Positions 1 through 64,000 of a DNA stretch of 64,000 nucleotides are shown here, in pieces. Under the pieces are notes generated by a model. The model was not told the DNA's origin. It saw only the letters and a program-made list of their open reading frames with translations, and did no database searches. Within the stretch, counting starts at the first letter, position 1. Each line of letters starts with the position of its first letter. This DNA is from Thermoproteota archaeon. Lineage in GTDB: Archaea; Asgardarchaeota; Jordiarchaeia; Jordiarchaeales; Freyrarchaeaceae. The position numbers were made by a program, and so were the translations under genes. The stretch covers positions 1-64,000 of the forward strand of contig JAPDJY010000053.1 in NCBI GenBank assembly GCA_029258835.1, in the 5' to 3' direction.

Positions 1-404
1 ACTGTTCCTGTGTCCGCCACTTCAACCCACTCGTCGGTGTCTTTGAAGCACCATTCACAGAAGAGCCTCGGAGGGACGAGCACTCTCCCACAGCCATGGC
101 AGCGGCGACCCAAGATCTTACCGTTCTTCAACCCTTCAAGGAACGTCCCTAAAGCGTAGCCAGCGGTTCTGGAATACTCAAACATCGCTCTCCACGTTAC
201 GAGATAGACGTGCTCCAAGTTCCACTCGGGAATATGAGTCATTAACCCTCTTTTCTCTATGCTTTCACGCAGGAAGTCCTTCTTCGTCGGAGCACTTTTT
301 AATTCAAATTTCTCGTAAAGCTTTTTCAGGTCTGGTGGAAGATGCTTGAAGAATTTATCGACGTCGTCGATCATAGCGTGAACCTCAACCTTCTTACCAG
401 CCAT
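1..404 (-). CDS. Zn-ribbon/OB-fold (DUF35) protein, runs off the window edge
   Basis: Manual translation from ATG at 404 (GGAGGG upstream): MAGKKVEVH...KILGRRCHGCGRVLVPPRLFCEWCFKDTDEWVEVADTG. The CxxC...PPRxxCxxC pattern is typical of DUF35, and it follows two thiolase-domain genes. Not in the ORF track. Confidence 0.9.
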   Translation of the reverse strand, partial: MAGKKVEVHAMIDDVDKFFKHLPPDLKKLYEKFELKSAPTKKDFLRESIEKRGLMTHIPEWNLEHVYLVTWRAMFEYSRTAGYALGTFLEGLKNGKILGRRCHGCGRVLVPPRLFCEWCFKDTDEWVEVADTGT

Positions 405-416
405 TTTTAAACCCTC

Positions 417-1613
417 CTAACTTCTCATCACGACCACCGTGGCCACCTGCATCAGGTCCCCCCACGCCTGAGCAACGCCAACCTTAGCGTTGTCAACCTG
501 CCTCTTCCCAGCCTGATTGCTTAACTGCCAGTAAAGTTCGGCAACCTTCATAGTCCCCGCTGCAGCGATCGGGTTACCAACCCCCTGAAGGCCGCCTGAT
601 GGGCAGGAGGGATGCTTTCCGTCCCTCTCAAGCTCCCCCTCCTCTAAGAGCTTGGGAGCTAACCCCTGCTTTCCTAGCAGTCCGTCCAGGTGATGTAGCT
701 CCTTGTAGTCGAATGGGTCGTACGGTTCAAGGACGTCTAAGTCCTTTAACGGGTTTGAGATCCCTGCCATCTTGTAGGCTTGCTGTGCTGCAAGGTAAAC
801 GTAGTATGGGAAGGCTAAGTCCCTGTTCATCCAGTACTGACTGTCTATGCACATTCCAACCCCATCTATCCAAACCGGGGTGTCCGTGAACTTCTTCGCC
901 ACATCTTCTGATGCAAGTATGAGGGTGACGGCGCCGTCCGTTGAGGGGCTTATGTCCAGCCTCTGCACGGGCCAGGCTAGTACGGGGGAGTTAAGGACGT
1001 CTTCAACCGTTATTTTCATTCCTAGCTGGGAGTGGGGGTGGTCGAGCGCGTTACGTTTATTTTTAACGGCTGAGAGGGCGATGGTTTCCTTTTTAAGGTT
1101 GTGAGTATGCATGTACCGGTTCATTTCAAGGGCGAAGATCCAGACGAGGTTTGGGCCGAGAGGCCACTCTAGTATGGGCTCGAAGATCGTTTGGAAGAGC
1201 TTTTGAGCGTGAGGCACCGGAGGGGACATCTTCTCCCACGCTGAAACCTGAACCATGTCGTACAATCCAGATGCGACGTAGTACCATCCCGTTACCACGC
1301 ATCCGACACCCGTTCCTCCTCCTACAAACTCTCTTATGTAGGGTTTACCGCATGCCCCCATGGCGTCGACGGGGTTCCACCCCTTCATGTGGATTCCGTC
1401 GAACGCGTCGGGAGCGGACGCGCCGACTACAGCGTCCACGTCTGCAGGTGTTAACCCACATGAGTCGAACGCGCGCCTAGTTGCCTCGTAAACAAGTTCA
1501 CGTGTTGTATGGGGGTTTATGGATCTGAAATCGGTCATCCCAGCCCCTATCACAGCCACCCTCTTTTTCCTAGGCAAGACGCGGGGAAGTTTTGGCGTGT
1601 ACGTTCGAGCCAT
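417..1613 (-). CDS. Thiolase-superfamily protein (SCP-x/Ltp3-like, non-canonical active site)
   Basis: VAVIGAGMT, VKNKRNALDHP, SPSTDGA, CPSGGLQGVGNPIAAAG. VGGGTG stands where thiolases have CxSG. Confidence 0.88.
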   Translation of the reverse strand: MARTYTPKLPRVLPRKKRVAVIGAGMTDFRSINPHTTRELVYEATRRAFDSCGLTPADVDAVVGASAPDAFDGIHMKGWNPVDAMGACGKPYIREFVGGGTGVGCVVTGWYYVASGLYDMVQVSAWEKMSPPVPHAQKLFQTIFEPILEWPLGPNLVWIFALEMNRYMHTHNLKKETIALSAVKNKRNALDHPHSQLGMKITVEDVLNSPVLAWPVQRLDISPSTDGAVTLILASEDVAKKFTDTPVWIDGVGMCIDSQYWMNRDLAFPYYVYLAAQQAYKMAGISNPLKDLDVLEPYDPFDYKELHHLDGLLGKQGLAPKLLEEGELERDGKHPSCPSGGLQGVGNPIAAAGTMKVAELYWQLSNQAGKRQVDNAKVGVAQAWGDLMQVATVVVMRS

Positions 1614-1619
1614 CTTATT

Positions 1620-2774
1620 TCACCTCGCGAGCACAACCACTCCTCCACACTTCACTATTTCAGAGTCGCTTCCAACCGCGACCCCCACTTCAGCATTGTC
1701 AACTTGCCTTCTACCTGCCTGCTGCCTCAGCTGCTGGACAACCTCGACAATCCTCTGCAGCCCTGCCGCCTGCGGGGCGTACCCCATGCCTAGACATCCT
1801 CCAGAAGCGTTTACTGGAAGTCTCCCGCCTATGTAGAATTCCTCCACCATTGATGGCGCCTCCCCTTTTTTGCATATGCCCATCGCCTCTAGGTACTGTG
1901 GTTCTTGATAGGAGAAAGCCTCTGTTACCTCTACAATGTTCACTTGCTTTTTGGGATCCCTTATGCCAGCCATAGTGAACGCTTCCTTGCTGGCATTTTT
2001 AACCCAGATGGCTTCACCCCAAGACCAGCTTTCAGGGTAGCTTGAGTCCGTCGCATGCCCCACTCCAATTACCCATACTGGGGTGTCTGTTACAGCCCTC
2101 GCCACGTCTTCGGACGCCAAGATAACTACTGCCGAGTAGTCAGCTAGGGGGGCTATGTCTAACTCGTTAATGGGCCAGAACGCTGGACGGGAACATATCA
2201 CGTCGTCCACTGTCAGTCTGGCTCCGAAGCCTGCTGATGGGTTGAGGAGCGCGTTACCCTTGTTTTTAACGACCACCTCGGCTATCTGCTCCCTTGTCGC
2301 TCCGGCGTCGCATATGTAACGTGTCATGTCCATCCCTGCCAAGTAGTAAGGATGTCCTCCGAGAGGCCTGTTGTAGATGGGGTCTAGGGCGAAGAGGAGG
2401 ACTTCAGGGTAGTTCTTAACGTCCGTGGCTACCTTAGAGTGAGATTCAACTACAACCACGTCTGCAATGCCGCTCAGAATGAGCATGTAGGCGTTTATGA
2501 AGGCTATGGTGCCGTCGTTGCACACCAAGTTGTCAAACTTTAACCGGCACCCCACCTGGTCAGGAGTGTACTCGTCGGCAATGCTGATACCAGCGTAGAA
2601 GTCGTACTCGTTGGTTAATAGGGCGTCTACGTCGTCCGGTGCCACCCCTGCGTCCTCGTAGGCCTTCTTCGCAGAGGTGTAAATGAGTTCTCTGAAGTCT
2701 CTGTCGGGAGTCAGCGGTTTGCTTTCCACCTGTCCTATCCCGATTACGGCTACAGCCTTGGTCAAGTCCACCAC
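1620..2774 (-). CDS. Thiolase-superfamily protein (Ltp4-like partner)
   Basis: VAVIGIGQ, VKNKGNALLNP, LPVNASGGCLGMGYAPQAAG; tandem paralog of 417..1613. Confidence 0.88.
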   Translation of the reverse strand: MVDLTKAVAVIGIGQVESKPLTPDRDFRELIYTSAKKAYEDAGVAPDDVDALLTNEYDFYAGISIADEYTPDQVGCRLKFDNLVCNDGTIAFINAYMLILSGIADVVVVESHSKVATDVKNYPEVLLFALDPIYNRPLGGHPYYLAGMDMTRYICDAGATREQIAEVVVKNKGNALLNPSAGFGARLTVDDVICSRPAFWPINELDIAPLADYSAVVILASEDVARAVTDTPVWVIGVGHATDSSYPESWSWGEAIWVKNASKEAFTMAGIRDPKKQVNIVEVTEAFSYQEPQYLEAMGICKKGEAPSMVEEFYIGGRLPVNASGGCLGMGYAPQAAGLQRIVEVVQQLRQQAGRRQVDNAEVGVAVGSDSEIVKCGGVVVLAR

Positions 2775-2999
2775 CCAGAAAAATTAGAGTGAAAAACAAT
2801 ATTTTAATTCACAAATAAGAATGTTATGGAACGGGGAACGGGGAGTCCCAGAGGGGTGGAGTCTACCCTTTTAATGAGGGCTGCCATCCATCATCTTATT
2901 TATGCTAAGTTGGAAGGTGGGTGTGGGGTTCAGCGGATATAGTCTTTTATAGACGTGTGTCCGCTTTGGGACGCATTACCCTTGAAGGTTTGGTTTTAT

Positions 3000-3097
3000 C
3001 CTTCAGGGGCTCGTCCCCTTTCGGGTGACCCCGGGAGCCCCACATCCGAAGGTGCTTGCCCCGATGGGCAGCCAGGCTGCCTGAGCAGACGGGGCTT
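3000..3097 (-). ncRNA. Structured repeated element, copy 1 (tnpB 3'-end/omegaRNA-like or unknown ncRNA)
   Basis: GC-rich stems; shares the core ACCTTCGGATGnnGGGCTCCnGGGGTyACCC(n)GAAA with 52370..52482. TATA-like TTTATAT on the minus strand at 3123-3129. Confidence 0.5.
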
Positions 3098-3287
3098 CAG
3101 TTAAATATGTCTGGGAAGAGGGATATAAACGTGTTGCGGCCGCAGAACGTCCATTAATGCCTATGAAAAATGTTACTGCTTCGCAAGGCGTCATGGCTTT
3201 CAGCGTGTGCTCATAGAAAGTCATTAATCGAGAAGGGTGGAAACTTAATATTCAAGGTTTCTGGTTAAAGTGCTTGCAGTTCTCTAA

Positions 3288-4145
3288 GTGGACGTAGGAG
3301 GGTGCGGCTTGCTTCTGATATCAACGGCTAAGCATCGTCTTAGTGAGCTACTCGAGTTAAGAGGGTGCGTAGATGGGTACGAGCTTGGAATAGGGTACAT
3401 CAAGGATAACAGGAGGATATGTAGTGTCCTTGGTGAATGGGTAGTTACAATCCACAACCTTCCAGCATTAACTCGTGGGGAGGAGTACTTCATGATGGAG
3501 CCGGCTGTTAACCCTGAAGCAGCCATTAAAGTAGCTATTAAAATGGTTGAAAGGGTGAGGGAGTTTCTGGATGACTGGAAGGTTTACGGTGTTCACGCTG
3601 GGCTAAGGGGGCATATTAAAGGGCCAAGCGATTTCACGGTTAGGGGAGAACTCTTCACGCTGGATGAGTGCATACGTAATATCAAAAGGTTCTATGAGGA
3701 GTTAAAGGGCAGGGGGGTGAGTAACATCGCCATCGAAAACATTTATGGGGCAAATGAGGCGTCTCCGGCTGTCGGGGCGGACGAACACGAGCTACGGTTG
3801 ATTTCAAAGGTCGCCCCACTCCTTCTGGACGTAGGACACCTTGCAGTTAACTGCGCCTACAGGAACGTTCCCTTGGAAAGCCTAAATCTTAAGGGGCTAC
3901 GCATCGCCGAAGTCCACGTAAGCTTCCTACACCCGAAAATAGAAAAGTTCAATAAGGAAATGCTTGCGAGCACGCCGATGTTCTGGGACCACTACCCTTA
4001 CGTGCAAACCGAAGTCAACAAGCAGATCTTAAACGTAACCTCCGAAATCGTATCGGAGACGAGGATAGCTACGGCGGAAATAAGCGGAAGCCTAAAGGAA
4101 ATAAGGGAAACACTAGATAAAATTTCATTCATCAGGGAGCAATAA
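3288..4145 (+). CDS. Hypothetical xylose-isomerase-like TIM-barrel protein
   Basis: Motifs IAIENI, LLDVGH, EVHVS and WDH resemble the metal ligands of the AP-endonuclease-2/sugar-phosphate isomerase fold. Confidence 0.6.
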   Translation: MDVGGCGLLLISTAKHRLSELLELRGCVDGYELGIGYIKDNRRICSVLGEWVVTIHNLPALTRGEEYFMMEPAVNPEAAIKVAIKMVERVREFLDDWKVYGVHAGLRGHIKGPSDFTVRGELFTLDECIRNIKRFYEELKGRGVSNIAIENIYGANEASPAVGADEHELRLISKVAPLLLDVGHLAVNCAYRNVPLESLNLKGLRIAEVHVSFLHPKIEKFNKEMLASTPMFWDHYPYVQTEVNKQILNVTSEIVSETRIATAEISGSLKEIRETLDKISFIREQ

Positions 4146-4206
4146 AGGGATGCGAAGTGATGAGTGAAGCTAAAAGTTTTTGAAAGAGAAAAACAAGGTT
4201 TTTATT

Positions 4207-4279
4207 GGCCCGCCACAGAGTGCACGGGAAGCTAGTGGCCAAGCGATGACCCCGGTGTCCTCCCTGGCGGGCCACACTA
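4207..4279 (+). ncRNA. Box H/ACA pseudouridylation guide RNA
   Basis: 9-bp basal stem GGCCCGCCA/TGGCGGGCC, internal pocket, upper stem with k-turn-like GATGA, and ACA directly after the stem (4274-4276). Pocket strands CAGAGU and CUCCC are complementary to GGGAG-U-A-ACUCUG (23S helix 69). Confidence 0.8.
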
Positions 4280-4396
4280 CCAAGATAAGTCTAGTTTTAC
4301 CCTCAAGAAACACGGCGTTCAAATGATATAATAGTAAACAAAATAAGGGAAAACGGCTCTAAAGGATTGTTACAGAGAATTTGGGGGAGAGCGTGT

Positions 4397-4741
4397 ATGA
4401 GAGCAGGAATGGTACTTGCAGGCCTCCTTATGGTTCTAGCGGCCGCGACGTTATTCTTCATCAGCTACAGTCAGCAACACTTAATCTATGATGTCACAAC
4501 AATGATCGATTTAGGAATTCTTCCCTCGACAATAAGTATCCCAACTTTTTACGGGACAACGACGACGATGGACACCGTGATATGGGCTATTAAGGCACAA
4601 TACGGCGGGTTCTTCCTGAACAATATGACGCCGACTGGGAATACAGTCTATGTCTACTACTCTGACGTCATTCTCGCAACTTGCATCATAGTGGGACTCT
4701 TCGGGATATATGCGATGGCCAGGGGGGCCGCCCAGCCCTAA
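4397..4741 (+). CDS. Hypothetical membrane protein
   Basis: Hydrophobic N- and C-terminal helices; ATG 4397 follows GGGGGAG (ORF track start 4367). Confidence 0.65.
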   Translation: MRAGMVLAGLLMVLAAATLFFISYSQQHLIYDVTTMIDLGILPSTISIPTFYGTTTTMDTVIWAIKAQYGGFFLNNMTPTGNTVYVYYSDVILATCIIVGLFGIYAMARGAAQP

Positions 4742-4897
4742 AGCCTCCATTCTCTTTTTATTTATTTGCGTCTTCAAATCAATTAATTAAAGGGATGTTG
4801 CCTGGTGATTTTGGCGGGTTCTTGACGGGATGCTTGAAAGTTAGGGTGGATTCGTAAGCTTTTAAAGGGATATTTGTAGGGATGTGTTTGTGGCGAG

Positions 4898-5086
4898 GTG
4901 AATTCCTTGATGGTTAATGAGGAGCTCTGCGGTCTTTGCTCCGGGTGTGCAAGCGTATGTCCCAGAGGAGCAATAACCGTCAGTGAAAGGCGATTAATAG
5001 TTGATGAGGGGCTATGTAATGATTGTGGTCTATGCGTTAAGGCTTGCCCCGTCGGGGCGATAACCATGGAAAGGCGAAGTGAGTGA
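4898..5086 (+). CDS. 2x[4Fe-4S] ferredoxin
   Basis: Two CxxCxxCxxxCP motifs; directly upstream of geranylgeranyl reductase. Confidence 0.9.
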   Translation: MNSLMVNEELCGLCSGCASVCPRGAITVSERRLIVDEGLCNDCGLCVKACPVGAITMERRSE

Positions 5087-5107
5087 AAGGTTGGGAGGTT
5101 CGTAGCG

Positions 5108-6322
5108 GTGAAATATGATTTGGTTGTTGTTGGGGCCGGGCCCGGGGGTACGTCAACAGCGATTTCTGCCCTAAAGGCTGGAGGTAAAGTTTTAATTATG
5201 GATAGGAAGACGAACGTTGGAATTCCAGTTCAGTGCGGTGAGGCTGTAGGGAAAACCGGGCCTGGACTGGCGGAGATAGATATTCCCGAGAGATGCATCT
5301 TAAATCCAATTAGAGGATTTAAGATTTTTAGTCCGAACATGACCCCTGTGGTCTACGCTAGGAGGGAGGCTGACGGCTACATAATAGATAGACGCGTTTT
5401 CGATAAGGAGCTTCTTGCCCGTGCCTGCGAGCTCGGAGCTGACGTGATGGTTGGAGCGAACGTTACAGAGTTAATTTATAGGAATGGGAGAGTTTCAGGC
5501 GTCATTGCACGTCGATTTGGGGAGAAGGTGGAGGTTGAAGCCGAGGTTGTTGTGGGTGCTGACGGGGTTAACAGTACGGTTGCCCGGCTTTCGGGTCTGA
5601 GAAAGTTCCTTAAGATTAGGGACTTGGATGCCAGCGCCCAGTTCGAAATGGTTGGCGTTAAAATCGAAGAAGTGGACTTGATGGAGTTTTACCTCGGTAA
5701 CAGGATTGCTCCAAGAGGATACGTTTGGGTTTTCCCGAAGAGTGAGAACAGGGCTAACGTCGGCATAGGGATCGGCGCGGGGATGGGTGAAAAAACGGCT
5801 TTCGAATACCTTATGGACTTCGTGAAGAAGCATCCTAGAGGAAAGGAAATATGCAAGGATGCTAAGCCCATCGAGTTCAGGGTTGGAGCGATTCCTCTAG
5901 GAGGACCTAACCCTAAGAACGTAGCTGATGGATTAATGCTTGTAGGGGATGCTGCAGGCCAAGTTCACCCGATAACTGGTGGAGGAATAGGGTACGCCAT
6001 GGTTTGCGGCAGCATCGCTGGGAGGGTTGCCGTGGAGTGCATCGAGAAAGGGGACACCGGCGAGAAGGCGTTATCCAAGTATGAGGCGTTATGGAGGGAA
6101 AGGTATGGAAGGGAGTTTAGCCAGATGCTGGCACTCAGGGAAGTTCTAGAGAGGACCGAGGATGAAGTCCTCGACGAGTTAGCTAAGATCCTCACGGGGG
6201 AAAACGTGGTGGAGCTTACCGCCGGGAAGAAGATAGGTATTTTCCTTAAAACAGCTGCTAAGAGAAACGTTAAACTCCTAAAACTTCTAAACGAGCTTAG
6301 GAGGCTTCAGCTAATCCAGTAG
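5108..6322 (+). CDS. Geranylgeranyl reductase family (digeranylgeranylglycerophospholipid reductase)
   Basis: GAGPGG, PVQCGE, DRRVFDKEL, GADGVNS, APRGYVWVFPK, VGDAAGQVHPITGGGI. Confidence 0.92.
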   Translation: MKYDLVVVGAGPGGTSTAISALKAGGKVLIMDRKTNVGIPVQCGEAVGKTGPGLAEIDIPERCILNPIRGFKIFSPNMTPVVYARREADGYIIDRRVFDKELLARACELGADVMVGANVTELIYRNGRVSGVIARRFGEKVEVEAEVVVGADGVNSTVARLSGLRKFLKIRDLDASAQFEMVGVKIEEVDLMEFYLGNRIAPRGYVWVFPKSENRANVGIGIGAGMGEKTAFEYLMDFVKKHPRGKEICKDAKPIEFRVGAIPLGGPNPKNVADGLMLVGDAAGQVHPITGGGIGYAMVCGSIAGRVAVECIEKGDTGEKALSKYEALWRERYGREFSQMLALREVLERTEDEVLDELAKILTGENVVELTAGKKIGIFLKTAAKRNVKLLKLLNELRRLQLIQ

Positions 6323-6334
6323 GGGGATGGTGAC

Positions 6335-6661
6335 GTGGCGGTCAGCTTCAAAGAGTTTGAGAAAATGGACATCAGAGTTGGGAGAGTTGTGGATGCTGAA
6401 AAGGTTTCGGGGTCTAAGAGGCTTGCGAGGATCATGGTGGACATCGGAGAAAAGGAGCCTAGGCAGGTTATAGCTGGGATAGCGGATTACATCGACCCTA
6501 AGAGCCTTCCAGGCAAAAACGTAATCGTGCTAGCGAACCTTGAACCAAAAAAGTTTATGGGTTTGGAGTCAAGAGGGATGCTATTGGCAGCAGACGTTAA
6601 TGGCAAACCGGTACTGTTAACCGTCGAGGAGGACGTACCCCCAGGGACGAAGGTCAGATAA
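6335..6661 (+). CDS. tRNA-binding OB-fold protein (MetRS C-terminal/Trbp111/CsaA-like)
   Basis: FEKMDIRVGRV, RQVIAGI, NLEPKKFMGLESRGMLLAA. Confidence 0.9.
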   Translation: MAVSFKEFEKMDIRVGRVVDAEKVSGSKRLARIMVDIGEKEPRQVIAGIADYIDPKSLPGKNVIVLANLEPKKFMGLESRGMLLAADVNGKPVLLTVEEDVPPGTKVR

Positions 6662-6663
6662 CG

Positions 6664-7380
6664 ATGGAACGTTTGCATACTCTTAAAAATTTTTTTTATA
6701 CATTATTCGGCGAGTTCGCCCCGTTAACAATATGCTTCCTCGTTTTTTTAACCGTAAACCATGTTTTCAGCTTTAAAATAGGATTTCTGATTCAGCCAGC
6801 TTATGGCTACACGTTTTCAGGGCGCCTTATGAGCGTTATTCAGGCATCCTTCTCGATGCTATTTGGGGAAAGGGGGACCCCCTCACCGGTCTTCTTGCAG
6901 TACGGCTTCCTTCTCTCCCTGCTGGCCATGGCTAATTCCTTAATTGACAGGATAACTCTCTTCATCATATGGTTTTCCTTCGGCTTTGCCTCCATGGCAG
7001 CTTCAGGCAAGCCATCATCCACATTTTATTCGACAAGCCTTTTCCTCTTTTCAATGCTTACAATTTTCCTTTGGGGAATTAGCAAGAAGTACTGGTATGT
7101 TTGGATGTACCTTGACATTTTTTACTTAAACCCGGTTTTAGCCTTTTTCTCCGAGTACATTGCTATATTGTTAACGTTGGGGCTAAGCTGTCTAGCAGCA
7201 AAAAAGGTGATGCCTAGAAAGAAAGGGGAGGAAAGCAAGCCTGTACAAATAGAGCTAGTATGCCCTAGGTGTGGGGCATCATTTAAATCGCAGCCGGAGT
7301 ACTGTTCTATTTGCGGATATCACATTAGAAAGAGGAAAAGTATGGAGGAAGAGGATGGGGGGTTCCCCCATCGTATTTAG
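6664..7380 (+). CDS. Membrane protein with C-terminal zinc ribbon
   Basis: Several hydrophobic segments, then CPRCG...YCSICG. Confidence 0.7.
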   Translation: MERLHTLKNFFYTLFGEFAPLTICFLVFLTVNHVFSFKIGFLIQPAYGYTFSGRLMSVIQASFSMLFGERGTPSPVFLQYGFLLSLLAMANSLIDRITLFIIWFSFGFASMAASGKPSSTFYSTSLFLFSMLTIFLWGISKKYWYVWMYLDIFYLNPVLAFFSEYIAILLTLGLSCLAAKKVMPRKKGEESKPVQIELVCPRCGASFKSQPEYCSICGYHIRKRKSMEEEDGGFPHRI

Positions 7381-7461
7381 AGATTTTCACGAATTAACTT
7401 TGTGTTATTTTAATATTACACGAATATAATTGATTGATCTTCAATAAATGGATTAAATTTT

Positions 7462-7476
7462 GGAAAAATTTATATA
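7462..7476 (+). promoter_or_regulatory. BRE-TATA promoter of the candidate sRNA at 7501
   Basis: GGAAAAA-TTTATATA about 25 nt before the hairpin; AAAATTTATATAT is identical to 14069-14081. Confidence 0.6.
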
Positions 7477-7500
7477 TGAGTTCCATGATTAGTGTAGGAT

Positions 7501-7584
7501 GGCTGAGCCGTTCCATTCTCTCCCCTCCTCCCAACACGCCCTCCTCCCCCCTCCTTGTTAATTCCTCAAAACGGCGATGAAGCC
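7501..7584 (+). ncRNA. Candidate sRNA: k-turn-closed hairpin with two CCUCCUCCC motifs
   Basis: GGCT-GA-GCCGTT...AACGGC-GAT-GA-AGCC is a canonical k-turn; CCTCCTCCC at 7524-7532 and 7540-7548. Confidence 0.65.
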
Positions 7585-7663
7585 GCACGGGTTTTCCAGA
7601 AAAAATAAAATATATGAAGGGGAGGGAATTTAAAGGTTTTAAGATGCTCACCGGGTGAGATAA

Positions 7664-9934
7664 TTGTCTTCTAAGCAGATTTCAAGGGAGTTGCTGGAGC
7701 AGTTCGGTTTGAGTGGAGACGAAATAAATGTTTATTTGGCTGCTTTGGGTCTTGGAGAGTTTTCTCTTAGTGATTTGGTGAATTGCTTGGCATTGCCATT
7801 TGATGTTGTTAGTAAGATTGTTAATAGGTTGGTGGAAATTGGCTTTCTACGTAGGGTTCCTGGTTCCGTTGAGCATTATGTTGTCCTTGAGCCGTTTCTG
7901 GAGTTTTTCGTCAGCTTTTACGAGAAGATCGGAAGGGAACTTCAGTCTTTAAGAGAGGAAATCCTTTCTTCCTTCGACGAGGCTTCCCGTAGCATTCAAG
8001 CGTTCTCCGGCATGGTTGTGAGGGAGGCTTCAAGGTTCTTTGCTGACGAGGCGGCTGGCTTAGAGGAGTTCACGGGTAGGATGTGTGATGAATATGGGAG
8101 GATTGTGGAGGAAGGAAAGGATCTTTTAAGGGGGATTGTGGTTTCCGTTGAGGAGCTTCTGGAGGAGCTTTTGTCCACTTTCATGGTTAAAATGAGGGAT
8201 GTTGAGCGCTTCGAGGGGAAGGCGGTTAGCCTTTCAGAAGCTATGTCTGACTTCTTGAAGCGTATAGATGAGGGGACGAGAGCCACGATTGACGCTCAAG
8301 TTAAGCTTATAGGGGCACTTCAAAGCGACGTACGCAGGAGGCTTGATGGTTTAGCTGTTCAAATGAGGGAGGCTCTTGAGAACCATTACAGGAGCCACGT
8401 TAAAACCGTGGATGAGCTAGTGGCTGCGCTTGGAGAACTGTTCAGTAAGGAAATTGAGGGGTTACGGAGCTTCGTGGAGAAGCAGGAGATGGAGGCAAAC
8501 TGGCTTGTTGAGACCTTAGCTGTTAAGATTGGAGGGTTTATCCGTTCTATAGGGAACAAATACGTTCAGATTATAACGGAGAGCTTTCAGAGAAGAAGCG
8601 AATTAACACAAGGGCTTCTGTTTAAGATAAAGGAGTTGGTGAATAAGGTTACTACGATAGCTGAGGAGTTGAAGGAGCTCAGCCGTGGAAGGCGGTCTTT
8701 CATCGGCAGGTTCGGAGCTTCAAGGCTTCGGGCTGCTTTAAGGATATGGGCTTCCGAAGCTGAAAAGGTGTCTGACGAAGTTAAGGAGATTCTTAGACAG
8801 ATAGTTGAGGGGGAAGAGGCTGAGAAGAGAAGCAATGAGGAGCTCATCGAGGAGATTTTAGGGAGAGTGGAGGAGGATTACGAGAACATTAAGAGTGCTT
8901 TTAGTGGCATGAAGAGAGAGGTTGAGGAGAGGATAGGGATCGCCCCCGAAATATTCGAGACAAGGGTTACTAGCGAGATAAACTCTGCACTACTTAGGAG
9001 TACTAGGAGCTGTGAAGACACGACTAACATTCTTTTAACCATCCTTTCCGAGGAGTCTAAGAGTCTAATTGAGGAGTTAATCTCGTCTTTAGCCTCTTAT
9101 GCGAAAGAGGTGGCCGGTCTTCTCACATCATATGTGAAGGAAGCGGTTGAGCTTGTTAAGCTGGTAGAGTACAGCGCTCTGCTCATACGCAGGAAGGCTG
9201 CGAAAATAATGCAGGAGAAAGCCTACGAGTACGATAAAAGGGGGGAAGAGTTAGTTGAGAACGTGGTGGAGAAGAGGGAAGCTTTACTGGAGGAGTTTAA
9301 GAGTAAGCTAGATGGAAGGAAGGAAGACTTTAACAGAGAGGTTCTCAGGGAAGCTGAAAGTGCATCAGGAGTTCTTAAAAGGGCTGTAGATAACTTTAAG
9401 CAAGTTATAGACGAGTTACACCTTAAAATAAGCGAGAACGTGGAGATCTTAGAGGACGTTTGGCAGACCTCCCTTGACGTTTCACCAGTATACACCGGCA
9501 CTTGGATTGTTAAAGGTAAAGAAGCTGTAGTGAACCATATGGTTTCTATGCTAAGGAGAGCAAGGGGGAAGGCGGTTTTAGTTCTCCCTCAGCCTGTCCA
9601 CGAGGTATTGGAGGCAGCAAGTAAGGTGGGGAGTAACGTAGCAGTTAAGTTAGCCGTGAAGACCGCGGTGGAAACACCCATCATTCGCGAACTCTCATTT
9701 ATGGAGAACGTAGAAGTGTACTTGTGTCCAGACGCCGACTTCTGGGGGGCAATAATTGATGAAAAAGAGGTTTTAATAGCCCCGGTTGATCCTGACGGAA
9801 CATTAGTTGCAACTGTTTCTGAGCGGGAGGGACCTGTAAAAGTTTATGGCAGACTAATAATGAAGTTCTTCGCCGACAAGTTAATGAGGAAAGTCAAAGA
9901 AAAGGAAGTTGAGGAAAGAAAAGAGGTAATATAA
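7664..9934 (+). CDS. TrmB-type HTH protein with long coiled-coil and C-terminal TrmB/PLD-like domain
   Basis: N-term LEQFGLSGDEINVYLAAL...LVEIGFL (TrmB wHTH), long acidic helical middle region, C-term TWIVKGKEAV...DEKEVLIAP. Confidence 0.75.
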   Translation: MSSKQISRELLEQFGLSGDEINVYLAALGLGEFSLSDLVNCLALPFDVVSKIVNRLVEIGFLRRVPGSVEHYVVLEPFLEFFVSFYEKIGRELQSLREEILSSFDEASRSIQAFSGMVVREASRFFADEAAGLEEFTGRMCDEYGRIVEEGKDLLRGIVVSVEELLEELLSTFMVKMRDVERFEGKAVSLSEAMSDFLKRIDEGTRATIDAQVKLIGALQSDVRRRLDGLAVQMREALENHYRSHVKTVDELVAALGELFSKEIEGLRSFVEKQEMEANWLVETLAVKIGGFIRSIGNKYVQIITESFQRRSELTQGLLFKIKELVNKVTTIAEELKELSRGRRSFIGRFGASRLRAALRIWASEAEKVSDEVKEILRQIVEGEEAEKRSNEELIEEILGRVEEDYENIKSAFSGMKREVEERIGIAPEIFETRVTSEINSALLRSTRSCEDTTNILLTILSEESKSLIEELISSLASYAKEVAGLLTSYVKEAVELVKLVEYSALLIRRKAAKIMQEKAYEYDKRGEELVENVVEKREALLEEFKSKLDGRKEDFNREVLREAESASGVLKRAVDNFKQVIDELHLKISENVEILEDVWQTSLDVSPVYTGTWIVKGKEAVVNHMVSMLRRARGKAVLVLPQPVHEVLEAASKVGSNVAVKLAVKTAVETPIIRELSFMENVEVYLCPDADFWGAIIDEKEVLIAPVDPDGTLVATVSEREGPVKVYGRLIMKFFADKLMRKVKEKEVEERKEVI

Positions 9935-10091
9935 TAAGTTTTTCACTGGAGAGAAAGAGCGGTTCACCTCTAAACCGCTTCGTAGACGTTTAAACGAGTC
10001 AGCCCTTTACGGTAAAGATTATACTTAGTTGGCACCTACGAATGTATGAAGGTGGCTTTTTAATGACCTCCTACCTAGGTTTCAGTTTTCT

Positions 10092-10147
10092 AAGGCAGGT
10101 GGAAGGGGATCATCCTCTTTTGGATGGAATGACCCTTTCTTTGTCTT
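10092..10147 (+). ncRNA. k-turn hairpin (5' UTR element or small RNA)
   Basis: GGAAGGG-GA-TCATCC loop GGATGG-AAT-GA-CCCTTTC, extended by AAGGCAG/TTGTCTT. Confidence 0.45.
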
Positions 10148-10201
10148 GTTAAGTTAAGGTTGCCTATTTAAGGGAGGTTGAGGTGGTAGGGGAGGTTAAA
10201 A

Positions 10202-10978
10202 TTGGATGGAATAAAAGCAAAGCGTTTTTCCCTTACGAGTGGAGGTGTCATGCTGGGAGGCATGATGTACCTTCCATGCGGCCGGTTGAAGGCGCCGGCT
10301 GTATGCTTCTGCCACGGATTGCCGAGGATTGCTAAGCCTGTTGAGGAGAAAGGGTACTCGGCGCTTGCCGAAGAGTTTGCCCGGGAGGGGTTCGTAAGCT
10401 TAATCTTCAACTTTCAAGGAACCTGTGGCAGTGAGGGGACGTTCTCTTTTTCCTCTTGGTCACGAAATTTAGATGACATGATCTCCTACCTTTCCTCGGT
10501 GGACATGGTTGATGGTGAGAGGATCGCGGTAGTTGCCTTCAGCGCCGGCGCCATAGTGGCAACCTACAATGTCGTCAACGACCATCGTGTGAGTGCTTTT
10601 GTATGCTGCTCTTGCCCTTCAGACACCGAGAGAAGCGCTTTTCTTATCCTTGAAGGAGTTAGGTTGGCTGGAGATGCAGGCGTCGTCAGGCTTCCTCTAG
10701 GAGACATGGAAGAGCTTACTAGAAAATTGAGAGAGGAACTCTACGCTTTTAACCCTAAAAGGTGGATTTCCAAGGTTTCCCCAAAGCCCTTACTTCTCGT
10801 CCATGGAGGAAGCGATGAGATTTTTCCTGTTGAAAACGTGTACGAACTCTTTGAGGCTGCAAGGGAACCGAAGGAAATCTTGGTTGTCGAAGGAGTCGGC
10901 CACCACGTCAGGAGCAGTAGGGAGGCTGTGAGTGGTATGCTTAACTGGCTCAAAAAGGTGTTGCTCGAAGAAGGATAA
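10202..10978 (+). CDS. Alpha/beta-fold hydrolase
   Basis: CHG oxyanion motif, AFSAG nucleophile elbow, HGGSDE, GVGHH. Confidence 0.88.
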   Translation: MDGIKAKRFSLTSGGVMLGGMMYLPCGRLKAPAVCFCHGLPRIAKPVEEKGYSALAEEFAREGFVSLIFNFQGTCGSEGTFSFSSWSRNLDDMISYLSSVDMVDGERIAVVAFSAGAIVATYNVVNDHRVSAFVCCSCPSDTERSAFLILEGVRLAGDAGVVRLPLGDMEELTRKLREELYAFNPKRWISKVSPKPLLLVHGGSDEIFPVENVYELFEAAREPKEILVVEGVGHHVRSSREAVSGMLNWLKKVLLEEG

Positions 10979-10986
10979 GCACCGTT

Positions 10987-12114
10987 TTAGTCTGTCCCCC
11001 GCTGCTTCTCCTCTATCACCCGGTCGTATTCTGTGGGGATGGCGCAGCACGCGTTTAGCCGCTTCACCTTTAATCCTAGCTCCTCTGCCTCCCTCAGAGC
11101 CTTCCGTGTTGGGAGAACAATTCTATCCACTATGTTTAGGGATAACAGGTCGATTTCCTCCCTTACCTTGCCGGGGGGCCTCATGCATCCTAGGGCTATA
11201 GAGGTGCTTCTAAGCATGAGCCTTGCAACAGCCATTACTTTCGCTGCTTCAAGCGGACTCGGAGGCGGAGCGTTTTCCATCCTTGTCCCCTTAGTAGGGG
11301 TGAAAACTATGAAAACAAGCACTTCAGGGTTTAACTCCTTCACTATCTTCAGGGCTTCGACTTCCCCTTCAGTTCTCCCATAGTTGAGCCCTATGCATAT
11401 GTGGGGGACCACGTGCCGTATGCCTGCCTTCACATGGTTGAATGCCGCCTTCCTGTAATCTTCAACGTCCTTATCAAGTCCGTAAATGTTTCTTATCACC
11501 TTGCGGCTCCCCACGATGTCAAGTGATGCTACATCTATCCTTGCCCATGCTAGACGGCGGGCTAGCTCCTCCCCTATAAGACCCGTGTGAACGTTGACGA
11601 GGAGGGTCGTCTCCTCCTTCACCCTTCTTATGGCGTCTATGAATGGGGCGAGCGGAACGTACCCTTCTCTGCTGCTCCCCCCACTAATCAGGCACCCTAC
11701 GGCGCCCTCCATGTCGAGCCTAGTACATGTCTCGTAGAGGCTTCTAGGGGTTACAGCGGGGATCATGTGGGACAAGTAATGTCTGTTGCAGTGTGCACAG
11801 TTAAGCCCGCATTTAGTCCCGGTGATGGATATGGGTGGGAAGAGTGGGGAGGGAGTGTAAACTTTCAGGCAGCGGCCGGCAATGCTGTCGGTGACGGCCC
11901 TAGCTGTTTCTAGCAGAGGTTCAGGGTTTTTTATGTTGAGTAGCAGCTTGGCTTCAGTGTAAGTTATAGGTTTCTCTAATGCTTTTTCAAGTATTTCCGT
12001 AAAGTTTTTCTTCAAGCCATCCCCCGGTTCTCTTGCTTTCAAGAAAATCAGGAAGTAAAGGTTTAAAGTTTTTAGGGTGTCCATGTTGGATATACCCAAG
12101 GCAACCTTAGTCAA
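10987..12114 (-). CDS. lipS1: Radical SAM protein, archaeal lipoyl synthase subunit LipS1-like (likely start TTG 12015)
   Basis: ISITGTKCGLNCAHC (CX3CX2C) plus the GCMR and CC motifs of LipS1; lipoate-protein ligase nearby. Confidence 0.75.
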   Translation of the reverse strand: MTKVALGISNMDTLKTLNLYFLIFLKAREPGDGLKKNFTEILEKALEKPITYTEAKLLLNIKNPEPLLETARAVTDSIAGRCLKVYTPSPLFPPISITGTKCGLNCAHCNRHYLSHMIPAVTPRSLYETCTRLDMEGAVGCLISGGSSREGYVPLAPFIDAIRRVKEETTLLVNVHTGLIGEELARRLAWARIDVASLDIVGSRKVIRNIYGLDKDVEDYRKAAFNHVKAGIRHVVPHICIGLNYGRTEGEVEALKIVKELNPEVLVFIVFTPTKGTRMENAPPPSPLEAAKVMAVARLMLRSTSIALGCMRPPGKVREEIDLLSLNIVDRIVLPTRKALREAEELGLKVKRLNACCAIPTEYDRVIEEKQRGTD

Positions 12115-13102
12115 AGCTAAACTTTTAGAGTATGGGAGAGTTTACGTGGATCGAAAGAGACTTAAGTACTTCCCCGACCACTCTACTGCAGGTCCAAGCG
12201 CTGGTGTTGACTGCATTTTCCTCGGCTTTGAGGGGCGCCTAGTTCGTCTTTCTCTTGCAGAGCGGGATGAAAGATGTACTTACATCCCAAACGTTGGGGT
12301 AAAACTTGACGAGTCCGTTTACCCTGCACATGAGGTTGAAAGTGCTTTGCATTGTCCAGGACAGGCGTTTCTTAACTTAGACTCTAACTGCAGGTTTAAC
12401 TGCAAGTTTTGCGCTACACCCGTCCTGTCTTCCCACGTCACTCACAGGGTTTTAAGGGAGGAAGTTGTTGTCAGAATCGTTGAACGTGTGAAGAGCAAGA
12501 TTGAGGGGATTGCCCTCACAACAGGCGTCTTCGGCACCGTTGACGAAACCGTGGAGCACATGGTGAGGGTGGTCGCCGCGTTAAGAGAATACTTTGGTGA
12601 TGGATTACCTATAGGCGTAGAACCCTTGGTGACGAAAAGAAGGCACGTTGACATGCTTTACAGTGCTGGAGCAGACGAGGTTAAGGTAAACGTTGAAAGC
12701 TACGATCCGGAAACATTTAGAAGAGTATGTCCAAAGATCGACTATAATACTAACCTTGAAATGTTGAGGTATGCGGTACGTGTCTTCGGCGAAAACCATG
12801 TCTGCTCAAATATAATAGTAGGCCTTGGAGAGGACGAGGAATCCGTCGATGAGGGGGTACGGGCTCTAGCAGAGTGGGGGGTGGTGGCGTCACTCAGACC
12901 ATTAAGCGTCAACCCTTTTGTGAGAGAGCAGCTGGCTGAAGCTACCGGTGGAAGAGCTAAGAGGCCTAGTGCTGAGAGGCTTTTAAGACATGCGTTAAAG
13001 CAGAAGTTCGTCCTTGAAGAGAAAGGATTAGACACGCGTAAGTTTAAAACCATGTGTTTAAAGTGCACTGCATGCGACATCGTCCCGCAGAAGGACCTGT
13101 GA
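12077..13102 (+). CDS. Radical SAM protein (biotin-synthase-related)
   Basis: HCPGQAFLNLDSNCRFNCKFC; C-terminal CLKCTACD. Confidence 0.85.
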   Translation: MSMLDIPKATLVKAKLLEYGRVYVDRKRLKYFPDHSTAGPSAGVDCIFLGFEGRLVRLSLAERDERCTYIPNVGVKLDESVYPAHEVESALHCPGQAFLNLDSNCRFNCKFCATPVLSSHVTHRVLREEVVVRIVERVKSKIEGIALTTGVFGTVDETVEHMVRVVAALREYFGDGLPIGVEPLVTKRRHVDMLYSAGADEVKVNVESYDPETFRRVCPKIDYNTNLEMLRYAVRVFGENHVCSNIIVGLGEDEESVDEGVRALAEWGVVASLRPLSVNPFVREQLAEATGGRAKRPSAERLLRHALKQKFVLEEKGLDTRKFKTMCLKCTACDIVPQKDL

Positions 13103-13111
13103 GGGAACGGT

Positions 13112-13963
13112 ATGCCCAGAGTGGTACACCCGCAGAAAGTGAACCTAATTAAGGGGGTGGTGGATGAGGGAGACCTTATTGGAAGGAGGGTGTTCCACGT
13201 AACAGAGTACGTTGTGGCGGGAGGAAGTGACGGGTGGAGGGTTTTCCAAGTTGAAACAGGGAAGGGAGCACTTTTAAGAGAGGTTACCGGGGCTCGGATG
13301 CTGAGCAATGAGGATGAAACAGTTTTTGTGGAAGTGAACGTTGACCCCACGTCTAAGAGGGACGTCTTAGCTTCCATCTCCGGAAAAGTCGATGGCGCTA
13401 TTAGAAGTGTTGTTTACAAGGCGAAATACGGGCACGTCGGCTTAGCATTGTTCGAGCCGCCAGACACACACGTACACATAGTTGAGGTTGAGCCGCCATC
13501 CCCCAAACTCATAGATTACGTTGAAGTAAGCCGTCGTGAGGGGCTGCTGAGAAGAGACACAAGATTCTCCTGCAGTGTGGTCAACGTTCTAGAGTTAATC
13601 GATAGGGAAAACAGGTTGATCCTCCCTTGCAGGATCATGGAGGTTAAAGGGGGAGTGACGCTTGACGAGGACGTAGCCAACATAGAAAGGGCTAAGGGAA
13701 GCTTCACCCTCCTAGGCTGCCCTGTAACCTTAGCCACCGTTAAAGAGCTTAACCCAAGGTTAAAGGTTAAACTCGTAGACATGTGCCCTGTCCACCTCGC
13801 TCGAAGAATAAAGAGCGACGCCGACTTCTACATGGTTCGCTGCTGCAGGGCAAGCATTCACGGAACACTAAGCTACCATGCTGGAAGGAGGAAGGTGATT
13901 GCACTTCAATGGAGCCCGAGCCTTGAAGAATTCCTAGACGCGATCTATCACGGATCTACTTAG
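13112..13963 (+). CDS. Cys-containing hypothetical protein co-transcribed with the radical SAM gene
   Basis: 9-nt gap after the radical SAM gene; LPC, LGC, MCP and RCCR motifs suggest metal/Fe-S binding. Confidence 0.7.
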   Translation: MPRVVHPQKVNLIKGVVDEGDLIGRRVFHVTEYVVAGGSDGWRVFQVETGKGALLREVTGARMLSNEDETVFVEVNVDPTSKRDVLASISGKVDGAIRSVVYKAKYGHVGLALFEPPDTHVHIVEVEPPSPKLIDYVEVSRREGLLRRDTRFSCSVVNVLELIDRENRLILPCRIMEVKGGVTLDEDVANIERAKGSFTLLGCPVTLATVKELNPRLKVKLVDMCPVHLARRIKSDADFYMVRCCRASIHGTLSYHAGRRKVIALQWSPSLEEFLDAIYHGST

Positions 13964-14068
13964 CCAAGTTTTGTGGTTACGTTCTTCAACTTTACGCTTT
14001 AACTATGTAAAAATTACATTTAGTAATAAAAAAACGGGATGTATATATTCTTATAATGCATAATACGT

Positions 14069-14081
14069 AAAATTTATATAT
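14069..14081 (+). promoter_or_regulatory. TATA promoter of the candidate sRNA at about 14105
   Basis: AAAATTTATATAT, identical to the element at 7465-7477; no + strand ORF follows. Confidence 0.55.
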
Positions 14082-14104
14082 AGGTGTTTTATCTTTGTCT
14101 AAAC

Positions 14105-14240
14105 AGCGAAAAATAAGTAGTTTGCTCTTACCTCCCTCCTCCCCTCCCTCCAACCCGCGGGGGCGGCCCAACTAGTTCTTCATTCCCCTCCTCTCCCTCC
14201 TCCCCCCACCCACGGAATGAAATGGATGGGCTGCCCCCGC
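14105..14240 (+). ncRNA. Candidate sRNA with CCUCCUCCC motifs
   Basis: Long hairpin 14157-14240 (GCGGGGGCGGCCCA/TGGGCTGCCCCCGC; TTCATTCC/GGAATGAA). CCTCCTCCC lies in the loop (14196-14204) and in the single-stranded leader (14135-14143); the locus sits between convergent genes. Confidence 0.65.
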
Positions 14241-14253
14241 CTAACTTCTAAAG

Positions 14254-15096
14254 TCACCTGCGGAGGTTCCATTCGTCACGGGAATACTTATCATCCACAA
14301 GCTCCTTTACAAGGCGTTCCTCGTAATCGGTAAGTTTCCCTTCTTTCAACTTTATACCTAGAGCTTTTTCAAAGCCCATTTTTATGGCGTCCTTTACCAG
14401 TTCAATGCTGGGCGGCTCGCCTAGTATTTTTTCGAGACTTGTTACTCTTTCACTTATATTCCTCGCTTGCTTATCACTCATTTTTTCTTTTGGGATCAGC
14501 AGTACCTGCTTCATGGTTTCTATGTCCGCCTTAATTAGCAGGGTTCCATGGTGGAGGACTACTCCCTTCCTTCTGGTCTGAGAGCTACCGCTAATCTTCT
14601 TCCCGCCTACAAGTATGTCGTTAACTGGCTGGAAAACGGCGTCTATGCCGAGTATTCGGAGGGCTTCAATCACCCCGCCACATAGCACCTCGTATGATTC
14701 GGCTATGTTCTTGGGAATTCGAGGGTGATCCTCACCGACCACAACAGAGTATATTATGCCATTATGATCGGAATATATTGCTCCGCCGCCGGTTATCCTC
14801 CTGCTAATCTCCACTCCCAACCTACGGCACGCGGCAAGGTCAACCGTCTTCTCTACGGATTGAAAGTAACCTATGGAAACCGCAGGGGGCTTTCTCCTGT
14901 AGAGGAACACCGTGTTTGGGCACTTCCCCTCTGCACGGGCAAGAAGAATGGCTTCAGCCACCGCTCCGCTGGTAGGTGGATCAATCAGGTCAAAATCGAT
15001 GTAGCGCCAAACCTCCAACTGTGACCCCTCCAACATCCAAAAAAGAAAACCTTCTTTAAATTGTTTCCAGTCCTTTAGAAGCGGCTTCCCTTTCAA
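14254..15096 (-). CDS. lplA: Lipoate-protein ligase A family (catalytic domain)
   Basis: VSIGYFQ, RRITGGGAIY, NDILVGGKKISGSSQ, HHGTLL. Confidence 0.9.
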   Translation of the reverse strand: MKGKPLLKDWKQFKEGFLFWMLEGSQLEVWRYIDFDLIDPPTSGAVAEAILLARAEGKCPNTVFLYRRKPPAVSIGYFQSVEKTVDLAACRRLGVEISRRITGGGAIYSDHNGIIYSVVVGEDHPRIPKNIAESYEVLCGGVIEALRILGIDAVFQPVNDILVGGKKISGSSQTRRKGVVLHHGTLLIKADIETMKQVLLIPKEKMSDKQARNISERVTSLEKILGEPPSIELVKDAIKMGFEKALGIKLKEGKLTDYEERLVKELVDDKYSRDEWNLRR

Positions 15097-15473
15097 AAAC
15101 TAATAGAAAAATGGAGGAAGGGAGGAAGATGCAAATTTAAAAGTTAATATGGGAATTTCCCTTTGACTGTTTGAGACCACCTTCTCTTAAGGTGTAACGT
15201 AGAAGAGTACTGAGTACTGATCCCCCTGCTTTCCCTCATGGAACATCACGTAACCCTATGGGAATGTGAATACTCAAGGGCAAACCGAAAAAGGACCGAA
15301 CAGAAAGGGAAGATAACGGATCCCAAAAAGTAGATAGGAAGATAAGACTTCTTTAAAGCAGCATGGGCATGGGGAGCCCTTTCGCTAAAATTTTGCTAAA
15401 AGCTAGTAATAAATAATAAAAAAGTAAGTAATAAAAAATAAAAAATGAAAAATAAATAAATTAAAAAATGAAG

Positions 15474-15656
15474 TTATATGGGGTAGGGGAGGGGGACCGG
15501 TAGGATCCAGCCGCCGATGATGGGAGCCCACATTGAGTACCATGGTGAGGGGGCGAAGACGTAGGGCCATGCTGCTGTTAGCCCTGTGCTGACTGATGCT
15601 GCTAGTAGTGCTAGGAGGGTTATTAGTGCTACTAATATTTTCTTCATTTTTGTCAC
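15474..15656 (-). CDS. Small secreted Trp/Pro-rich peptide (likely ATG 15647)
   Basis: MKKILVALITLLALLAASVSTGLTA signal peptide; strong purine-rich RBS; long T-rich tract after the stop. Confidence 0.65.
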   Translation of the reverse strand: MTKMKKILVALITLLALLAASVSTGLTAAWPYVFAPSPWYSMWAPIIGGWILPVPLPYPI

Positions 15657-15874
15657 CGCCTCCCCTCCTTCTGGAAGAGATAAAAGGGGAACAGAAAAAG
15701 TGGTTAAAATTATGTTGGGGGAGGCGGGTGGAGTGCGATAAAAATGAGTGTTTTAGCGTGTGTTGAAGGGGGAGGGTTGATTGGAGTTGAGTTTCCTTGG
15801 GGGTGATTGCGTGGAGGGAAAAGGATTTTAGTTGTTTTCCCATCGTGTTCGAGTAGGATTATGAAGGGTGGTAT

Positions 15875-16378
15875 GTGAAGTTGTATCTTATGGCGGAGGA
15901 GCTGGATAGGGCGGATTCAATCTCGGAGATATTTAGGGTGGTTGAGACTGTTATACTGAGAAAGCTTGGGAAGCATAGGCCTGTCATGCTTGGAGTGGCG
16001 GAGATGGGGATGCGGGGGGAACTCGTGATAGGGGCGTTTCACCCTGTTGGATCAACCCTTATAGTTCTTAACAAGACTCCGCTAGAGAGGATCAAGGCAT
16101 CTTCGAGAAGGCTTTTAAATGCGTACTGTTTCCACATGTTGCTTCACGAATACCTTCACAGCTTGGGGATGCTTGACGAGCGGGATGTTAGAAGAATGGT
16201 TTATGAGATAAGTAGGGAGTTCCTAGGACCCGAGCATCCAGCCACCGTGATGAGTTCTAGGGGGGTCACACATTACTTTCCCTTCATAACATATCCGGCT
16301 CCAGGGGAAAATGCACCAAACTTGAAAATAGAGATAGTTAAGGATTTCACGCAGCAAAGTGTAACGTATTTCTCATAG
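15875..16378 (+). CDS. Hypothetical zincin-like protein (HExxH)
   Basis: LLHEYLHSLG motif. Confidence 0.75.
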   Translation: MKLYLMAEELDRADSISEIFRVVETVILRKLGKHRPVMLGVAEMGMRGELVIGAFHPVGSTLIVLNKTPLERIKASSRRLLNAYCFHMLLHEYLHSLGMLDERDVRRMVYEISREFLGPEHPATVMSSRGVTHYFPFITYPAPGENAPNLKIEIVKDFTQQSVTYFS

Positions 16379-16783
16379 GGTGCTTGGCTCCCAGCGCCCA
16401 TTTTTGATGAGGTTTTTCGGGGTGCAGTATTTTTTGACTATGGGGTTTTTAGGGTTGCCAACGTAGACCCATGCCTTTACCCGGCTGCCATCGTTAAGGA
16501 TGACTGCCTTTTCCTTCCTGAAGTAAAGTGAGTTGGGATCCATGTTATCGCATCCCTCGTACCTGTCGATTGAGGCTATGACCTCTTCTAGGTTAAATAT
16601 TTCGATGACCTTGCCATAGACAAGGCTGCCTTCTGACTCGTCTTCTATCAGGATGGGAAACCAGCTAGCCCTGTAAAGGCGTCCTCTGACGGCGCCTTCC
16701 ATCACCTTAACAGGTTTAATCCCCCATCGTCTTTCAAGGAATTCCATGTTCATTAGCGTTCCGTAGGCAAAAATCCGGTTCAA
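16373..16783 (-). CDS. Gamma-glutamylcyclotransferase (AIG2-like) family protein
   Basis: FAYGTLM, DRYEG, AWVY. Confidence 0.88.
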   Translation of the reverse strand: MNRIFAYGTLMNMEFLERRWGIKPVKVMEGAVRGRLYRASWFPILIEDESEGSLVYGKVIEIFNLEEVIASIDRYEGCDNMDPNSLYFRKEKAVILNDGSRVKAWVYVGNPKNPIVKKYCTPKNLIKNGRWEPSTL

Positions 16784-16988
16784 CCTTTACCCCCAGCTAT
16801 TTTAAGTCAGAAATGTGTGAGTTTTCCTTTAAAAAAGAATGATTATCCTTAGATTAATTAAGTTCACGTTTTGGTTGTGAGTCTGAGTTTAAGGAGAACC
16901 AAATGGCGTGGAAGTTGAAGGAGGGTTACGCGGGATCGAAAATGACTTATGGGGGGTAGGAGGATTATTTCGGTTACAGGTGGGGTTT

Positions 16989-17579
16989 ATGATTGAGGGG
17001 ATAATCTTTGATATGGACGGCGTTTTAGTATCGTTAAACTTGGATATGAAGGAAATGACGAGGAAGGTTGAGGAGTGTCTTGGCTTCAAGGTTGACCGAA
17101 CGGTCTTTGGAACCCTTGTTAGGCTGATCGAGAAGGATAAAGAGCTTTACGAGAGGTGTCTGTCAGCGATTGACGAAGTGGAGATGGCGGCTATCGAGCG
17201 GACAATGACCGTTTTTCCCGACACGAGGATGGTGATTGAGCAGCTTAGCAAAAGTTACCCTTTAGCCTTAGTAACTCTGCAAGGCAGGAGGGCGGCTTTG
17301 AAAGTATTGGACAAACTAAACATAAGACAGCTGTTTAGGTTCATATTTACGAGGGAAGACTCTCTTTTCAGAAGCGAACAAATTAGAAAAGCAATTCAAG
17401 CGTTGGGTATAAACAAGGAAAACGTTTTGATGGTTGGGGATCGTAAAAGCGACAAGTTGGCAGCGGAAGAGGTTGGATGCAAAGTGATAATAGTTCGGAG
17501 GGAGAACTATAAGCCCTTAGAGGGGGCTATTACGATCCATTCATTACACGAACTCCTAACGGTAATAAAAGGCTTTTAA
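16989..17579 (+). CDS. HAD-family hydrolase
   Basis: IIFDMDGVL, LVT, VGDRKSD; ATG 16989 preferred over the ORF-track start 16908. Confidence 0.88.
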   Translation: MIEGIIFDMDGVLVSLNLDMKEMTRKVEECLGFKVDRTVFGTLVRLIEKDKELYERCLSAIDEVEMAAIERTMTVFPDTRMVIEQLSKSYPLALVTLQGRRAALKVLDKLNIRQLFRFIFTREDSLFRSEQIRKAIQALGINKENVLMVGDRKSDKLAAEEVGCKVIIVRRENYKPLEGAITIHSLHELLTVIKGF

Positions 17580-17599
17580 CCAAACTGGAAAACCGCTAA

Positions 17600-18229
17600 A
17601 TGAGGGTACGGGCTTTTGAAAGACAGGAGGAGGTAAAAATGCCATTAAGAAGGATTAGTGAATGGTTAAGCAATGTTAAGCTGGAAACCGCTGTGGAGAT
17701 AATCGACGTGTCATTTGCAACCCTACTAGTACTGACAATAATTTTATTCTTTTTAAACGTGATAATGCTCCCAAAGAACGTGTTTTTCCTCCGTATTCCA
17801 GAGTTAAACGTCTTCAGCGCTTACTACTCGGCTCAACGGCTATCATTCAACGATGAAGCCATGATATTACTATCAATGCTCGTGGCAGCTCCAACACCAC
17901 TTTCCTTATTTGTAACATTACGTATAAGAAGTGAATGTGGAGAGAGTTTCAGTGAAGCATGGGAGAAAATGGTAAACTCGCTAAGGGAAAAATGGCTAAA
18001 CAAGGAAAGGGAAGGGATTGCAACCATAGTTCTCCTAGTATCCTCAGTGGTACTAATTGTTCTCCCTTTCACGACGATTCTGCTTCTTCAACCAGTAATA
18101 ATAGACTACGTGGCATCAAATCTCACAGCCCAGTGGTATCAGGGTAACATGATCTGTTTTGCATCATCGTTAGCCATCGCGTATATTACCTCAAAGATCA
18201 ACGATTTGAAAAGAAAAGCAGAACAGTAG
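17600..18229 (+). CDS. Hypothetical membrane protein
   Basis: About four hydrophobic segments. Confidence 0.6.
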   Translation: MRVRAFERQEEVKMPLRRISEWLSNVKLETAVEIIDVSFATLLVLTIILFFLNVIMLPKNVFFLRIPELNVFSAYYSAQRLSFNDEAMILLSMLVAAPTPLSLFVTLRIRSECGESFSEAWEKMVNSLREKWLNKEREGIATIVLLVSSVVLIVLPFTTILLLQPVIIDYVASNLTAQWYQGNMICFASSLAIAYITSKINDLKRKAEQ

Positions 18230-18270
18230 TCACATTGAAAAAGGAGAAGAAGCTCTGAAGAGGTTAAAGT

Positions 18271-19152
18271 ATGGATTTCATTGAAAGCATGGACATAGTT
18301 ATGTGGGCTAAGAATGGTGCAAGATTTCTCCCCTTAACCCTTAAAAGAATAGAGAAAGTGTTGCCGGAAAACGTAGTGCACAGAAAAATCTTCATTGATG
18401 ACCACTCAGTGGACGGGTCAGCGTCCATCGCGAGGGAGTTTGGATGGGAGGTTTATGAAAATCCCGTGGGAGGGGTCGGCGGCGGCTTTGAAGAGGCGCT
18501 AAGGAAAGTGGACTGCCCGTTTTTCGCCTCGTTTGAACAGGATCTCCTCCTCAGCTGGAAATGGTGGCCTGCTATTCCACGCTACATGAAGGAAAGCCTT
18601 GTCGCTGTAGCTCAGGGATGGCGCATTTCCAGCCATCCAGTCCTAGGAGCAATAGAGGAAGCTGCAGTTAGAGTAAAGGGATTAATCAACATACCTCTCT
18701 ACAGCATAGATAATAACATTTACCGCACAGAGGCTATCAGGAAACTGGCTAGGAGGATAAGTGGGATACGTTACGCCGCCGACGCGGCACTTAGAGCAAA
18801 AATCCTGAAAAGTAAGCTGTTATGGGTTACCGATGTTAACGTCACCTCCCTTCATTTAAAGCCTACAGGTATTAGGGAGTATGTTAAACGGAGATATGGA
18901 GAACCTCGGAAAGAAGTCTACGAGTTAGCGTTAAGGGGAGAAATCGCGGAGGAGGAAGCGGAAAAGTTCAGGCTATTTAGCCTTTACCTGCGTTTTCTCC
19001 TATCTCCCGTAGTCGGCGTCAGCGCCTCACTTTTACAAAGGCAACCATGGCTCCTCGTATACTACCCTATGGTTAGGGGGCAAAGCCTTAAGGCGTTCAC
19101 CGAGTGGTTAAGAGAGAGAAGAGAGACGCTAAAGGAGGATAGAAGAGACTAG
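18271..19152 (+). CDS. Glycosyltransferase family 2
   Basis: IDDHSVDGS, FEQD (DxD-like). Confidence 0.8.
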   Translation: MDFIESMDIVMWAKNGARFLPLTLKRIEKVLPENVVHRKIFIDDHSVDGSASIAREFGWEVYENPVGGVGGGFEEALRKVDCPFFASFEQDLLLSWKWWPAIPRYMKESLVAVAQGWRISSHPVLGAIEEAAVRVKGLINIPLYSIDNNIYRTEAIRKLARRISGIRYAADAALRAKILKSKLLWVTDVNVTSLHLKPTGIREYVKRRYGEPRKEVYELALRGEIAEEEAEKFRLFSLYLRFLLSPVVGVSASLLQRQPWLLVYYPMVRGQSLKAFTEWLRERRETLKEDRRD

Positions 19153-19839
19153 CTGATTGTAAGTTTTACATCGATGAGCATTTTCCGCTAGGAACGCCTC
19201 GTAGTACTTAGGTACCATATTCTTTCTGAGAAGAGTGTAGAGGATTTTAACCGGCCATTCAATCAGCATTCTCCTAGTTGGCAGCTTACAGCCAACCGAG
19301 AATAAAAAGTATTCCGGGTGTGTGAGAACCGATGCAACCCCCTTCTTTCTAAGGCTTTCCTGAATCAGCTTCTTAAAGACCTGATATCCGTCCTTTCCTC
19401 GAGTTTCAATTAGCGTGTCAAGAGTCACGTGATCAACAGGGAAAACACGGGTTTGAGTTTTGAAGGCAGGTTTCCCGTAACCGCAAATATATTCCAGATT
19501 TAGACAATCCATAACACTCCAGGTTTTATCTCCTCTCCATCCTGGCCCGCCACGTTTACCACACGGGCTAACACCTCGAATGTTAAACCCGTGAGAGCGA
19601 AGTTCCTTTAGCTCTTCAAGCGCCCTCTTCGCATTGATCGTATTTGCGAGGTGTAAGCCTATTTCCCAGCCACCTTCCTCCGCTGCCTTCAAGAGTGCAA
19701 TGTCCCTTTCACTCTTTAACAACTCAACTCTGACAAATATCGTCGACCTAACACCGTAACGTTTCTCAAGTTCCATTAAGCGTGGCAGTCCAAGGCGTAG
19801 GCCTAAGTAGTAGTCTACATCGTGTCTTAAACCGATCAA
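19129..19839 (-). CDS. Polysaccharide deacetylase-like protein
   Basis: LRHDVD, EIGLH, LTHPE. Confidence 0.75.
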   Translation of the reverse strand: MIGLRHDVDYYLGLRLGLPRLMELEKRYGVRSTIFVRVELLKSERDIALLKAAEEGGWEIGLHLANTINAKRALEELKELRSHGFNIRGVSPCGKRGGPGWRGDKTWSVMDCLNLEYICGYGKPAFKTQTRVFPVDHVTLDTLIETRGKDGYQVFKKLIQESLRKKGVASVLTHPEYFLFSVGCKLPTRRMLIEWPVKILYTLLRKNMVPKYYEAFLAENAHRCKTYNQLVSSILL

Positions 19840-20767
19840 GCGCGTTCACCACCGGGATGAGAGGATACTTCAAACCTTGCGGAATAGCATCAACCAAATC
19901 CCTGTAAATGCCGATTTTTAGAGCCAGACTACCTCTCCAAGTTATGGGAATATAGTAGCGAGGAAGAACAAATCTTCTAAAACCATTCCGGTACTTGAAA
20001 AGGTCAAGGGAGGGGTGATTACCCATTCTCGCGTATATGAGGTACCGTATTCCCTTTTCCTCGCACACCTTAACGGCTTCGGATATTAAAGCGTTATTTG
20101 GAGCTTTATCCCTGTGGGCAATGTATGAGAGAAACTGGGTTATTACTCCAACGTTACCCCTAGCGTCTATTATCATGAAGCCTATTAGCCTGCCTTTATA
20201 GTATGCTCCCAGTAGCGTTCTATCCGTTTTAACGCTTAAGCACCCATTTCTTAGGATCCCTTTAAGGACGCTTTCGTAGCTTTCACCATAATGGGGGAAG
20301 CCGCGACCCTGCCTTATAGGCGTCTCATTGTATATTTTCCATATTTCCAAGGCTAATTGCTCTGTGGGCTTCTCAATTCTAATGGTAACTCCTTTCCTAA
20401 CCGCTTTCCTAACAGCCCACCTACTTGACTTAGCTATCTTCTTCCACCAGTAATCATGACTGTAAATTTTCATTAGGGCTACGTTATCGTGTACGTACTT
20501 GAAGTTCCAGTGCCTTTCTTTTCCTAGGAAGGTTCGCTCGATGAACGTGTAAACGTCTACTCCGGCTTGCTTGATAAGGTTTAGAAAGCTTTGGCTAGGA
20601 TTAAAATCGATGAGGTATTCTTGGGGGTGCTTGGCGATCCAGAAGAAGAGCTTCGGGCTGACAAGCAGCCCCCCTCTTCGCCGCCACCCCATATTTAATC
20701 CCTCATTCAAACTATAAGAGGCCGGCAAATAAACATTGCCGGAGGGGAAGGAGGAAATATCTGGCAA
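19766..20767 (-). CDS. GNAT/FemAB-like protein of surface-glycan clusters
   Basis: RWAVRKAVRKGV, IYNETPIRQGRGFPHYG, APNNALI, SLDLFKYRNGF; true start probably downstream of 20767. Confidence 0.7.
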   Translation of the reverse strand: MPDISSFPSGNVYLPASYSLNEGLNMGWRRRGGLLVSPKLFFWIAKHPQEYLIDFNPSQSFLNLIKQAGVDVYTFIERTFLGKERHWNFKYVHDNVALMKIYSHDYWWKKIAKSSRWAVRKAVRKGVTIRIEKPTEQLALEIWKIYNETPIRQGRGFPHYGESYESVLKGILRNGCLSVKTDRTLLGAYYKGRLIGFMIIDARGNVGVITQFLSYIAHRDKAPNNALISEAVKVCEEKGIRYLIYARMGNHPSLDLFKYRNGFRRFVLPRYYIPITWRGSLALKIGIYRDLVDAIPQGLKYPLIPVVNALDRFKTRCRLLLRPTPWTATLNGT

Positions 20768-21080
20768 GCCTCCACTAAGAGTTTAAACGTGAAGGAATGG
20801 AAGAGTGAAAGAATAAGGGGCCACTATCAGTAAAAGGGTTAAGCAGTTTAGATGTAGGAGGCGATTCCTAGCTGTTAAGAAGGCGTTACTGTGGGAGCGT
20901 GGGATTCCGGGGGAACATGCTGTGGGGGTATCGTCCTCTTAAAGGTAGCTTGCATGGAGGCGAGAATGCGGAAGACTTGATGCCATAACCCCTAGTGAAC
21001 GGGATAAATAATAGAAGTTAACTACCTTGCTTATCTAGCAATGACGGGTTGACGCGTACCCCCAAGAATACGTTGAGTGT

Positions 21081-21623
21081 TCAGTCTTCTGTGGGCGTCC
21101 ACCTGGTAATCCCCTTCTCCTTGGTTAGCCTTTCTGCTTCGCCTAGATTGAACGGTTTCACAACCAAGGTTAAGCCTTCATATCCGATAACCTCTACGTC
21201 TTCCCCCTTCATAACATATGGTTTTCCCTTAACCCTCGCTGACCATAGTTCGCCTTCAACGTTCACGAGTCCCTTAGGGGCTACATCCGTTTTAGCAACA
21301 CCCTTCTTGCCGATTATTGACTCCATGTCAAGCTTTCTCTTTAGCTTCTTGGTTTCATAAGCCTTGTACGTCATAAACAAGAAGAAGGCGGAAAGCACCA
21401 CTCCTGTAACGATCACAATGTTCCTAATCGTAGCTACAAGCCTCCATTTCTCCGGAGGGGACTCCATAGGGAGCAAGATGATGACTGCTATGAGTGTGCA
21501 TCCTGTGCCGAGAAGGGACACTACCCCGCTTCCCAGTTTAACGTCAGCCAGCATTAAAACCACGCCTAAGGCGAGGAGTAGAAGGGAGCCCACCATGCTT
21601 ATGATCCATCCTTCAACAGGCAA
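21081..21623 (-). CDS. NfeD family membrane protein
   Basis: TM helices, then IGKKGVAKTDVAPKGLVNVEGELWSA...VIGYEGLTLVV. Confidence 0.88.
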   Translation of the reverse strand: MPVEGWIISMVGSLLLLALGVVLMLADVKLGSGVVSLLGTGCTLIAVIILLPMESPPEKWRLVATIRNIVIVTGVVLSAFFLFMTYKAYETKKLKRKLDMESIIGKKGVAKTDVAPKGLVNVEGELWSARVKGKPYVMKGEDVEVIGYEGLTLVVKPFNLGEAERLTKEKGITRWTPTED

Positions 21624-21735
21624 GCCACATCCCTCTCGGCTTACACCAATAAATAAATGATGAAGTTAAAAACTTATAATTTTATAATTCTTTTAACAAG
21701 TTTTAGTAAGACCTTCAGCGGGATCCTGCTGGAGT

Positions 21736-24507
21736 GTGGCTGGGATGATAGACTTAACAGCTCTCTTTGAAGCTTACTCTCTGAGCATTCCGTTAACAGT
21801 CACTTTCAATATTGCCCCAGCGTTGCTCATAGCGTTCCTATTAGCGTTAGCTAGGAGGAAAGCGGGGAAGTTCAAGCCGCTAATCACCGCAGGAATAATA
21901 GTAGTGGTAACCTTGGCAGCTTTAAACTGTGGAAACATACTCATATCCCACTTTGAAAACGTGGATCCCGGAAACCTTCTGCTGGAGTATTTAGGAGTGC
22001 CGGTGATGTTTTTTGAGGCATCGCTGATTTACCCATTCGAGAGCTGGACTGGAGCGGTAGCATCACAGTTCATAGTGGTATTAACCCACTACCTTGCTGG
22101 AACCCTTCAAACGTTCATCCTATGGGCCTTCGTCGGCTTGTTCTCGGTTTTCATAGGTATACCAACACTCCTCATCAGACTTCTAGTACTCGAAAGGAAG
22201 CTTGGGGGAACGTTCCTTGAAAGGGTTAAAAACGTGGTTTTCGGCAGGGTGCCAAGAAACCCGTTAGATGAGATGCCCAACGTCAGCCTCGTAAAGGACT
22301 ACCTTGTGATAGGGTTGGTTACGCTACCAGCCATGGTGTCGTTTGGCGCGACCGTTGAAAACTACTACAATATGGGTGTAATAGGAGGGTTCGGCCTTAA
22401 CGTGGCAATATACATAATGCTCCTTTACAGGTTCTCGTATCTGACGTCTTCAAGACTTGCTAAGAAGGGTGAAATGAAGTGTATGGGTGTCAACCTGGGA
22501 GATAAGCTGATGAGGAGCGTGACAGGCCCCTTCACGTACTTCAACATTCTTCTTTCAATGGCAGGGGTCGGAAACATCATATACGGGTTCTACACCCAGA
22601 GAACATTTTACATGATGCTCCAAGTGTTAAGAGAGAATTTTATAGCATCGCTGACCGCTCAGAACCCCATGCTGGGGTTGGCCGCATCAGCGTTAATCCC
22701 CCAGATGCAAGGAATAAACATTTACATGCTTGCCAGAATAACATTGGCAAATACGGCGTCAATAGTCTTTGCAGTAGCCCTCCTACCCCTCTTTGAAAAC
22801 TTCGGGGTTCACCTCTACGATAAAGCGTACAACGCTATGGTGAGGTTCTCGGAGGAGGTCAGGAAGCTGGGAAGCGGGGCAACCGTGGAGGGCATCATAA
22901 CGGGTGTGACGCTCGGGGCGGGAACGTTCATAGTTATTTACGTTTTGATGATGGCCATTACAGGGTTAGCTCTCGGCGGGCTATACGACCCAGCGGTTAC
23001 ATCAACCCTGATATACTTCGCTCTCTCCCATGAAACATACATCATGCTCTCGGCCACCCTAGCAGTCCATAACGGCTTCACCCTAACGTTCCCTCCAGCC
23101 ATGTCTGCAACGGCCCCCCTAGCAATGTGGGTTCTCTTAACAGTTTTCATCACAATGGCGGCACACTTCATTCTAGGAGGCGCCTCGGGAAGCCTAGCTA
23201 CGAGAGACGTGAAGCCAGAGGTGATAGCGTTCGTCTCGGCAACGATAACAGCCGTCGTCATGTGGATGTTCTCAACCCTAAGCACCCCCCTAGTGGGATA
23301 CGTGACAACGTACCTTGAAACCCCACCAGTGGGGGTCATAGCGTTAAACAGGCCACTAACAACCCAGCCAACCTACCTCATAGATCCGAAAGTGTACATA
23401 AACGGGATGTACATTTTCAGGCATGCGACATACCTAGCTTACCTAGTCCTCTTCGACCTTCCGATATGGATCCTCTCAACAACGTTGATAGCTTACCTTA
23501 CATACTACGCTAAGCCACCTGAAGAGGCTGCCGTAGCAGTACAGGTCCCCGCAGTCGAGGAGATAAAAGCTAAAGAGAAGGAGGCTGCGTTCAAGCTCAC
23601 TCTAAGCGACGTGGCGCTCAGCGCCGGAATATTTGCTTTAGGTATAGTAACTACAACGGTCGCCGCATTCCTGTTATACGGCGCCCTACAGCTTAACGCT
23701 GTCTGGCTTTTCAGGGCAGTAATATATGAGATTGCGGCGCCGGAGGGAATAGAGTACTGGCTTTACCTTAACCTTACACTCATACCCCACGCTATAGCGT
23801 CAATGCTACGTCTCCCCCCATGGACCCTTGAAAATAACCTGCCCATCATACTAATCCATAATTTTAACAGGTGCATTCTCTCATCGATTGGAGCCCTAAT
23901 CTTCTGGATGGTAACAGTAGGATTCTACATGGCTATTAGAGGTGAAACAAGCGGGGTTGAATGGTACATTCTAGGCGCGGTGGCATTCATAGCAGAGTAC
24001 TTTCTATTCGACGACCAGTTCACCCCTACAGCGATGATAATAATACCCTTACTGGTAGCAACAGCGTACAAGCTTGCCCACAGAAAAGCAAGCTTCACCT
24101 CAACCCTCATAAGAACATCCCTCTACTCGCTCTGCACGCTAGAGATACTTTCCACGGCGTTCGTGATAGGAGGACTCTACATGACAGAATCCGTCACATT
24201 CCTATGGCTTGGAGGAAAAGGAGGATACCCATACCTCATATCCATACTCCCTCACGGAGTGATCGAAATACCAGCAGCAATCCTAGCAACAGCGATAGGA
24301 ATATCAATAGCCAAAAGACTAACACAAACAATAGGCAAACCAGAAGAATTCCTAGAAAAATCAAAGGAAATACTGGCATCCACTAGCATGGCGGCAACAC
24401 TGCTAGTAACCATAACCCTATTCACAATAGCAGCAATAATAGAAGCGTACATATCACCCCAAATCTACTGGAGTACGTTTCCACTACTAGCCATTCTAAC
24501 GGGATAA
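21736..24507 (+). CDS. Large polytopic membrane protein with C-terminal SpoIIM (DUF95) domain
   Basis: Very many TM segments; C-term ILPHGVIEIPA...AAIIEAYISP. Confidence 0.8.
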   Translation: MAGMIDLTALFEAYSLSIPLTVTFNIAPALLIAFLLALARRKAGKFKPLITAGIIVVVTLAALNCGNILISHFENVDPGNLLLEYLGVPVMFFEASLIYPFESWTGAVASQFIVVLTHYLAGTLQTFILWAFVGLFSVFIGIPTLLIRLLVLERKLGGTFLERVKNVVFGRVPRNPLDEMPNVSLVKDYLVIGLVTLPAMVSFGATVENYYNMGVIGGFGLNVAIYIMLLYRFSYLTSSRLAKKGEMKCMGVNLGDKLMRSVTGPFTYFNILLSMAGVGNIIYGFYTQRTFYMMLQVLRENFIASLTAQNPMLGLAASALIPQMQGINIYMLARITLANTASIVFAVALLPLFENFGVHLYDKAYNAMVRFSEEVRKLGSGATVEGIITGVTLGAGTFIVIYVLMMAITGLALGGLYDPAVTSTLIYFALSHETYIMLSATLAVHNGFTLTFPPAMSATAPLAMWVLLTVFITMAAHFILGGASGSLATRDVKPEVIAFVSATITAVVMWMFSTLSTPLVGYVTTYLETPPVGVIALNRPLTTQPTYLIDPKVYINGMYIFRHATYLAYLVLFDLPIWILSTTLIAYLTYYAKPPEEAAVAVQVPAVEEIKAKEKEAAFKLTLSDVALSAGIFALGIVTTTVAAFLLYGALQLNAVWLFRAVIYEIAAPEGIEYWLYLNLTLIPHAIASMLRLPPWTLENNLPIILIHNFNRCILSSIGALIFWMVTVGFYMAIRGETSGVEWYILGAVAFIAEYFLFDDQFTPTAMIIIPLLVATAYKLAHRKASFTSTLIRTSLYSLCTLEILSTAFVIGGLYMTESVTFLWLGGKGGYPYLISILPHGVIEIPAAILATAIGISIAKRLTQTIGKPEEFLEKSKEILASTSMAATLLVTITLFTIAAIIEAYISPQIYWSTFPLLAILTG

Positions 24508-24575
24508 GGGCAAGACACCATCAAACACACTTTCAGCAAGCCACCGCCCTCCCCAACCCGAAGCACCACCTTCTC

Positions 24576-24592
24576 TTTCCCACAGTGGGAAA
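24576..24592. promoter_or_regulatory. Palindromic operator upstream of vapBC
   Basis: TTTCCCAC-A-GTGGGAAA perfect 8-bp inverted repeat next to an AT-rich TATA-like stretch. Confidence 0.55.
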
Positions 24593-24634
24593 AATTAATT
24601 AAAAAGAAATGTCCCACAAAAAGCAGGTGGAAGC

Positions 24635-24850
24635 ATGCTGGTTACACCTATAGATGGAAAAGGGAGAATAAGCCTTCCAAAAAAGTTCAGAGAAAAATGT
24701 GGTAGAAAAGTCATAATAAAGGAAGCAAACGGATACCTAGAAGTTCACCCCCTCCCAAACTACCGTGAATCCAAGGGAAAGTACCCCCTAAAGAAGAGCA
24801 TCGAGGAAGTAGAAGAGGACGAGGAGAAGCTCCTACTGGAAAGAGGCTGA
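24635..24850 (+). CDS. vapB: AbrB/MazE/SpoVT-type antitoxin
   Basis: IDGKGRISLPKKFRE; acidic C-terminus; precedes a PIN gene. Confidence 0.85.
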   Translation: MLVTPIDGKGRISLPKKFREKCGRKVIIKEANGYLEVHPLPNYRESKGKYPLKKSIEEVEEDEEKLLLERG

Positions 24851-24855
24851 AAAAC

Positions 24856-25299
24856 GTGAAGATCACCGCAGACACCGACCTCTTCATATCCCACTTCGCA
24901 GGGGACGAGCACGCCGACTACGCAGATAAAATACTAGAAGAAGCGGAGAGAGGAAAACTGAAAATTTACACTTCATCCATGATGATCGACGACCTTATAA
25001 CAGCCTACAGATCTCAAGGATACACGGTCAAGCAGGTTGTAAGCATACTCCAAGACCTCCAAACCCTAACCTTTGAAATCCTCCCATTACCAGTACATGT
25101 AGCAATAGAAGCCATGAAAATCTACAGCGAACATAAAGGATCAAGAAAGCTCCACTACTTCGACGCCTTCATCGTAGCGACAGCAAAACTCCAAGTCAAA
25201 GCACCACTAGTAACAACAGACAGGTACATACTGGAAAATCAAGAGAAACTCCAGGTCAAAGCGGTGAAAATAGAAGACTACGCAAAAACACTCAGGTAA
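24856..25299 (+). CDS. vapC: PIN-domain toxin
   Basis: ADTD, YFDAFIVATA, LVTTD. Confidence 0.88.
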   Translation: MKITADTDLFISHFAGDEHADYADKILEEAERGKLKIYTSSMMIDDLITAYRSQGYTVKQVVSILQDLQTLTFEILPLPVHVAIEAMKIYSEHKGSRKLHYFDAFIVATAKLQVKAPLVTTDRYILENQEKLQVKAVKIEDYAKTLR

Positions 25300-25421
25300 A
25301 AGTGAGGCACGGAGCCTTCCACGAAGAAAGCAAACACACCCCAACCAAAAGAAGAAAAAGAAATCCTCAAAAATATAAAAAACTGAAAGATAATGAGAGG
25401 AAGGCAATAAAAAGGAAGGTT

Positions 25422-26936
25422 TTATGGCATTGACAGCCTACCTGGGTGCATGATGAAGTTCGGGTCAATAACCTCTCTAAACCGCCTTAAGAGGTCATAG
25501 TATGCCTTAGCCCTAGCAAACGTTAGCGGGGCATGCACGTACGGGTCAGGCCTATAGTTCAGCCACCCTTTATCGAGGAATATCTCCGTAGTGACGCGGT
25601 TCACCTCCTGCACACGACGCACATCCTCAGGATCAGTATAATCGAAGCATACGATAGGCATACAAATTGCCTGGCGGCAGTGGTCAATGCTGGCTATCCA
25701 CATAACCGGAGGGAAACCATACTCCTCCAGCTTCTGATTGTAAATCTCCGCGAATTCCGCACAGTTCTTCCATGGGGTATACCAGGTAATGAACAGGAAT
25801 CCGGCGTTCCATAGCGAGTATGGGATGGCGATCTTGTTTGGTTTGCGGAGCCTGCTTTGGATTTGCTTGGGGTGTAGCTTCCACTCCTTTATTTCGTGGC
25901 CTGTTTTCGCGTTGTATTCTTTGGCTAGTTCATGTATCTTGTTAACTGTGAAGTCGAGTTCTTCTTTGCTGTGGCACCAGATCTCGAAGTTCATCCACCA
26001 TCGGGGGATGCCGAGTTTCTTGTAGAACTCGTAGTCTGTTGGGACTTTCTCCTTAGGCCATCGGGTCATGACAAGGGGCCAGTTTCCTCCCTGCACCATT
26101 ACGAGGTGGTCTGCTATGCCTAGCTCGTACTTTGACACTTCTAGGGTGAAGTCTTGCATGTCGTATGGGTTGTCCATTCCATATGCAATTATTGTCTTGT
26201 GGTGTGGGTGGGGGACTATTTTTATTGCGAGCTTGGTGATGACGCCCATTGTGCCTTGGGCTCCTAGGAAGAGGCCGTCGAAGTTTGGTCCTAACCCCCA
26301 CCTGTAGAATGGCTTTGCTCCGGGTAGAGACCAGCTTCCGGTTCTGACTATTTCGCCTGTTGGGAGTACGATTTCCATGCCTAGTACCATGTCTGCCTGT
26401 GGGCCATACCTTGCTGTGACCATGCTGAATCCTCTTTCGAGGGCGTCGCCGACCACGGTTGCGGCTGGCGGTGCACCGTCGGGAACCGGGGGAGCCCAGT
26501 CTGGGTAGTATTCTTCAGGGCAACTGAGGGATATCCTCTATGTTGCCTTTCTGAAGTATGCCCAGACTTTGCCGCTTCTTACCCCCGGCTCCAGTACGGC
26601 GTATCTTGCGTCGGTGTTGACTTCTATTATGCGGTCCATTCGTGATAGGTCTAGTAGGATTCCTCCTGGCTGTACTAGGGGGGTTGCGTATCCGCCGCTT
26701 AGTCCTCCTGCGCATGGGGTTACGGGTATGTGGTTTTCATTTGCTAGGATCAGAATTTTTCTCACTTCTTCGACGTATCTGGGTCTCACGACTACTTCTG
26801 GTACTGTTGCTTCAAGCCCCATTATCCCTCTTGAGAGGTAACTGTACCGCATCGCGATGTCTGACGAGACGAACTCTTTCCCTACTATGCTTTCCAGCAT
26901 CTTTACGATGTCAGGTGTAACTTCATTATAACTCAC
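25422..26936 (-). CDS. FAD-binding oxidoreductase (GlcD/D-lactate dehydrogenase-like); two exons 26936-26549 and 26512-25422, 492 aa spliced
   Basis: PEVVVRP, GGILLDLSRMDRI, LEPGV / VLGMEIVLPTG, GAQGTMGVIT, DPNFIMHPG. The two same-frame ORFs join when a 36-nt BHB insert is removed. Confidence 0.85.
26513..26548 (-). other. Predicted BHB-type mRNA intron (36 nt)
   Basis: TCAG-AA^A-GGCAAC...GTTGCC-CTGA-AG^A; contains the in-frame TAG; spliced junction reads YFRKYYPDW. Confidence 0.8.
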
Positions 26937-27261
26937 AGGCTACTCCTCCAGGGGTTTTTCCATGCTGGTGAAATTTCAATTGAACATTTTACCTTCTATA
27001 TTTAAAGTTGTTGTTTTGATTTCCCGCTTCCCGAATCTTCATGTGGATGCTTAATTAACTCGGAGATGGAGCCATTAAAGTTTCGACTTTAAAAATCGTC
27101 TAAGGATGTATGAGGGTGTATTTTAAAAAAGATAAAAAATTTGGGGGTCTGAGTCCGGTTATCGCTAGCTTTCCATTTAACTATTTATTTTAGCCTTTTA
27201 AAAGTTGTGAAGGGTTCTGCTTGTTTTAGGGGGGGTTGCGGTTTGTTTTGCGTGTTGGGGG

Positions 27262-28689
27262 TTAGTCGCTTATGCCTGCGAGGCGTTTTACTATCTGCTT
27301 TTTCTCTTCAACATCGTAGGTTGCCATTATTGCTATTTCCTCCATTACAGGGGATCCTCCTCCGTGGACGTCTGCGACCGCCATTACTCCCCCAAGGGCT
27401 GAGCAGAGCATATCCGAGAGCAGTCTGAAGCACCTGTGGATGTTTTCCGGCGGGACTTCGGCTCTTCTAGATATGTACTTTTCCAGCAGGGGGCCTGTTT
27501 CAGGGTTTAGGAAGTCTTCCTCGTATGGTAGGGTTGCTGGAAGGCCTCCTGATAGGTCTGTTAGGATTTCTATGGCTGCGTGTGCATTTAGACCAGCGTG
27601 CCTTCTGCCAACGTTAGCGTATACGACGTTTGGCACGCAGGTTCCCGACCCGTACGTTTGCGACTTTACCGCCGAGGCGATTCCCGCCGCGTAGACTAGT
27701 TCGCTTAAGCTGACTAATTGGGCAAGCTTCGACCTCACGTGAGGCTTGTTCTCCACACCGTTGTAGTCCGACACTAAGGCGGCTGCCCCCATTATTATGT
27801 CGAACAGTGCAGGCTTACAGCCTGTGTAGCTGTGCCTGTGGAAAAGGGCGAAAAGGTGTGCTAGCAACCCTGCAAACTGCCATTCTCCGCACAGGAAGAC
27901 ACGTTCCCAGGGGACGAAGACGTCGTCGAATACCACAAACGAGTCGGCTGCTCCAACTTCAGCCAGGGGGGCCTTAAACTTTTTCCTCGGTCTAAACGAC
28001 GTTGCACGGGTGACTAGTTTTACGCCTTCAGTATCCGCGGGTATCGCGAATGAGACTGACCAGTCTCCATCATCCTTAGTCATCATCCTCGTGGGTAATA
28101 CTATGAGCTCGTCGGCGTAGGCGGCCATGGTTATGTGGTTCTTCGCCCCCCGAACTATTATTCCGTCATCTGTCTTCTTTACGATCCGCACGTAAAGGTC
28201 CGGGTCTTTCTGCTGGTGGGGGCGTAGGCTTCGGTCACCCTTAACGTCCGTTTGGGCTCCTGCAGCCACAAGGTCGTTTTTCTGGAAGTATTCAAGGTAC
28301 TTAAGGAACCTTTTATGGTACTCTGTTCCTAAGGCTTGGTCGACTTCATATGTTATTACCGAGAGGGCGTTTATTGCGTCACATCCCATGCACCTCTGTA
28401 TGCACCCACCGGTCAAGTGGCAAAGCTTCCTTATCATTTCCTGCTTTTTAAGGAGGTCCTCCGGGCTACGATTTATGTGTGTAAACCTGTTTATTTTCTC
28501 CCCCGTGAGATGTGAGGTTGCTACGAGCAGGTCTTTGAATTCGGGGTCGTCAACCAGCTCGAACGTTTTCGATATAACTCTTATCCCGCCTTGGAGGCGG
28601 GGGTCATCACGCTTAACTTTTTCTCCTCCAATGTAAACGTTCGGCTTCATTTTGTACAAGCTTTCTTGATATTCTTCAGGGGTACGCAT
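27262..28689 (-). CDS. 4-hydroxybutyryl-CoA dehydratase / HpaB-fold family protein
   Basis: CIQRCMGCD, QTDVKGDRS, RGAKNH, HRHSYTGCK (3 Cys + His Fe-S ligands), HGGGSP; ATG 28689 follows GGAGG. Confidence 0.88.
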   Translation of the reverse strand: MRTPEEYQESLYKMKPNVYIGGEKVKRDDPRLQGGIRVISKTFELVDDPEFKDLLVATSHLTGEKINRFTHINRSPEDLLKKQEMIRKLCHLTGGCIQRCMGCDAINALSVITYEVDQALGTEYHKRFLKYLEYFQKNDLVAAGAQTDVKGDRSLRPHQQKDPDLYVRIVKKTDDGIIVRGAKNHITMAAYADELIVLPTRMMTKDDGDWSVSFAIPADTEGVKLVTRATSFRPRKKFKAPLAEVGAADSFVVFDDVFVPWERVFLCGEWQFAGLLAHLFALFHRHSYTGCKPALFDIIMGAAALVSDYNGVENKPHVRSKLAQLVSLSELVYAAGIASAVKSQTYGSGTCVPNVVYANVGRRHAGLNAHAAIEILTDLSGGLPATLPYEEDFLNPETGPLLEKYISRRAEVPPENIHRCFRLLSDMLCSALGGVMAVADVHGGGSPVMEEIAIMATYDVEEKKQIVKRLAGISD

Positions 28690-28911
28690 TTCGAAGCCTC
28701 CTCTACCTCCCTGAGAATATGGCATATGACTATACTTAAAGGTTTTTCAGGCTTCAGCCAGAATGTAGCCTTTTGAGTTGAAGGGTGTAGAATAATGGTG
28801 TTTTAATGGAGAAGCTAGTGGGCAAAAGAAGGAGGAGTTATGCTTTTTTCCTGGAGAGAGGAGGAGGCAATGTAGAATTGCAGATTTTTAGTCTATTTGG
28901 ATGTAAGCGGA

Positions 28912-29241
28912 TTAAAGTATTCCGATCCAGTACTCTTCTCCGCCTTCTACGCTGAAAACGGTTGAAATCAGCCTGTTTTCCTCCTTTTTGCTTTCCAAGT
29001 ACATTGACTTTATCCTTATAATGTACGTTTCACCGCACTTATTGCACTTGACGGTGTAGTCCAAGGTTTCCAGTATGTTTTCGCCTGAAACCTCGTCGCT
29101 GCTTTTAAAATCTATTACATCTACTTCGTCCTTGCTTCCACATTTGAGGCATTCCTTTATCGTAATTGGCTCCATACCCCTTCTTCCTAAAGGGACGTAA
29201 ACCTTCGACGGCATGTTCTTTAGGGGTTTATCGTGCGACAT
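28912..29241 (-). CDS. Hypothetical zinc-binding protein
   Basis: CLKCG and CNKCG pairs; GGTG RBS. Confidence 0.65.
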   Translation of the reverse strand: MSHDKPLKNMPSKVYVPLGRRGMEPITIKECLKCGSKDEVDVIDFKSSDEVSGENILETLDYTVKCNKCGETYIIRIKSMYLESKKEENRLISTVFSVEGGEEYWIGIL

Positions 29242-29430
29242 CGCAACACCAACCTTTAAGGGGTCCCAATTGTTGATTGGGGAAGCACATAAATAAATCT
29301 TTACTTTACTTCACGTCAGCCCCTTTATTAGCGCGTGATGGGGGAATGAGGGAGATTAACTAATTGGATAATTTTTATTACCGTTAATGCTTTAGAATTA
29401 GGTTGTCTAGGAGTTCGAGAGGGGGCGGCT

Positions 29431-31941
29431 TTGCAGGCTGTCATAATGGCTGGAGGTAAGGGAACACGCCTTAGGCCTTTAACGGTTAACGTTCCCAAGC
29501 CGATAGTGCCTATAGTTGACGCTCCCATGCTGGAGCACACGATCAAGCTTCTTAAAAAGCATAATGTGAGGGACATCCTCGTCACCGTAAGCTACCTTGG
29601 AGACAAGATAAGAAGGTTTTTTGGGGATGGGTCAAGGTACGGTGTCAGGATCAAGTATTCTCATGAGGAGGAACCGCTGGGCACCGCAGGGGGGGTAAAA
29701 CTTCTAGAGGAACACATTGACGACACTTTCATCGTTCTGAGCGGGGACGTTTTAACCGACATGAACATAACTAGGCTGCTTGAAAGGCATAGGGAGAACG
29801 ATGCCATGGTTACCATAGCGTTGACGAGCGTGGATAACCCTGTTGCCTACGGCATAGTGGTAACGGACGAGAACGGGAGAATAAAAAGGTTTCTGGAAAA
29901 GCCCAGCTGGGGCGAGGTCTTCAGCGACATGGTCAACACGGGCACGTACATACTGGAGCCTGAAGTATTAGATTACATTCCAAGGAATAAGGAGTACGAT
30001 TTCAGCAAGGACCTTTTCCCTCGACTCCTTAAAGAGGGAAAGCGACTCTTCGGCCACCTAGTAAGGGAGTACTGGATCGACATAGGCACCCCCCAGAAGT
30101 ACATGCAAGCCCACTACGACATCCTCAGGGGTCAGGTTAACATAGAGATCCCCCACAGGCAAGTCAGGGAGGGAGTGTGGGTTGGGGAGGGAACGGAGCT
30201 TCCGGACGGATGCGAAATCCACCCGCCAGTCGTCATAGGAAGGTTCTGCAGGGTAGATGAGGGAGCGGTGATAGATAGGTTCAGCGTTATAGGTGGAGGA
30301 TGCTACGTGGCCGGAGAGGCGCGGGTGGCAAGATCCATTGTATGGGGGAACACATCCATACATAAAGGGTCACGTCTGCAGTCGTGCATCGTGGGGGCTA
30401 GGTGCGAGGTGGGAGAGGGAGCGCAGATTCTAGACGGTGCTGTTGTCGGGGACGACTGCATCTTTGGTCCGGGAGCGAGGGTGATGCCTAACGTTTACAT
30501 TTGGCCAAATAAGGTTGTGGAGAAGAACGCAGTAGTTAACATGAACCTGAAGTGGGGCGTGAGGTGGAAGAAGAGCCTTTTCACCGAGTATGGCATTTCA
30601 GGCCTCGTGAACATAGAGATTACACCCGAGTTCGCCACTAAGCTTGGAGCAGCATTCGCAACGTACCTAGGGGAAGGAGCAAACGTCATAGTAGGTAGGG
30701 ATACACATCTCGCATCACGCATGGTGAAGAGGGCGATAGTAGCAGGCTTGCAGTCCGCAGGGGTTAACGTTTACAACGTGAGAGTTCAGCCGGTTTCCAT
30801 AATAGAGGCGTCCATAACGTCTTACGGGGCTGACGGGGGAGTCTTCATTTCAATGTCTCAGAAGGAGGCTAACACGGTTTGCATTAGACTGTTCGATTCC
30901 GATGGGATCGACCTTGACAAGGCGCACCAGAAGAAGGTTGAGGACATATTCTTCAAGGAGGCGTTGAAGAGGATTGACCCGGGAAAGGTAGGAGACATAC
31001 TTTACCCGCAGGAAGCTATCGAGTCCTACTTTGAAAGGATAATACGGCATACTAATGAGGACATTTTAAAGGGAAGGAGGATGACGGTGGTGCTCGACTG
31101 CGGGGACGGATGTGCGTCTCTCACCGCTCCATTCTTTATGAGGGAGCTAGGATGCGACGTCGTAACGTTAAACGCTAACGTGGGAGCAGCCGTGCCGAAG
31201 AGGGAGCACAGGCCCATCACAGGCGCCGTCGAAAACCTAGCTAAAACCGTTAAGGCATTAGATGCAGACTTAGGCGTAGTTTTCGACGAGGACGCGGACC
31301 AGGTCTTATTTATCGACGATAAAGGTGAGCTGCTGGGTGGAGACATCGCCACAGCATTACTGGCTGTAAGCCAACTTGAACAGAAGGGCAGAGGTAAGGT
31401 CGTCGTCCCGGTAACCACGAGCCACGCAATAGACGAGGTGGTGAAGGAGTATGGGGGGGAAACTGTTAGAGTTAAACTCGGCTTCCGGCCAATCATAGAC
31501 ACCATCAGAAAGGTTAAGGGAGTTTTTGGCGGGGACGAAAGTGGCGGATACATTTTCCCCGAGGTATACCCCTTCAGGGATGGGCTGGTTGGGGCGGTTA
31601 AGCTTGCAGAGTTTATGGCGACGCGTGATGAGCCACTGTCAGAGCTGCGAAGGGAGGTTCCAGAATTTTACATGCTCAAACGCTCGGTGGAGTGTCCCCT
31701 AGAGCATAGAGGGGCATTAATGAGAAGCCTACTAGAGGGAACCCAGGGGCAAGTGTTTGACACTATAGATGGAATAAAGATTTACTTCGACTACGGATGG
31801 GTCCTCATAAGGCCCTCGTCCCATGACGCAACCCTAGACATTTTTTCAGAGGCGAAGACGCGTGAGCAAGCGAAGGAGCTACTTAACAGGCACGTGAGGG
31901 AAATAGAAAGGATACTATATGAGATCAGAAGTAGCATTTAG
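29431..31941 (+). CDS. Mannose-1-phosphate guanylyltransferase / phosphomannomutase-like fusion
   Basis: MAGGKGTRLRPLT..PKP, EPLGTAG, FLEKP, hexapeptide repeats, phosphohexomutase-like C-terminal half. Confidence 0.92.
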   Translation: MQAVIMAGGKGTRLRPLTVNVPKPIVPIVDAPMLEHTIKLLKKHNVRDILVTVSYLGDKIRRFFGDGSRYGVRIKYSHEEEPLGTAGGVKLLEEHIDDTFIVLSGDVLTDMNITRLLERHRENDAMVTIALTSVDNPVAYGIVVTDENGRIKRFLEKPSWGEVFSDMVNTGTYILEPEVLDYIPRNKEYDFSKDLFPRLLKEGKRLFGHLVREYWIDIGTPQKYMQAHYDILRGQVNIEIPHRQVREGVWVGEGTELPDGCEIHPPVVIGRFCRVDEGAVIDRFSVIGGGCYVAGEARVARSIVWGNTSIHKGSRLQSCIVGARCEVGEGAQILDGAVVGDDCIFGPGARVMPNVYIWPNKVVEKNAVVNMNLKWGVRWKKSLFTEYGISGLVNIEITPEFATKLGAAFATYLGEGANVIVGRDTHLASRMVKRAIVAGLQSAGVNVYNVRVQPVSIIEASITSYGADGGVFISMSQKEANTVCIRLFDSDGIDLDKAHQKKVEDIFFKEALKRIDPGKVGDILYPQEAIESYFERIIRHTNEDILKGRRMTVVLDCGDGCASLTAPFFMRELGCDVVTLNANVGAAVPKREHRPITGAVENLAKTVKALDADLGVVFDEDADQVLFIDDKGELLGGDIATALLAVSQLEQKGRGKVVVPVTTSHAIDEVVKEYGGETVRVKLGFRPIIDTIRKVKGVFGGDESGGYIFPEVYPFRDGLVGAVKLAEFMATRDEPLSELRREVPEFYMLKRSVECPLEHRGALMRSLLEGTQGQVFDTIDGIKIYFDYGWVLIRPSSHDATLDIFSEAKTREQAKELLNRHVREIERILYEIRSSI

Positions 31942-31942
31942 A

Positions 31943-32587
31943 CTATTTTTTGAGCGGGAGCGTGTTTGCGAGAGATTCAAGCAGCATGATCGCTGAAAGC
32001 TCGAAGAGTGCTCCTGGAGGCTCCAGCTCCCCGTAAACCGTACGTTCGATGAAGCTTCTCCCAGTCCTCTCTTCTCTTCCCTCAACCTTTAAAGTGAAGT
32101 CTGCCAAACTGCCAATAGTTGAGTTTGGATAGGAAGTTACGGCGACTATCCTACAGCCTATTTCCTTAGCAGTTCTAACGGCGGAAACAACTTCGTAGGT
32201 TTCTCCTGACCCGGAGATCGCTATGAGAAGGTCATCTGGCTCGACACGGGGAACAAGGTCGACCACGTCGAGGCCTACAAAGTGAACCTTATAGCCTTTG
32301 TTTAAAAGCCTGATCGCAAGAATTTTCCCCACGAACTCGGATCTCCCCCTTCCAACGATAAAAATTCTGGACGCTTTAGCGATTTCATCACCCATTCTCA
32401 CTAAGGCTTCATAGTTCACCTTCTCCAAGTTCTCCCGGATTCGTTCCATCATTTCTTCTACGTTCCCTTTAAGTTGCTGCTCAGACAACAAAAACGACAC
32501 CCCACTAAATCTCCCTTTAAACCTGAGAAGAATATAACTCTTACCGTCACCATGATGAGGGAAGGGCTGTATTTGAAGTGTTAACAT
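31943..32587 (-). CDS. SIS-domain protein (6-phospho-3-hexuloisomerase-like)
   Basis: GRGRS, AISGSGET, GALFELS; true start likely about 30 codons downstream. Confidence 0.85.
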   Translation of the reverse strand: MLTLQIQPFPHHGDGKSYILLRFKGRFSGVSFLLSEQQLKGNVEEMMERIRENLEKVNYEALVRMGDEIAKASRIFIVGRGRSEFVGKILAIRLLNKGYKVHFVGLDVVDLVPRVEPDDLLIAISGSGETYEVVSAVRTAKEIGCRIVAVTSYPNSTIGSLADFTLKVEGREERTGRSFIERTVYGELEPPGALFELSAIMLLESLANTLPLKK

Positions 32588-32669
32588 GATTGTGAAACTA
32601 AGGCGGACGCTAAGTTTATTTTCCAGATAGGATAGAAGTTAGGGTTGAAAAGTTTGTTGAGGGTAAGGG

Positions 32670-32960
32670 ATGAAGCTGGACGTGAGAAGCCTCTGCTCAA
32701 GACTTCCAACTTACTTCTCAAGATCTTATACTGAACATGTTTTCTCGGAGGAAATGAGGCTTATCAGGCCATTAGTTGAAGTTGAAGGTGCAGAGGAGGA
32801 GGGTGCAAGGGACGTGGTGGAAAGTTTAAGGGAGGAGTTTTACAGGTACATTGAACAGGTTATAGAGGGAGAGGGAGACGCGGATAGGGTTAAAGAGACA
32901 TTAATGAGGTATACTAACTGGGCTGTCTCTCAGCTCGGTAAGGTAGGAGTAGAAAAGTAA
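32670..32960 (+). CDS. Hypothetical protein
   Basis: ATG with RBS; abuts the downstream glycosyltransferase. Confidence 0.6.
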   Translation: MKLDVRSLCSRLPTYFSRSYTEHVFSEEMRLIRPLVEVEGAEEEGARDVVESLREEFYRYIEQVIEGEGDADRVKETLMRYTNWAVSQLGKVGVEK

Positions 32961-32961
32961 G

Positions 32962-34152
32962 ATGGAAGTCAACGTTTGTATGCTGCTTTGGGAGTATCCC
33001 CCTCTGGTCCAAGGGGGGCTTGGAGTTCACGGGTATGAGAATTCTAAGGCGCTGGCAAAGCTTGGATGCAAAGTTAGTGTTATAACGAGGTTTGCGTTCT
33101 CCCAGCCAGTGTTCCATAAGGATGGAAACGTCAGGGTCTATAGGGTTCCGGAAAGAAAGCTTGTAATGACCCTTCCATTTAACGATTTCCGGGTTTTCCT
33201 TTCTGCAAACCTAGCATTTAACATAGCCGCAACAGCTAAGTTCTTTAAGCTCGACGGGGAGGAGAACTTTAGCATATGCCATGTTCACGATTGGCTCTCG
33301 GCTATAGCTGGACTTACCATTAAAGAATCGCTGGGAAAGCCTATGGTCTTTACCGTTCACAGTACCGAGAGCGTCCGGTCGGGCGATAGGGGGATAGAGC
33401 CGATAAGAGAGCTGGAGAAGAAATGTGCCGAAAGAGCAGACGTAGTAATAGCCGTCAGCAACTACATAAAACAGGAAGTTTTAAGGATGGGTATTAGGGA
33501 GCGAAAGGTGAGAGTTGTCCACAACGGAGTAGATGTTAAAATGTTTAGGCCGGCTTCGAAAAAGTCGCGTAGAAGGGTGAGAGAAAAATACGGGTTAGGG
33601 GATGGCCCTGTAGTGCTCTTCCTAGGCAGGCTTGACCCATCCAAAGGATTAGATTACCTCCTTAGGGCTCTTCCAGTAGTTCTAGAAGAAGAACCTGAGG
33701 TTAAAGTGGTTATAGGTGGTCAGGGATGGCTTGAACCCGTCTTGGTTTCCTTAGCCAAACTTTTAGGGGTGGAAGACCATGTTGTCTTCACAGGCTACGT
33801 GCCGTCTGAAGAGCTTCCAAGCCTTTACTCTGCTGCAGACGTATTCGTCTCCCCCTCACTCTGCGAGCCGTTCGGATTAACCCTCTTAGAGGCGATGGCG
33901 TGTGGAACGCCTGTCGTTTCAACGTATGCTGGCGGTATACCTGAATTTGTTAAACCAATGGAGAACGGGATACTCGTAGATTCGCACAGCCCAGACCAGC
34001 TGGCCTACGCCATAACCCTGCTTCTTCAAGACGAAGAATTAAGAAGGAAAATAGCTGAAAATGGAAGAAGACATGTTGAAAAGGAGTTCACGTGGGAGAG
34101 GACGGCGGAAAAAACGCTTAAAATCTACATGGAAGCTTTAGGGAAAGCGTAG
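32962..34152 (+). CDS. Glycosyltransferase family 4
   Basis: WEYPP..GGLG, HVHDW, GRLDPSKG, EPFGLTLLEAMACG. Confidence 0.93.
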   Translation: MEVNVCMLLWEYPPLVQGGLGVHGYENSKALAKLGCKVSVITRFAFSQPVFHKDGNVRVYRVPERKLVMTLPFNDFRVFLSANLAFNIAATAKFFKLDGEENFSICHVHDWLSAIAGLTIKESLGKPMVFTVHSTESVRSGDRGIEPIRELEKKCAERADVVIAVSNYIKQEVLRMGIRERKVRVVHNGVDVKMFRPASKKSRRRVREKYGLGDGPVVLFLGRLDPSKGLDYLLRALPVVLEEEPEVKVVIGGQGWLEPVLVSLAKLLGVEDHVVFTGYVPSEELPSLYSAADVFVSPSLCEPFGLTLLEAMACGTPVVSTYAGGIPEFVKPMENGILVDSHSPDQLAYAITLLLQDEELRRKIAENGRRHVEKEFTWERTAEKTLKIYMEALGKA

Positions 34153-34157
34153 CGCGT

Positions 34158-34538
34158 TCACAGCCCACCATCCCTTCTCTCGTCACTCTCCAACATGTTT
34201 ATCTTGCTGGTGAACTCTGACAGTAGTTTCCTGTAGACTTCCGGGTTAACCCTTCCTTCAAGATACATTTTATTAAGGTAGTTAACGAGTTCCTTGTAGA
34301 CGCGGACTTCGTCCAGGACGCCTCCCGGCCGGGGGTGACGGCTAAAACCATGTGAAGGCTGGTAGGGTTGCCATGGTGCAATCCACCTGAAGGGTTCTTC
34401 AGTTTTAGCTTTCCTCCAATGGGAGGGAGTATGCCGGACGCTGGTGGAATCCTCCGAGAAGATGCCTATGAGTAGAAGGATGAAGATCACCGGAACTATT
34501 AACACTAATAGGGAGAGGATGAGCAGGGAGAAGAGCAA
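34158..34538 (-). CDS. Small membrane-anchored hypothetical protein
   Basis: N-terminal TM helix; SHOCT-like C-term LNKMYLEGRVNPEVYRKL. Confidence 0.6.
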   Translation of the reverse strand: MLFSLLILSLLVLIVPVIFILLLIGIFSEDSTSVRHTPSHWRKAKTEEPFRWIAPWQPYQPSHGFSRHPRPGGVLDEVRVYKELVNYLNKMYLEGRVNPEVYRKLLSEFTSKINMLESDERRDGGL

Positions 34539-34718
34539 AGTCTATCACCCTTTAGGAGGTTCTTCCAATAAACAATGCCACAGGGAAGGTATAAAAGCGT
34601 TTCATTTAAGTATGAGAAACGCTGCTAAGAAATTATGGACTCCACCGGATAGTTAATGTTAATATGGTAGTAGCATTTTTATTTCTGTAGGACAAGTACC
34701 GGGTGGAGAGAGGAAGTC

Positions 34719-35516
34719 TTGGAGCTTGTGATTCTGGGAAGTGGAGACACGGTAGGTGTGCCGAAGATTGGGTGCACCTGTCCAACATGCAACATGGCTA
34801 GGGAGAGAGGTATACCTGATGCTAGGACGAGATTTTCTCTTTTATTTAGAGACACTGAAAGAGGGTATAACATCCTTGTTGATACGAGTCCGGACATGCG
34901 CCTTCAGCTTCTAAGAGAGAACGTGAAGAGGGTTTCAGCAGTCATCTTCACCCACCACCACTTTGACCACATTCTAGGCTTTAACGACTTTTACAGGGTT
35001 CAACAGGTGGTAACCGTCTTCGGGCTTAGGGAGACTGTTGATTACGTGCTTGACAAGATGGGATTCGGCAGCCTAGTTAAAGCTAGGAGAAAGTACATTC
35101 GCCCGTTTGAAATGGTAAGATATAAGTCCATTGAGTTTATGGCTTTCCCTGTCTTTCACCCTCATCTGAACGATGGGGTAAACGTGCAGCCCGTAGGTTA
35201 CGTTTTCAAGGTGAATGGAAGGAAGATCGTTGTGACAGGGGATACGGGAATAAACATTCCCGAGAGGTCGATTGAGGTGATGTATGAGCCGGACATACTG
35301 GTGGCTGACGCGTTCGTCTCCTCCCCCAAACACTTCCTAGACCACCATATGACGGTTGAGGAGGCGGTGCTCCTCGCAGAGAGGTTGAGAGCAGAAAGAA
35401 CCATACTGGTCCACCTTGCCCACGTGAACCCTCCACACATGGAGCTTCAAAGAAAGGTAGATCCAACGTCTAAGAAGGTCATAGTGGGCTATGACACGTT
35501 AAAAGTGGAAGTGTAA
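34719..35516 (+). CDS. MBL-fold metallo-hydrolase (PhnP-like)
   Basis: LGSG..GVP.IGCTCPTC, DTSPDMRLQ, THHHFDH, TGDT. Confidence 0.9.
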   Translation: MELVILGSGDTVGVPKIGCTCPTCNMARERGIPDARTRFSLLFRDTERGYNILVDTSPDMRLQLLRENVKRVSAVIFTHHHFDHILGFNDFYRVQQVVTVFGLRETVDYVLDKMGFGSLVKARRKYIRPFEMVRYKSIEFMAFPVFHPHLNDGVNVQPVGYVFKVNGRKIVVTGDTGINIPERSIEVMYEPDILVADAFVSSPKHFLDHHMTVEEAVLLAERLRAERTILVHLAHVNPPHMELQRKVDPTSKKVIVGYDTLKVEV

Positions 35517-35676
35517 TAGGCAGCGGTGCCGAAGGGATGAGAACGTTTTACCATATTACGAATTACGAATTTCTCCTGTTAAAATCGATTATTGACGAAT
35601 TAATTTTGGGTTGCAGGAAAAGGTTTAAACAGTTCCCAGCTTGGTTAAGCTCCAAAGGGATTGAGGAGGAACAGCT

Positions 35677-36846
35677 TTGCCCTCGGTGGTTTCCATCGTT
35701 AAGACCGATGGCAATGTTGAAGACGCTGTTAGAAGAGCGGTTGAACTGGCTGGAGGAATAAAGTTAAACGGTGAAACCGTGCTTTTAAAGCCCAACCTGT
35801 GTGCCGCTAAGCCTTCAGGTAGCGGTATAGTCACGAGCACAGAGGTCGTTTCGGCGATGGTAAAGTTGGTTAAGGATCTGGGAGGGGAGGTATTAGTCGG
35901 TGATTTGCCCATAGCAGGGTGGGATCCAGAGGAAACGTATCGTGTGACGGGGATGAGGGAGGCTGTGGAGGCTGCAGGAGGAACATTTGTCGATTTCAGT
36001 AGGGATGAAGCTGTGACGATACAGATTCCAAGTGCAAAAAAGCTGAAGAAGGTTAAAGTGGTTAAGACTGCATTAACCGTCGACGCTATAATCTCTCTGC
36101 CAGTGCTCAAAGCACACTTCTTCACCGGTTTAACCTTATCGATAAAAAACCTGAAGGGGCTGACCTGGCAGGATCAGAGGACTAAGATCCATGTTTTAGG
36201 ATTGCATGAGCCTGTAGTAGACCTGTTATCGGCTTTCCGCCAGAAGCTGATTTTTAGCCTTGTCGACGGGACGGTAGGATGCGAAGCAATAAAGCCTTCA
36301 GGGCCTTTGTATGGTCCAACAGAGGGGAAGCCTGTAAGGTTGAACCTCATTGTTGCTGGTGCAGATCCTGTAGCCGTTGACAGCGTAACAGCAAGGATTG
36401 CTGGGTTAGACCCGCATAGCATGAAGATACTTAAGATCGCAAGCGAGAGAGGGCTGGGGGAAATAGAAGACATAGAGATTAGAGGGGAAGACGTTAAACC
36501 GTTCAAGCTTAAGAGGAGGTTTATAGATAAAATACTTCAAGCGTTAAATGTTCTCTGGACGTCAAGAACTGTAAATCCGATAGTTCATCCATTAGCCAAG
36601 AAGATCTATGGCCCACAAATTGAAAGCTTGAGGGCAGTTGAGAAGGAGCTTGAGAAGGTTGAACCAAGCAGAATAATAGTCGACAGGGAGAAATGCAACC
36701 TGTGCGGGGTCTGCGTCAAAGCGTGCAAAATTGGAAACATAACCGTGAAAGGCGATAACCTGCTGATAGGAGATAACTGCCTTGGATGCCTCATCTGCGT
36801 AGAGTCATGTCCGGAGTCAGCATTATCAATTAAAGTCGGTGGGTGA
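35677..36846 (+). CDS. DUF362 domain protein with C-terminal 2x[4Fe-4S]
   Basis: LLKPNL, LKAH, SIKNLKG, DPVAVD; CNLCGVC and CLGCLICVESCP. Confidence 0.88.
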   Translation: MPSVVSIVKTDGNVEDAVRRAVELAGGIKLNGETVLLKPNLCAAKPSGSGIVTSTEVVSAMVKLVKDLGGEVLVGDLPIAGWDPEETYRVTGMREAVEAAGGTFVDFSRDEAVTIQIPSAKKLKKVKVVKTALTVDAIISLPVLKAHFFTGLTLSIKNLKGLTWQDQRTKIHVLGLHEPVVDLLSAFRQKLIFSLVDGTVGCEAIKPSGPLYGPTEGKPVRLNLIVAGADPVAVDSVTARIAGLDPHSMKILKIASERGLGEIEDIEIRGEDVKPFKLKRRFIDKILQALNVLWTSRTVNPIVHPLAKKIYGPQIESLRAVEKELEKVEPSRIIVDREKCNLCGVCVKACKIGNITVKGDNLLIGDNCLGCLICVESCPESALSIKVGG

Positions 36847-36856
36847 AACCGCTATT

Positions 36857-36886
36857 TAACCAGAAGACGGGTGTAACCAGAAGACG
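36857..36886. repeat. 13-bp direct repeat TAACCAGAAGACG x2
   Basis: Copies at 36857-36869 and 36874-36886 between convergent genes. Confidence 0.6.
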
Positions 36887-36934
36887 AGTGGAAACAACCG
36901 TTAAAGCTTCGAATGCCTAACTCATCAACTCAAC

Positions 36935-38356
36935 TTATTTTTGGATGGAGTAGGAGGGTAGCAGCCATTTAGGGCGCCCCAGAAGGGTTAAAGTGAAATG
37001 TTCTTGAAATGAGGGGTTTTTAGAGTAGAATCTTAATATTTCATCGTCAGAGTATATGGTAAGTTTTTCAGCCGTTTTCTCTGCGATGTGTTTTCCCAGG
37101 CCTATATCTGGCTTACGGAGAACGTCCTTTAGGAGGGCTTCTGCGTCATCATATTTCCTCCCAACCTCCACGACCCACCTGTCCTTTTCCACCCTTGGAC
37201 CGGAGATCGTTGAATGAGACGTTAAGTGCTTTTTTAGGAATCGTGACTGGTGTGGCGTGGCAGGGGGAGGCCCAAGCTGCTTTTTCAGTCTTGGAAGACG
37301 CTTAGACTCAAGTTCAATGATGAAGGCTGTCTCGTCCTCCCCGCTCCACACATCCCTGTTTAACACCTTAAAGTCGTGTTGCTCCAAGACCTTCTCCACC
37401 GCCTGTATGGACCTGCTTAGTTGCCCCCACAGGATGTCCGGAGGAAGCCTTGGAGTCGGGAAAACTATAAGAAGCATCGACGTCCCCCTTTCCCTAAGCG
37501 CCGAGGAGAGCTTTTCCGGAGGGTAGGAGGGTACTTTAGGAGGGAAGAAGAAGGCTTCTTTGGGTTCCTCGAGGAAGGCTTTAGCTGCAGCTCTGAACTC
37601 GTTGAATTTCTGCAGTGTTAGAGCCGCCGCTACGTTCCTCTTAGGGTCTATGGGGTCTACTACTATTAGAGGTGACTGGAAAATTTTGCGTGGTTTTTCA
37701 TGGTCTTCATAGTGCTTAGCGGGGTCTATGACGTGTCCGGGCTTCCACTTGAGAGACTCGTTGAGAAGGCTTCCGAACGAACCATAGTGTATTATGAGGA
37801 GCTCACACAGATATCCCGAGAAGCCTCCAACCCTTATTTCTGCGCCGTATGCGCCTATTCCTTTCATAAATGCTTTGAGAAGGCGGATTTCTCCCTTCAA
37901 CGTTTCATTTAACCTTTCCTTCACGTAGCGTGTGTGGAGGGGTGTCCGGTCAACGGAGGAGCGCATTTGGCTTGGATCCTCTATTTCGAAGCAAGGGACA
38001 AATTCAACGGTGAAACCTTCTATGTTAGCTCTGAGGTAGGGGTGCTCGGCATACTGTTCCTCTCCCAACCCTCCAGTAGCTCTCCTCGCCAGTTTAAGGC
38101 CTAGTTCGCCTATCTCGTTGAAGCTGTAGCTTTGAGGGAAGACCATGAATATGTCTATGTCCTGGTTTCCTCTTATCCAAGTGTCTTTAGCGAGTGAGCC
38201 AACCAGCATCGGGGTTATCTTCGCGTTTAGCTTCTCAGCCTCCTCTTGGAGGCGTCTAATCATCCTCTCCGCTATGGCTAAGGCCTTCGCTTTCTCCTCC
38301 GGTGACGGAGTTACCTTTTTTAGGACGTTCATGCATACTTCGTGAAAGCTAGCCAA
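36935..38356 (-). CDS. cca: CCA-adding enzyme (archaeal class I)
   Basis: VGSLAKDTW..DIDIF, YAEHPY, VDRTPLH, YGAE..GFSGYLCELL, DPIDPKRNVAAA. Confidence 0.96.
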   Translation of the reverse strand: MASFHEVCMNVLKKVTPSPEEKAKALAIAERMIRRLQEEAEKLNAKITPMLVGSLAKDTWIRGNQDIDIFMVFPQSYSFNEIGELGLKLARRATGGLGEEQYAEHPYLRANIEGFTVEFVPCFEIEDPSQMRSSVDRTPLHTRYVKERLNETLKGEIRLLKAFMKGIGAYGAEIRVGGFSGYLCELLIIHYGSFGSLLNESLKWKPGHVIDPAKHYEDHEKPRKIFQSPLIVVDPIDPKRNVAAALTLQKFNEFRAAAKAFLEEPKEAFFFPPKVPSYPPEKLSSALRERGTSMLLIVFPTPRLPPDILWGQLSRSIQAVEKVLEQHDFKVLNRDVWSGEDETAFIIELESKRLPRLKKQLGPPPATPHQSRFLKKHLTSHSTISGPRVEKDRWVVEVGRKYDDAEALLKDVLRKPDIGLGKHIAEKTAEKLTIYSDDEILRFYSKNPSFQEHFTLTLLGRPKWLLPSYSIQK

Positions 38357-38371
38357 CGTGATGCCTCCATG

Positions 38372-38935
38372 CTAGGGTATGCTCCTAAGGGTCGTGTATA
38401 TGGGGCCTTTAGGAGTTAGCTGGCTTCTCTTAAGCTTGACGGAGTCGATTGTTATTTCCCCAAGTTCCAGTCCTTTCATCCTTGAAAGCAGGGATGCAAG
38501 CTTTTCACGGTTATGGACGAACTTTACCCTAGCGATCGTCGCATGGGGGGTGAAGGGCCTACTTTCAGGCTTAAAGCCGAGGGGTTTCAGCTTCCGCTCT
38601 AACTCGTAAGCTATTGATTTAAGGTTCTCGCTTCCTTTACAGGCGCCAATCCATATCACGTTTACACGGCGAATACTTGGAAAACAGCCGACGCTGCAAA
38701 GCTCTAATCTAAACGGCTCGAAGGGTATGGTCTTCATAACTTCGTAAACTTTATCCACCATTTCACTTGAGATCTCCCCTAGGAACTTTAGGGTGAAATG
38801 CACATTTTCAAGCTCGACGAACTTGGCTTTAACTAGAGGGGAAAGGTCTTCCTGAACCTTTTTAATGGCATCCAGCACTTGAGGTGAGTCGACATCGACG
38901 GCTATGAAAGACCTAACCTTCTCCAACTTGGACAT
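38372..38935 (-). CDS. thpR: RNA 2',3'-cyclic phosphodiesterase (2'-5' RNA ligase, 2H family)
   Basis: RSFIAVD, HFTLKFLG, FTPHATIAR, LTPKGPIY. Confidence 0.93.
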   Translation of the reverse strand: MSKLEKVRSFIAVDVDSPQVLDAIKKVQEDLSPLVKAKFVELENVHFTLKFLGEISSEMVDKVYEVMKTIPFEPFRLELCSVGCFPSIRRVNVIWIGACKGSENLKSIAYELERKLKPLGFKPESRPFTPHATIARVKFVHNREKLASLLSRMKGLELGEITIDSVKLKRSQLTPKGPIYTTLRSIP

Positions 38936-39437
38936 CTCCCACCTGTTTACTTAAAACATCTAGGAGGACCTTTTCAAGGATGGTTACGAGTGCTTCAAGA
39001 GACTCTTCAACTTCAGGGGATAACTTCTCACCGAGGGCGCTCTTAGGCTGAACACCTACAAATATTACGTAGGCGTTAACCGTCTCCTGTAGGTACCTTG
39101 CAACCATAGAGAGAGGGGTGTGATGAGTTGAAAATGTTACTCCTCCTAAACTTGAGATGTCTGATGTTACCACCACGTCCCCGGGGCTACCGTTGAACTG
39201 GGCTGCATCCACGAAGACTACGTGGCTGGGTTCAAAACGCCTTAAAACACCTGTAAAGTTTTCAGGCATGGTTCCTGCTTCCACCACCAGAACGTTGGCA
39301 AGTTTTAAGCGTTTAAGCCTTCTGGCAACTTCAAGCCCCACCCGGTCGTCACCCTTGAGCTCGCTTCCCACGCCTACAATAGCCACCTTGACCGCGCCGT
39401 CCAACAGCTTCTTGAGAGCCTTTATCAAGCCTAACAC
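38913..39437 (-). CDS. hycI: Hydrogenase maturation peptidase (HycI-like)
   Basis: GVGSELKGDDRVG, GTMPEN, VDAA, STHHTPL, GVQP. Confidence 0.85.
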   Translation of the reverse strand: MLGLIKALKKLLDGAVKVAIVGVGSELKGDDRVGLEVARRLKRLKLANVLVVEAGTMPENFTGVLRRFEPSHVVFVDAAQFNGSPGDVVVTSDISSLGGVTFSTHHTPLSMVARYLQETVNAYVIFVGVQPKSALGEKLSPEVEESLEALVTILEKVLLDVLSKQVGDVQVGEG

Positions 39438-39501
39438 CCATAACTCCTTAACAAAGGAAACTTTAAAACCGTTTTTAACAAAGCTGATGACGGTGGCAGA
39501 A

Positions 39502-40083
39502 ATGGAGGAGAAAACAGAGGGAGAAAGTAGGGTTCAAGAGGAACTTAGAGAAGGAGAGGAAGAGGAGAAGGTTACCGGACTCTTAGTTGACGGCGATGTT
39601 GTGATCAACGAGAAAGACGCCGAGAAAATACATGGGAAAGGCTACGGAGAGTACGAGGAAGACGGGAAACTTCACCTAGCACCCGTAGAAGCACTCCTCC
39701 TAGCAGAAAGGGGGAGACTCGTGGTGCTGGATAGTGAAGGCAGGGAGCTCACATTTAAAGAATTAGCGAAGACCTTCACCCGGAAAGACCCTAAACTATG
39801 GACGCGGTACTTGGTTTACAGGGACCTGAGAAGCAGAGGGTATGTTGTTAAGCAAGGGTTCGGAGGGGGAATAGACTTCAGAGTTTACCCTAGAGGAAGT
39901 AAGGTCGGAGAGGAAGCTGCGAAAACGCTGATATACATAGTCACCGAGGGAAAACCGATAAACCTTAAGGAGCTAGACAGAGTAACCAAGCTCGCAGTAA
40001 GCATGAGGAAGAAGCTCACAATGGCGCTGATAAACAGGCAGGGTGACGTTGTATACTACAACGTGCTACAGATGACGTTTTAA
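39502..40083 (+). CDS. endA: tRNA-splicing endonuclease subunit (probably the structural/beta type)
   Basis: LAPVEALLL, YLVYRDLRSRGYVVK, DFRVY, RKKL; the expected catalytic His is not seen. ORF-track start 39157 overlaps hycI. Confidence 0.88.
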   Translation: MEEKTEGESRVQEELREGEEEEKVTGLLVDGDVVINEKDAEKIHGKGYGEYEEDGKLHLAPVEALLLAERGRLVVLDSEGRELTFKELAKTFTRKDPKLWTRYLVYRDLRSRGYVVKQGFGGGIDFRVYPRGSKVGEEAAKTLIYIVTEGKPINLKELDRVTKLAVSMRKKLTMALINRQGDVVYYNVLQMTF

Positions 40084-40191
40084 GCCGGGTTGAGTAACAG
40101 GAAATAAATGTTCTCATGATATTTTTATGTTACCTTCCGATTACACGCCTTTATTTCTACCAGTTTTCTTTGTGTAGAAGGGTGAAAGTGG

Positions 40192-40383
40192 ATGAAGGTG
40201 GAAGCTGAAGGGTTAGCTAATGACGATGTTAAGGCATTCCTGAGGGAGCTGCAGAGGGTTTACAGGGAGTACTTCAAGAGGAGAGAGCATAAGACAACCA
40301 ATGACTTGATCATACTTAATAACTTAGCTGGCTCGATCAGGAAGCTTAGGTGGATGCTTCAGGAAGGCGGTGTGAAGCGTTAA
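40192..40383 (+). CDS. Small hypothetical protein
   Basis: 63 aa, GGTGA RBS, helical amphipathic sequence. Confidence 0.55.
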   Translation: MKVEAEGLANDDVKAFLRELQRVYREYFKRREHKTTNDLIILNNLAGSIRKLRWMLQEGGVKR

Positions 40384-40409
40384 GGACGTTAAGAAAGACG
40401 GGGAACGGG

Positions 40410-41282
40410 TTAGAAAAGTTTTTCCTCGAGGAATGGGCGTACGCTCGTCCGGTGGAAGGCTAAACCAAGCTCCTTATAGGTGAAGCCCAAGGCCAACCCT
40501 AACATTTCAGTATAGTAGAATATGGGAAGGGCGAAATCGTATCCTTTCCTTTTCAGCTCCAGTTGGCCGAAGTCATACTGCATGAAGCAGAATGGGCAGG
40601 CAACCACCATGCAGTCAGCTCCGGCTTTCGTAGCCGACTCAAGCTTCAACTTTATGTACGGGTAGGACTTAGCTCTGTCAATGTTGTTCATGGCTGCACC
40701 ACAGCACAAGTCCTTGTAATTATAGTTTAAACTTTTAGGGCCTAGGGCTTCGACGAGTACATCTAGTTTTCGGGGGTTTTCAGGATCGTCGAAGCCGAGG
40801 ACCTCACTCGGCCTCAAAAGATGGCACCCGTAGTGGACTGCCACGTTGGCCTCTAAAGGATTCACTATGAGGCTTTCTATCCTGCGTGGGCCAACCCTGT
40901 ACAGGGCCTCAACTATGTGGAGAACGTCGATGTCGCCCCTGAACTCCCTGTCGATGCGCTTTAACGCCTCGTTCACTTCCTCCATGAGGGCTGGGTCTCG
41001 CAACAGAATTTCTCTAGCTGTTTTTAAAGTTTCAAAGCAACCACTGCAGAGAGTTAGAATGTCCTTTCCTTCCTCTTCGGCCAGCGCTAAGTTTCTAGCA
41101 GCTAGGTAGAGCCAAGCCTTAAAACTGACCCCCTGAACACCAATCGGATCCGGACAGCAGCTTGCCCCCTCAAGAGGCTCGTATTGGATACCTAGGGCTT
41201 CGAGAACCATTCTTGAGGAGGCCTCGATGAAAGGAAGGCGGAAAGGGATGAGACATCCTAGAAATAGGGAGTAGTCATTCAC
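40410..41282 (-). CDS. hdrB: Heterodisulfide reductase subunit B
   Basis: FLGC, SCCP, CSGC, HYGCH, CCG, CPFC..QYD. Confidence 0.92.
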   Translation of the reverse strand: MNDYSLFLGCLIPFRLPFIEASSRMVLEALGIQYEPLEGASCCPDPIGVQGVSFKAWLYLAARNLALAEEEGKDILTLCSGCFETLKTAREILLRDPALMEEVNEALKRIDREFRGDIDVLHIVEALYRVGPRRIESLIVNPLEANVAVHYGCHLLRPSEVLGFDDPENPRKLDVLVEALGPKSLNYNYKDLCCGAAMNNIDRAKSYPYIKLKLESATKAGADCMVVACPFCFMQYDFGQLELKRKGYDFALPIFYYTEMLGLALGFTYKELGLAFHRTSVRPFLEEKLF

Positions 41283-41791
41283 CCTTCACGTTCCCCCCCG
41301 AGCACGTTTACGAACTCTTTAAGCAAGGCTCTAACTTCATCTACATTGACGGAGGGGGGAGGAGGGAGAGATAGTGAAGCCCTTCTCTTCTCCACCGCTG
41401 AGGAAAGGCTTAACGTCCTGCCCGTCTTAAATATCTGCTTCACCTCTTCGACCACTCCCTCAGGGACGTCCCCCCGCTCCACAGCCAAGTTCTTAAAGAA
41501 CGTGATAAGGTAGGATACCTTAACGTTCATCGGGCATGCTTCCAAGCATGAGTGGCAGCTAAGACAGGACCAGACTCCGTCCTTAAACACGACCTCGTCT
41601 TCCAAGCCGAGGAGAGCGTCGCAGACTATACGTCTAGGACTAAAGCTTTCAACTACACGTGCCACCGGACACTTACTAGAGCAAAGCGAACACTGCATAC
41701 AGTACTTAAGGGAGACACCTCCCTCAGGGAAACAGGAGACGCGATGGCGAAAGGAGCTAATAGACTGCAGCTTCAAAGATGCCACCTCCAA
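41279..41791 (-). CDS. hdrC: Heterodisulfide reductase subunit C
   Basis: CMQCSLCSSKCP and WSCLSCHSCLEACP; overlaps the hdrB start. Confidence 0.9.
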   Translation of the reverse strand: MEVASLKLQSISSFRHRVSCFPEGGVSLKYCMQCSLCSSKCPVARVVESFSPRRIVCDALLGLEDEVVFKDGVWSCLSCHSCLEACPMNVKVSYLITFFKNLAVERGDVPEGVVEEVKQIFKTGRTLSLSSAVEKRRASLSLPPPPSVNVDEVRALLKEFVNVLGGEREG

Positions 41792-41948
41792 AAGAAAAGA
41801 AAAGAGAATGCTTTAAAGTTTTTCGAAGCATAATCTAAAATCTAACGAAAGTATGGGTTAAAGTCTGTGGGAATGCCTTTACTAGAAACTTTATATTCAC
41901 GGAGAGAGTAGGGGAATTAAACTGGTTTTCTGGAGGAATAGGGAGAAA

Positions 41949-42362
41949 ATGGTGATAGAAAGAACAGCCGAAGTAAGCCAAAAAGCCGTGGAAAGGATAA
42001 ACAAACTTCTCAAAGAAGAAAACTACCCGGGAAACATAGACATACTGCTAATAGACCGGTTTGGAAACCTAGTAGCTCAAAGGATTAGGTACTCAGACAT
42101 AGAGGAAGCCATGGAAAGCACATTTACGCTAATAGCAAGCTGCAACACAATATCGAAAACCTTTGCTCAAGGCGATGCTACTGAATGCATCATACGCGGG
42201 GAGAAAGGGTACATAATAGCAGTTGAGGTAGAGCCAACTATCTTGGTAGCTGCGGGAATACCGGATAGGCAACTAGGCATAATGCTTCAAAGACTAAGAA
42301 GCACTGCTAAGAAGATAAAGAAAATAATAGAGGAAGACGCAATGGAAAAAGTTACCGTGTAA
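41949..42362 (+). CDS. Roadblock/LC7 domain protein
   Basis: LLIDRFGNLVA, IIRGEKGYII and QLGIML match the roadblock fold pattern. Confidence 0.75.
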   Translation: MVIERTAEVSQKAVERINKLLKEENYPGNIDILLIDRFGNLVAQRIRYSDIEEAMESTFTLIASCNTISKTFAQGDATECIIRGEKGYIIAVEVEPTILVAAGIPDRQLGIMLQRLRSTAKKIKKIIEEDAMEKVTV

Positions 42363-42610
42363 TCTAATTTAGACATTAAAAACTTGGAAGTGCAAGCTTC
42401 ACCACACACATTTTAATTCTTCCATAGCTAGATGGCAGGGCTTTCCCCCTTTATCCTTCTGCGCAGCTTCCGCCTTTCTCCTCCTCTAAATGAAACGGCT
42501 TCCTTTTCATCGCTTATCTTCTTAGTATTTCTTATTTCTAAAAAGGGAAACACTACGCAGTGATCTCCCTAGTAAATTTTAAAAGTGTGTAACGTTTTAT
42601 TTTTCTTCGA

Positions 42611-42743
42611 GGTGCCGGTAGCTCAGCCTGGGAGAGCGCAGGACTGTGGACTGGCAGGGGCAGGCAGTAAGTGGTAAAGCTGAATCCTGAGGTCGCGGGT
42701 TCGACATGGAGGTTTAGCTTCCACGAAAGTCCCGCCCGGCACC
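42611..42743 (+). tRNA. tRNA-His(GUG) with three BHB introns (42650-42669, 42671-42684, 42706-42729) and encoded G-1
   Basis: Acceptor GTGCCGG/CCGGCAC with G-1:C73, D stem GCTC/GAGC, anticodon stem CAGGA/TCCTG with GTG at 42646-42648, T stem GCGGG/CCCGC. CCA is not encoded; lies next to hisS. Confidence 0.93.
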
Positions 42744-42804
42744 CTCATTTTGCTTTTTCACCCCTTTAACATCCAGGGAAACCGTTAAGATTTTATTCTT
42801 TCTC

Positions 42805-44157
42805 TTGGTAGGGTTGTCCCGGCTTACGGGGGTGTTTGGGTCGGTTAAGTATAGGGTTCCACGAGGCTTCAGAGATTTCCCCCCAGAGGTAGCCATACTT
42901 AGGAAAAAAGTCATAGAGATCGTCGAGGATGTCTTTGAAAGGTTTGGTTTTGACCCGATCGAGACGCCGGTCATCGAGTATTGGGAGACACTTAAGGGAA
43001 AGTATGGTGATGAGGTTGAGTCCAAGCTACTTTACAGGTTTCAGGATCCCTGGAGCGAGGAGTGGTTGGCTTTAAGATATGATTTAACCGTTCCGCTAGC
43101 GAGGTTTGTGGCGAGCCACGCTCCCCCCCTACCCTTTAAAAGGTATCATATTGGGCGTGTTTGGAGGCATGAGAGGCCACAGAGGGGAAGGTACAGAGAG
43201 TTTTGGCAGTGTGACGCTGACATAGTAGGTTCACCTTACCCTGAAGCAGACGCGGAAGTCATCGATGTGATGTGTGAGGTAATGAAGGCCCTAAGCTATA
43301 AGCGTTTCAGGGTGAGACTTAACGACAGGAGGATGCTTAGAGGGGTCTTCGAGGAGGAACTTAGAATATCAAAGTACGGGGACGAGAAAACCCTAGAAGT
43401 TTTCAGGGCAATAGACAAGCTTGACAAGATAGGAAGAGAAGGCGTCAGGGAGGAACTCCTGAGGACAGGGTTGAAAGGAGGTGAAGTCCAAAAAATAATG
43501 GAAACGGTGGAGGTTTCAGGAGAGCCGGAGGAAACCTTACAGTTCGTTGAGGAACGGTTCGGAGGAAACGAGAACATTAAGGCAGCGCTAAGCCACCTTT
43601 CAGGCATACTTGATAACTTAACTCATAAGGGGAAGGTGACCGTGGATCTGAGCATGGTTAGGGGGCTGGACTACTATACGGGCCCCATCTTCGAAACCTA
43701 CATTGAGGAGCCAAAGATAGGGGCTCTGGCTGGGGGAGGACGCTACGATGACCTAATAGAAAGGTATGGTGGACCGAGAACGCCGTCAACAGGTGTAAGT
43801 ATTGGAATAGAGAGGGTAATAGATGCAGGGCTTGAGCTCGGAATGTTCAGCCTTAACCAAAAAACGAAAACTAAAGTTTTTGTCGTTAATATGGGATTAG
43901 AGCAGCGAGGCTACGCCCGGAAAGTAGCTGAGGAAATTAGGAAAAGCGGATTAACAGTGCAGGTAGACCTTATGAGGAGAAGCTACAGGAAGCAGCTCGA
44001 GTACTGTGACAAGAAGGGAATACCATACTTAGTGTTTATAGGAGATAGGGAAACGCGAACGGAAACAGTAACTCTCTACATAAAGAGCACGGGGGAAAGA
44101 TATGAGGAAATACCCCTCCAACAGGCGGTAGAAGTCATGCTAAGGAAGAGCCGCTAG
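42805..44157 (+). CDS. hisS: Histidine--tRNA ligase
   Basis: PRGFRDF, LRYDLTVPLAR, WRHERPQRGRYREFWQCDAD, RGLDYYTG, GGGRYD. Confidence 0.97.
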   Translation: MVGLSRLTGVFGSVKYRVPRGFRDFPPEVAILRKKVIEIVEDVFERFGFDPIETPVIEYWETLKGKYGDEVESKLLYRFQDPWSEEWLALRYDLTVPLARFVASHAPPLPFKRYHIGRVWRHERPQRGRYREFWQCDADIVGSPYPEADAEVIDVMCEVMKALSYKRFRVRLNDRRMLRGVFEEELRISKYGDEKTLEVFRAIDKLDKIGREGVREELLRTGLKGGEVQKIMETVEVSGEPEETLQFVEERFGGNENIKAALSHLSGILDNLTHKGKVTVDLSMVRGLDYYTGPIFETYIEEPKIGALAGGGRYDDLIERYGGPRTPSTGVSIGIERVIDAGLELGMFSLNQKTKTKVFVVNMGLEQRGYARKVAEEIRKSGLTVQVDLMRRSYRKQLEYCDKKGIPYLVFIGDRETRTETVTLYIKSTGERYEEIPLQQAVEVMLRKSR

Positions 44158-44387
44158 CACGGAAACATCCTCCGACGGGAGAATCTGGAAAGCTGGCGAA
44201 TCCACCTTTAATCCACCTTTAAGTAGACATTTCAACCTTGAGTCCTTCTTTGAAGGGTGAAAGGTTTTGGACATTGCTGGAGGCAGAGGTGAAGCAATAA
44301 ATTTATTTATTTTTCGGTTGAAAGGGTGAAGCGGAGTCACCATTTGATATGCGCGGCGCAAAAGTTTAAAAAATAAACTAGAGATAA

Positions 44388-45692
44388 TTGATCATGAAGA
44401 GGATGAGAGAAATGGAGGATCTAAAAGCCCTTAAAAAAGAGCTCTTCAGGTGTATTCACTGTAAGGCGTGCATGTTTTCCTACTCAGGTGAGCCAGACAA
44501 GCAAGGTATAGGCGAGTACCAAGGGATGCTCTACGAAGGCATGATTGAGGGGTGCCCTTCAGGAGCCTACAACATGCTCTGGGAAGGTTACCTGAACAGC
44601 GGTAGAATGTGGATTCTAAGGGCCATAATGGAAGGAGAACTTGAACCTAATGAGAGCGTAAGAGACCTAATATTTCCGTGTCCGACGTGTGGGAACTGTC
44701 AAGCCCAGTGCGAGAACAAGATACCAACCGTTGAGCTGATCGAGGCTGCTAGGGCGGCATGCGTCGAGGCAGGTGTTCCATTGCTACCTAAGCATGCTGC
44801 GATGGGCAAGTTCACCGAGGAGCTGAACAACCCCTACGGGGAGAAGCACGAGGAAAGAACGAAGTGGCTTGAGGGCACCGGGATCAAGACGAAGAAAGAC
44901 GCTAAGATCGCGTATTTCGTGGGTTGCACGGCTTCATACAGGCAAAAGCACGTGGCTAAGGCCACCGCTGAGCTGCTTAATAAGCTCGGTGTTGAATTTG
45001 CAGTACTTGAGGAGGAAGTATGCTGTGGCTCACCGCTCTTCAGAACTGGTCAGAGGAAGATCGCTAAGAGGGTTATGGAGGAGAACTTGAAGACTTTTAA
45101 AGACTATGACGTGTTGCTGTTCAGCTGTGCAGGATGCTACAGGACCTTCAGGGTGGACTACCCGAAGTTTACCGGGGAGAAGTTGCCATTCACACCCAAG
45201 CACACTCTAGAATACGTAGCGGAGCTACTTGACCAAGGTAAACTGGAGTTTAAGAGGGAGTTTAAGAAGAAAGTTACATGGCACGACCCTTGCCACCTGA
45301 TGAGGCACGTCGCCCTTGACTTAGAGCGTAGAGAGCTGGCTAAAAGCAGCAACTGGTTCGTGGACGAAAGAGAAATTAAAAAGAAGAAGGAAGAATGGTA
45401 CGAGCTTCCAAGAAAGATCCTCAGGGCTATTCCAGGAGTAGAGCTTGTCGAAATGTACAGGATTAAGGAGGATGCGTGGTGCTGTGGCTCAGGCGGCGGC
45501 GTGAAAGCACAATATCCAGACTTAGCCCTTTGGACAGCGTTAGAAAGGATTAAAGAGGCAGAGGCTACAGGAGCAGAGGCCATAGTGACGAGCTGCCCAT
45601 TCTGCATCAGAAACCTAGGTGACGCCGTCGCTGCGGGCGGATCAAAACTTGAAGTCTTAGAGCTACTCGAAATACTCAACGAGATTATTTAA
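44388..45692 (+). CDS. HdrD/GlpC-like Fe-S protein with CCG domains
   Basis: CIHCKAC, CPTCGNC, FVGC, CCG, CAGC, HDPCHL, CCGSGGG, CPFC. Confidence 0.9.
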   Translation: MIMKRMREMEDLKALKKELFRCIHCKACMFSYSGEPDKQGIGEYQGMLYEGMIEGCPSGAYNMLWEGYLNSGRMWILRAIMEGELEPNESVRDLIFPCPTCGNCQAQCENKIPTVELIEAARAACVEAGVPLLPKHAAMGKFTEELNNPYGEKHEERTKWLEGTGIKTKKDAKIAYFVGCTASYRQKHVAKATAELLNKLGVEFAVLEEEVCCGSPLFRTGQRKIAKRVMEENLKTFKDYDVLLFSCAGCYRTFRVDYPKFTGEKLPFTPKHTLEYVAELLDQGKLEFKREFKKKVTWHDPCHLMRHVALDLERRELAKSSNWFVDEREIKKKKEEWYELPRKILRAIPGVELVEMYRIKEDAWCCGSGGGVKAQYPDLALWTALERIKEAEATGAEAIVTSCPFCIRNLGDAVAAGGSKLEVLELLEILNEII

Positions 45693-45879
45693 AAACCCTT
45701 AAGACTCCTTTCTTTTTTCTCTTTTTAGAGCCCACAGCCAACAGATAGGGAAGCCAGTTAGCTTTGTTTTGGGATTAACGTTCGTAAACATTTTTATTTT
45801 TTGCCATTAGCTGTTTTTGAAGGTTTTCTCAAAGCAAATGATGTGTTCACTTGCAATTATAGCCTTTGAGGTGGTTTGA

Positions 45880-47022
45880 TTGGTGAAAAAGTATAGGATT
45901 GCTGTTCTTCCTGGTGACGGAGTTGGACGCGAGGTCATCCCTGAAGCCCTAAAGGTTTTGGATTCGGCTGCGGAGGCTGTGGGAGGCTTAGATTTCGACT
46001 ACGTGGAGGTTCCATGCGGCGGCAAGTACTACTTGGAGACGGGGTTAGAGTGGCCTGACGACGGGTTTGAAACGTGCAGGGGAGCTGACGCGATACTCTT
46101 CGGGGCGGTTGGGTGGCCTAAGGCCGTCTTGCCCGGCGGACAGCTGGCAGGGATAGGCATACTCTTAGACCTCAGGTTTGGGCTGGATCTTTACGCTAAC
46201 GTTAGGCCGGCGAAACTTTACGATGGGGTCGAGTGCTTCGTTAAGGGTAAAAAGGCGGGGGACGTGGACTTCGTCATCGTCCGGGAGAACACGGAGGGGC
46301 TTTACGCCCCCATTAGAGGAAGCCTTGAAAGGGGAGGTAAACGTGAGGTGGCTGTAGACGTCAGGGTTTTAACTAGGAAAGGTTGTGAAAGGGTGATAGA
46401 CTACGCTTTTAGACTATGCCTTTCGAGGATGGGGGCGGCCGTCGACGGGAAGCGTAGGGTGACGTGTGTTGATAAGAGCAACGTGCTTGAAGGGTGTAGG
46501 TTTTTCAGGAAGGTTTTTGACGAAGTTGCTGAAAAGTATGGAAGCATTGAGAAAGATTATGTTTACGTTGACGCCATGACCCAGTGGATGATTAGGACGC
46601 CGGAAAGGTATGATGTGATCGTTACAACTAACATGTTCGGGGACATCCTCTCAGACCTATCATCCGTGTTGATAGGAGGGATGGGCATGGCTCCCAGCGG
46701 CAACGTGGGGGATGAGCACGCAATGTTCGAGCCGGTACATGGCAGCGCACCTGACATAGCTGGCAGGGAGGTGGCGAACCCCATAGGAGCCATCCTCTCG
46801 GCTAAGATGATGCTTGAGTGGCTTGCCCAAAAGCACAAGGATGAAGCTTGCAGAAAAGCTGCTGAAGCAATAGAGAGGGGGGTAGCAGACGTACTTGCCG
46901 ATGGAAAAATTAGGACGCAAGACCTCTGCTATGGAAGATACGCCGACGTTAAGCCCAGCAAGACAAGTGCGGTGGGAGACGCCATAGCCCAAAGGATACG
47001 TAATGGAAAACCAGCCTATTAA
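45880..47022 (+). CDS. Isocitrate/isopropylmalate dehydrogenase family (LeuB-like)
   Basis: PGDGVGREV, DLYANVRP, RENTEGLY, DKSNV, NMFGDILSD, FEPVHGSAPDIAG. Confidence 0.92.
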   Translation: MVKKYRIAVLPGDGVGREVIPEALKVLDSAAEAVGGLDFDYVEVPCGGKYYLETGLEWPDDGFETCRGADAILFGAVGWPKAVLPGGQLAGIGILLDLRFGLDLYANVRPAKLYDGVECFVKGKKAGDVDFVIVRENTEGLYAPIRGSLERGGKREVAVDVRVLTRKGCERVIDYAFRLCLSRMGAAVDGKRRVTCVDKSNVLEGCRFFRKVFDEVAEKYGSIEKDYVYVDAMTQWMIRTPERYDVIVTTNMFGDILSDLSSVLIGGMGMAPSGNVGDEHAMFEPVHGSAPDIAGREVANPIGAILSAKMMLEWLAQKHKDEACRKAAEAIERGVADVLADGKIRTQDLCYGRYADVKPSKTSAVGDAIAQRIRNGKPAY

Positions 47023-47226
47023 TTGTCAGCTCTACCGAGGAGGTTAAACCGAGAGGGACGCCTAACTGCTTGTTAGATTTGGAGGGGCCAATGGGTTCCC
47101 GCTTTTCGGCGCTTGGAAGGTTAACTTTAAATGCTTCCTGTACCTTGAAGTTGTGCTGCACAATTAAACTGTTTAATTTAAGGAAGAGGTTGCAGCACAT
47201 TTTTAGAGTTAAGGAGGGCTGCCTGA

Positions 47227-48515
47227 ATGGGGATGACTATTTCGGAGAAGATCTTAGCGTCCCACTCGGGAAAGGAGAGGGTTGAGCCGGGTGAGATAGT
47301 TAATGCTAAGGTTGACGTGGCGATGGTCCACGAGATGCTTGGAAACCCGGCGCCTTGACGGGCTGGGCTAAACTGCGCATAGCAGACATCTACGAGGAAC
47401 TCGGCGTTGATCGCGTCTGGGATCCGAAGAAGATAGTCGCGTTGATAGACCACTGGACGCCTGCTCCAAGCATAGATGCTGCTGTTATCCATGTAACCTG
47501 CAGAAGGTTCGTTGAAAAGTATGGTGTTGAGAACTGGCTTGACATGAGAGAGGGTATATGCCACGTTGTGCTTCCTGAGAAGGGGTTTGTTAAACCCGGA
47601 GACCTTGTTGTTGGAAGTGATTCCCACACGACGACCTACGGAGCCGTTGGAGCGTTCGCTACGGGAATAGGCGCCACCGACATGGCTATTGTGCTCGCTA
47701 CGGGTGAACTCTGGTTTAGGGTTCCGTCAACGGTGAAGTTTAACATTACAGGTAGGCTTCAGCCGCTGGTTATGGGCAAGGACATAATCCTTCACATTAT
47801 AGGTGAGATAGGAGTAGATGGGGCGACCTACAAGGCGATGGAGTTCTCGGGCGAGGTTGTGAAGGAGCTCAGCATGGATGGAAGGTTCACTCTCTGCAAC
47901 ATGGCTGTAGAGGCGGGAGGGAAAGCAGGCATAATAGAGCCGGATGAAAAGACGATAGAGTGGGTTAAGGCAAGGGTCAGCCAGCCGTTCAATCCGGTCA
48001 TGAACGACCCTGACGCAGAATACGAGGAGGTCATAGACGTTGATGTTTCAGGGCTGGAGCCACAGGTGGCTAAGCCGCCAAGCCCCCAGAACACGGTGCC
48101 CGTATCGGAAGTGGAAGGGACAAAGATAGACCAAGCCTTCGTCGGGTCATGCACTAACGGTCGGCTTGAAGACCTGAGAGCGGCTGCCAAGATACTTAAA
48201 GGCAGGAAGGTCGCAAGAAACGTAAGAGCTATAATAATACCGGCCTCGAAGGAAACCTACCTAGCGGCGATGAGGGAAGGCCTCATAGAAACGTTCTTGG
48301 AAGCAGGGTGCGTAGTCTGTAATCCGACGTGTGGCCCCTGCATAGGCGCCCACCTAGGACTTCTAGCACCAGGGGAAGTTTGCATATCATCATCCAACCG
48401 TAACTTCGTTGGAAGAATGGGAAGCAAGGACGCATGGATCTATCTTGCATCGCCAGCAACGGTAGCTGCATCAGCAGTAACAGGCGAAATAACAGACCCA
48501 CGTAACTTTGTCTAA
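47227..48515 (+). CDS. leuC: 3-isopropylmalate dehydratase/homoaconitase large subunit; two exons 47227-47344 and 47374-48515, 419 aa spliced
   Basis: [11 protein letters not shown]...VDVAMVHE is in one frame. [32 protein letters not shown] and [10 protein letters not shown] are in another. The frames join when a 29-nt BHB insert is removed. Confidence 0.9.
47345..47373 (+). other. Predicted BHB-type mRNA intron (29 nt)
   Basis: TGC-TTGG-AA^A-CCCGGC...GCTGGG-CTAA-AC^T-GCG; spliced junction reads [16 protein letters not shown]. Confidence 0.88.
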
Positions 48516-48644
48516 CCAGCAGGGGGCGGGAAGGCGGGGAACCCATCGCTTCACCAGCGTAGAGGCAGAGTTTCACCTACTATCTTCGAGCTGGCGGAGA
48601 TAGGGAAATAGGAAAAAGGAGGGGTTTAGAAGGCTGCTTTTTAC

Positions 48645-49442
48645 TTATTCCTCTATTATGGCTACCGCCCTGCACCAGCCTGCTGAGCCACCCTTCACCT
48701 TCACCGGGAAGCATGCAACCTTGAAGCCATATGGCTTCTTTAGGGTGTCGTAGAGGTAATCTAGGTTTGCCAGCTTCTCTATGTGAAGGTAGGTTTTCTC
48801 TCTGCCCACGTAGTGGGCTTCCCATATTATGCTTGGGTCTCCCGTCTTTTCATAGTCAGCTTTTATAGCCCAGAATGGCCTATCCCATCCCCAAGCGTCA
48901 ATCCCAACAACTCTGACCCCTTGCTCTATGAGCCATAAAGTGGCCTCCCTAGTCATTCCGCATCCAGCGTTTAAGTACTCCTGTTTACCCCATAACTTGT
49001 CTGCACCCGTCATTATCATCACTATGTCTCCTGGCTTAATCTTATAATTTATCTTTTCAAGTGCTTCCTTTAGGTCCTCAACTGTTATCCCGGAACCCTG
49101 CGGCTTATGCCTCATGTCTAGTATGACGCCGTCGCCGTAACACCATTCTAAGGGGATCTCGTCGATCGTCTTTGCAGGCTTCCCCTCGCTTGTCGGGGCG
49201 TAGTGCCAAGGAGCATCCAAGTGGGTGCCGTGGTGGGTTGAAAGTTTATTGATCGTGTCGTCAGCCCACCCCAACCCGTCTGGCAGATCCTCTTCCTTGC
49301 ACCCGAAGACGAAGCTCATCAATTTTGCGCCTTCCTTATGGTCTCGGTGGATAACTTCAGGCGGGAAAAACTCGCTTGGAACGGACTCTATGGGAACACT
49401 TAAGTCTACTATTCGAACTCTACCCAAGAAGAATCCCTCCAA
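48645..49442 (-). CDS. Cyclase family (kynurenine formamidase-like) metal hydrolase
   Basis: HHGTHLDAPWH, GIDAWGWD, IEKLANL, GGSAGWCRAVA. Confidence 0.9.
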   Translation of the reverse strand: MEGFFLGRVRIVDLSVPIESVPSEFFPPEVIHRDHKEGAKLMSFVFGCKEEDLPDGLGWADDTINKLSTHHGTHLDAPWHYAPTSEGKPAKTIDEIPLEWCYGDGVILDMRHKPQGSGITVEDLKEALEKINYKIKPGDIVMIMTGADKLWGKQEYLNAGCGMTREATLWLIEQGVRVVGIDAWGWDRPFWAIKADYEKTGDPSIIWEAHYVGREKTYLHIEKLANLDYLYDTLKKPYGFKVACFPVKVKGGSAGWCRAVAIIEE

Positions 49443-49593
49443 GCATCATTGTATAGTTTTTTAACTAGAAACATATGTAAATTCTTTTTCCTTAGGAGAA
49501 AGGAGGAGTCTCGCTTACCCGATGATGAAGGCGTTCTAGAGAGGACACGCTCCTTCGCCGCGAAAAGGCTTTAGAGTTAAATGTGGAATAAGA

Positions 49594-50862
49594 TTGTTGA
49601 AGGTGGTGAATTGTTTGAGTGAAAGTGAAGCCTTCAGTTTTGTTGAGAAGTTTAAGGATGAGGGTGTCCGCCTTCTCAAAGATCTGATTAAAATCAACAC
49701 CGTCGTTCCTCCAGGCAATAACTACGAGGAGATGGTTGACTTTCTTGAGCCGATCTTTTCAGAGTTAGGCTTTGAAACGGAGAGGGTCGTCGTCCCAGAG
49801 GAGAAGGTTAGGGAGATCCCTTTCCCCCTAGAGGGTCCACGGGTGAACCTTGTAGCGAGGAGAGGGAAGGGTAAGCCTCCATTAACGCTTTACGCCCACA
49901 TGGACGTTGTACCCGTGGAGGAGGAGTGGAGTGTCCCCCCGTTCGAAGGCGTGGTCAAGAATGGCAGGATCTACGGGCGTGGGGCAGCTGACATGAAGGG
50001 GTTCATAGCAACAGTCCTCCTTGCCCTCAAGGTGATCCATGAACTTGGATTGGAACCAAATTATGACTTGACGTGTGTGATGTGCACGGATGAGGAAATA
50101 GGTGTCTACCCGGGAGTATACTACTTAGCAGATAAAGGGTACATTAAAGGGGATGTCATATGTGGTGAGGCAGCTCACGGGATAATAGGTATAGGAACAG
50201 CGGGAGCTGTCCAGTTCAAGGTTACAGTTAAGGGGAAGTCCGCTCACACCATGATGTTCTTCGCGGCGGTCAACGCTGTGGAGAACACGGTTCCAATACT
50301 TGAAGAGCTGCTGAAGCTTAAGGAAAAGGTCATGGAGAGGAGGTCAGAGGTCCCAAGCATACCCACACCACTCGGCGACAAAATGATGCCCTTATTCTCC
50401 ATTAACATAATATCTGGTGGAGTTAAGGAAAACGTTATTCCAAGCGAGTGCAGGTTCGCCGTCGACCGCCGATATATACCGGAGGAGGACGAGGAGGAGG
50501 TCATATCCGAGTTTATGGACGCCATAGAGGCTGGAAAGGCGAGGAGTAAAGCCCTATCGGTGGAAGTAAACGTCATAAGGTCATACAAGCCGTTTAAGAC
50601 GACGACTGATAATCCGATCGTCAAGAAGCTGGCGGCGGCGGTGAAGCACGTAACAGGAAATGACCCGCTGTTCATTGGAGCGTCAGGATCAACAGACATG
50701 GGGTATGTCGCAGAGAAAGGACATAACATAGCGATAATGGGTGTAGGAGACCTCATGTCCAACTTCCACGGGGCAGACGAAAGCATAAAGATAGAAGACA
50801 TGCTCAACTATGCCAAAGAGCTGATTCACCTACTCTGCTTCCAAGAAGAGCAATCCACGTAA
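49594..50862 (+). CDS. M20 ArgE/DapE-family deacylase
   Basis: HMDVVP, GRGAADMKG, DEEIG, GKSAH, NVIP, FHGADE. Confidence 0.92.
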   Translation: MLKVVNCLSESEAFSFVEKFKDEGVRLLKDLIKINTVVPPGNNYEEMVDFLEPIFSELGFETERVVVPEEKVREIPFPLEGPRVNLVARRGKGKPPLTLYAHMDVVPVEEEWSVPPFEGVVKNGRIYGRGAADMKGFIATVLLALKVIHELGLEPNYDLTCVMCTDEEIGVYPGVYYLADKGYIKGDVICGEAAHGIIGIGTAGAVQFKVTVKGKSAHTMMFFAAVNAVENTVPILEELLKLKEKVMERRSEVPSIPTPLGDKMMPLFSINIISGGVKENVIPSECRFAVDRRYIPEEDEEEVISEFMDAIEAGKARSKALSVEVNVIRSYKPFKTTTDNPIVKKLAAAVKHVTGNDPLFIGASGSTDMGYVAEKGHNIAIMGVGDLMSNFHGADESIKIEDMLNYAKELIHLLCFQEEQST

Positions 50863-50884
50863 AAAATAGAGAAAGTTGGTGTTT

Positions 50885-51527
50885 CTAGAGAGTAATGTTT
50901 AGATACTGCATGATTTGAGGCGCCAGGAGTCCGAGAAGGCCTCCTGATTCAGCTTGCCATGAGAAGGTGAGGTAAGCTATCAGCGCTATGCATGCGCCAC
51001 AGAGCACAATGTTAACCGCATGGTTGTCGTAGCGCAGCTTAGCAAGGCGCAGGTCTCGCTCGTGATCCCATAGGAATGCTCTGAGACTTTCCTGCTTCCG
51101 GGGGAGGATGTAAGGCAGCGTCCTCACCCCGGTCGGATTTGCCCCCATCAAGGTTTAGGCTGTCCGCTAGCCAGTGTGAGAAGACTGCTGCGGCTGCGAT
51201 AGCGAAGTATTGAGGGACGAAGTAGCCTATCAGGAGTGGCAGCCAGATAAGTGTTAGAATACTGTGGAGCAACCCTGACCTGTGCATTACCCTTTCTCTT
51301 TTCAGAAGCTGATCTAAGTCGGGTATGATTCCGAAGAAGCCGCCCGCGGCAAGTGCTGGGACGGCGCCTGATAGGGCAAGCTGAACCTGCCACGTGGAGC
51401 TGTACCTTGAAAGATCCATCAGTGTTTGCAGCTGGGAGAGCAGTGAGCCTTTAAGCTCAGGCGATACGAAGGATATCACGAGAGCTGCTGCGGCTGCTCC
51501 CAATATAATGTGCGTGTACTTCTGCAT
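50885..51527 (-). CDS. Membrane-bound metal-dependent hydrolase (YdjM/DUF457-like); two exons 51527-51155 and 51138-50885, 208 aa spliced
   Basis: YTH, IPDLD, HRSGLLHS, SHWLADSLN|PTGV; the family motif is completed only after removing a 16-nt insert. Confidence 0.85.
51139..51154 (-). other. Predicted BHB/BHL-type mRNA intron (16 nt)
   Basis: CGGACA-GCCT-AA^A-CC-TTGAT-GG-GGGC-AA^A-TCCG; spliced junction reads ADSLNPTGV. Confidence 0.8.
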
Positions 51528-51528
51528 T

Positions 51529-51846
51529 TCAACCTCCTCCTTTCAGCGCTTTCCTAGCTTCCTCCTGCCACTTCTCAATTTGCTCAGGGGAGATGCCTTT
51601 TATCTCGTCGCCTAACTTCTTGGGATCCGCGGCGAGAAGGTCGGCAACCCTCTTCACACCGTACTTTCTGAGTTTCCTAGCGTATCCTGCCCCTATCCCC
51701 TTAATTATCTCTACGGGCGAGCTCTCCGTAACCTTTCCCTTCGCCACGGGTTCACCAAGCCCAAGCACGGTGCCTATCGCTGCGAGGAGAAGTGCCAGTC
51801 CGATGCACGCAAAATACACCAACAGATGAGAAAGCTCGAAGATCAT
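51529..51846 (-). CDS. Membrane-anchored helix-hairpin-helix protein (DUF4332-like)
   Basis: N-terminal TM; IKGIGAGYARKL...KGISPEQIEKW. Confidence 0.75.
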   Translation of the reverse strand: MIFELSHLLVYFACIGLALLLAAIGTVLGLGEPVAKGKVTESSPVEIIKGIGAGYARKLRKYGVKRVADLLAADPKKLGDEIKGISPEQIEKWQEEARKALKGGG

Positions 51847-52369
51847 TCTCCTTCAACCCCGCTCTTCTCTAACCATTTCTTTTCTCCTAAATTAAATTTT
51901 TTAGAGAAGAATTAATTTGAAGCTGCATCTTAGCACCTTACAACATATAGGAGAAAAGTTCCTCCATGGAAAAAAAAGCGAACACCACGGTAAGCGGTTT
52001 TTAGCATTAAACTTCTAGAGGAGGCGTTAACGTCAGTGTCCGACTCCTCTAAAGGCACATTATCCATTAAAATTTTCCTGTAATAGCTGGGGTTCTCTGG
52101 GTAGTTGAGCAGTAACCTCCCAGTAAGGCTTCTTGAAAGTTAGAGAGGTAGGCAGTCTACCACCTATGGTTAAGTCATGAAAGGAGGAAAACGGGAAAGG
52201 TCCCCTTCTACTTCAGAACAAAGTATAGTTGACGTTTACTCCCCCAAGACGGGGCTTTAACTCGTCTCTTTAAAAACGGGAAAATATGGGTGTAGGAAGC
52301 TAGTGGGAGGGGAAGGGGTTCACGCTTGATAGGCTTTTATGGGTAAATGTGGAGATTTTGGTCTGTCAA

Positions 52370-52482
52370 GCGTTTCCCCATCATCGAGGCGTACGCCTCT
52401 AATGGGGATTTCAGGGTAACCCCCGGAGCCCTGCATCCGAAGGTTCCGCCCCCATTAGGCCACCCTGTGGCCAGATCAGCGC
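52370..52482 (-). ncRNA. Structured repeated element, copy 2 (tnpB 3'-end/omegaRNA-like or unknown ncRNA)
   Basis: Stems GGCCAC/GTGGCC, CTAATGGGG/CCCCATTAG, CAGGG/CCCTG, GAGGCG/CGCCTC; core shared with 3000..3097; TTAAATA about 25 nt upstream on the minus strand. Confidence 0.5.
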
Positions 52483-52539
52483 TCACAAACACTCACCAAA
52501 TATTTAACTGTTTCGCAAGGCAGGGTGCCCCCAGCCTTA

Positions 52540-54894
52540 CTATTGTACTTCCTGGATCATTTGCTTTGCCGCTGTAACAAACTTGTCCGCTTCAGCGCAG
52601 TCCACGTTGACCATTTGCAGCCTCTGCGGGTTCACTCCAAGCTGGCTTAGCATCGCCCTGAGGAGCGCCACCCTGGCACCAGCGACTTTCGCCCCCCTGC
52701 TGAAGTGGCATCTCTCCTCGAAGCAGCCTACTATCATTATCCCGTCAACGCCGTTGGCCAGCGCCCTTAGTATTTCCTGCGGGTCTACTACTGCGGTGCA
52801 GGGGACACCGATCACCTTAACGTTAGCCGGGTACTCCATTCCCAGCATACCAGCATAATCTATCGCGGAGTAACCGCACTCGTAACATGCTATTACTACA
52901 ATGTTAGGCTTCACCCCATCCGCCGAAACACCCTCAATGGATGCCATTATCTGCTCGTCTGTGTGATTCCTCAACTGTATGGACTCCGTAGGGCAGGCTC
53001 CAGCGCAGAGTCCACACCCAAAGCATTTGGCTTCCGTTACGACCGCAGACTTATCCTCCTCAACCGTTATAGCGTTGAATGGGCACGCCCACTGGCACAC
53101 TTGGCATTTGCCGCAGGTGTCCTCGTTCACTACGGCTGTGAGAAGAGGCTTCTCTATACTTCCCTTCTTCATGAGGCGAGCAGCCATAATGGCTGCAGAC
53201 GAGGCGTGGGTTATGCTGTAAGGTATATCCATTGGGGTCATTGCTGCCCCCGCAACGAATATGCCCGCGACGTTTGTTTCCGCCGGTCTGACCTTCCTGT
53301 CGAGCGCCTCGACGTACCCGTCTGGCCCAAGCTTGACGCCGAGGATCCTTGCGAGTTCCTGTGTTCCTCTTGACGGAACCATTGCCATTGAGAGGGCCAC
53401 CATGTCCGCCTCTACTCTATTATACTCCCCTGCTAGTGTGTTTTCCACGTCTACGATGAGCTTTCCGTTCTCTCCAGGGACAACCGATGCGGGCTTTCCC
53501 CTTATGAAGGTGACGCCTAACTCCCTCGCCTCCCTGTAGTACTCCTCATACCTTGACCCTACAGGCCTAATGTCCATGTAGGCTATGACCACGTCTACCT
53601 CAGGGAACCTCTTCTTAATCATGACAGCGTGCTTCAAAGCTATCATACAGCAAATGTTAGAGCAATAGAAGTTGTGGTTTTCATCCCTCGAGCCGGCGCA
53701 CTGTATCATCACTATTCTCTCGACCGGGCGCCCGTCAGACACCCTTAATAACCTTCCTCCGGTTGGGCCGGTGATGTCGAGCAGCCTCGCAAGGTCGACT
53801 TGGGTGACGACGTCTGGCAGCTTACCGTATCCGTATTCCGTCAGCCTCCGCGGGTCATACTCTTCGAAGCCGGTCGCAACGATTATAGTCCCAGCGTTAA
53901 TTGTGAGGGTTTCCTCCTTCTCGTCAAGGTTTATGGCGTTGACAGGGCATGCTTCAACGCACTTGCCGCATTCCTTAAACTTGCAGTTCTCAGGGTCTAT
54001 CACATATATTGGCGGTATGGCCTGAGGGAAGGGGAGGTATATCGCCTTCCTCTCGCTTAAGCCAAGGTTGAACTCGTCCGGGACGCTCACGGGGCAGACC
54101 TCGGCGCACGCCCCACAATTAATGCAGGCATCACTCACGTACCTTGGCTTCTTCTTGACAACGACATTAAAGTTGCCGACCTCTCCCATAACGTCGACCA
54201 CTTCAGCGTTTGTCAACACTTGTATCCTTGGGTCGACCTCTATCGCAGACCTGTAAATGCACTTCCTCGTCGAGTCACCGCCTAAGGCGGGACAGGCGGT
54301 TGTTCGGACGCAGAGCGAGCAATCATTCGTTGGGAAAACGGTTCCCAGCTTAAGACATAAACCTCCAAGTGTAGGCTGCCTTTCCACTATGGTTACGTCA
54401 AATCCTAGCTCAGCTAGCTCCTGAGCAGCCGTTATTCCACTGATCCCTCCACCTATCACGAGCGCCCTCTGCGTGATGGGGACAGACTTAACCGGCACGT
54501 CGTCAAGCTTCTCAGCCCTGCTGGCTGCAGCGTTTATAAGCGCCTTCGCCTTCTCAGTCGCCTCCATCGGATGGCTTGGATGAGCCCACGCACATTGCTC
54601 CCTTATATTAGCAACCACGAGGTTGTACCTACTCAGCCCGGCCGCCTCAACGCTTCTCGCCAGCTCCTCCCCTTTAACCTTAGGGGAGCAGGCGGCGACT
54701 ACAACCCTGTCAACACCTTCCTCCTTAATCTTCGCCTCAAGCTCCCTAAGGCCCTGTTCACCGCAGAGGTCACTGTGCCTTGCAACAAAAGCAAATCTCC
54801 CACTCTTCTCAGCCCACGAGGCCACATCGTCGAAATTTACGGTCTTAGCCAGGGTTCCCCCGCAGTCGCAGATGAAAAGCCCAATCCTAGCCAA
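52540..54894 (-). CDS. hdrA: Heterodisulfide reductase subunit A fused to an MvhD domain
   Basis: FICDCG, AACSP, NIREQCAW, GGGISG, FPTNDC, QCAGSRD, CSNICC and ferredoxin motifs; C-term CYECGY..VPC..GCFEERCHF (MvhD). Confidence 0.93.
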   Translation of the reverse strand: MARIGLFICDCGGTLAKTVNFDDVASWAEKSGRFAFVARHSDLCGEQGLRELEAKIKEEGVDRVVVAACSPKVKGEELARSVEAAGLSRYNLVVANIREQCAWAHPSHPMEATEKAKALINAAASRAEKLDDVPVKSVPITQRALVIGGGISGITAAQELAELGFDVTIVERQPTLGGLCLKLGTVFPTNDCSLCVRTTACPALGGDSTRKCIYRSAIEVDPRIQVLTNAEVVDVMGEVGNFNVVVKKKPRYVSDACINCGACAEVCPVSVPDEFNLGLSERKAIYLPFPQAIPPIYVIDPENCKFKECGKCVEACPVNAINLDEKEETLTINAGTIIVATGFEEYDPRRLTEYGYGKLPDVVTQVDLARLLDITGPTGGRLLRVSDGRPVERIVMIQCAGSRDENHNFYCSNICCMIALKHAVMIKKRFPEVDVVIAYMDIRPVGSRYEEYYREARELGVTFIRGKPASVVPGENGKLIVDVENTLAGEYNRVEADMVALSMAMVPSRGTQELARILGVKLGPDGYVEALDRKVRPAETNVAGIFVAGAAMTPMDIPYSITHASSAAIMAARLMKKGSIEKPLLTAVVNEDTCGKCQVCQWACPFNAITVEEDKSAVVTEAKCFGCGLCAGACPTESIQLRNHTDEQIMASIEGVSADGVKPNIVVIACYECGYSAIDYAGMLGMEYPANVKVIGVPCTAVVDPQEILRALANGVDGIMIVGCFEERCHFSRGAKVAGARVALLRAMLSQLGVNPQRLQMVNVDCAEADKFVTAAKQMIQEVQ

Positions 54895-54909
54895 ACGTCT
54901 CCCCCCTTT

Positions 54910-55809
54910 TCATGTTCCTCCGTTAAGCTTCACCATTAACGGGTCAACTTTCGTCCGGTTAAACTTGAGCTCCAACTCCTCCGGGGTCAGCCCCATGGCT
55001 AGCCCTAACAGCTGGGTGTAGAAGAGTACCGGTACATTATAGTTTTTCCCGTACGTTTTGTTGATCATCATCTGCCTTACGTCGTACTGTCTGAAGCAAA
55101 CAGGACATACTACGGCCATGCAGTCAGCCTTAGCCTGCGTCACGTAGTGAAGCTTCTCCATCACCATCTTAACGTTCGCCTCTTCGTCTAAGTTGCCGAC
55201 ACCGCACCCGCAGCAAAGGAACTTCCTGAAGTAGTCCACGCTCTCGGCACCCGTCGCCTCAACCAAAGCGTCCAGTAGGACCGGGTTGAAGGGGTCATCC
55301 ACCTGAAGCAGGTAGCTCGGTCTTAGAAGATGGCATCCATAATGCGCCGCCACCTTCACGCCCTTAAGCGGCCTCTCAACATAGCCCCTAAGCTTTGCCG
55401 GTCCAACGTCTTCGTACAGGACTTGGATGAAATGTTTTACCTCGACTCTGCCCTTATACTCTCTTCCGACCTTCGACAGCGCCTCTTCAACTCTACCCCT
55501 CAGCTTGGCGTCGTGCTCCAGAAGTATCTTCGCCTCCTTAAGGGTTTCGAAGCAGCCGTTGCAGAAGGCAACGATGTCCAGCCCCGCCTCCTCAGCCACG
55601 CAAAGGTTTCTAGCTGCCAGCGTTACCCAAGTGGTGATGTCCAGCCCCGGAATACCTATGGGTTCAGGGCAACACGAGAAGCCTTCAATGTCTTTCACTT
55701 CAACATCGAGTTTACCGAACACCTTCCTTATCGAAACCTCAATGTGCGGTAAAAGGTTTGGGATCACACATCCCAGAAACATTGCATAAGCGTTACTCGC
55801 CACCGTCAC
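54910..55809 (-). CDS. hdrB: Heterodisulfide reductase subunit B
   Basis: FLGC, SCCP, CNGC, HYGCH, CCG, CPVC..QYD. Confidence 0.93.
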   Translation of the reverse strand: MTVASNAYAMFLGCVIPNLLPHIEVSIRKVFGKLDVEVKDIEGFSCCPEPIGIPGLDITTWVTLAARNLCVAEEAGLDIVAFCNGCFETLKEAKILLEHDAKLRGRVEEALSKVGREYKGRVEVKHFIQVLYEDVGPAKLRGYVERPLKGVKVAAHYGCHLLRPSYLLQVDDPFNPVLLDALVEATGAESVDYFRKFLCCGCGVGNLDEEANVKMVMEKLHYVTQAKADCMAVVCPVCFRQYDVRQMMINKTYGKNYNVPVLFYTQLLGLAMGLTPEELELKFNRTKVDPLMVKLNGGT

Positions 55810-56326
55810 TCTCCTCCTTACCAGCTTTACCTTCCTTAGCCATCACTTCGATGAACCCAAGATGCTCAAGTATAGCCTTAATCTCCGCGGGGTCAGCGGT
55901 TTTAATCTCAGGGAGGCCCATCTTAGCCCTTCTGGAAAGCGTCGCCTTGGACGGTGCGTTCACAAGCCCGGTCTCAACTAAAACCCGCGTCTCGGCTTTC
56001 AAATGCTCTGGAAAATTGCCTTCCCTAGTGGCAAGGTTCCTTAACACGGTCAAGAGCTCGCTTACCCTAACCCCTTGCGGGCAAACCTCCGTGCAGTTGT
56101 GGCACACGGTGCAAAGCCAGATGTTCGGATCATGGATTACCTCTTTCCGTCCTGTGAGGATGCTTTCTATGAGCTTCCTCGGGTTATACTTGGAGTTGTA
56201 ACGGAAAACCGGGCACGCCCCGCTGCAGGTTGCACACTGGTAACAGTAGTTCACCGTTTCTCCTTCCATGTGGAGCTCTGCCATCTCCTTTCTAAAGTAG
56301 GAGCTTATCTCATAGTAGGCTTCCAC
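55793..56326 (-). CDS. hdrC: Heterodisulfide reductase subunit C
   Basis: CYQCATCSGACP, WLCTVCHNCTEVCPQGV. Confidence 0.92.
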   Translation of the reverse strand: MEAYYEISSYFRKEMAELHMEGETVNYCYQCATCSGACPVFRYNSKYNPRKLIESILTGRKEVIHDPNIWLCTVCHNCTEVCPQGVRVSELLTVLRNLATREGNFPEHLKAETRVLVETGLVNAPSKATLSRRAKMGLPEIKTADPAEIKAILEHLGFIEVMAKEGKAGKEESDGGE

Positions 56327-57003
56327 CTTGGACGTCCTCCATTAAAAATTGTAAGCGGGGGAGAGGAAAGCCTCGCCCGGTGGTTACAAAGTGTGGATAT
56401 TTTAAAAACTTTTACTCTTACCGTTACCTGCAACCTTCCTGCTGCCTTTTAATAACCAGAGCTCCGTATCCTCCTTTCTTAGCCTTCTCTCTGTTTTTAA
56501 CCTTTCAGGCGTCCTTCCGGGCATCATTTTCTAGCTTTCAGCACGGTGCTTACTGGTGATAGCTCCTAGAGCACACGTTTCCCGGCTTCTATGGCTGATT
56601 CTTCCATCCGGTTTTTTAGTGTCCATAGGTAGGGTTCACGCGGTATCTTACTGTCAGTCATCTCGCTTGGGTGTCACCTTTCTTCCATCCGGCATGGCGC
56701 ACTTAAGGACGAGGAGAGTAGTGCTGAGAGTGGATGGAAAACCTTAAAGCTGTTTAAACACCATTTTTCATTATCTTACTGCCCCTAAAATGTTGAAGGT
56801 TGTTCCATTCCCTTGGGGGCATTGTCTGCCTTCACCTGCGGTCTTCGCCTTACACGCTAGGTTTTGGTTCGCTGACGGACATTTGGGTTGGAAAATGGCT
56901 TCCGCCGCCAATCCGTCACGGAACGGCGTTGCGGCTGAAACATGAACTACTTCCCGCCGTCACTCCTAGGAATTACGGCTGGCCTCCGCTGAGGGGTGGA
57001 ATT

Positions 57004-57660
57004 ATGAATGCTAGGTTTAAGGTGTTTGATTTAAGCCATGTGATAGAGGAGGGGATGCCTGTTTACCCGGGAGACGTTCCTCCCGAGATATCTGCCGTTA
57101 CGAGTGTTAAGGAGAAAGGGTATAGGATTTCAAGGCTGGTTTTGGGTTCCCATACGGGGACCCATGTGGATGCACCCGCACACTTCATTGAGAGTGGGGA
57201 GGGAATCGACCAAGTTAGCCTTAACAGGCTTGTAGGGTGGGCTTTCGTCGCCGACTTGTCCTACGTGGAGGTTGGGAAAGGGATAGAAAGGGAAGATCTA
57301 GAGCATTACGACCGTGACGTTAGAGAGGGAGACATTCTCCTCGTGTATACTGGAATGGAGAACCTGTGGGGTCAAGAAGAGTTTCTAACTAACTATACTC
57401 ATCTGACGCTTAGCGCTGCCGAATGGATATTAGAAAAGAAGGTTAAAGCTGTCGGGTTTGACTGGATGTCCGTGGAGCGCTACGGGGGGAGTGGAGAAGT
57501 CCACCGTAGGCTTCTATCAGAGGGGGTGATGATCATTGAGAGCCTCACGGGCTTGGGTGCTATTAGGGGTGAACGTGTCTTCTTTGTGCTAGCCCCTCTT
57601 AAGGTTAAGGGATGTGACGGGGGGCCTGCACGCGCAATCGCGGTGAAGTTTGAGGGTTGA
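57004..57660 (+). CDS. Cyclase family (kynurenine formamidase-like) protein
   Basis: DLSH..MPVYPGD, HTGTHVDAPAH, IIESL, DGGPARAIA; ATG 57004 follows GGGGTGG. Confidence 0.9.
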   Translation: MNARFKVFDLSHVIEEGMPVYPGDVPPEISAVTSVKEKGYRISRLVLGSHTGTHVDAPAHFIESGEGIDQVSLNRLVGWAFVADLSYVEVGKGIEREDLEHYDRDVREGDILLVYTGMENLWGQEEFLTNYTHLTLSAAEWILEKKVKAVGFDWMSVERYGGSGEVHRRLLSEGVMIIESLTGLGAIRGERVFFVLAPLKVKGCDGGPARAIAVKFEG

Positions 57661-57846
57661 CCTCGTGAGTGCGGCGGCCTTCTTTGAAGTATAAGCTGGC
57701 CTTGGGCACGCCGGCGGAGGGAGAGGGGCATGTTAAAAGTGTTCATTCACGTTTTCTTTAGATTCTGTGGTGGCTGCCTGCTTGAAAATAATTTAAATAA
57801 GTTGTTTGGTAGAGAGAATTTAAGGGGAGTTCCTGGTGGGGGTTGG

Positions 57847-58473
57847 GTGATTAAGAGGTTTTTTGAAAGTGTTTTAGCTTCTAAAACGGTGCCCCCCGGC
57901 TTTCGGGAGGAGGATGTTTTAGGAGTTATTCTTCTTTTAGGGAGGTCGGATGGGCCAGTAGGGCGTTACACGGTTAAGAGGAAGCTTGGCTTAGGGGAAG
58001 CTACAGCTAAAACTTTGCTTCGCAGGCTTCATGGGCTTGGTATTGTTAGGCCTGCCGGCAGGAGGGGACACGTTCTGACGGAGGAGGGAAAGACGATAGT
58101 TGATATAGTTGAGGGGTACATCGCAGAGTTTAAGAGGGTTCCTAGAAGCGACTTTTCGCTTGGAGAGTGCGACTACGGGATTAGATTTAGGGGTTTGTCC
58201 CATTTGGTTTCTACAGGGTTAGACCAGAGGGATCAGGCTGTAGCGATGGGCGCCGACGGGGCGACGACGATCATCGTTAGGGAGGGAAGGTTTCTGGTTC
58301 CCTCTGTTAAGGAGTTAGAGGGGGAAGAGGAGGAGTTTATACGGCGTCATTTCAACTTGGAGGAGGGAGACGTGGTGGTGATCGTTTCCGGGAGGGACTG
58401 CCTTTCAGCCTTTAAGGCCGGATTAGCTGTCGCGGCAAACCTCATTAAAAAGGTAGAGGACGGGAGAAATTAA
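57847..58473 (+). CDS. Winged-helix protein (DUF4443/DUF2111-like)
   Basis: GRYTVKRKLGLGEATAKTLLRRL..GHVLTEEG; GLDQRDQAVAMGADGATT. Confidence 0.75.
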   Translation: MIKRFFESVLASKTVPPGFREEDVLGVILLLGRSDGPVGRYTVKRKLGLGEATAKTLLRRLHGLGIVRPAGRRGHVLTEEGKTIVDIVEGYIAEFKRVPRSDFSLGECDYGIRFRGLSHLVSTGLDQRDQAVAMGADGATTIIVREGRFLVPSVKELEGEEEEFIRRHFNLEEGDVVVIVSGRDCLSAFKAGLAVAANLIKKVEDGRN

Positions 58474-58535
58474 AGGAGAATTAAGAAGAAATATCGGCGA
58501 GAAGGGAACAAAAGGAAGTTAAATAAACTTGGCGT

Positions 58536-58970
58536 TTATATGTAAAGGCCGTTGCAATCGTGGTCGCGTTTCTTACTCCACGCATTCTGCCATTTTCTGA
58601 TGAAGCTTGCTGTTTCCTCTATTAGCTCGTAAACTTCGTCTGTTTCTCCGTTAGCTATGGCTTCCTGAACGCTCCTCAGAATTTCCCTTTCCTCTTTCTC
58701 CCTGAGCTTTTCGGTTACGGCTTCCCTAAAAAGCCGAACGGCTTTGGGCTCTTTTATCAGGAGGGAGAGGTACTTGTTTATTAACTCATCAAACTTCCCA
58801 TCGGCACTTAACGTTTGAATCGCCTCGAGAAGGGAGAGGAAGGCTATGTCAAACTCGTCTATGTCAAGCTCCAAGTTAACGTTTTCAAGCTCTTCAACCA
58901 GTTCCTCATAGCTCGAGAAGAAGATCCAGAAGAGGTTGCGCAACTCGTTAAGTACGGTGCTTAAGCACAT
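58536..58970 (-). CDS. Hypothetical acidic helical protein
   Basis: 144-aa ORF with RBS, no recognised motif. Confidence 0.6.
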   Translation of the reverse strand: MCLSTVLNELRNLFWIFFSSYEELVEELENVNLELDIDEFDIAFLSLLEAIQTLSADGKFDELINKYLSLLIKEPKAVRLFREAVTEKLREKEEREILRSVQEAIANGETDEVYELIEETASFIRKWQNAWSKKRDHDCNGLYI

Positions 58971-59310
58971 ACATGAACCCTCGAACCGTTTCTATACCCT
59001 TTAGAGGAAAGCAAACTATAAAAAATTATCACCAAAAAACTTAAAAAACGTTTTATTTCAACCTTGAAAAGTCTATTATACGTTAAGAAGAGAAATGAAG
59101 AAGACGTCATGCTAAAGGGTATCCCCCTCTCTTTACAAGGGTCAACATTAAAGTAACCACTGTGAATCAGCGTAGCTATATTTCTTCATCAGCCACCTAA
59201 AAACCTCTCTTAGAGAGAAATTAGGACTAAGAGAAAGCAATGAGAAATTTGATGAGAGCATAGAGCATGGTCTTTTTTGAGGTTTCAGGTGGGGGATCTT
59301 AGGGAAGGTT

Positions 59311-60000
59311 TCAGGTTTTTCTTTGGAGTTTAGTCAAGTGTTTTAAGTAGTTTATGTATTCTGACGTTTTCAGCTTGCTTTCCCCTCTTTTCCTAGCTTG
59401 AAAGGTGTATGGTGTTTCTACCAGCTTTTGGAAACGTGCTTTGGCTATTATTTCCAGTAGAATTTTGAATCCTTCAGGGTTGAGTTCCAGCCCGTCTAGG
59501 ATGCTTCTCTTGAATGCGAAGAACCCTGAGAGGGGGTCCTTCACCCTTCCAGCCTTTGGAGCCAGCATTCTGGCTAGGAGTGTCGCCGTCTTTGAGACCA
59601 GCCTCCTCCACTTAGACCAGCCCTCAACGCGCCCCCCTTCAACGTACCTGCTCGCCACGACCAAGTCGGCTCCTCCCTCAATCTCCCTGAGCATGTGGGG
59701 GAGAACCTCTGGCGGGTGCTGGAGGTCAGCGTCCATCACAGCCACCACATCCCCCCTAGCTGCCCTGATCCCATCAACAACCGCCGACGCGAGGCCCAGC
59801 TTTCCAGACCTGTGAATAACTCTAATATTCCCGTACTTCTCAGCCAACTCCTCGGCAAACTCGCCCGTTCCGTCAGGGCTTCCATCGTCGACAACAATCA
59901 GCTCGTATGGAAAACCACTTAGAGCCCGTCTAAGGCGAGACACCAACTCTCCTAAATTATCCCTCTCATTATAAGTCGGAACCACAACCGAAATGAACAT
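59311..60000 (-). CDS. Polyprenol monophosphomannose synthase (GT2, Dpm1-like)
   Basis: VVVPTYNERDN, VDDGSPDGT, MDADLQHPPE, SRYVEGG, DPLSGFF, GFKILLE, RGESKL. Confidence 0.92.
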   Translation of the reverse strand: MFISVVVPTYNERDNLGELVSRLRRALSGFPYELIVVDDGSPDGTGEFAEELAEKYGNIRVIHRSGKLGLASAVVDGIRAARGDVVAVMDADLQHPPEVLPHMLREIEGGADLVVASRYVEGGRVEGWSKWRRLVSKTATLLARMLAPKAGRVKDPLSGFFAFKRSILDGLELNPEGFKILLEIIAKARFQKLVETPYTFQARKRGESKLKTSEYINYLKHLTKLQRKT

Positions 60001-60186
60001 TAAGGACACCCTTTGAGACCCTAACATAACTACAAAACACCAACCTCCTTTTAAACCTTGCAGACGGCTAAAAAAGGATTAGTGTTGAGAGCTACTTAAG
60101 GTTCCTGCGCCGTTGATTCGGTTTCTACTCACGTGTTTACCGTCAGGCTGAATGTAGGCTAGGTTAAGTTTGAACCTTAGAGTATG

Positions 60187-61622
60187 TTAGCGTCCTTTTA
60201 CCTTGCTTGGTTCCGCTTTGTCCATTTTCTGGATGACTTTGATAAATGCTGATGCTACCGGGTTTAGCTGGTCGGCTGCTACCTTGTCTATGGTGTCGCA
60301 AGGGTCAAAAAGGTATTCTGGGCCTGATATGTAGCTGTAGATGGGGTATCCTGACCTGTAAAAGGCGTTCGCATCGGTTGGAACGCCCAGCGGAGTATTA
60401 CCGGGGAGAATTATTAGTCGTCGTAGGTCGTGCCTTTTCACCTCATCGGCTAGTATACTGGCCATTTCACGTGCTATTTCATTGCTCCCCCCATGGACAA
60501 ATACGCTTCTTGGCTCGGGCATACCCGTATCAACCCATTCCCCATCTTTAACATCAAAGTCCTTTGCTATGTGTTCAATGCACACGTCTAGCATGAGCTT
60601 TGAAGTTATATCTAGATTGCCTTCTATGAATGTGGCATCCCCCCTTGCCGGTCCACCAAAGTGTGAACTAGTGAAGAGGAAAACGATTGTTTTATTCCTT
60701 TCAGATCTTGGAGTTTTAGCCATGTATTCGGCTACAGCTAAAACCTCGGCTACTCCTGATGCATCCTCGACGGCGCTGCTCCATGGCCCATCATGGTGGG
60801 AATGTACAACCATTACGTCGTCGCCTCCACCGGGTAAACGGGCGATAACGTTATGCGTAGTCGACGGCTCAACAGACCCGGTTAATGTTAAATGCGCCCT
60901 AGCTTTCCCTCCTCCTTCTTTAACGAGTTCTACTAGCCGGGTTCCGTGAGCCTTGTTAACCCAGAGGCCAGGGATCCATCCAGGTATCTTTCCGGGTAAA
61001 CCTATGTGAGAGAGGAACCAGTCTGGAAGATCATGGCATAATGGGCCAAAGTAAGGTATGTATATTCTATCCTCATTTGTCGGGTAGTCCGCGAGGACTC
61101 CTACTACCGCCGCCCGGTGTAGGCATGCCAGCCTGTACGCCCGCCACCAGTTAGGATATATCCACGTTGCTGGATGAGCGAAGTCACTTAGGGTTCCTGC
61201 GGGATCCCAAACAAAGTATCCCATGTTTCCTAAGGCTTCTATTCTTAGCAGGGGGAGGTGCACGTCGACTAAAATTATTTTTCCTTTAACATCTACTGCT
61301 TCGAAATCTTCATCTGATCCATCGCCCACGTAAACCATGTCGGTGTCTATTCCTTCTGGACCTGTAAAAGCAGTGTTCGGAGTGTAAAAGCAGGGCACTT
61401 CCTCCCCGCTAACAGTTAACCCCCACTTATCGGCCTCCCAGCGAGATATTTGGTAGGGTTGCTTCTCCACGTCGGTTATGCCGAACTCTTCAAGCTTTCT
61501 TACAATGTAATCTTCAGCCTTGCAGTCTGCCTGCGTGCCGGGTCTTCGATAGCCAAACGAGAAGATCTCCCTTATCCACCCTAATATCTCATCGTTGGGG
61601 CTACGTCTCCCTCCCTGCTCAT
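60187..61622 (-). CDS. M28-family peptidase with PA domain; frameshift near the N-terminus
   Basis: HNVIARLPG, SHHDG, EDASG, TSSH, TDANAF. The frame stays open and protein-like upstream of 61470 (FGYRRPGTQAD), but the ATG at 61622 is out of frame by one base. Confidence 0.75.
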
Positions 61623-61670
61623 CCCACCACCTCTAATAGTTAAATAACCGAAGAAAAATTTAAGCATTTT

Positions 61671-63038
61671 TTGAAGGGAAAGGGAGGCGCCGATTTCTTA
61701 CAGCTGCCATCTTCTTGGAAGACTTTTTCAAAAGGTTTTTATATTTTCTGGTTTTTGGGGGGTTTGTACTTTTACGGCACGGTGAGCGGGTTGGAGATAC
61801 TTGAGTTAATCAGGAAGGGGCTCAGGGTACGCGGTTTCATTTACGTCACACTCGGAAACGTCGCCAACGCGGGGCTAGGCTTCCTTTTCTTCTTCATCGT
61901 GGCACGAATTTTAGACGTAAGTAGTTACGGAGTCATAAGCTACAATGTTTCGACAGGGTTTCTCGGAGCCACGCTTGCGATTTTCGGGTTAAGGACCGCT
62001 GTCATCACGTTTTACCCTAAAGAGAGGAATATTGTGCTTGTTAGGCAAGCCGCAACGTTCACCTTCCTAACTGATGCTGTTGGGATCATTATCATACTGG
62101 CATGTGTGCTATTTTTCAATGCACCCCTTGAGTTTGCAATGCTAATACTTCTTGGAAGTACAGCTTTCATGATGGCCACAGCGATCGCCTTAGGTGAGCA
62201 GAGGTACGGGCAGTATGCCCGCCTCATGATAGGCATGAGGATTGGACAGTGCGCCCTCTTAGGCATAACCTACCTTTTCATCGCTTTTACAGGATGGTTT
62301 CTGCTATGGATTAGGGAAATTGTCCTCTTGGCTTATAGTATTCCCTACATTGCAGCTGGTTACAGGTATTTCAAGTTTATCAGGTTTAATTTTTCCTTTA
62401 GCGAGATCTATGCTAAGTGGCGTTTCTGCCTCCCCGCGGCTGCATCAAGCATTATGACTGCGTCTGTTGGAAGCTTGGACAAGGTGATCATAGGAGCGCT
62501 TTTCGGGATGTTCGCGCTAGGAAACTACCATCTAGCTTTTCAGTTTCTAACGGGCTTCACCATTCTGCCCGTAAGCCTGCTGAGTTTCCTTTTACCTGAG
62601 AAGTCTGGAGGGGCAAAGAGAAGGGAGGTGGAAATCCTCGGCATAGCGGCTGCAGCATTGATAAGCGCTGCAGGCTTCCTCTTAGCCCCATACCTCATCA
62701 AATGGTTCTTCAGAGGGTTTGAGGGAAGCGTAAGTGCCATTCAAGCTCTTAGTCTGGCTGTTGTCCCAGCCAGCGTGGCAAACATCAGGATAAGCACGCT
62801 TTTCAGCGAGGAGAGAGCGGATCTTGCGATGGCAAGCTACCTAGCCATGTTTGGAGTATACCTTTCAGGAATAATTCTTCTTGGGGGGAGCATGCAGGCT
62901 TTAGGCTTCGCGATATCGTACACCATCGGGCAAGCCGTCTTAGCTGTGGCAACCGTGTTATTCTCGTCTGAGTCGTGGAAAAGGTGGAGGGCAAGCAGGA
63001 GAAAGAACGCTTCCGGAGAAGGCACGACACCAAACTGA
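61671..63038 (+). CDS. Oligosaccharide flippase (Wzx/MATE-like), likely start about 61782
   Basis: About 12 TM segments; ARILDVSSYG, LDKVIIG..LGNYHLA. Confidence 0.85.
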   Translation: MKGKGGADFLQLPSSWKTFSKGFYIFWFLGGLYFYGTVSGLEILELIRKGLRVRGFIYVTLGNVANAGLGFLFFFIVARILDVSSYGVISYNVSTGFLGATLAIFGLRTAVITFYPKERNIVLVRQAATFTFLTDAVGIIIILACVLFFNAPLEFAMLILLGSTAFMMATAIALGEQRYGQYARLMIGMRIGQCALLGITYLFIAFTGWFLLWIREIVLLAYSIPYIAAGYRYFKFIRFNFSFSEIYAKWRFCLPAAASSIMTASVGSLDKVIIGALFGMFALGNYHLAFQFLTGFTILPVSLLSFLLPEKSGGAKRREVEILGIAAAALISAAGFLLAPYLIKWFFRGFEGSVSAIQALSLAVVPASVANIRISTLFSEERADLAMASYLAMFGVYLSGIILLGGSMQALGFAISYTIGQAVLAVATVLFSSESWKRWRASRRKNASGEGTTPN

Positions 63039-63047
63039 AGATTTATT

Positions 63048-63983
63048 TTACTTCGGTCCTTCCACCCTGTTCCGGAGGGTGCCTATTTTTTCTATGTATG
63101 CTTCCATCACGTCTCCCGGCTTTAGGAGCTTCGGCTTCGGCTTCGCGTAGAAGCCGACTCCGGCAGGGGTTCCAGTAGCTATCACGTCTCCCGGCTCAAG
63201 CGTCATCACGTCAGATACGAAGGAAACGAGGTATGGTACCTTAAAGATCATGTTTGCTGTGGAGCTGTTCTGCCTCACCTCCCCGTTAACCCTCATCTGC
63301 ATTTTTAGACGGTGAGGGTCTGGGATCTCGTCTTTAAGTGTGAGGTACGGCCCCATTGGCGCGAACGTGTCAAAGCTTTTCCCTCTGAACCATTGTCCAT
63401 CCCTAAACTGGATGTCCCTCGCTGAAACATCATTGAAGACCGTGTAGCCTGCGACGTAGTCGTAGGCTTCCTCCTCCGGTATCTCTCTACCCTTTCGGCC
63501 GATTATTACTGCCAGCTCGACCTCATAGTCAACCTTACGGGAAATTTTGGGGTAAATTACTGGTTCGTCGTGTCCAATTACCGCGGTAGGCGGCTTCGAG
63601 AACAAAATAGGGTTCTCTGGAGGAGTCAAGCCGGCTTCTTCGGCATGATCCGAGTAGTTTAATCCAAGACACACTATTTTGCTAGGTCTTGGGATAGGAG
63701 CCTTCAACTTAACGTCATTAAGGCTGTAGAGCAAGCCTTTGGCTCCGACCTTCCCCATCCGAAGATCTACTCTAACCGATTCAACAACCCTCCTCGCAGC
63801 CTCTAAACACTCCTCGCCAGACGACAGAAAGGAGATCATATCTGATGGGGGCTTAACTCCAGCTGCCTCATCCTCGTAAACCTGGAAGGCAGTAGGGATA
63901 TCTAGTATCAACTCGTTTTCAACTAGTACACCTAGTCTCAGATCGGCTCCCACCGAGAAGCTGACCAGCTTCACGTAAAGCAC
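63048..63983 (-). CDS. Fumarylacetoacetate hydrolase family protein
   Basis: KIVCLGLNY..H, DYEVEL, NDVSARD, GKSFDTF, TGTPAGVG. Confidence 0.94.
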   Translation of the reverse strand: MLYVKLVSFSVGADLRLGVLVENELILDIPTAFQVYEDEAAGVKPPSDMISFLSSGEECLEAARRVVESVRVDLRMGKVGAKGLLYSLNDVKLKAPIPRPSKIVCLGLNYSDHAEEAGLTPPENPILFSKPPTAVIGHDEPVIYPKISRKVDYEVELAVIIGRKGREIPEEEAYDYVAGYTVFNDVSARDIQFRDGQWFRGKSFDTFAPMGPYLTLKDEIPDPHRLKMQMRVNGEVRQNSSTANMIFKVPYLVSFVSDVMTLEPGDVIATGTPAGVGFYAKPKPKLLKPGDVMEAYIEKIGTLRNRVEGPK

Positions 63984-64000
63984 CCCTTCGTCTGGTAAGA

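What the first reader, a model, noticed from the sequence alone, without database searches (positions are those of the whole stretch)
51139..51154. 16-nt minimal intron splitting the metal-binding motif of a membrane hydrolase
The family motif SHxxxDxx(T/N)PxG is split across two frames. The minus-strand insert folds as helix GCCU/GGGC, bulges AAA and AAA, a 2-bp CC/GG stem with a 5-nt loop, and exon pairing CGGA/UCCG (BHL-like). Removal gives CTA A|AT CCG (DSLNPTGV) and a 208-aa protein. Its size resembles the 14-24 nt tRNA introns in this window, which hints at a shared pool of mobile mini-introns (inference).
Basis: partly seen in the sequence, partly recalled or inferred. Interest (0 to 1): 0.85.

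Follow-up and report, generated by a model that had tools for sequence, protein, structure and literature searches.

The report
Tiny tRNA-type intron in Asgard gene
A 16-base insert that breaks a membrane-hydrolase gene in an Asgard archaeon (Jordarchaeales) has the shape cut by the tRNA-splicing enzyme, and is most likely an intron removed from the messenger RNA, one of several in this genome; no RNA data could be found to prove it.

Summary
On the minus strand, a YdjM-family gene (50885-51527) is broken by 16 nt (51139-51154). All 8 orthologues in related genomes, and the closest public orthologue, lack exactly these bases. Removing them restores SHWLADSLNPTGV and a 208-aa protein.

The insert forms a bulge-helix-bulge (BHB) core: GCCU/GGGC, two AAA bulges, and cuts after the second bulge base. 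About 1% of random inserts would do so here.

Its G-run is 5, 6 or 7 in 14 public contigs of the same species, giving inserts of 16, 17 or 18 nt, and the length follows strain haplotype. It is the only indel in 3.3 kb of coding DNA. Exon 2 remains under purifying selection (dN/dS 0.09).

I confirmed frame-breaking BHB inserts in EF-1alpha, kae1 and three other genes. Three are conserved across genera, two of them with compensatory changes. Two EndA genes and RtcB are present.

Best reading is an EndA/RtcB-spliced mRNA micro-intron, recently gained (about 0.8). No transcript evidence exists.

Earlier notes from this scan flagged the same phenomenon on other contigs of this genome.

The parts
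50885..51527 (-). YdjM-family (PF04307) membrane metal-dependent hydrolase gene, interrupted. It follows the upstream HHH_5 gene (51529-51846) with a 1-nt gap.
   Evidence: Orthologues of 194-208 aa are named 'metal-dependent hydrolase' in Jordarchaeales/Freyarchaeota MAGs.
51155..51527 (-). Exon 1 (124 codons plus 1 nt), ending ...GAC AGC CTA A
   Evidence: It is 80-83% identical to same-family orthologues.
51139..51154 (-). The 16-nt insert, a candidate BHB micro-intron (ACCUUGAUGGGGGCAA). It is 17 nt and 18 nt in other strains.
   Evidence: Absent from all 8 orthologues and from the closest orthologue L122. The length variants are shown.
50885..51138 (-). Exon 2 (2 nt plus 83 codons plus stop), starting AT CCG ACC GGG GTG
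   Evidence: dN/dS is 0.09 against the closest insert-less orthologue.
51157..51160 (-). 5' strand of the central 4-bp helix (GCCU), lying in exon 1
51154..51156 (-). 5' bulge AAA, with the predicted cut between 51155 and 51154
   Evidence: The cut position follows the EndA rule, which is established knowledge; the register was derived from tRNA 37/38 introns.
51145..51153 (-). Inner stem-loop CC-UUGAU-GG
51142..51146 (-). The G5 run, which is G6 or G7 in other public assemblies of the same species
51141..51144 (-). 3' strand of the central helix (GGGC), lying in the intron
51138..51140 (-). 3' bulge AAA, with the predicted cut between 51139 and 51138
51163..51166 (-). Outer exon-exon helix, 5' strand CGGA. 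It is separated from the central helix by 2 unpaired nt (CA).
51134..51137 (-). Outer exon-exon helix, 3' strand UCCG
39157..40083 (+). One of the genome's two splicing-endonuclease (EndA-family) genes: 308 aa, with the N-terminal and catalytic domains at residues 140-300. It is the presumed cutting enzyme.
26513..26548 (-). A second BHB insert in this window: 36 nt, containing a TAG, in a 492-aa FAD-oxidase-like gene
   Evidence: The same site is occupied by 24, 27 and 22 nt in three other genomes, with a compensatory change. It is absent in 6 genomes of the sister family.
47345..47373 (+). A third BHB insert in this window: 29 nt, frame-breaking, in an aconitase/LeuC-like gene
   Evidence: It is conserved at 29 nt in three other genomes and is about 33 nt in five sister-family genomes (tblastn spans); the two junctions read (L099, L100) show a 33-nt insert with an in-frame TAG. 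The central helix changes in a compensatory way.

Best explanation
The 16 nt at 51139-51154 (minus strand) are an archaeal bulge-helix-bulge (BHB) micro-intron inside the coding region of a YdjM-family hydrolase mRNA of a Jordarchaeales (Asgard) archaeon.

Proposed mechanism:
1. The pre-mRNA folds locally into outer helix CGGA/UCCG, central helix GCCU/GGGC flanked by two AAA bulges, and a small inner hairpin.
2. The tRNA-splicing endonuclease cuts after the second base of each bulge. The genome has two EndA paralogues, one of them in this window.
3. RtcB ligates the exons to CUA-AAU-CCG.
4. This restores the family motif SHxxxDxxNPxGV and a 208-aa protein.

The intron was gained recently in this species lineage, because all relatives examined lack it. 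Its G-run has since drifted in length to 16, 17 or 18 nt, which is tolerated because the insert is removed before translation.

Shown here: the insert, its exact absence in orthologues, the BHB geometry, the allele series, exon conservation, presence of the enzymes, and equivalent inserts in essential genes.

Inferred: the cutting and ligation of this RNA.
For: 1. Exact 16-nt gap in 8 of 8 orthologues and in the closest public orthologue. The spliced product is colinear with them over 208 aa.

2. BHB core with the cut register that restores the ancestral junction. The chance of this is about 1%. The core stays the local MFE structure in all three alleles.

3. Fourteen public contigs of the same species carry G5 (5 contigs), G6 (6 contigs, one at 32.6x coverage) or G7 (3 contigs), so two of the three alleles break the frame. 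None carries any other disabling change.

4. The alleles follow haplotypes.

5. In a 4.4-kb alignment every other indel is intergenic. Four other G/C runs of 5-6 in coding DNA are invariant.

6. dN/dS is 0.07 for exon 1 and 0.09 for exon 2.

7. The same genome has frame-breaking BHB inserts in genes that cannot be pseudogenes. These are EF-1alpha (43 nt inside the P-loop, CGGC/GCCG, 10-bp inner helix) and kae1 (14 nt at QGPGL|GPCLR, split at that site in the 5 genomes searched from two families).

8. The two other inserts in this window are conserved in position across genera. Their lengths vary (36/24/27/22 nt and 29/33 nt) and both show compensatory base-pair changes.

9. Of the 12 insert lengths I measured exactly, 5 are multiples of three, close to the one-third expected without frame constraint.

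10. A motif-free comparison with 1.18 Mb of a relative found one more private BHB insert (23 nt, contig C4).

11. Two EndA genes and RtcB are present. Asgard EndA is reported as the broad-specificity (alpha-beta)2 type (PMC5829648).

12. Freyarchaeia have introns in 92-95% of tRNA genes (PMC11291895).
Against: - No spliced transcript, circular intron or peptide has been seen.
- The inner stem is only 2 bp.
- The outer helix is offset by two unpaired bases, so the motif is relaxed rather than the strict hBHBh' form.
- In a 48-nt context the BHB is not the MFE fold and the region is not unusually stable (z -0.45).
- The variable site is a homopolymer, which is a mutational hotspot whatever its function.
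- The G7 allele is in frame, so an insertion-bearing protein could be made in those strains without any splicing.
- The insertion may be young relative to the divergence used for dN/dS (dS about 1.1), so that test has little power.
Confidence: 0.8

Rival explanations
1. The insert is a real protein-level insertion, 18 nt or 6 aa (LDGGAN) in the G7 allele. Its G-run slips, so G5 and G6 strains are OFF or truncated variants. This would be a phase-variable or decaying locus with no splicing.
For: - The G7 allele gives an intact 214-aa ORF in 3 assemblies.
- The length change sits in a homopolymer.
Against: - A run of 5-7 G is short for a contingency tract.
- The alleles are stable within haplotype clusters across independent samples rather than mixed.
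- The 6 aa fall inside the conserved H-x3-D-x2-N-P-x-G motif, and the Pfam match of the G7 protein stops at the insertion (profile 1-111, against 1-156 for the insert-less orthologue).
- This reading does not explain why the insert boundaries form a BHB in splice register (about 1% by chance).
- It does not explain why the same architecture interrupts EF-1alpha and kae1.
Confidence: 0.1
2. The gene is a recently inactivated pseudogene. A random 16-nt insertion broke it, and the BHB resemblance is coincidental.
For: - The insert is private to this species lineage.
- The gene is not essential.
- The frame is broken in 11 of 14 contigs.
Against: - There is no second lesion in any of the 14 contigs, although the strains differ by about 0.8%.
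- Exon 2 has dN/dS 0.09.
- The BHB is in the exact splice register.
- The genome demonstrably tolerates such inserts in essential genes.
Confidence: 0.08
3. The frame break is a sequencing or assembly error in a homopolymer.
For: The window comes from a MAG (91 contigs), and several of the contigs have low coverage (2.7-7x).
Against: - The whole 16-18 nt insert, not just one base, is absent from orthologues.
- Each run length is reproduced by 3-6 assemblies from different samples and assemblers, one at 32.6x.
- Run length co-varies with linked SNPs.
- Comparable runs in neighbouring coding DNA never vary.
Confidence: 0.02

Closest known systems
The cbf5 pre-mRNA intron of Crenarchaeota (Watanabe et al. 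2002; Yokobori et al. 2009, PMC2738675)
   Same: It is a BHB-type intron inside a protein-coding region, cut by the tRNA-splicing endonuclease. It is associated with hetero-oligomeric, broad-specificity EndA and shows a gain/loss pattern among relatives.
   Different: - cbf5 was the only coding-region case on record as of PMC7714728 (2020).
- Here the host is an Asgard archaeon and the gene is a non-informational membrane hydrolase.
- The intron is only 16-18 nt and is one of several per genome.
- It is polymorphic in length within the species.
- cbf5 splicing was shown at the RNA level; this one was not.
Non-canonical tRNA introns of Freyarchaeia/Atabeyarchaeia and Thermoproteales (PMC11291895; bioRxiv 10.64898/2026.10.13.758758)
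   Same: The lineage is the same, the presumed machinery is the same, the sizes are short (13-15 nt tRNA introns in this genome), and gains are recent and lineage-specific.
   Different: Those introns lie in tRNA genes. Neither paper reports mRNA introns: the preprint has no mention of mRNA or cbf5, and PMC11291895 discusses introns only in tRNA genes.
The HVO_1309 5'-UTR BHB intron of Haloferax volcanii (PMC7714728)
   Same: It is an mRNA that is a substrate of the archaeal splicing endonuclease.
   Different: It lies in the untranslated leader rather than the reading frame, so it does not decide the protein sequence.
Unconventional HAC1/XBP1 mRNA splicing in eukaryotes (IRE1 cut, then RtcB or Trl1 ligation)
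   Same: It works alike: a short, frame-changing intron (26 nt in XBP1) is removed by a structure-specific endonuclease and a tRNA ligase, without a spliceosome.
   Different: The endonuclease is different (IRE1, not EndA) and the recognised structure is different (twin stem-loops). It is stress-regulated. Whether the intron here is regulated is unknown.

Membership tests
Archaeal BHB intron (EndA substrate) | A central 4-bp helix flanked by two 3-nt bulges on opposite strands | tested here: met
   GCCU/GGGC (one G-U pair) with AAA and AAA bulges. The core is retained in the G6 and G7 alleles.
Archaeal BHB intron (EndA substrate) | Flanking helices on both sides (strict hBHBh') | tested here: inconclusive
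   The inner helix is only 2 bp (3 bp in the G6 allele). The outer 4-bp helix is separated from the core by 2 unpaired nt, so this is a relaxed form. Relaxed forms need broad-specificity EndA (PMC5829648).
Archaeal BHB intron (EndA substrate) | Cutting after the second base of each bulge and joining the exons gives a functional product | tested here: met
   In silico only. The product is colinear with 9 orthologues and restores the SHxxxDxxNPxGV motif.
Archaeal BHB intron (EndA substrate) | The host encodes the splicing endonuclease and RtcB ligase | tested here: met
   Two PF01974 genes (contig C1:12233 and window 39157-40083) and one RtcB gene.
Archaeal BHB intron (EndA substrate) | A spliced RNA and/or the excised (circular) intron is observed | not testable with these tools
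   No RNA run was listed for this stretch. The only runs that could be laid were DNA contigs.
Archaeal BHB intron (EndA substrate) | The insert evolves as non-coding sequence: length free of the mod-3 rule, with the structure kept | tested here: met
   - 16, 17 and 18-nt alleles exist.
- It is the only coding-region indel in 4.4 kb.
- Sister inserts show compensatory changes and lengths of 36/24/27/22 nt.
YdjM / PF04307 membrane metal-dependent hydrolase | A match to the family profile across the conserved H-x3-D-x2-(T/N)-x2-G region | tested here: met
   - Exon 1 scores E 1.4e-9 over profile positions 1-108.
- The insert-less orthologue P0001 covers profile 1-156.
- The in-frame G7 protein's match stops at the insert, at profile 111.
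- The spliced protein itself was not scanned, because it has no reference by which to submit it.
Phase-variable (contingency) homopolymer locus | A long slippage-prone tract with ON/OFF mixtures inside populations | tested here: inconclusive
   The tract is only 5-7 G, and each length is constant within a haplotype cluster across samples. Within-sample heterogeneity could not be read from contigs.

The most novel reading that the evidence does not exclude
Jordarchaeales, and perhaps other intron-rich Asgard lineages, may run a genome-wide mRNA-splicing layer that depends on EndA and RtcB.
- Many ordinary and essential protein genes would be interrupted by 14-43 nt BHB micro-introns.
- Introns would still be being gained; this 16-18 nt insert would be a species-level gain caught while polymorphic.
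- If so, correct proteomes of these closest relatives of eukaryotes cannot be read from DNA without splicing.
- In that case intron gain in protein-coding genes would predate, or parallel, the eukaryotic condition by a non-spliceosomal route.
Probability: 0.65. Interest if true: 0.9.

Novelty: new member of a known kind. Interest (0 to 1): 0.75.

Why it matters
- **State of the literature.** In the literature I could search, BHB introns inside archaeal coding regions are documented for a single gene, cbf5 in Crenarchaeota, plus one 5'-UTR case. Asgard introns of this type are reported only for tRNAs.
- **What this insert adds.** It extends the phenomenon to an ordinary metabolic or membrane gene of an Asgard archaeon. 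It would be among the shortest coding-region introns of this type proposed so far.
- **A natural experiment.** Three length alleles exist in the wild, two of them frame-breaking, and all sit in an otherwise intact and constrained gene.
- **Practical consequence.** Gene callers split or truncate such genes. Public databases hold 80-, 126-, 134-, 162- and 214-aa 'proteins' for this one gene. Completeness, pseudogene counts and metabolic reconstructions for these MAGs are therefore biased.

Tried and rejected
- **RNA evidence.** No RNA holder was listed for this gene with kind 'any' or 'rna'. Only DNA contigs could be laid.
- **tRNAs in the window.** ARAGORN with and without intron mode, Rfam at the gathering and E-value thresholds, and a T-loop pattern search all found none.
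- **Genome-wide BHB plus ORF-rescue scan.** It gave no excess over a mock-pairing control (308 against 320 hits for L<=45). Noise from adjacent genes swamps any signal, so I draw no census from it.
- **Motif-free tblastn census.** Run against 1.18 Mb of relative G001, it is insensitive to introns shared with G001 and to short exons. It missed EF-1alpha and the two other inserts in this window.
- **Non-BHB discontinuities from that census.** It turned up three, which I did not resolve: 46 nt on contig C56, 17 nt on contig C19 and 196 nt on contig C40.
- **Search for a 'mobile' intron family.** A fuzzy search for the insert found only two 3-mismatch hits, at chance level and in unrelated contexts.
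- **Global stability.** The region is not unusually stable in a 48-nt context.
- **Pfam scan of the spliced protein.** I did not run it, because the spliced sequence has no reference and I avoided typing long sequences.
- **One-base read-error idea.** A 15-nt insert giving a 5-aa insertion was considered and rejected, because no assembly shows G4.

Full report
**The observation**

On the minus strand, a 162-aa ORF (51527..51039) and an 88-aa ORF (51151..50885) lie in different frames and overlap at the stated site. Removing 51154..51139 (ACCTTGATGGGGGCAA) gives one 627-nt frame. Its 208-aa product reads ...AAAAVFSHWLADSLNPTGVRTLPY.... Exon 1 alone matches Pfam YdjM/PF04307 (E 1.4e-9).

A six-frame search of 40 related genomes found the gene in eight:
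- four in the same family but another genus, at about 80% identity;
- four in the sister family, at about 52% identity.

All eight are contiguous over the whole length. The DNA alignment shows a clean 16-nt gap in every one at this point, with ...TTT AAC|CCG ACT... in relatives. The insert is therefore real and private to this lineage. It sits inside the conserved SHWFIDSFNPTGV motif.

Names on the database orthologues place the organism in Jordarchaeales/Freyarchaeota, which is Asgard.

**Structure**

I derived the register from the canonical tRNA 37/38 intron (established knowledge). In that register each bulge lies 3' of its strand of the central helix, and the cut falls after the second bulge base. 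The RNA here reads:

CGGA-CA-GCCU-AAA-CC-UUGAU-GG-GGGC-AAA-UCCG

- This gives a 4-bp central helix (GCCU/GGGC), two 3-nt bulges, a 2-bp inner stem and a 4-bp outer helix displaced by two unpaired bases.
- The rule-based cuts (AA|A in each bulge) excise exactly the 16 nt and produce CUA AAU CCG.
- This fold is the MFE of the 39-nt context at -10.9 kcal/mol. It is not the MFE of a 48-nt context, and the region is not unusually stable.
- For shuffled inserts or random genomic 16-mers placed here, a BHB in any of the six protein-equivalent registers arises in about 1% of trials.
- It is a relaxed BHB, not a strict hBHBh'.

**Population evidence**

This is the new element of the analysis. The protein database holds near-identical products of this gene with three different readings at the insert:

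| G-run | Insert length | Product |
|---|---|---|
| G5 | 16 nt | 162 aa, as in the window |
| G6 | 17 nt | ...LDGGQIRPG*, 134 aa (a 126-aa partial call in one short contig) |
| G7 | 18 nt | in frame, ...DSLNLDGGANPTGV..., 214 aa |

- I fetched the DNA of 13 public contigs. Together with the window they give G5 x5, G6 x6 (one SPAdes contig at 32.6x coverage) and G7 x3.
- They come from different samples and from assemblies of several sources (SPAdes, k141-type and JGI contigs).
- Logan contigs of four runs from four studies gave G5, G6, G6 and G7. No allele without the insert was seen.
- The G5 contigs form their own haplotype, about 0.8% diverged from the others. G6 occurs on two sub-haplotypes, and G7 is nested in one of them. 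These are heritable alleles, not read errors.
- In a 4.4-kb alignment of five contigs, every other indel is intergenic. The only indel inside about 3.3 kb of coding DNA is the one in this insert.
- Four other G/C runs of 5-6 in the neighbouring coding sequence never vary.
- All three alleles keep the BHB core as the local MFE structure.
- Against the closest insert-less orthologue (88% aa identity), dN/dS is 0.07 for exon 1 and 0.09 for exon 2.

Two of the three alleles would destroy the protein if they were translated unspliced. Even so, no contig carries a second lesion.

**Genome context**

Earlier unchecked notes from this scan list many BHB inserts in protein genes of this genome. I tested several myself.

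- **EF-1alpha.** The single full-length copy carries a 43-nt frame-breaking insert inside the P-loop (GHVDHG|KST). It has central helix CGGC/GCCG, bulges AAU and AAG, and a 10-bp inner helix. Two relatives are contiguous there, and a third has a different insert at APGH|RDF.
- **kae1.** The match is split at the same site in all five genomes searched, from both families. The junction is QGPGL|GPCLR. In G000 the insert is 14 nt, with central helix GGGG/CCCU and a 6-bp outer helix.
- **Window insert 26513-26548.** It is 36 nt and contains a TAG. The same site is occupied by 24, 27 and 22 nt in three other genomes, with a compensatory C-G to U-A change in the inner helix and loops of 3-17 nt. It is absent in six sister-family genomes.
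- **Window insert 47345-47373.** It is 29 nt and frame-breaking in four genomes. The five sister-family loci carry about 33 extra nt at the same site by their tblastn spans. The two junctions I read show a 33-nt insert with an in-frame TAG. The central helix is UUGG/CUAA in this genome and UCGG/CCGA in its closest relatives, a compensatory change.
- **Contig C4.** A motif-free tblastn comparison with 1.18 Mb of one relative found one more private BHB insert of 23 nt.

Essential genes with frame-breaking inserts conserved across genera cannot be pseudogenes, so this lineage must remove such inserts from mRNA.

The machinery is present:
- The genome encodes two EndA-family proteins, one at window 39157-40083, and one RtcB.
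- Only about 13 tRNA genes are detectable, most of them with short or multiple introns.
- This fits reports that 92-95% of Freyarchaeia tRNA genes carry introns (PMC11291895).
- It also fits the report that Asgard EndA is the broad-specificity (alpha-beta)2 type (PMC5829648).

**Interpretation**

The best reading is an EndA/RtcB-spliced micro-intron, with confidence about 0.8. It was gained after this species lineage split from its nearest sampled relatives, and it is now drifting in length.

The rivals are:
- an in-frame 6-aa insertion with slippage or phase variation (0.1);
- a very young pseudogene (0.08);
- sequencing or assembly error (0.02).

Against the first rival, the Pfam match of the in-frame G7 protein stops at the insert, while the insert-less orthologue matches through it. 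Allele stability within haplotypes also argues against it.

The missing piece is RNA. No RNA run was listed.

**What is not supported**

- No tRNA gene is detectable in this window.
- The insert has no relatives elsewhere in the genome beyond chance. The 'shared pool of mobile mini-introns' therefore has no support from sequence similarity.
- My BHB plus ORF-rescue genome scan showed no excess over a mock control and gives no census.

**Comparison with known systems and novelty**

- The closest known case is the cbf5 mRNA intron of Crenarchaeota (PMC2738675). As of 2020 it was described as the only coding-region BHB intron, alongside one Haloferax 5'-UTR case (PMC7714728).
- Papers on Asgard, Freyarchaeia and Jordarchaeia in the searchable library describe tRNA introns only.
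- Functionally it resembles XBP1/HAC1 unconventional splicing, where a short frame-changing intron is removed by an endonuclease and a tRNA ligase.
- I file this intron as a new member of a known kind. The genome-wide system it belongs to would be a notable extension, and the scan has already flagged it on other contigs of this genome.

Noticed in passing
window 39157-40083 (+): A 308-aa EndA-family protein with an N-terminal extension of about 140 aa before the tRNA_int_endo_N and catalytic domains. A second paralogue of 190 aa lies on contig C1:12233. Two paralogues suggest a hetero-oligomeric endonuclease.
   Followed up: partly
window 26513-26548 (-): A 36-nt BHB insert with an in-frame TAG in a 492-aa FAD-oxidase-like gene. 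The site is shared with three genomes of another genus (24, 27 and 22 nt) and shows a compensatory helix change. It is absent in the sister family.
   Followed up: yes
window 47345-47373 (+): A 29-nt frame-breaking BHB insert in an aconitase/LeuC-like gene. It is conserved across the family. An insert of about 33 nt occupies the same site in the sister family, with an in-frame TAG in the two junctions I read.
   Followed up: yes
window 52315-52518; also G000 contigs C40, C21, C24, C27, C2 and others: A repeat family of about 196 nt with at least 30 copies in the genome at 76-90% identity (81-90% for the full-length copies). One copy lies just upstream of the HHH_5/YdjM gene pair. Another interrupts a protein gene on contig C40 relative to its orthologue in G001. 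It could be MITE-like or a longer intron class; its nature is unknown.
   Followed up: partly
G000 contig C27:28836-28900 (-): EF-1alpha carries a 43-nt frame-breaking BHB insert in its P-loop. kae1 on the same contig (about 22164-22188) carries a 14-nt insert.
   Followed up: yes
L016 / L015 (G003:C3:38527-38557): EF-1alpha of a related genome has a different insert, of about 30-37 nt, at APGH|RDF. This suggests independent intron gains at different sites of the same gene.
   Followed up: partly
G000 contigs C56:5428-5474 (+) and C19:27633-27657 (+): Two frame-breaking discontinuities relative to G001 (46 nt, purine-rich, and 17 nt) that do not fit a BHB. They could be true frameshifts, divergent regions or another mechanism.
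   Followed up: no
public protein databases (P0008, P0012-P0018): This one gene is represented by 80-, 126-, 134-, 162-, 169- and 214-aa 'proteins', because gene callers cannot handle the insert. P0008 also begins with MYKRQ, which I recognise (from my own knowledge, not tested here) as a translated Nextera adapter remnant at a contig end.
   Followed up: partly
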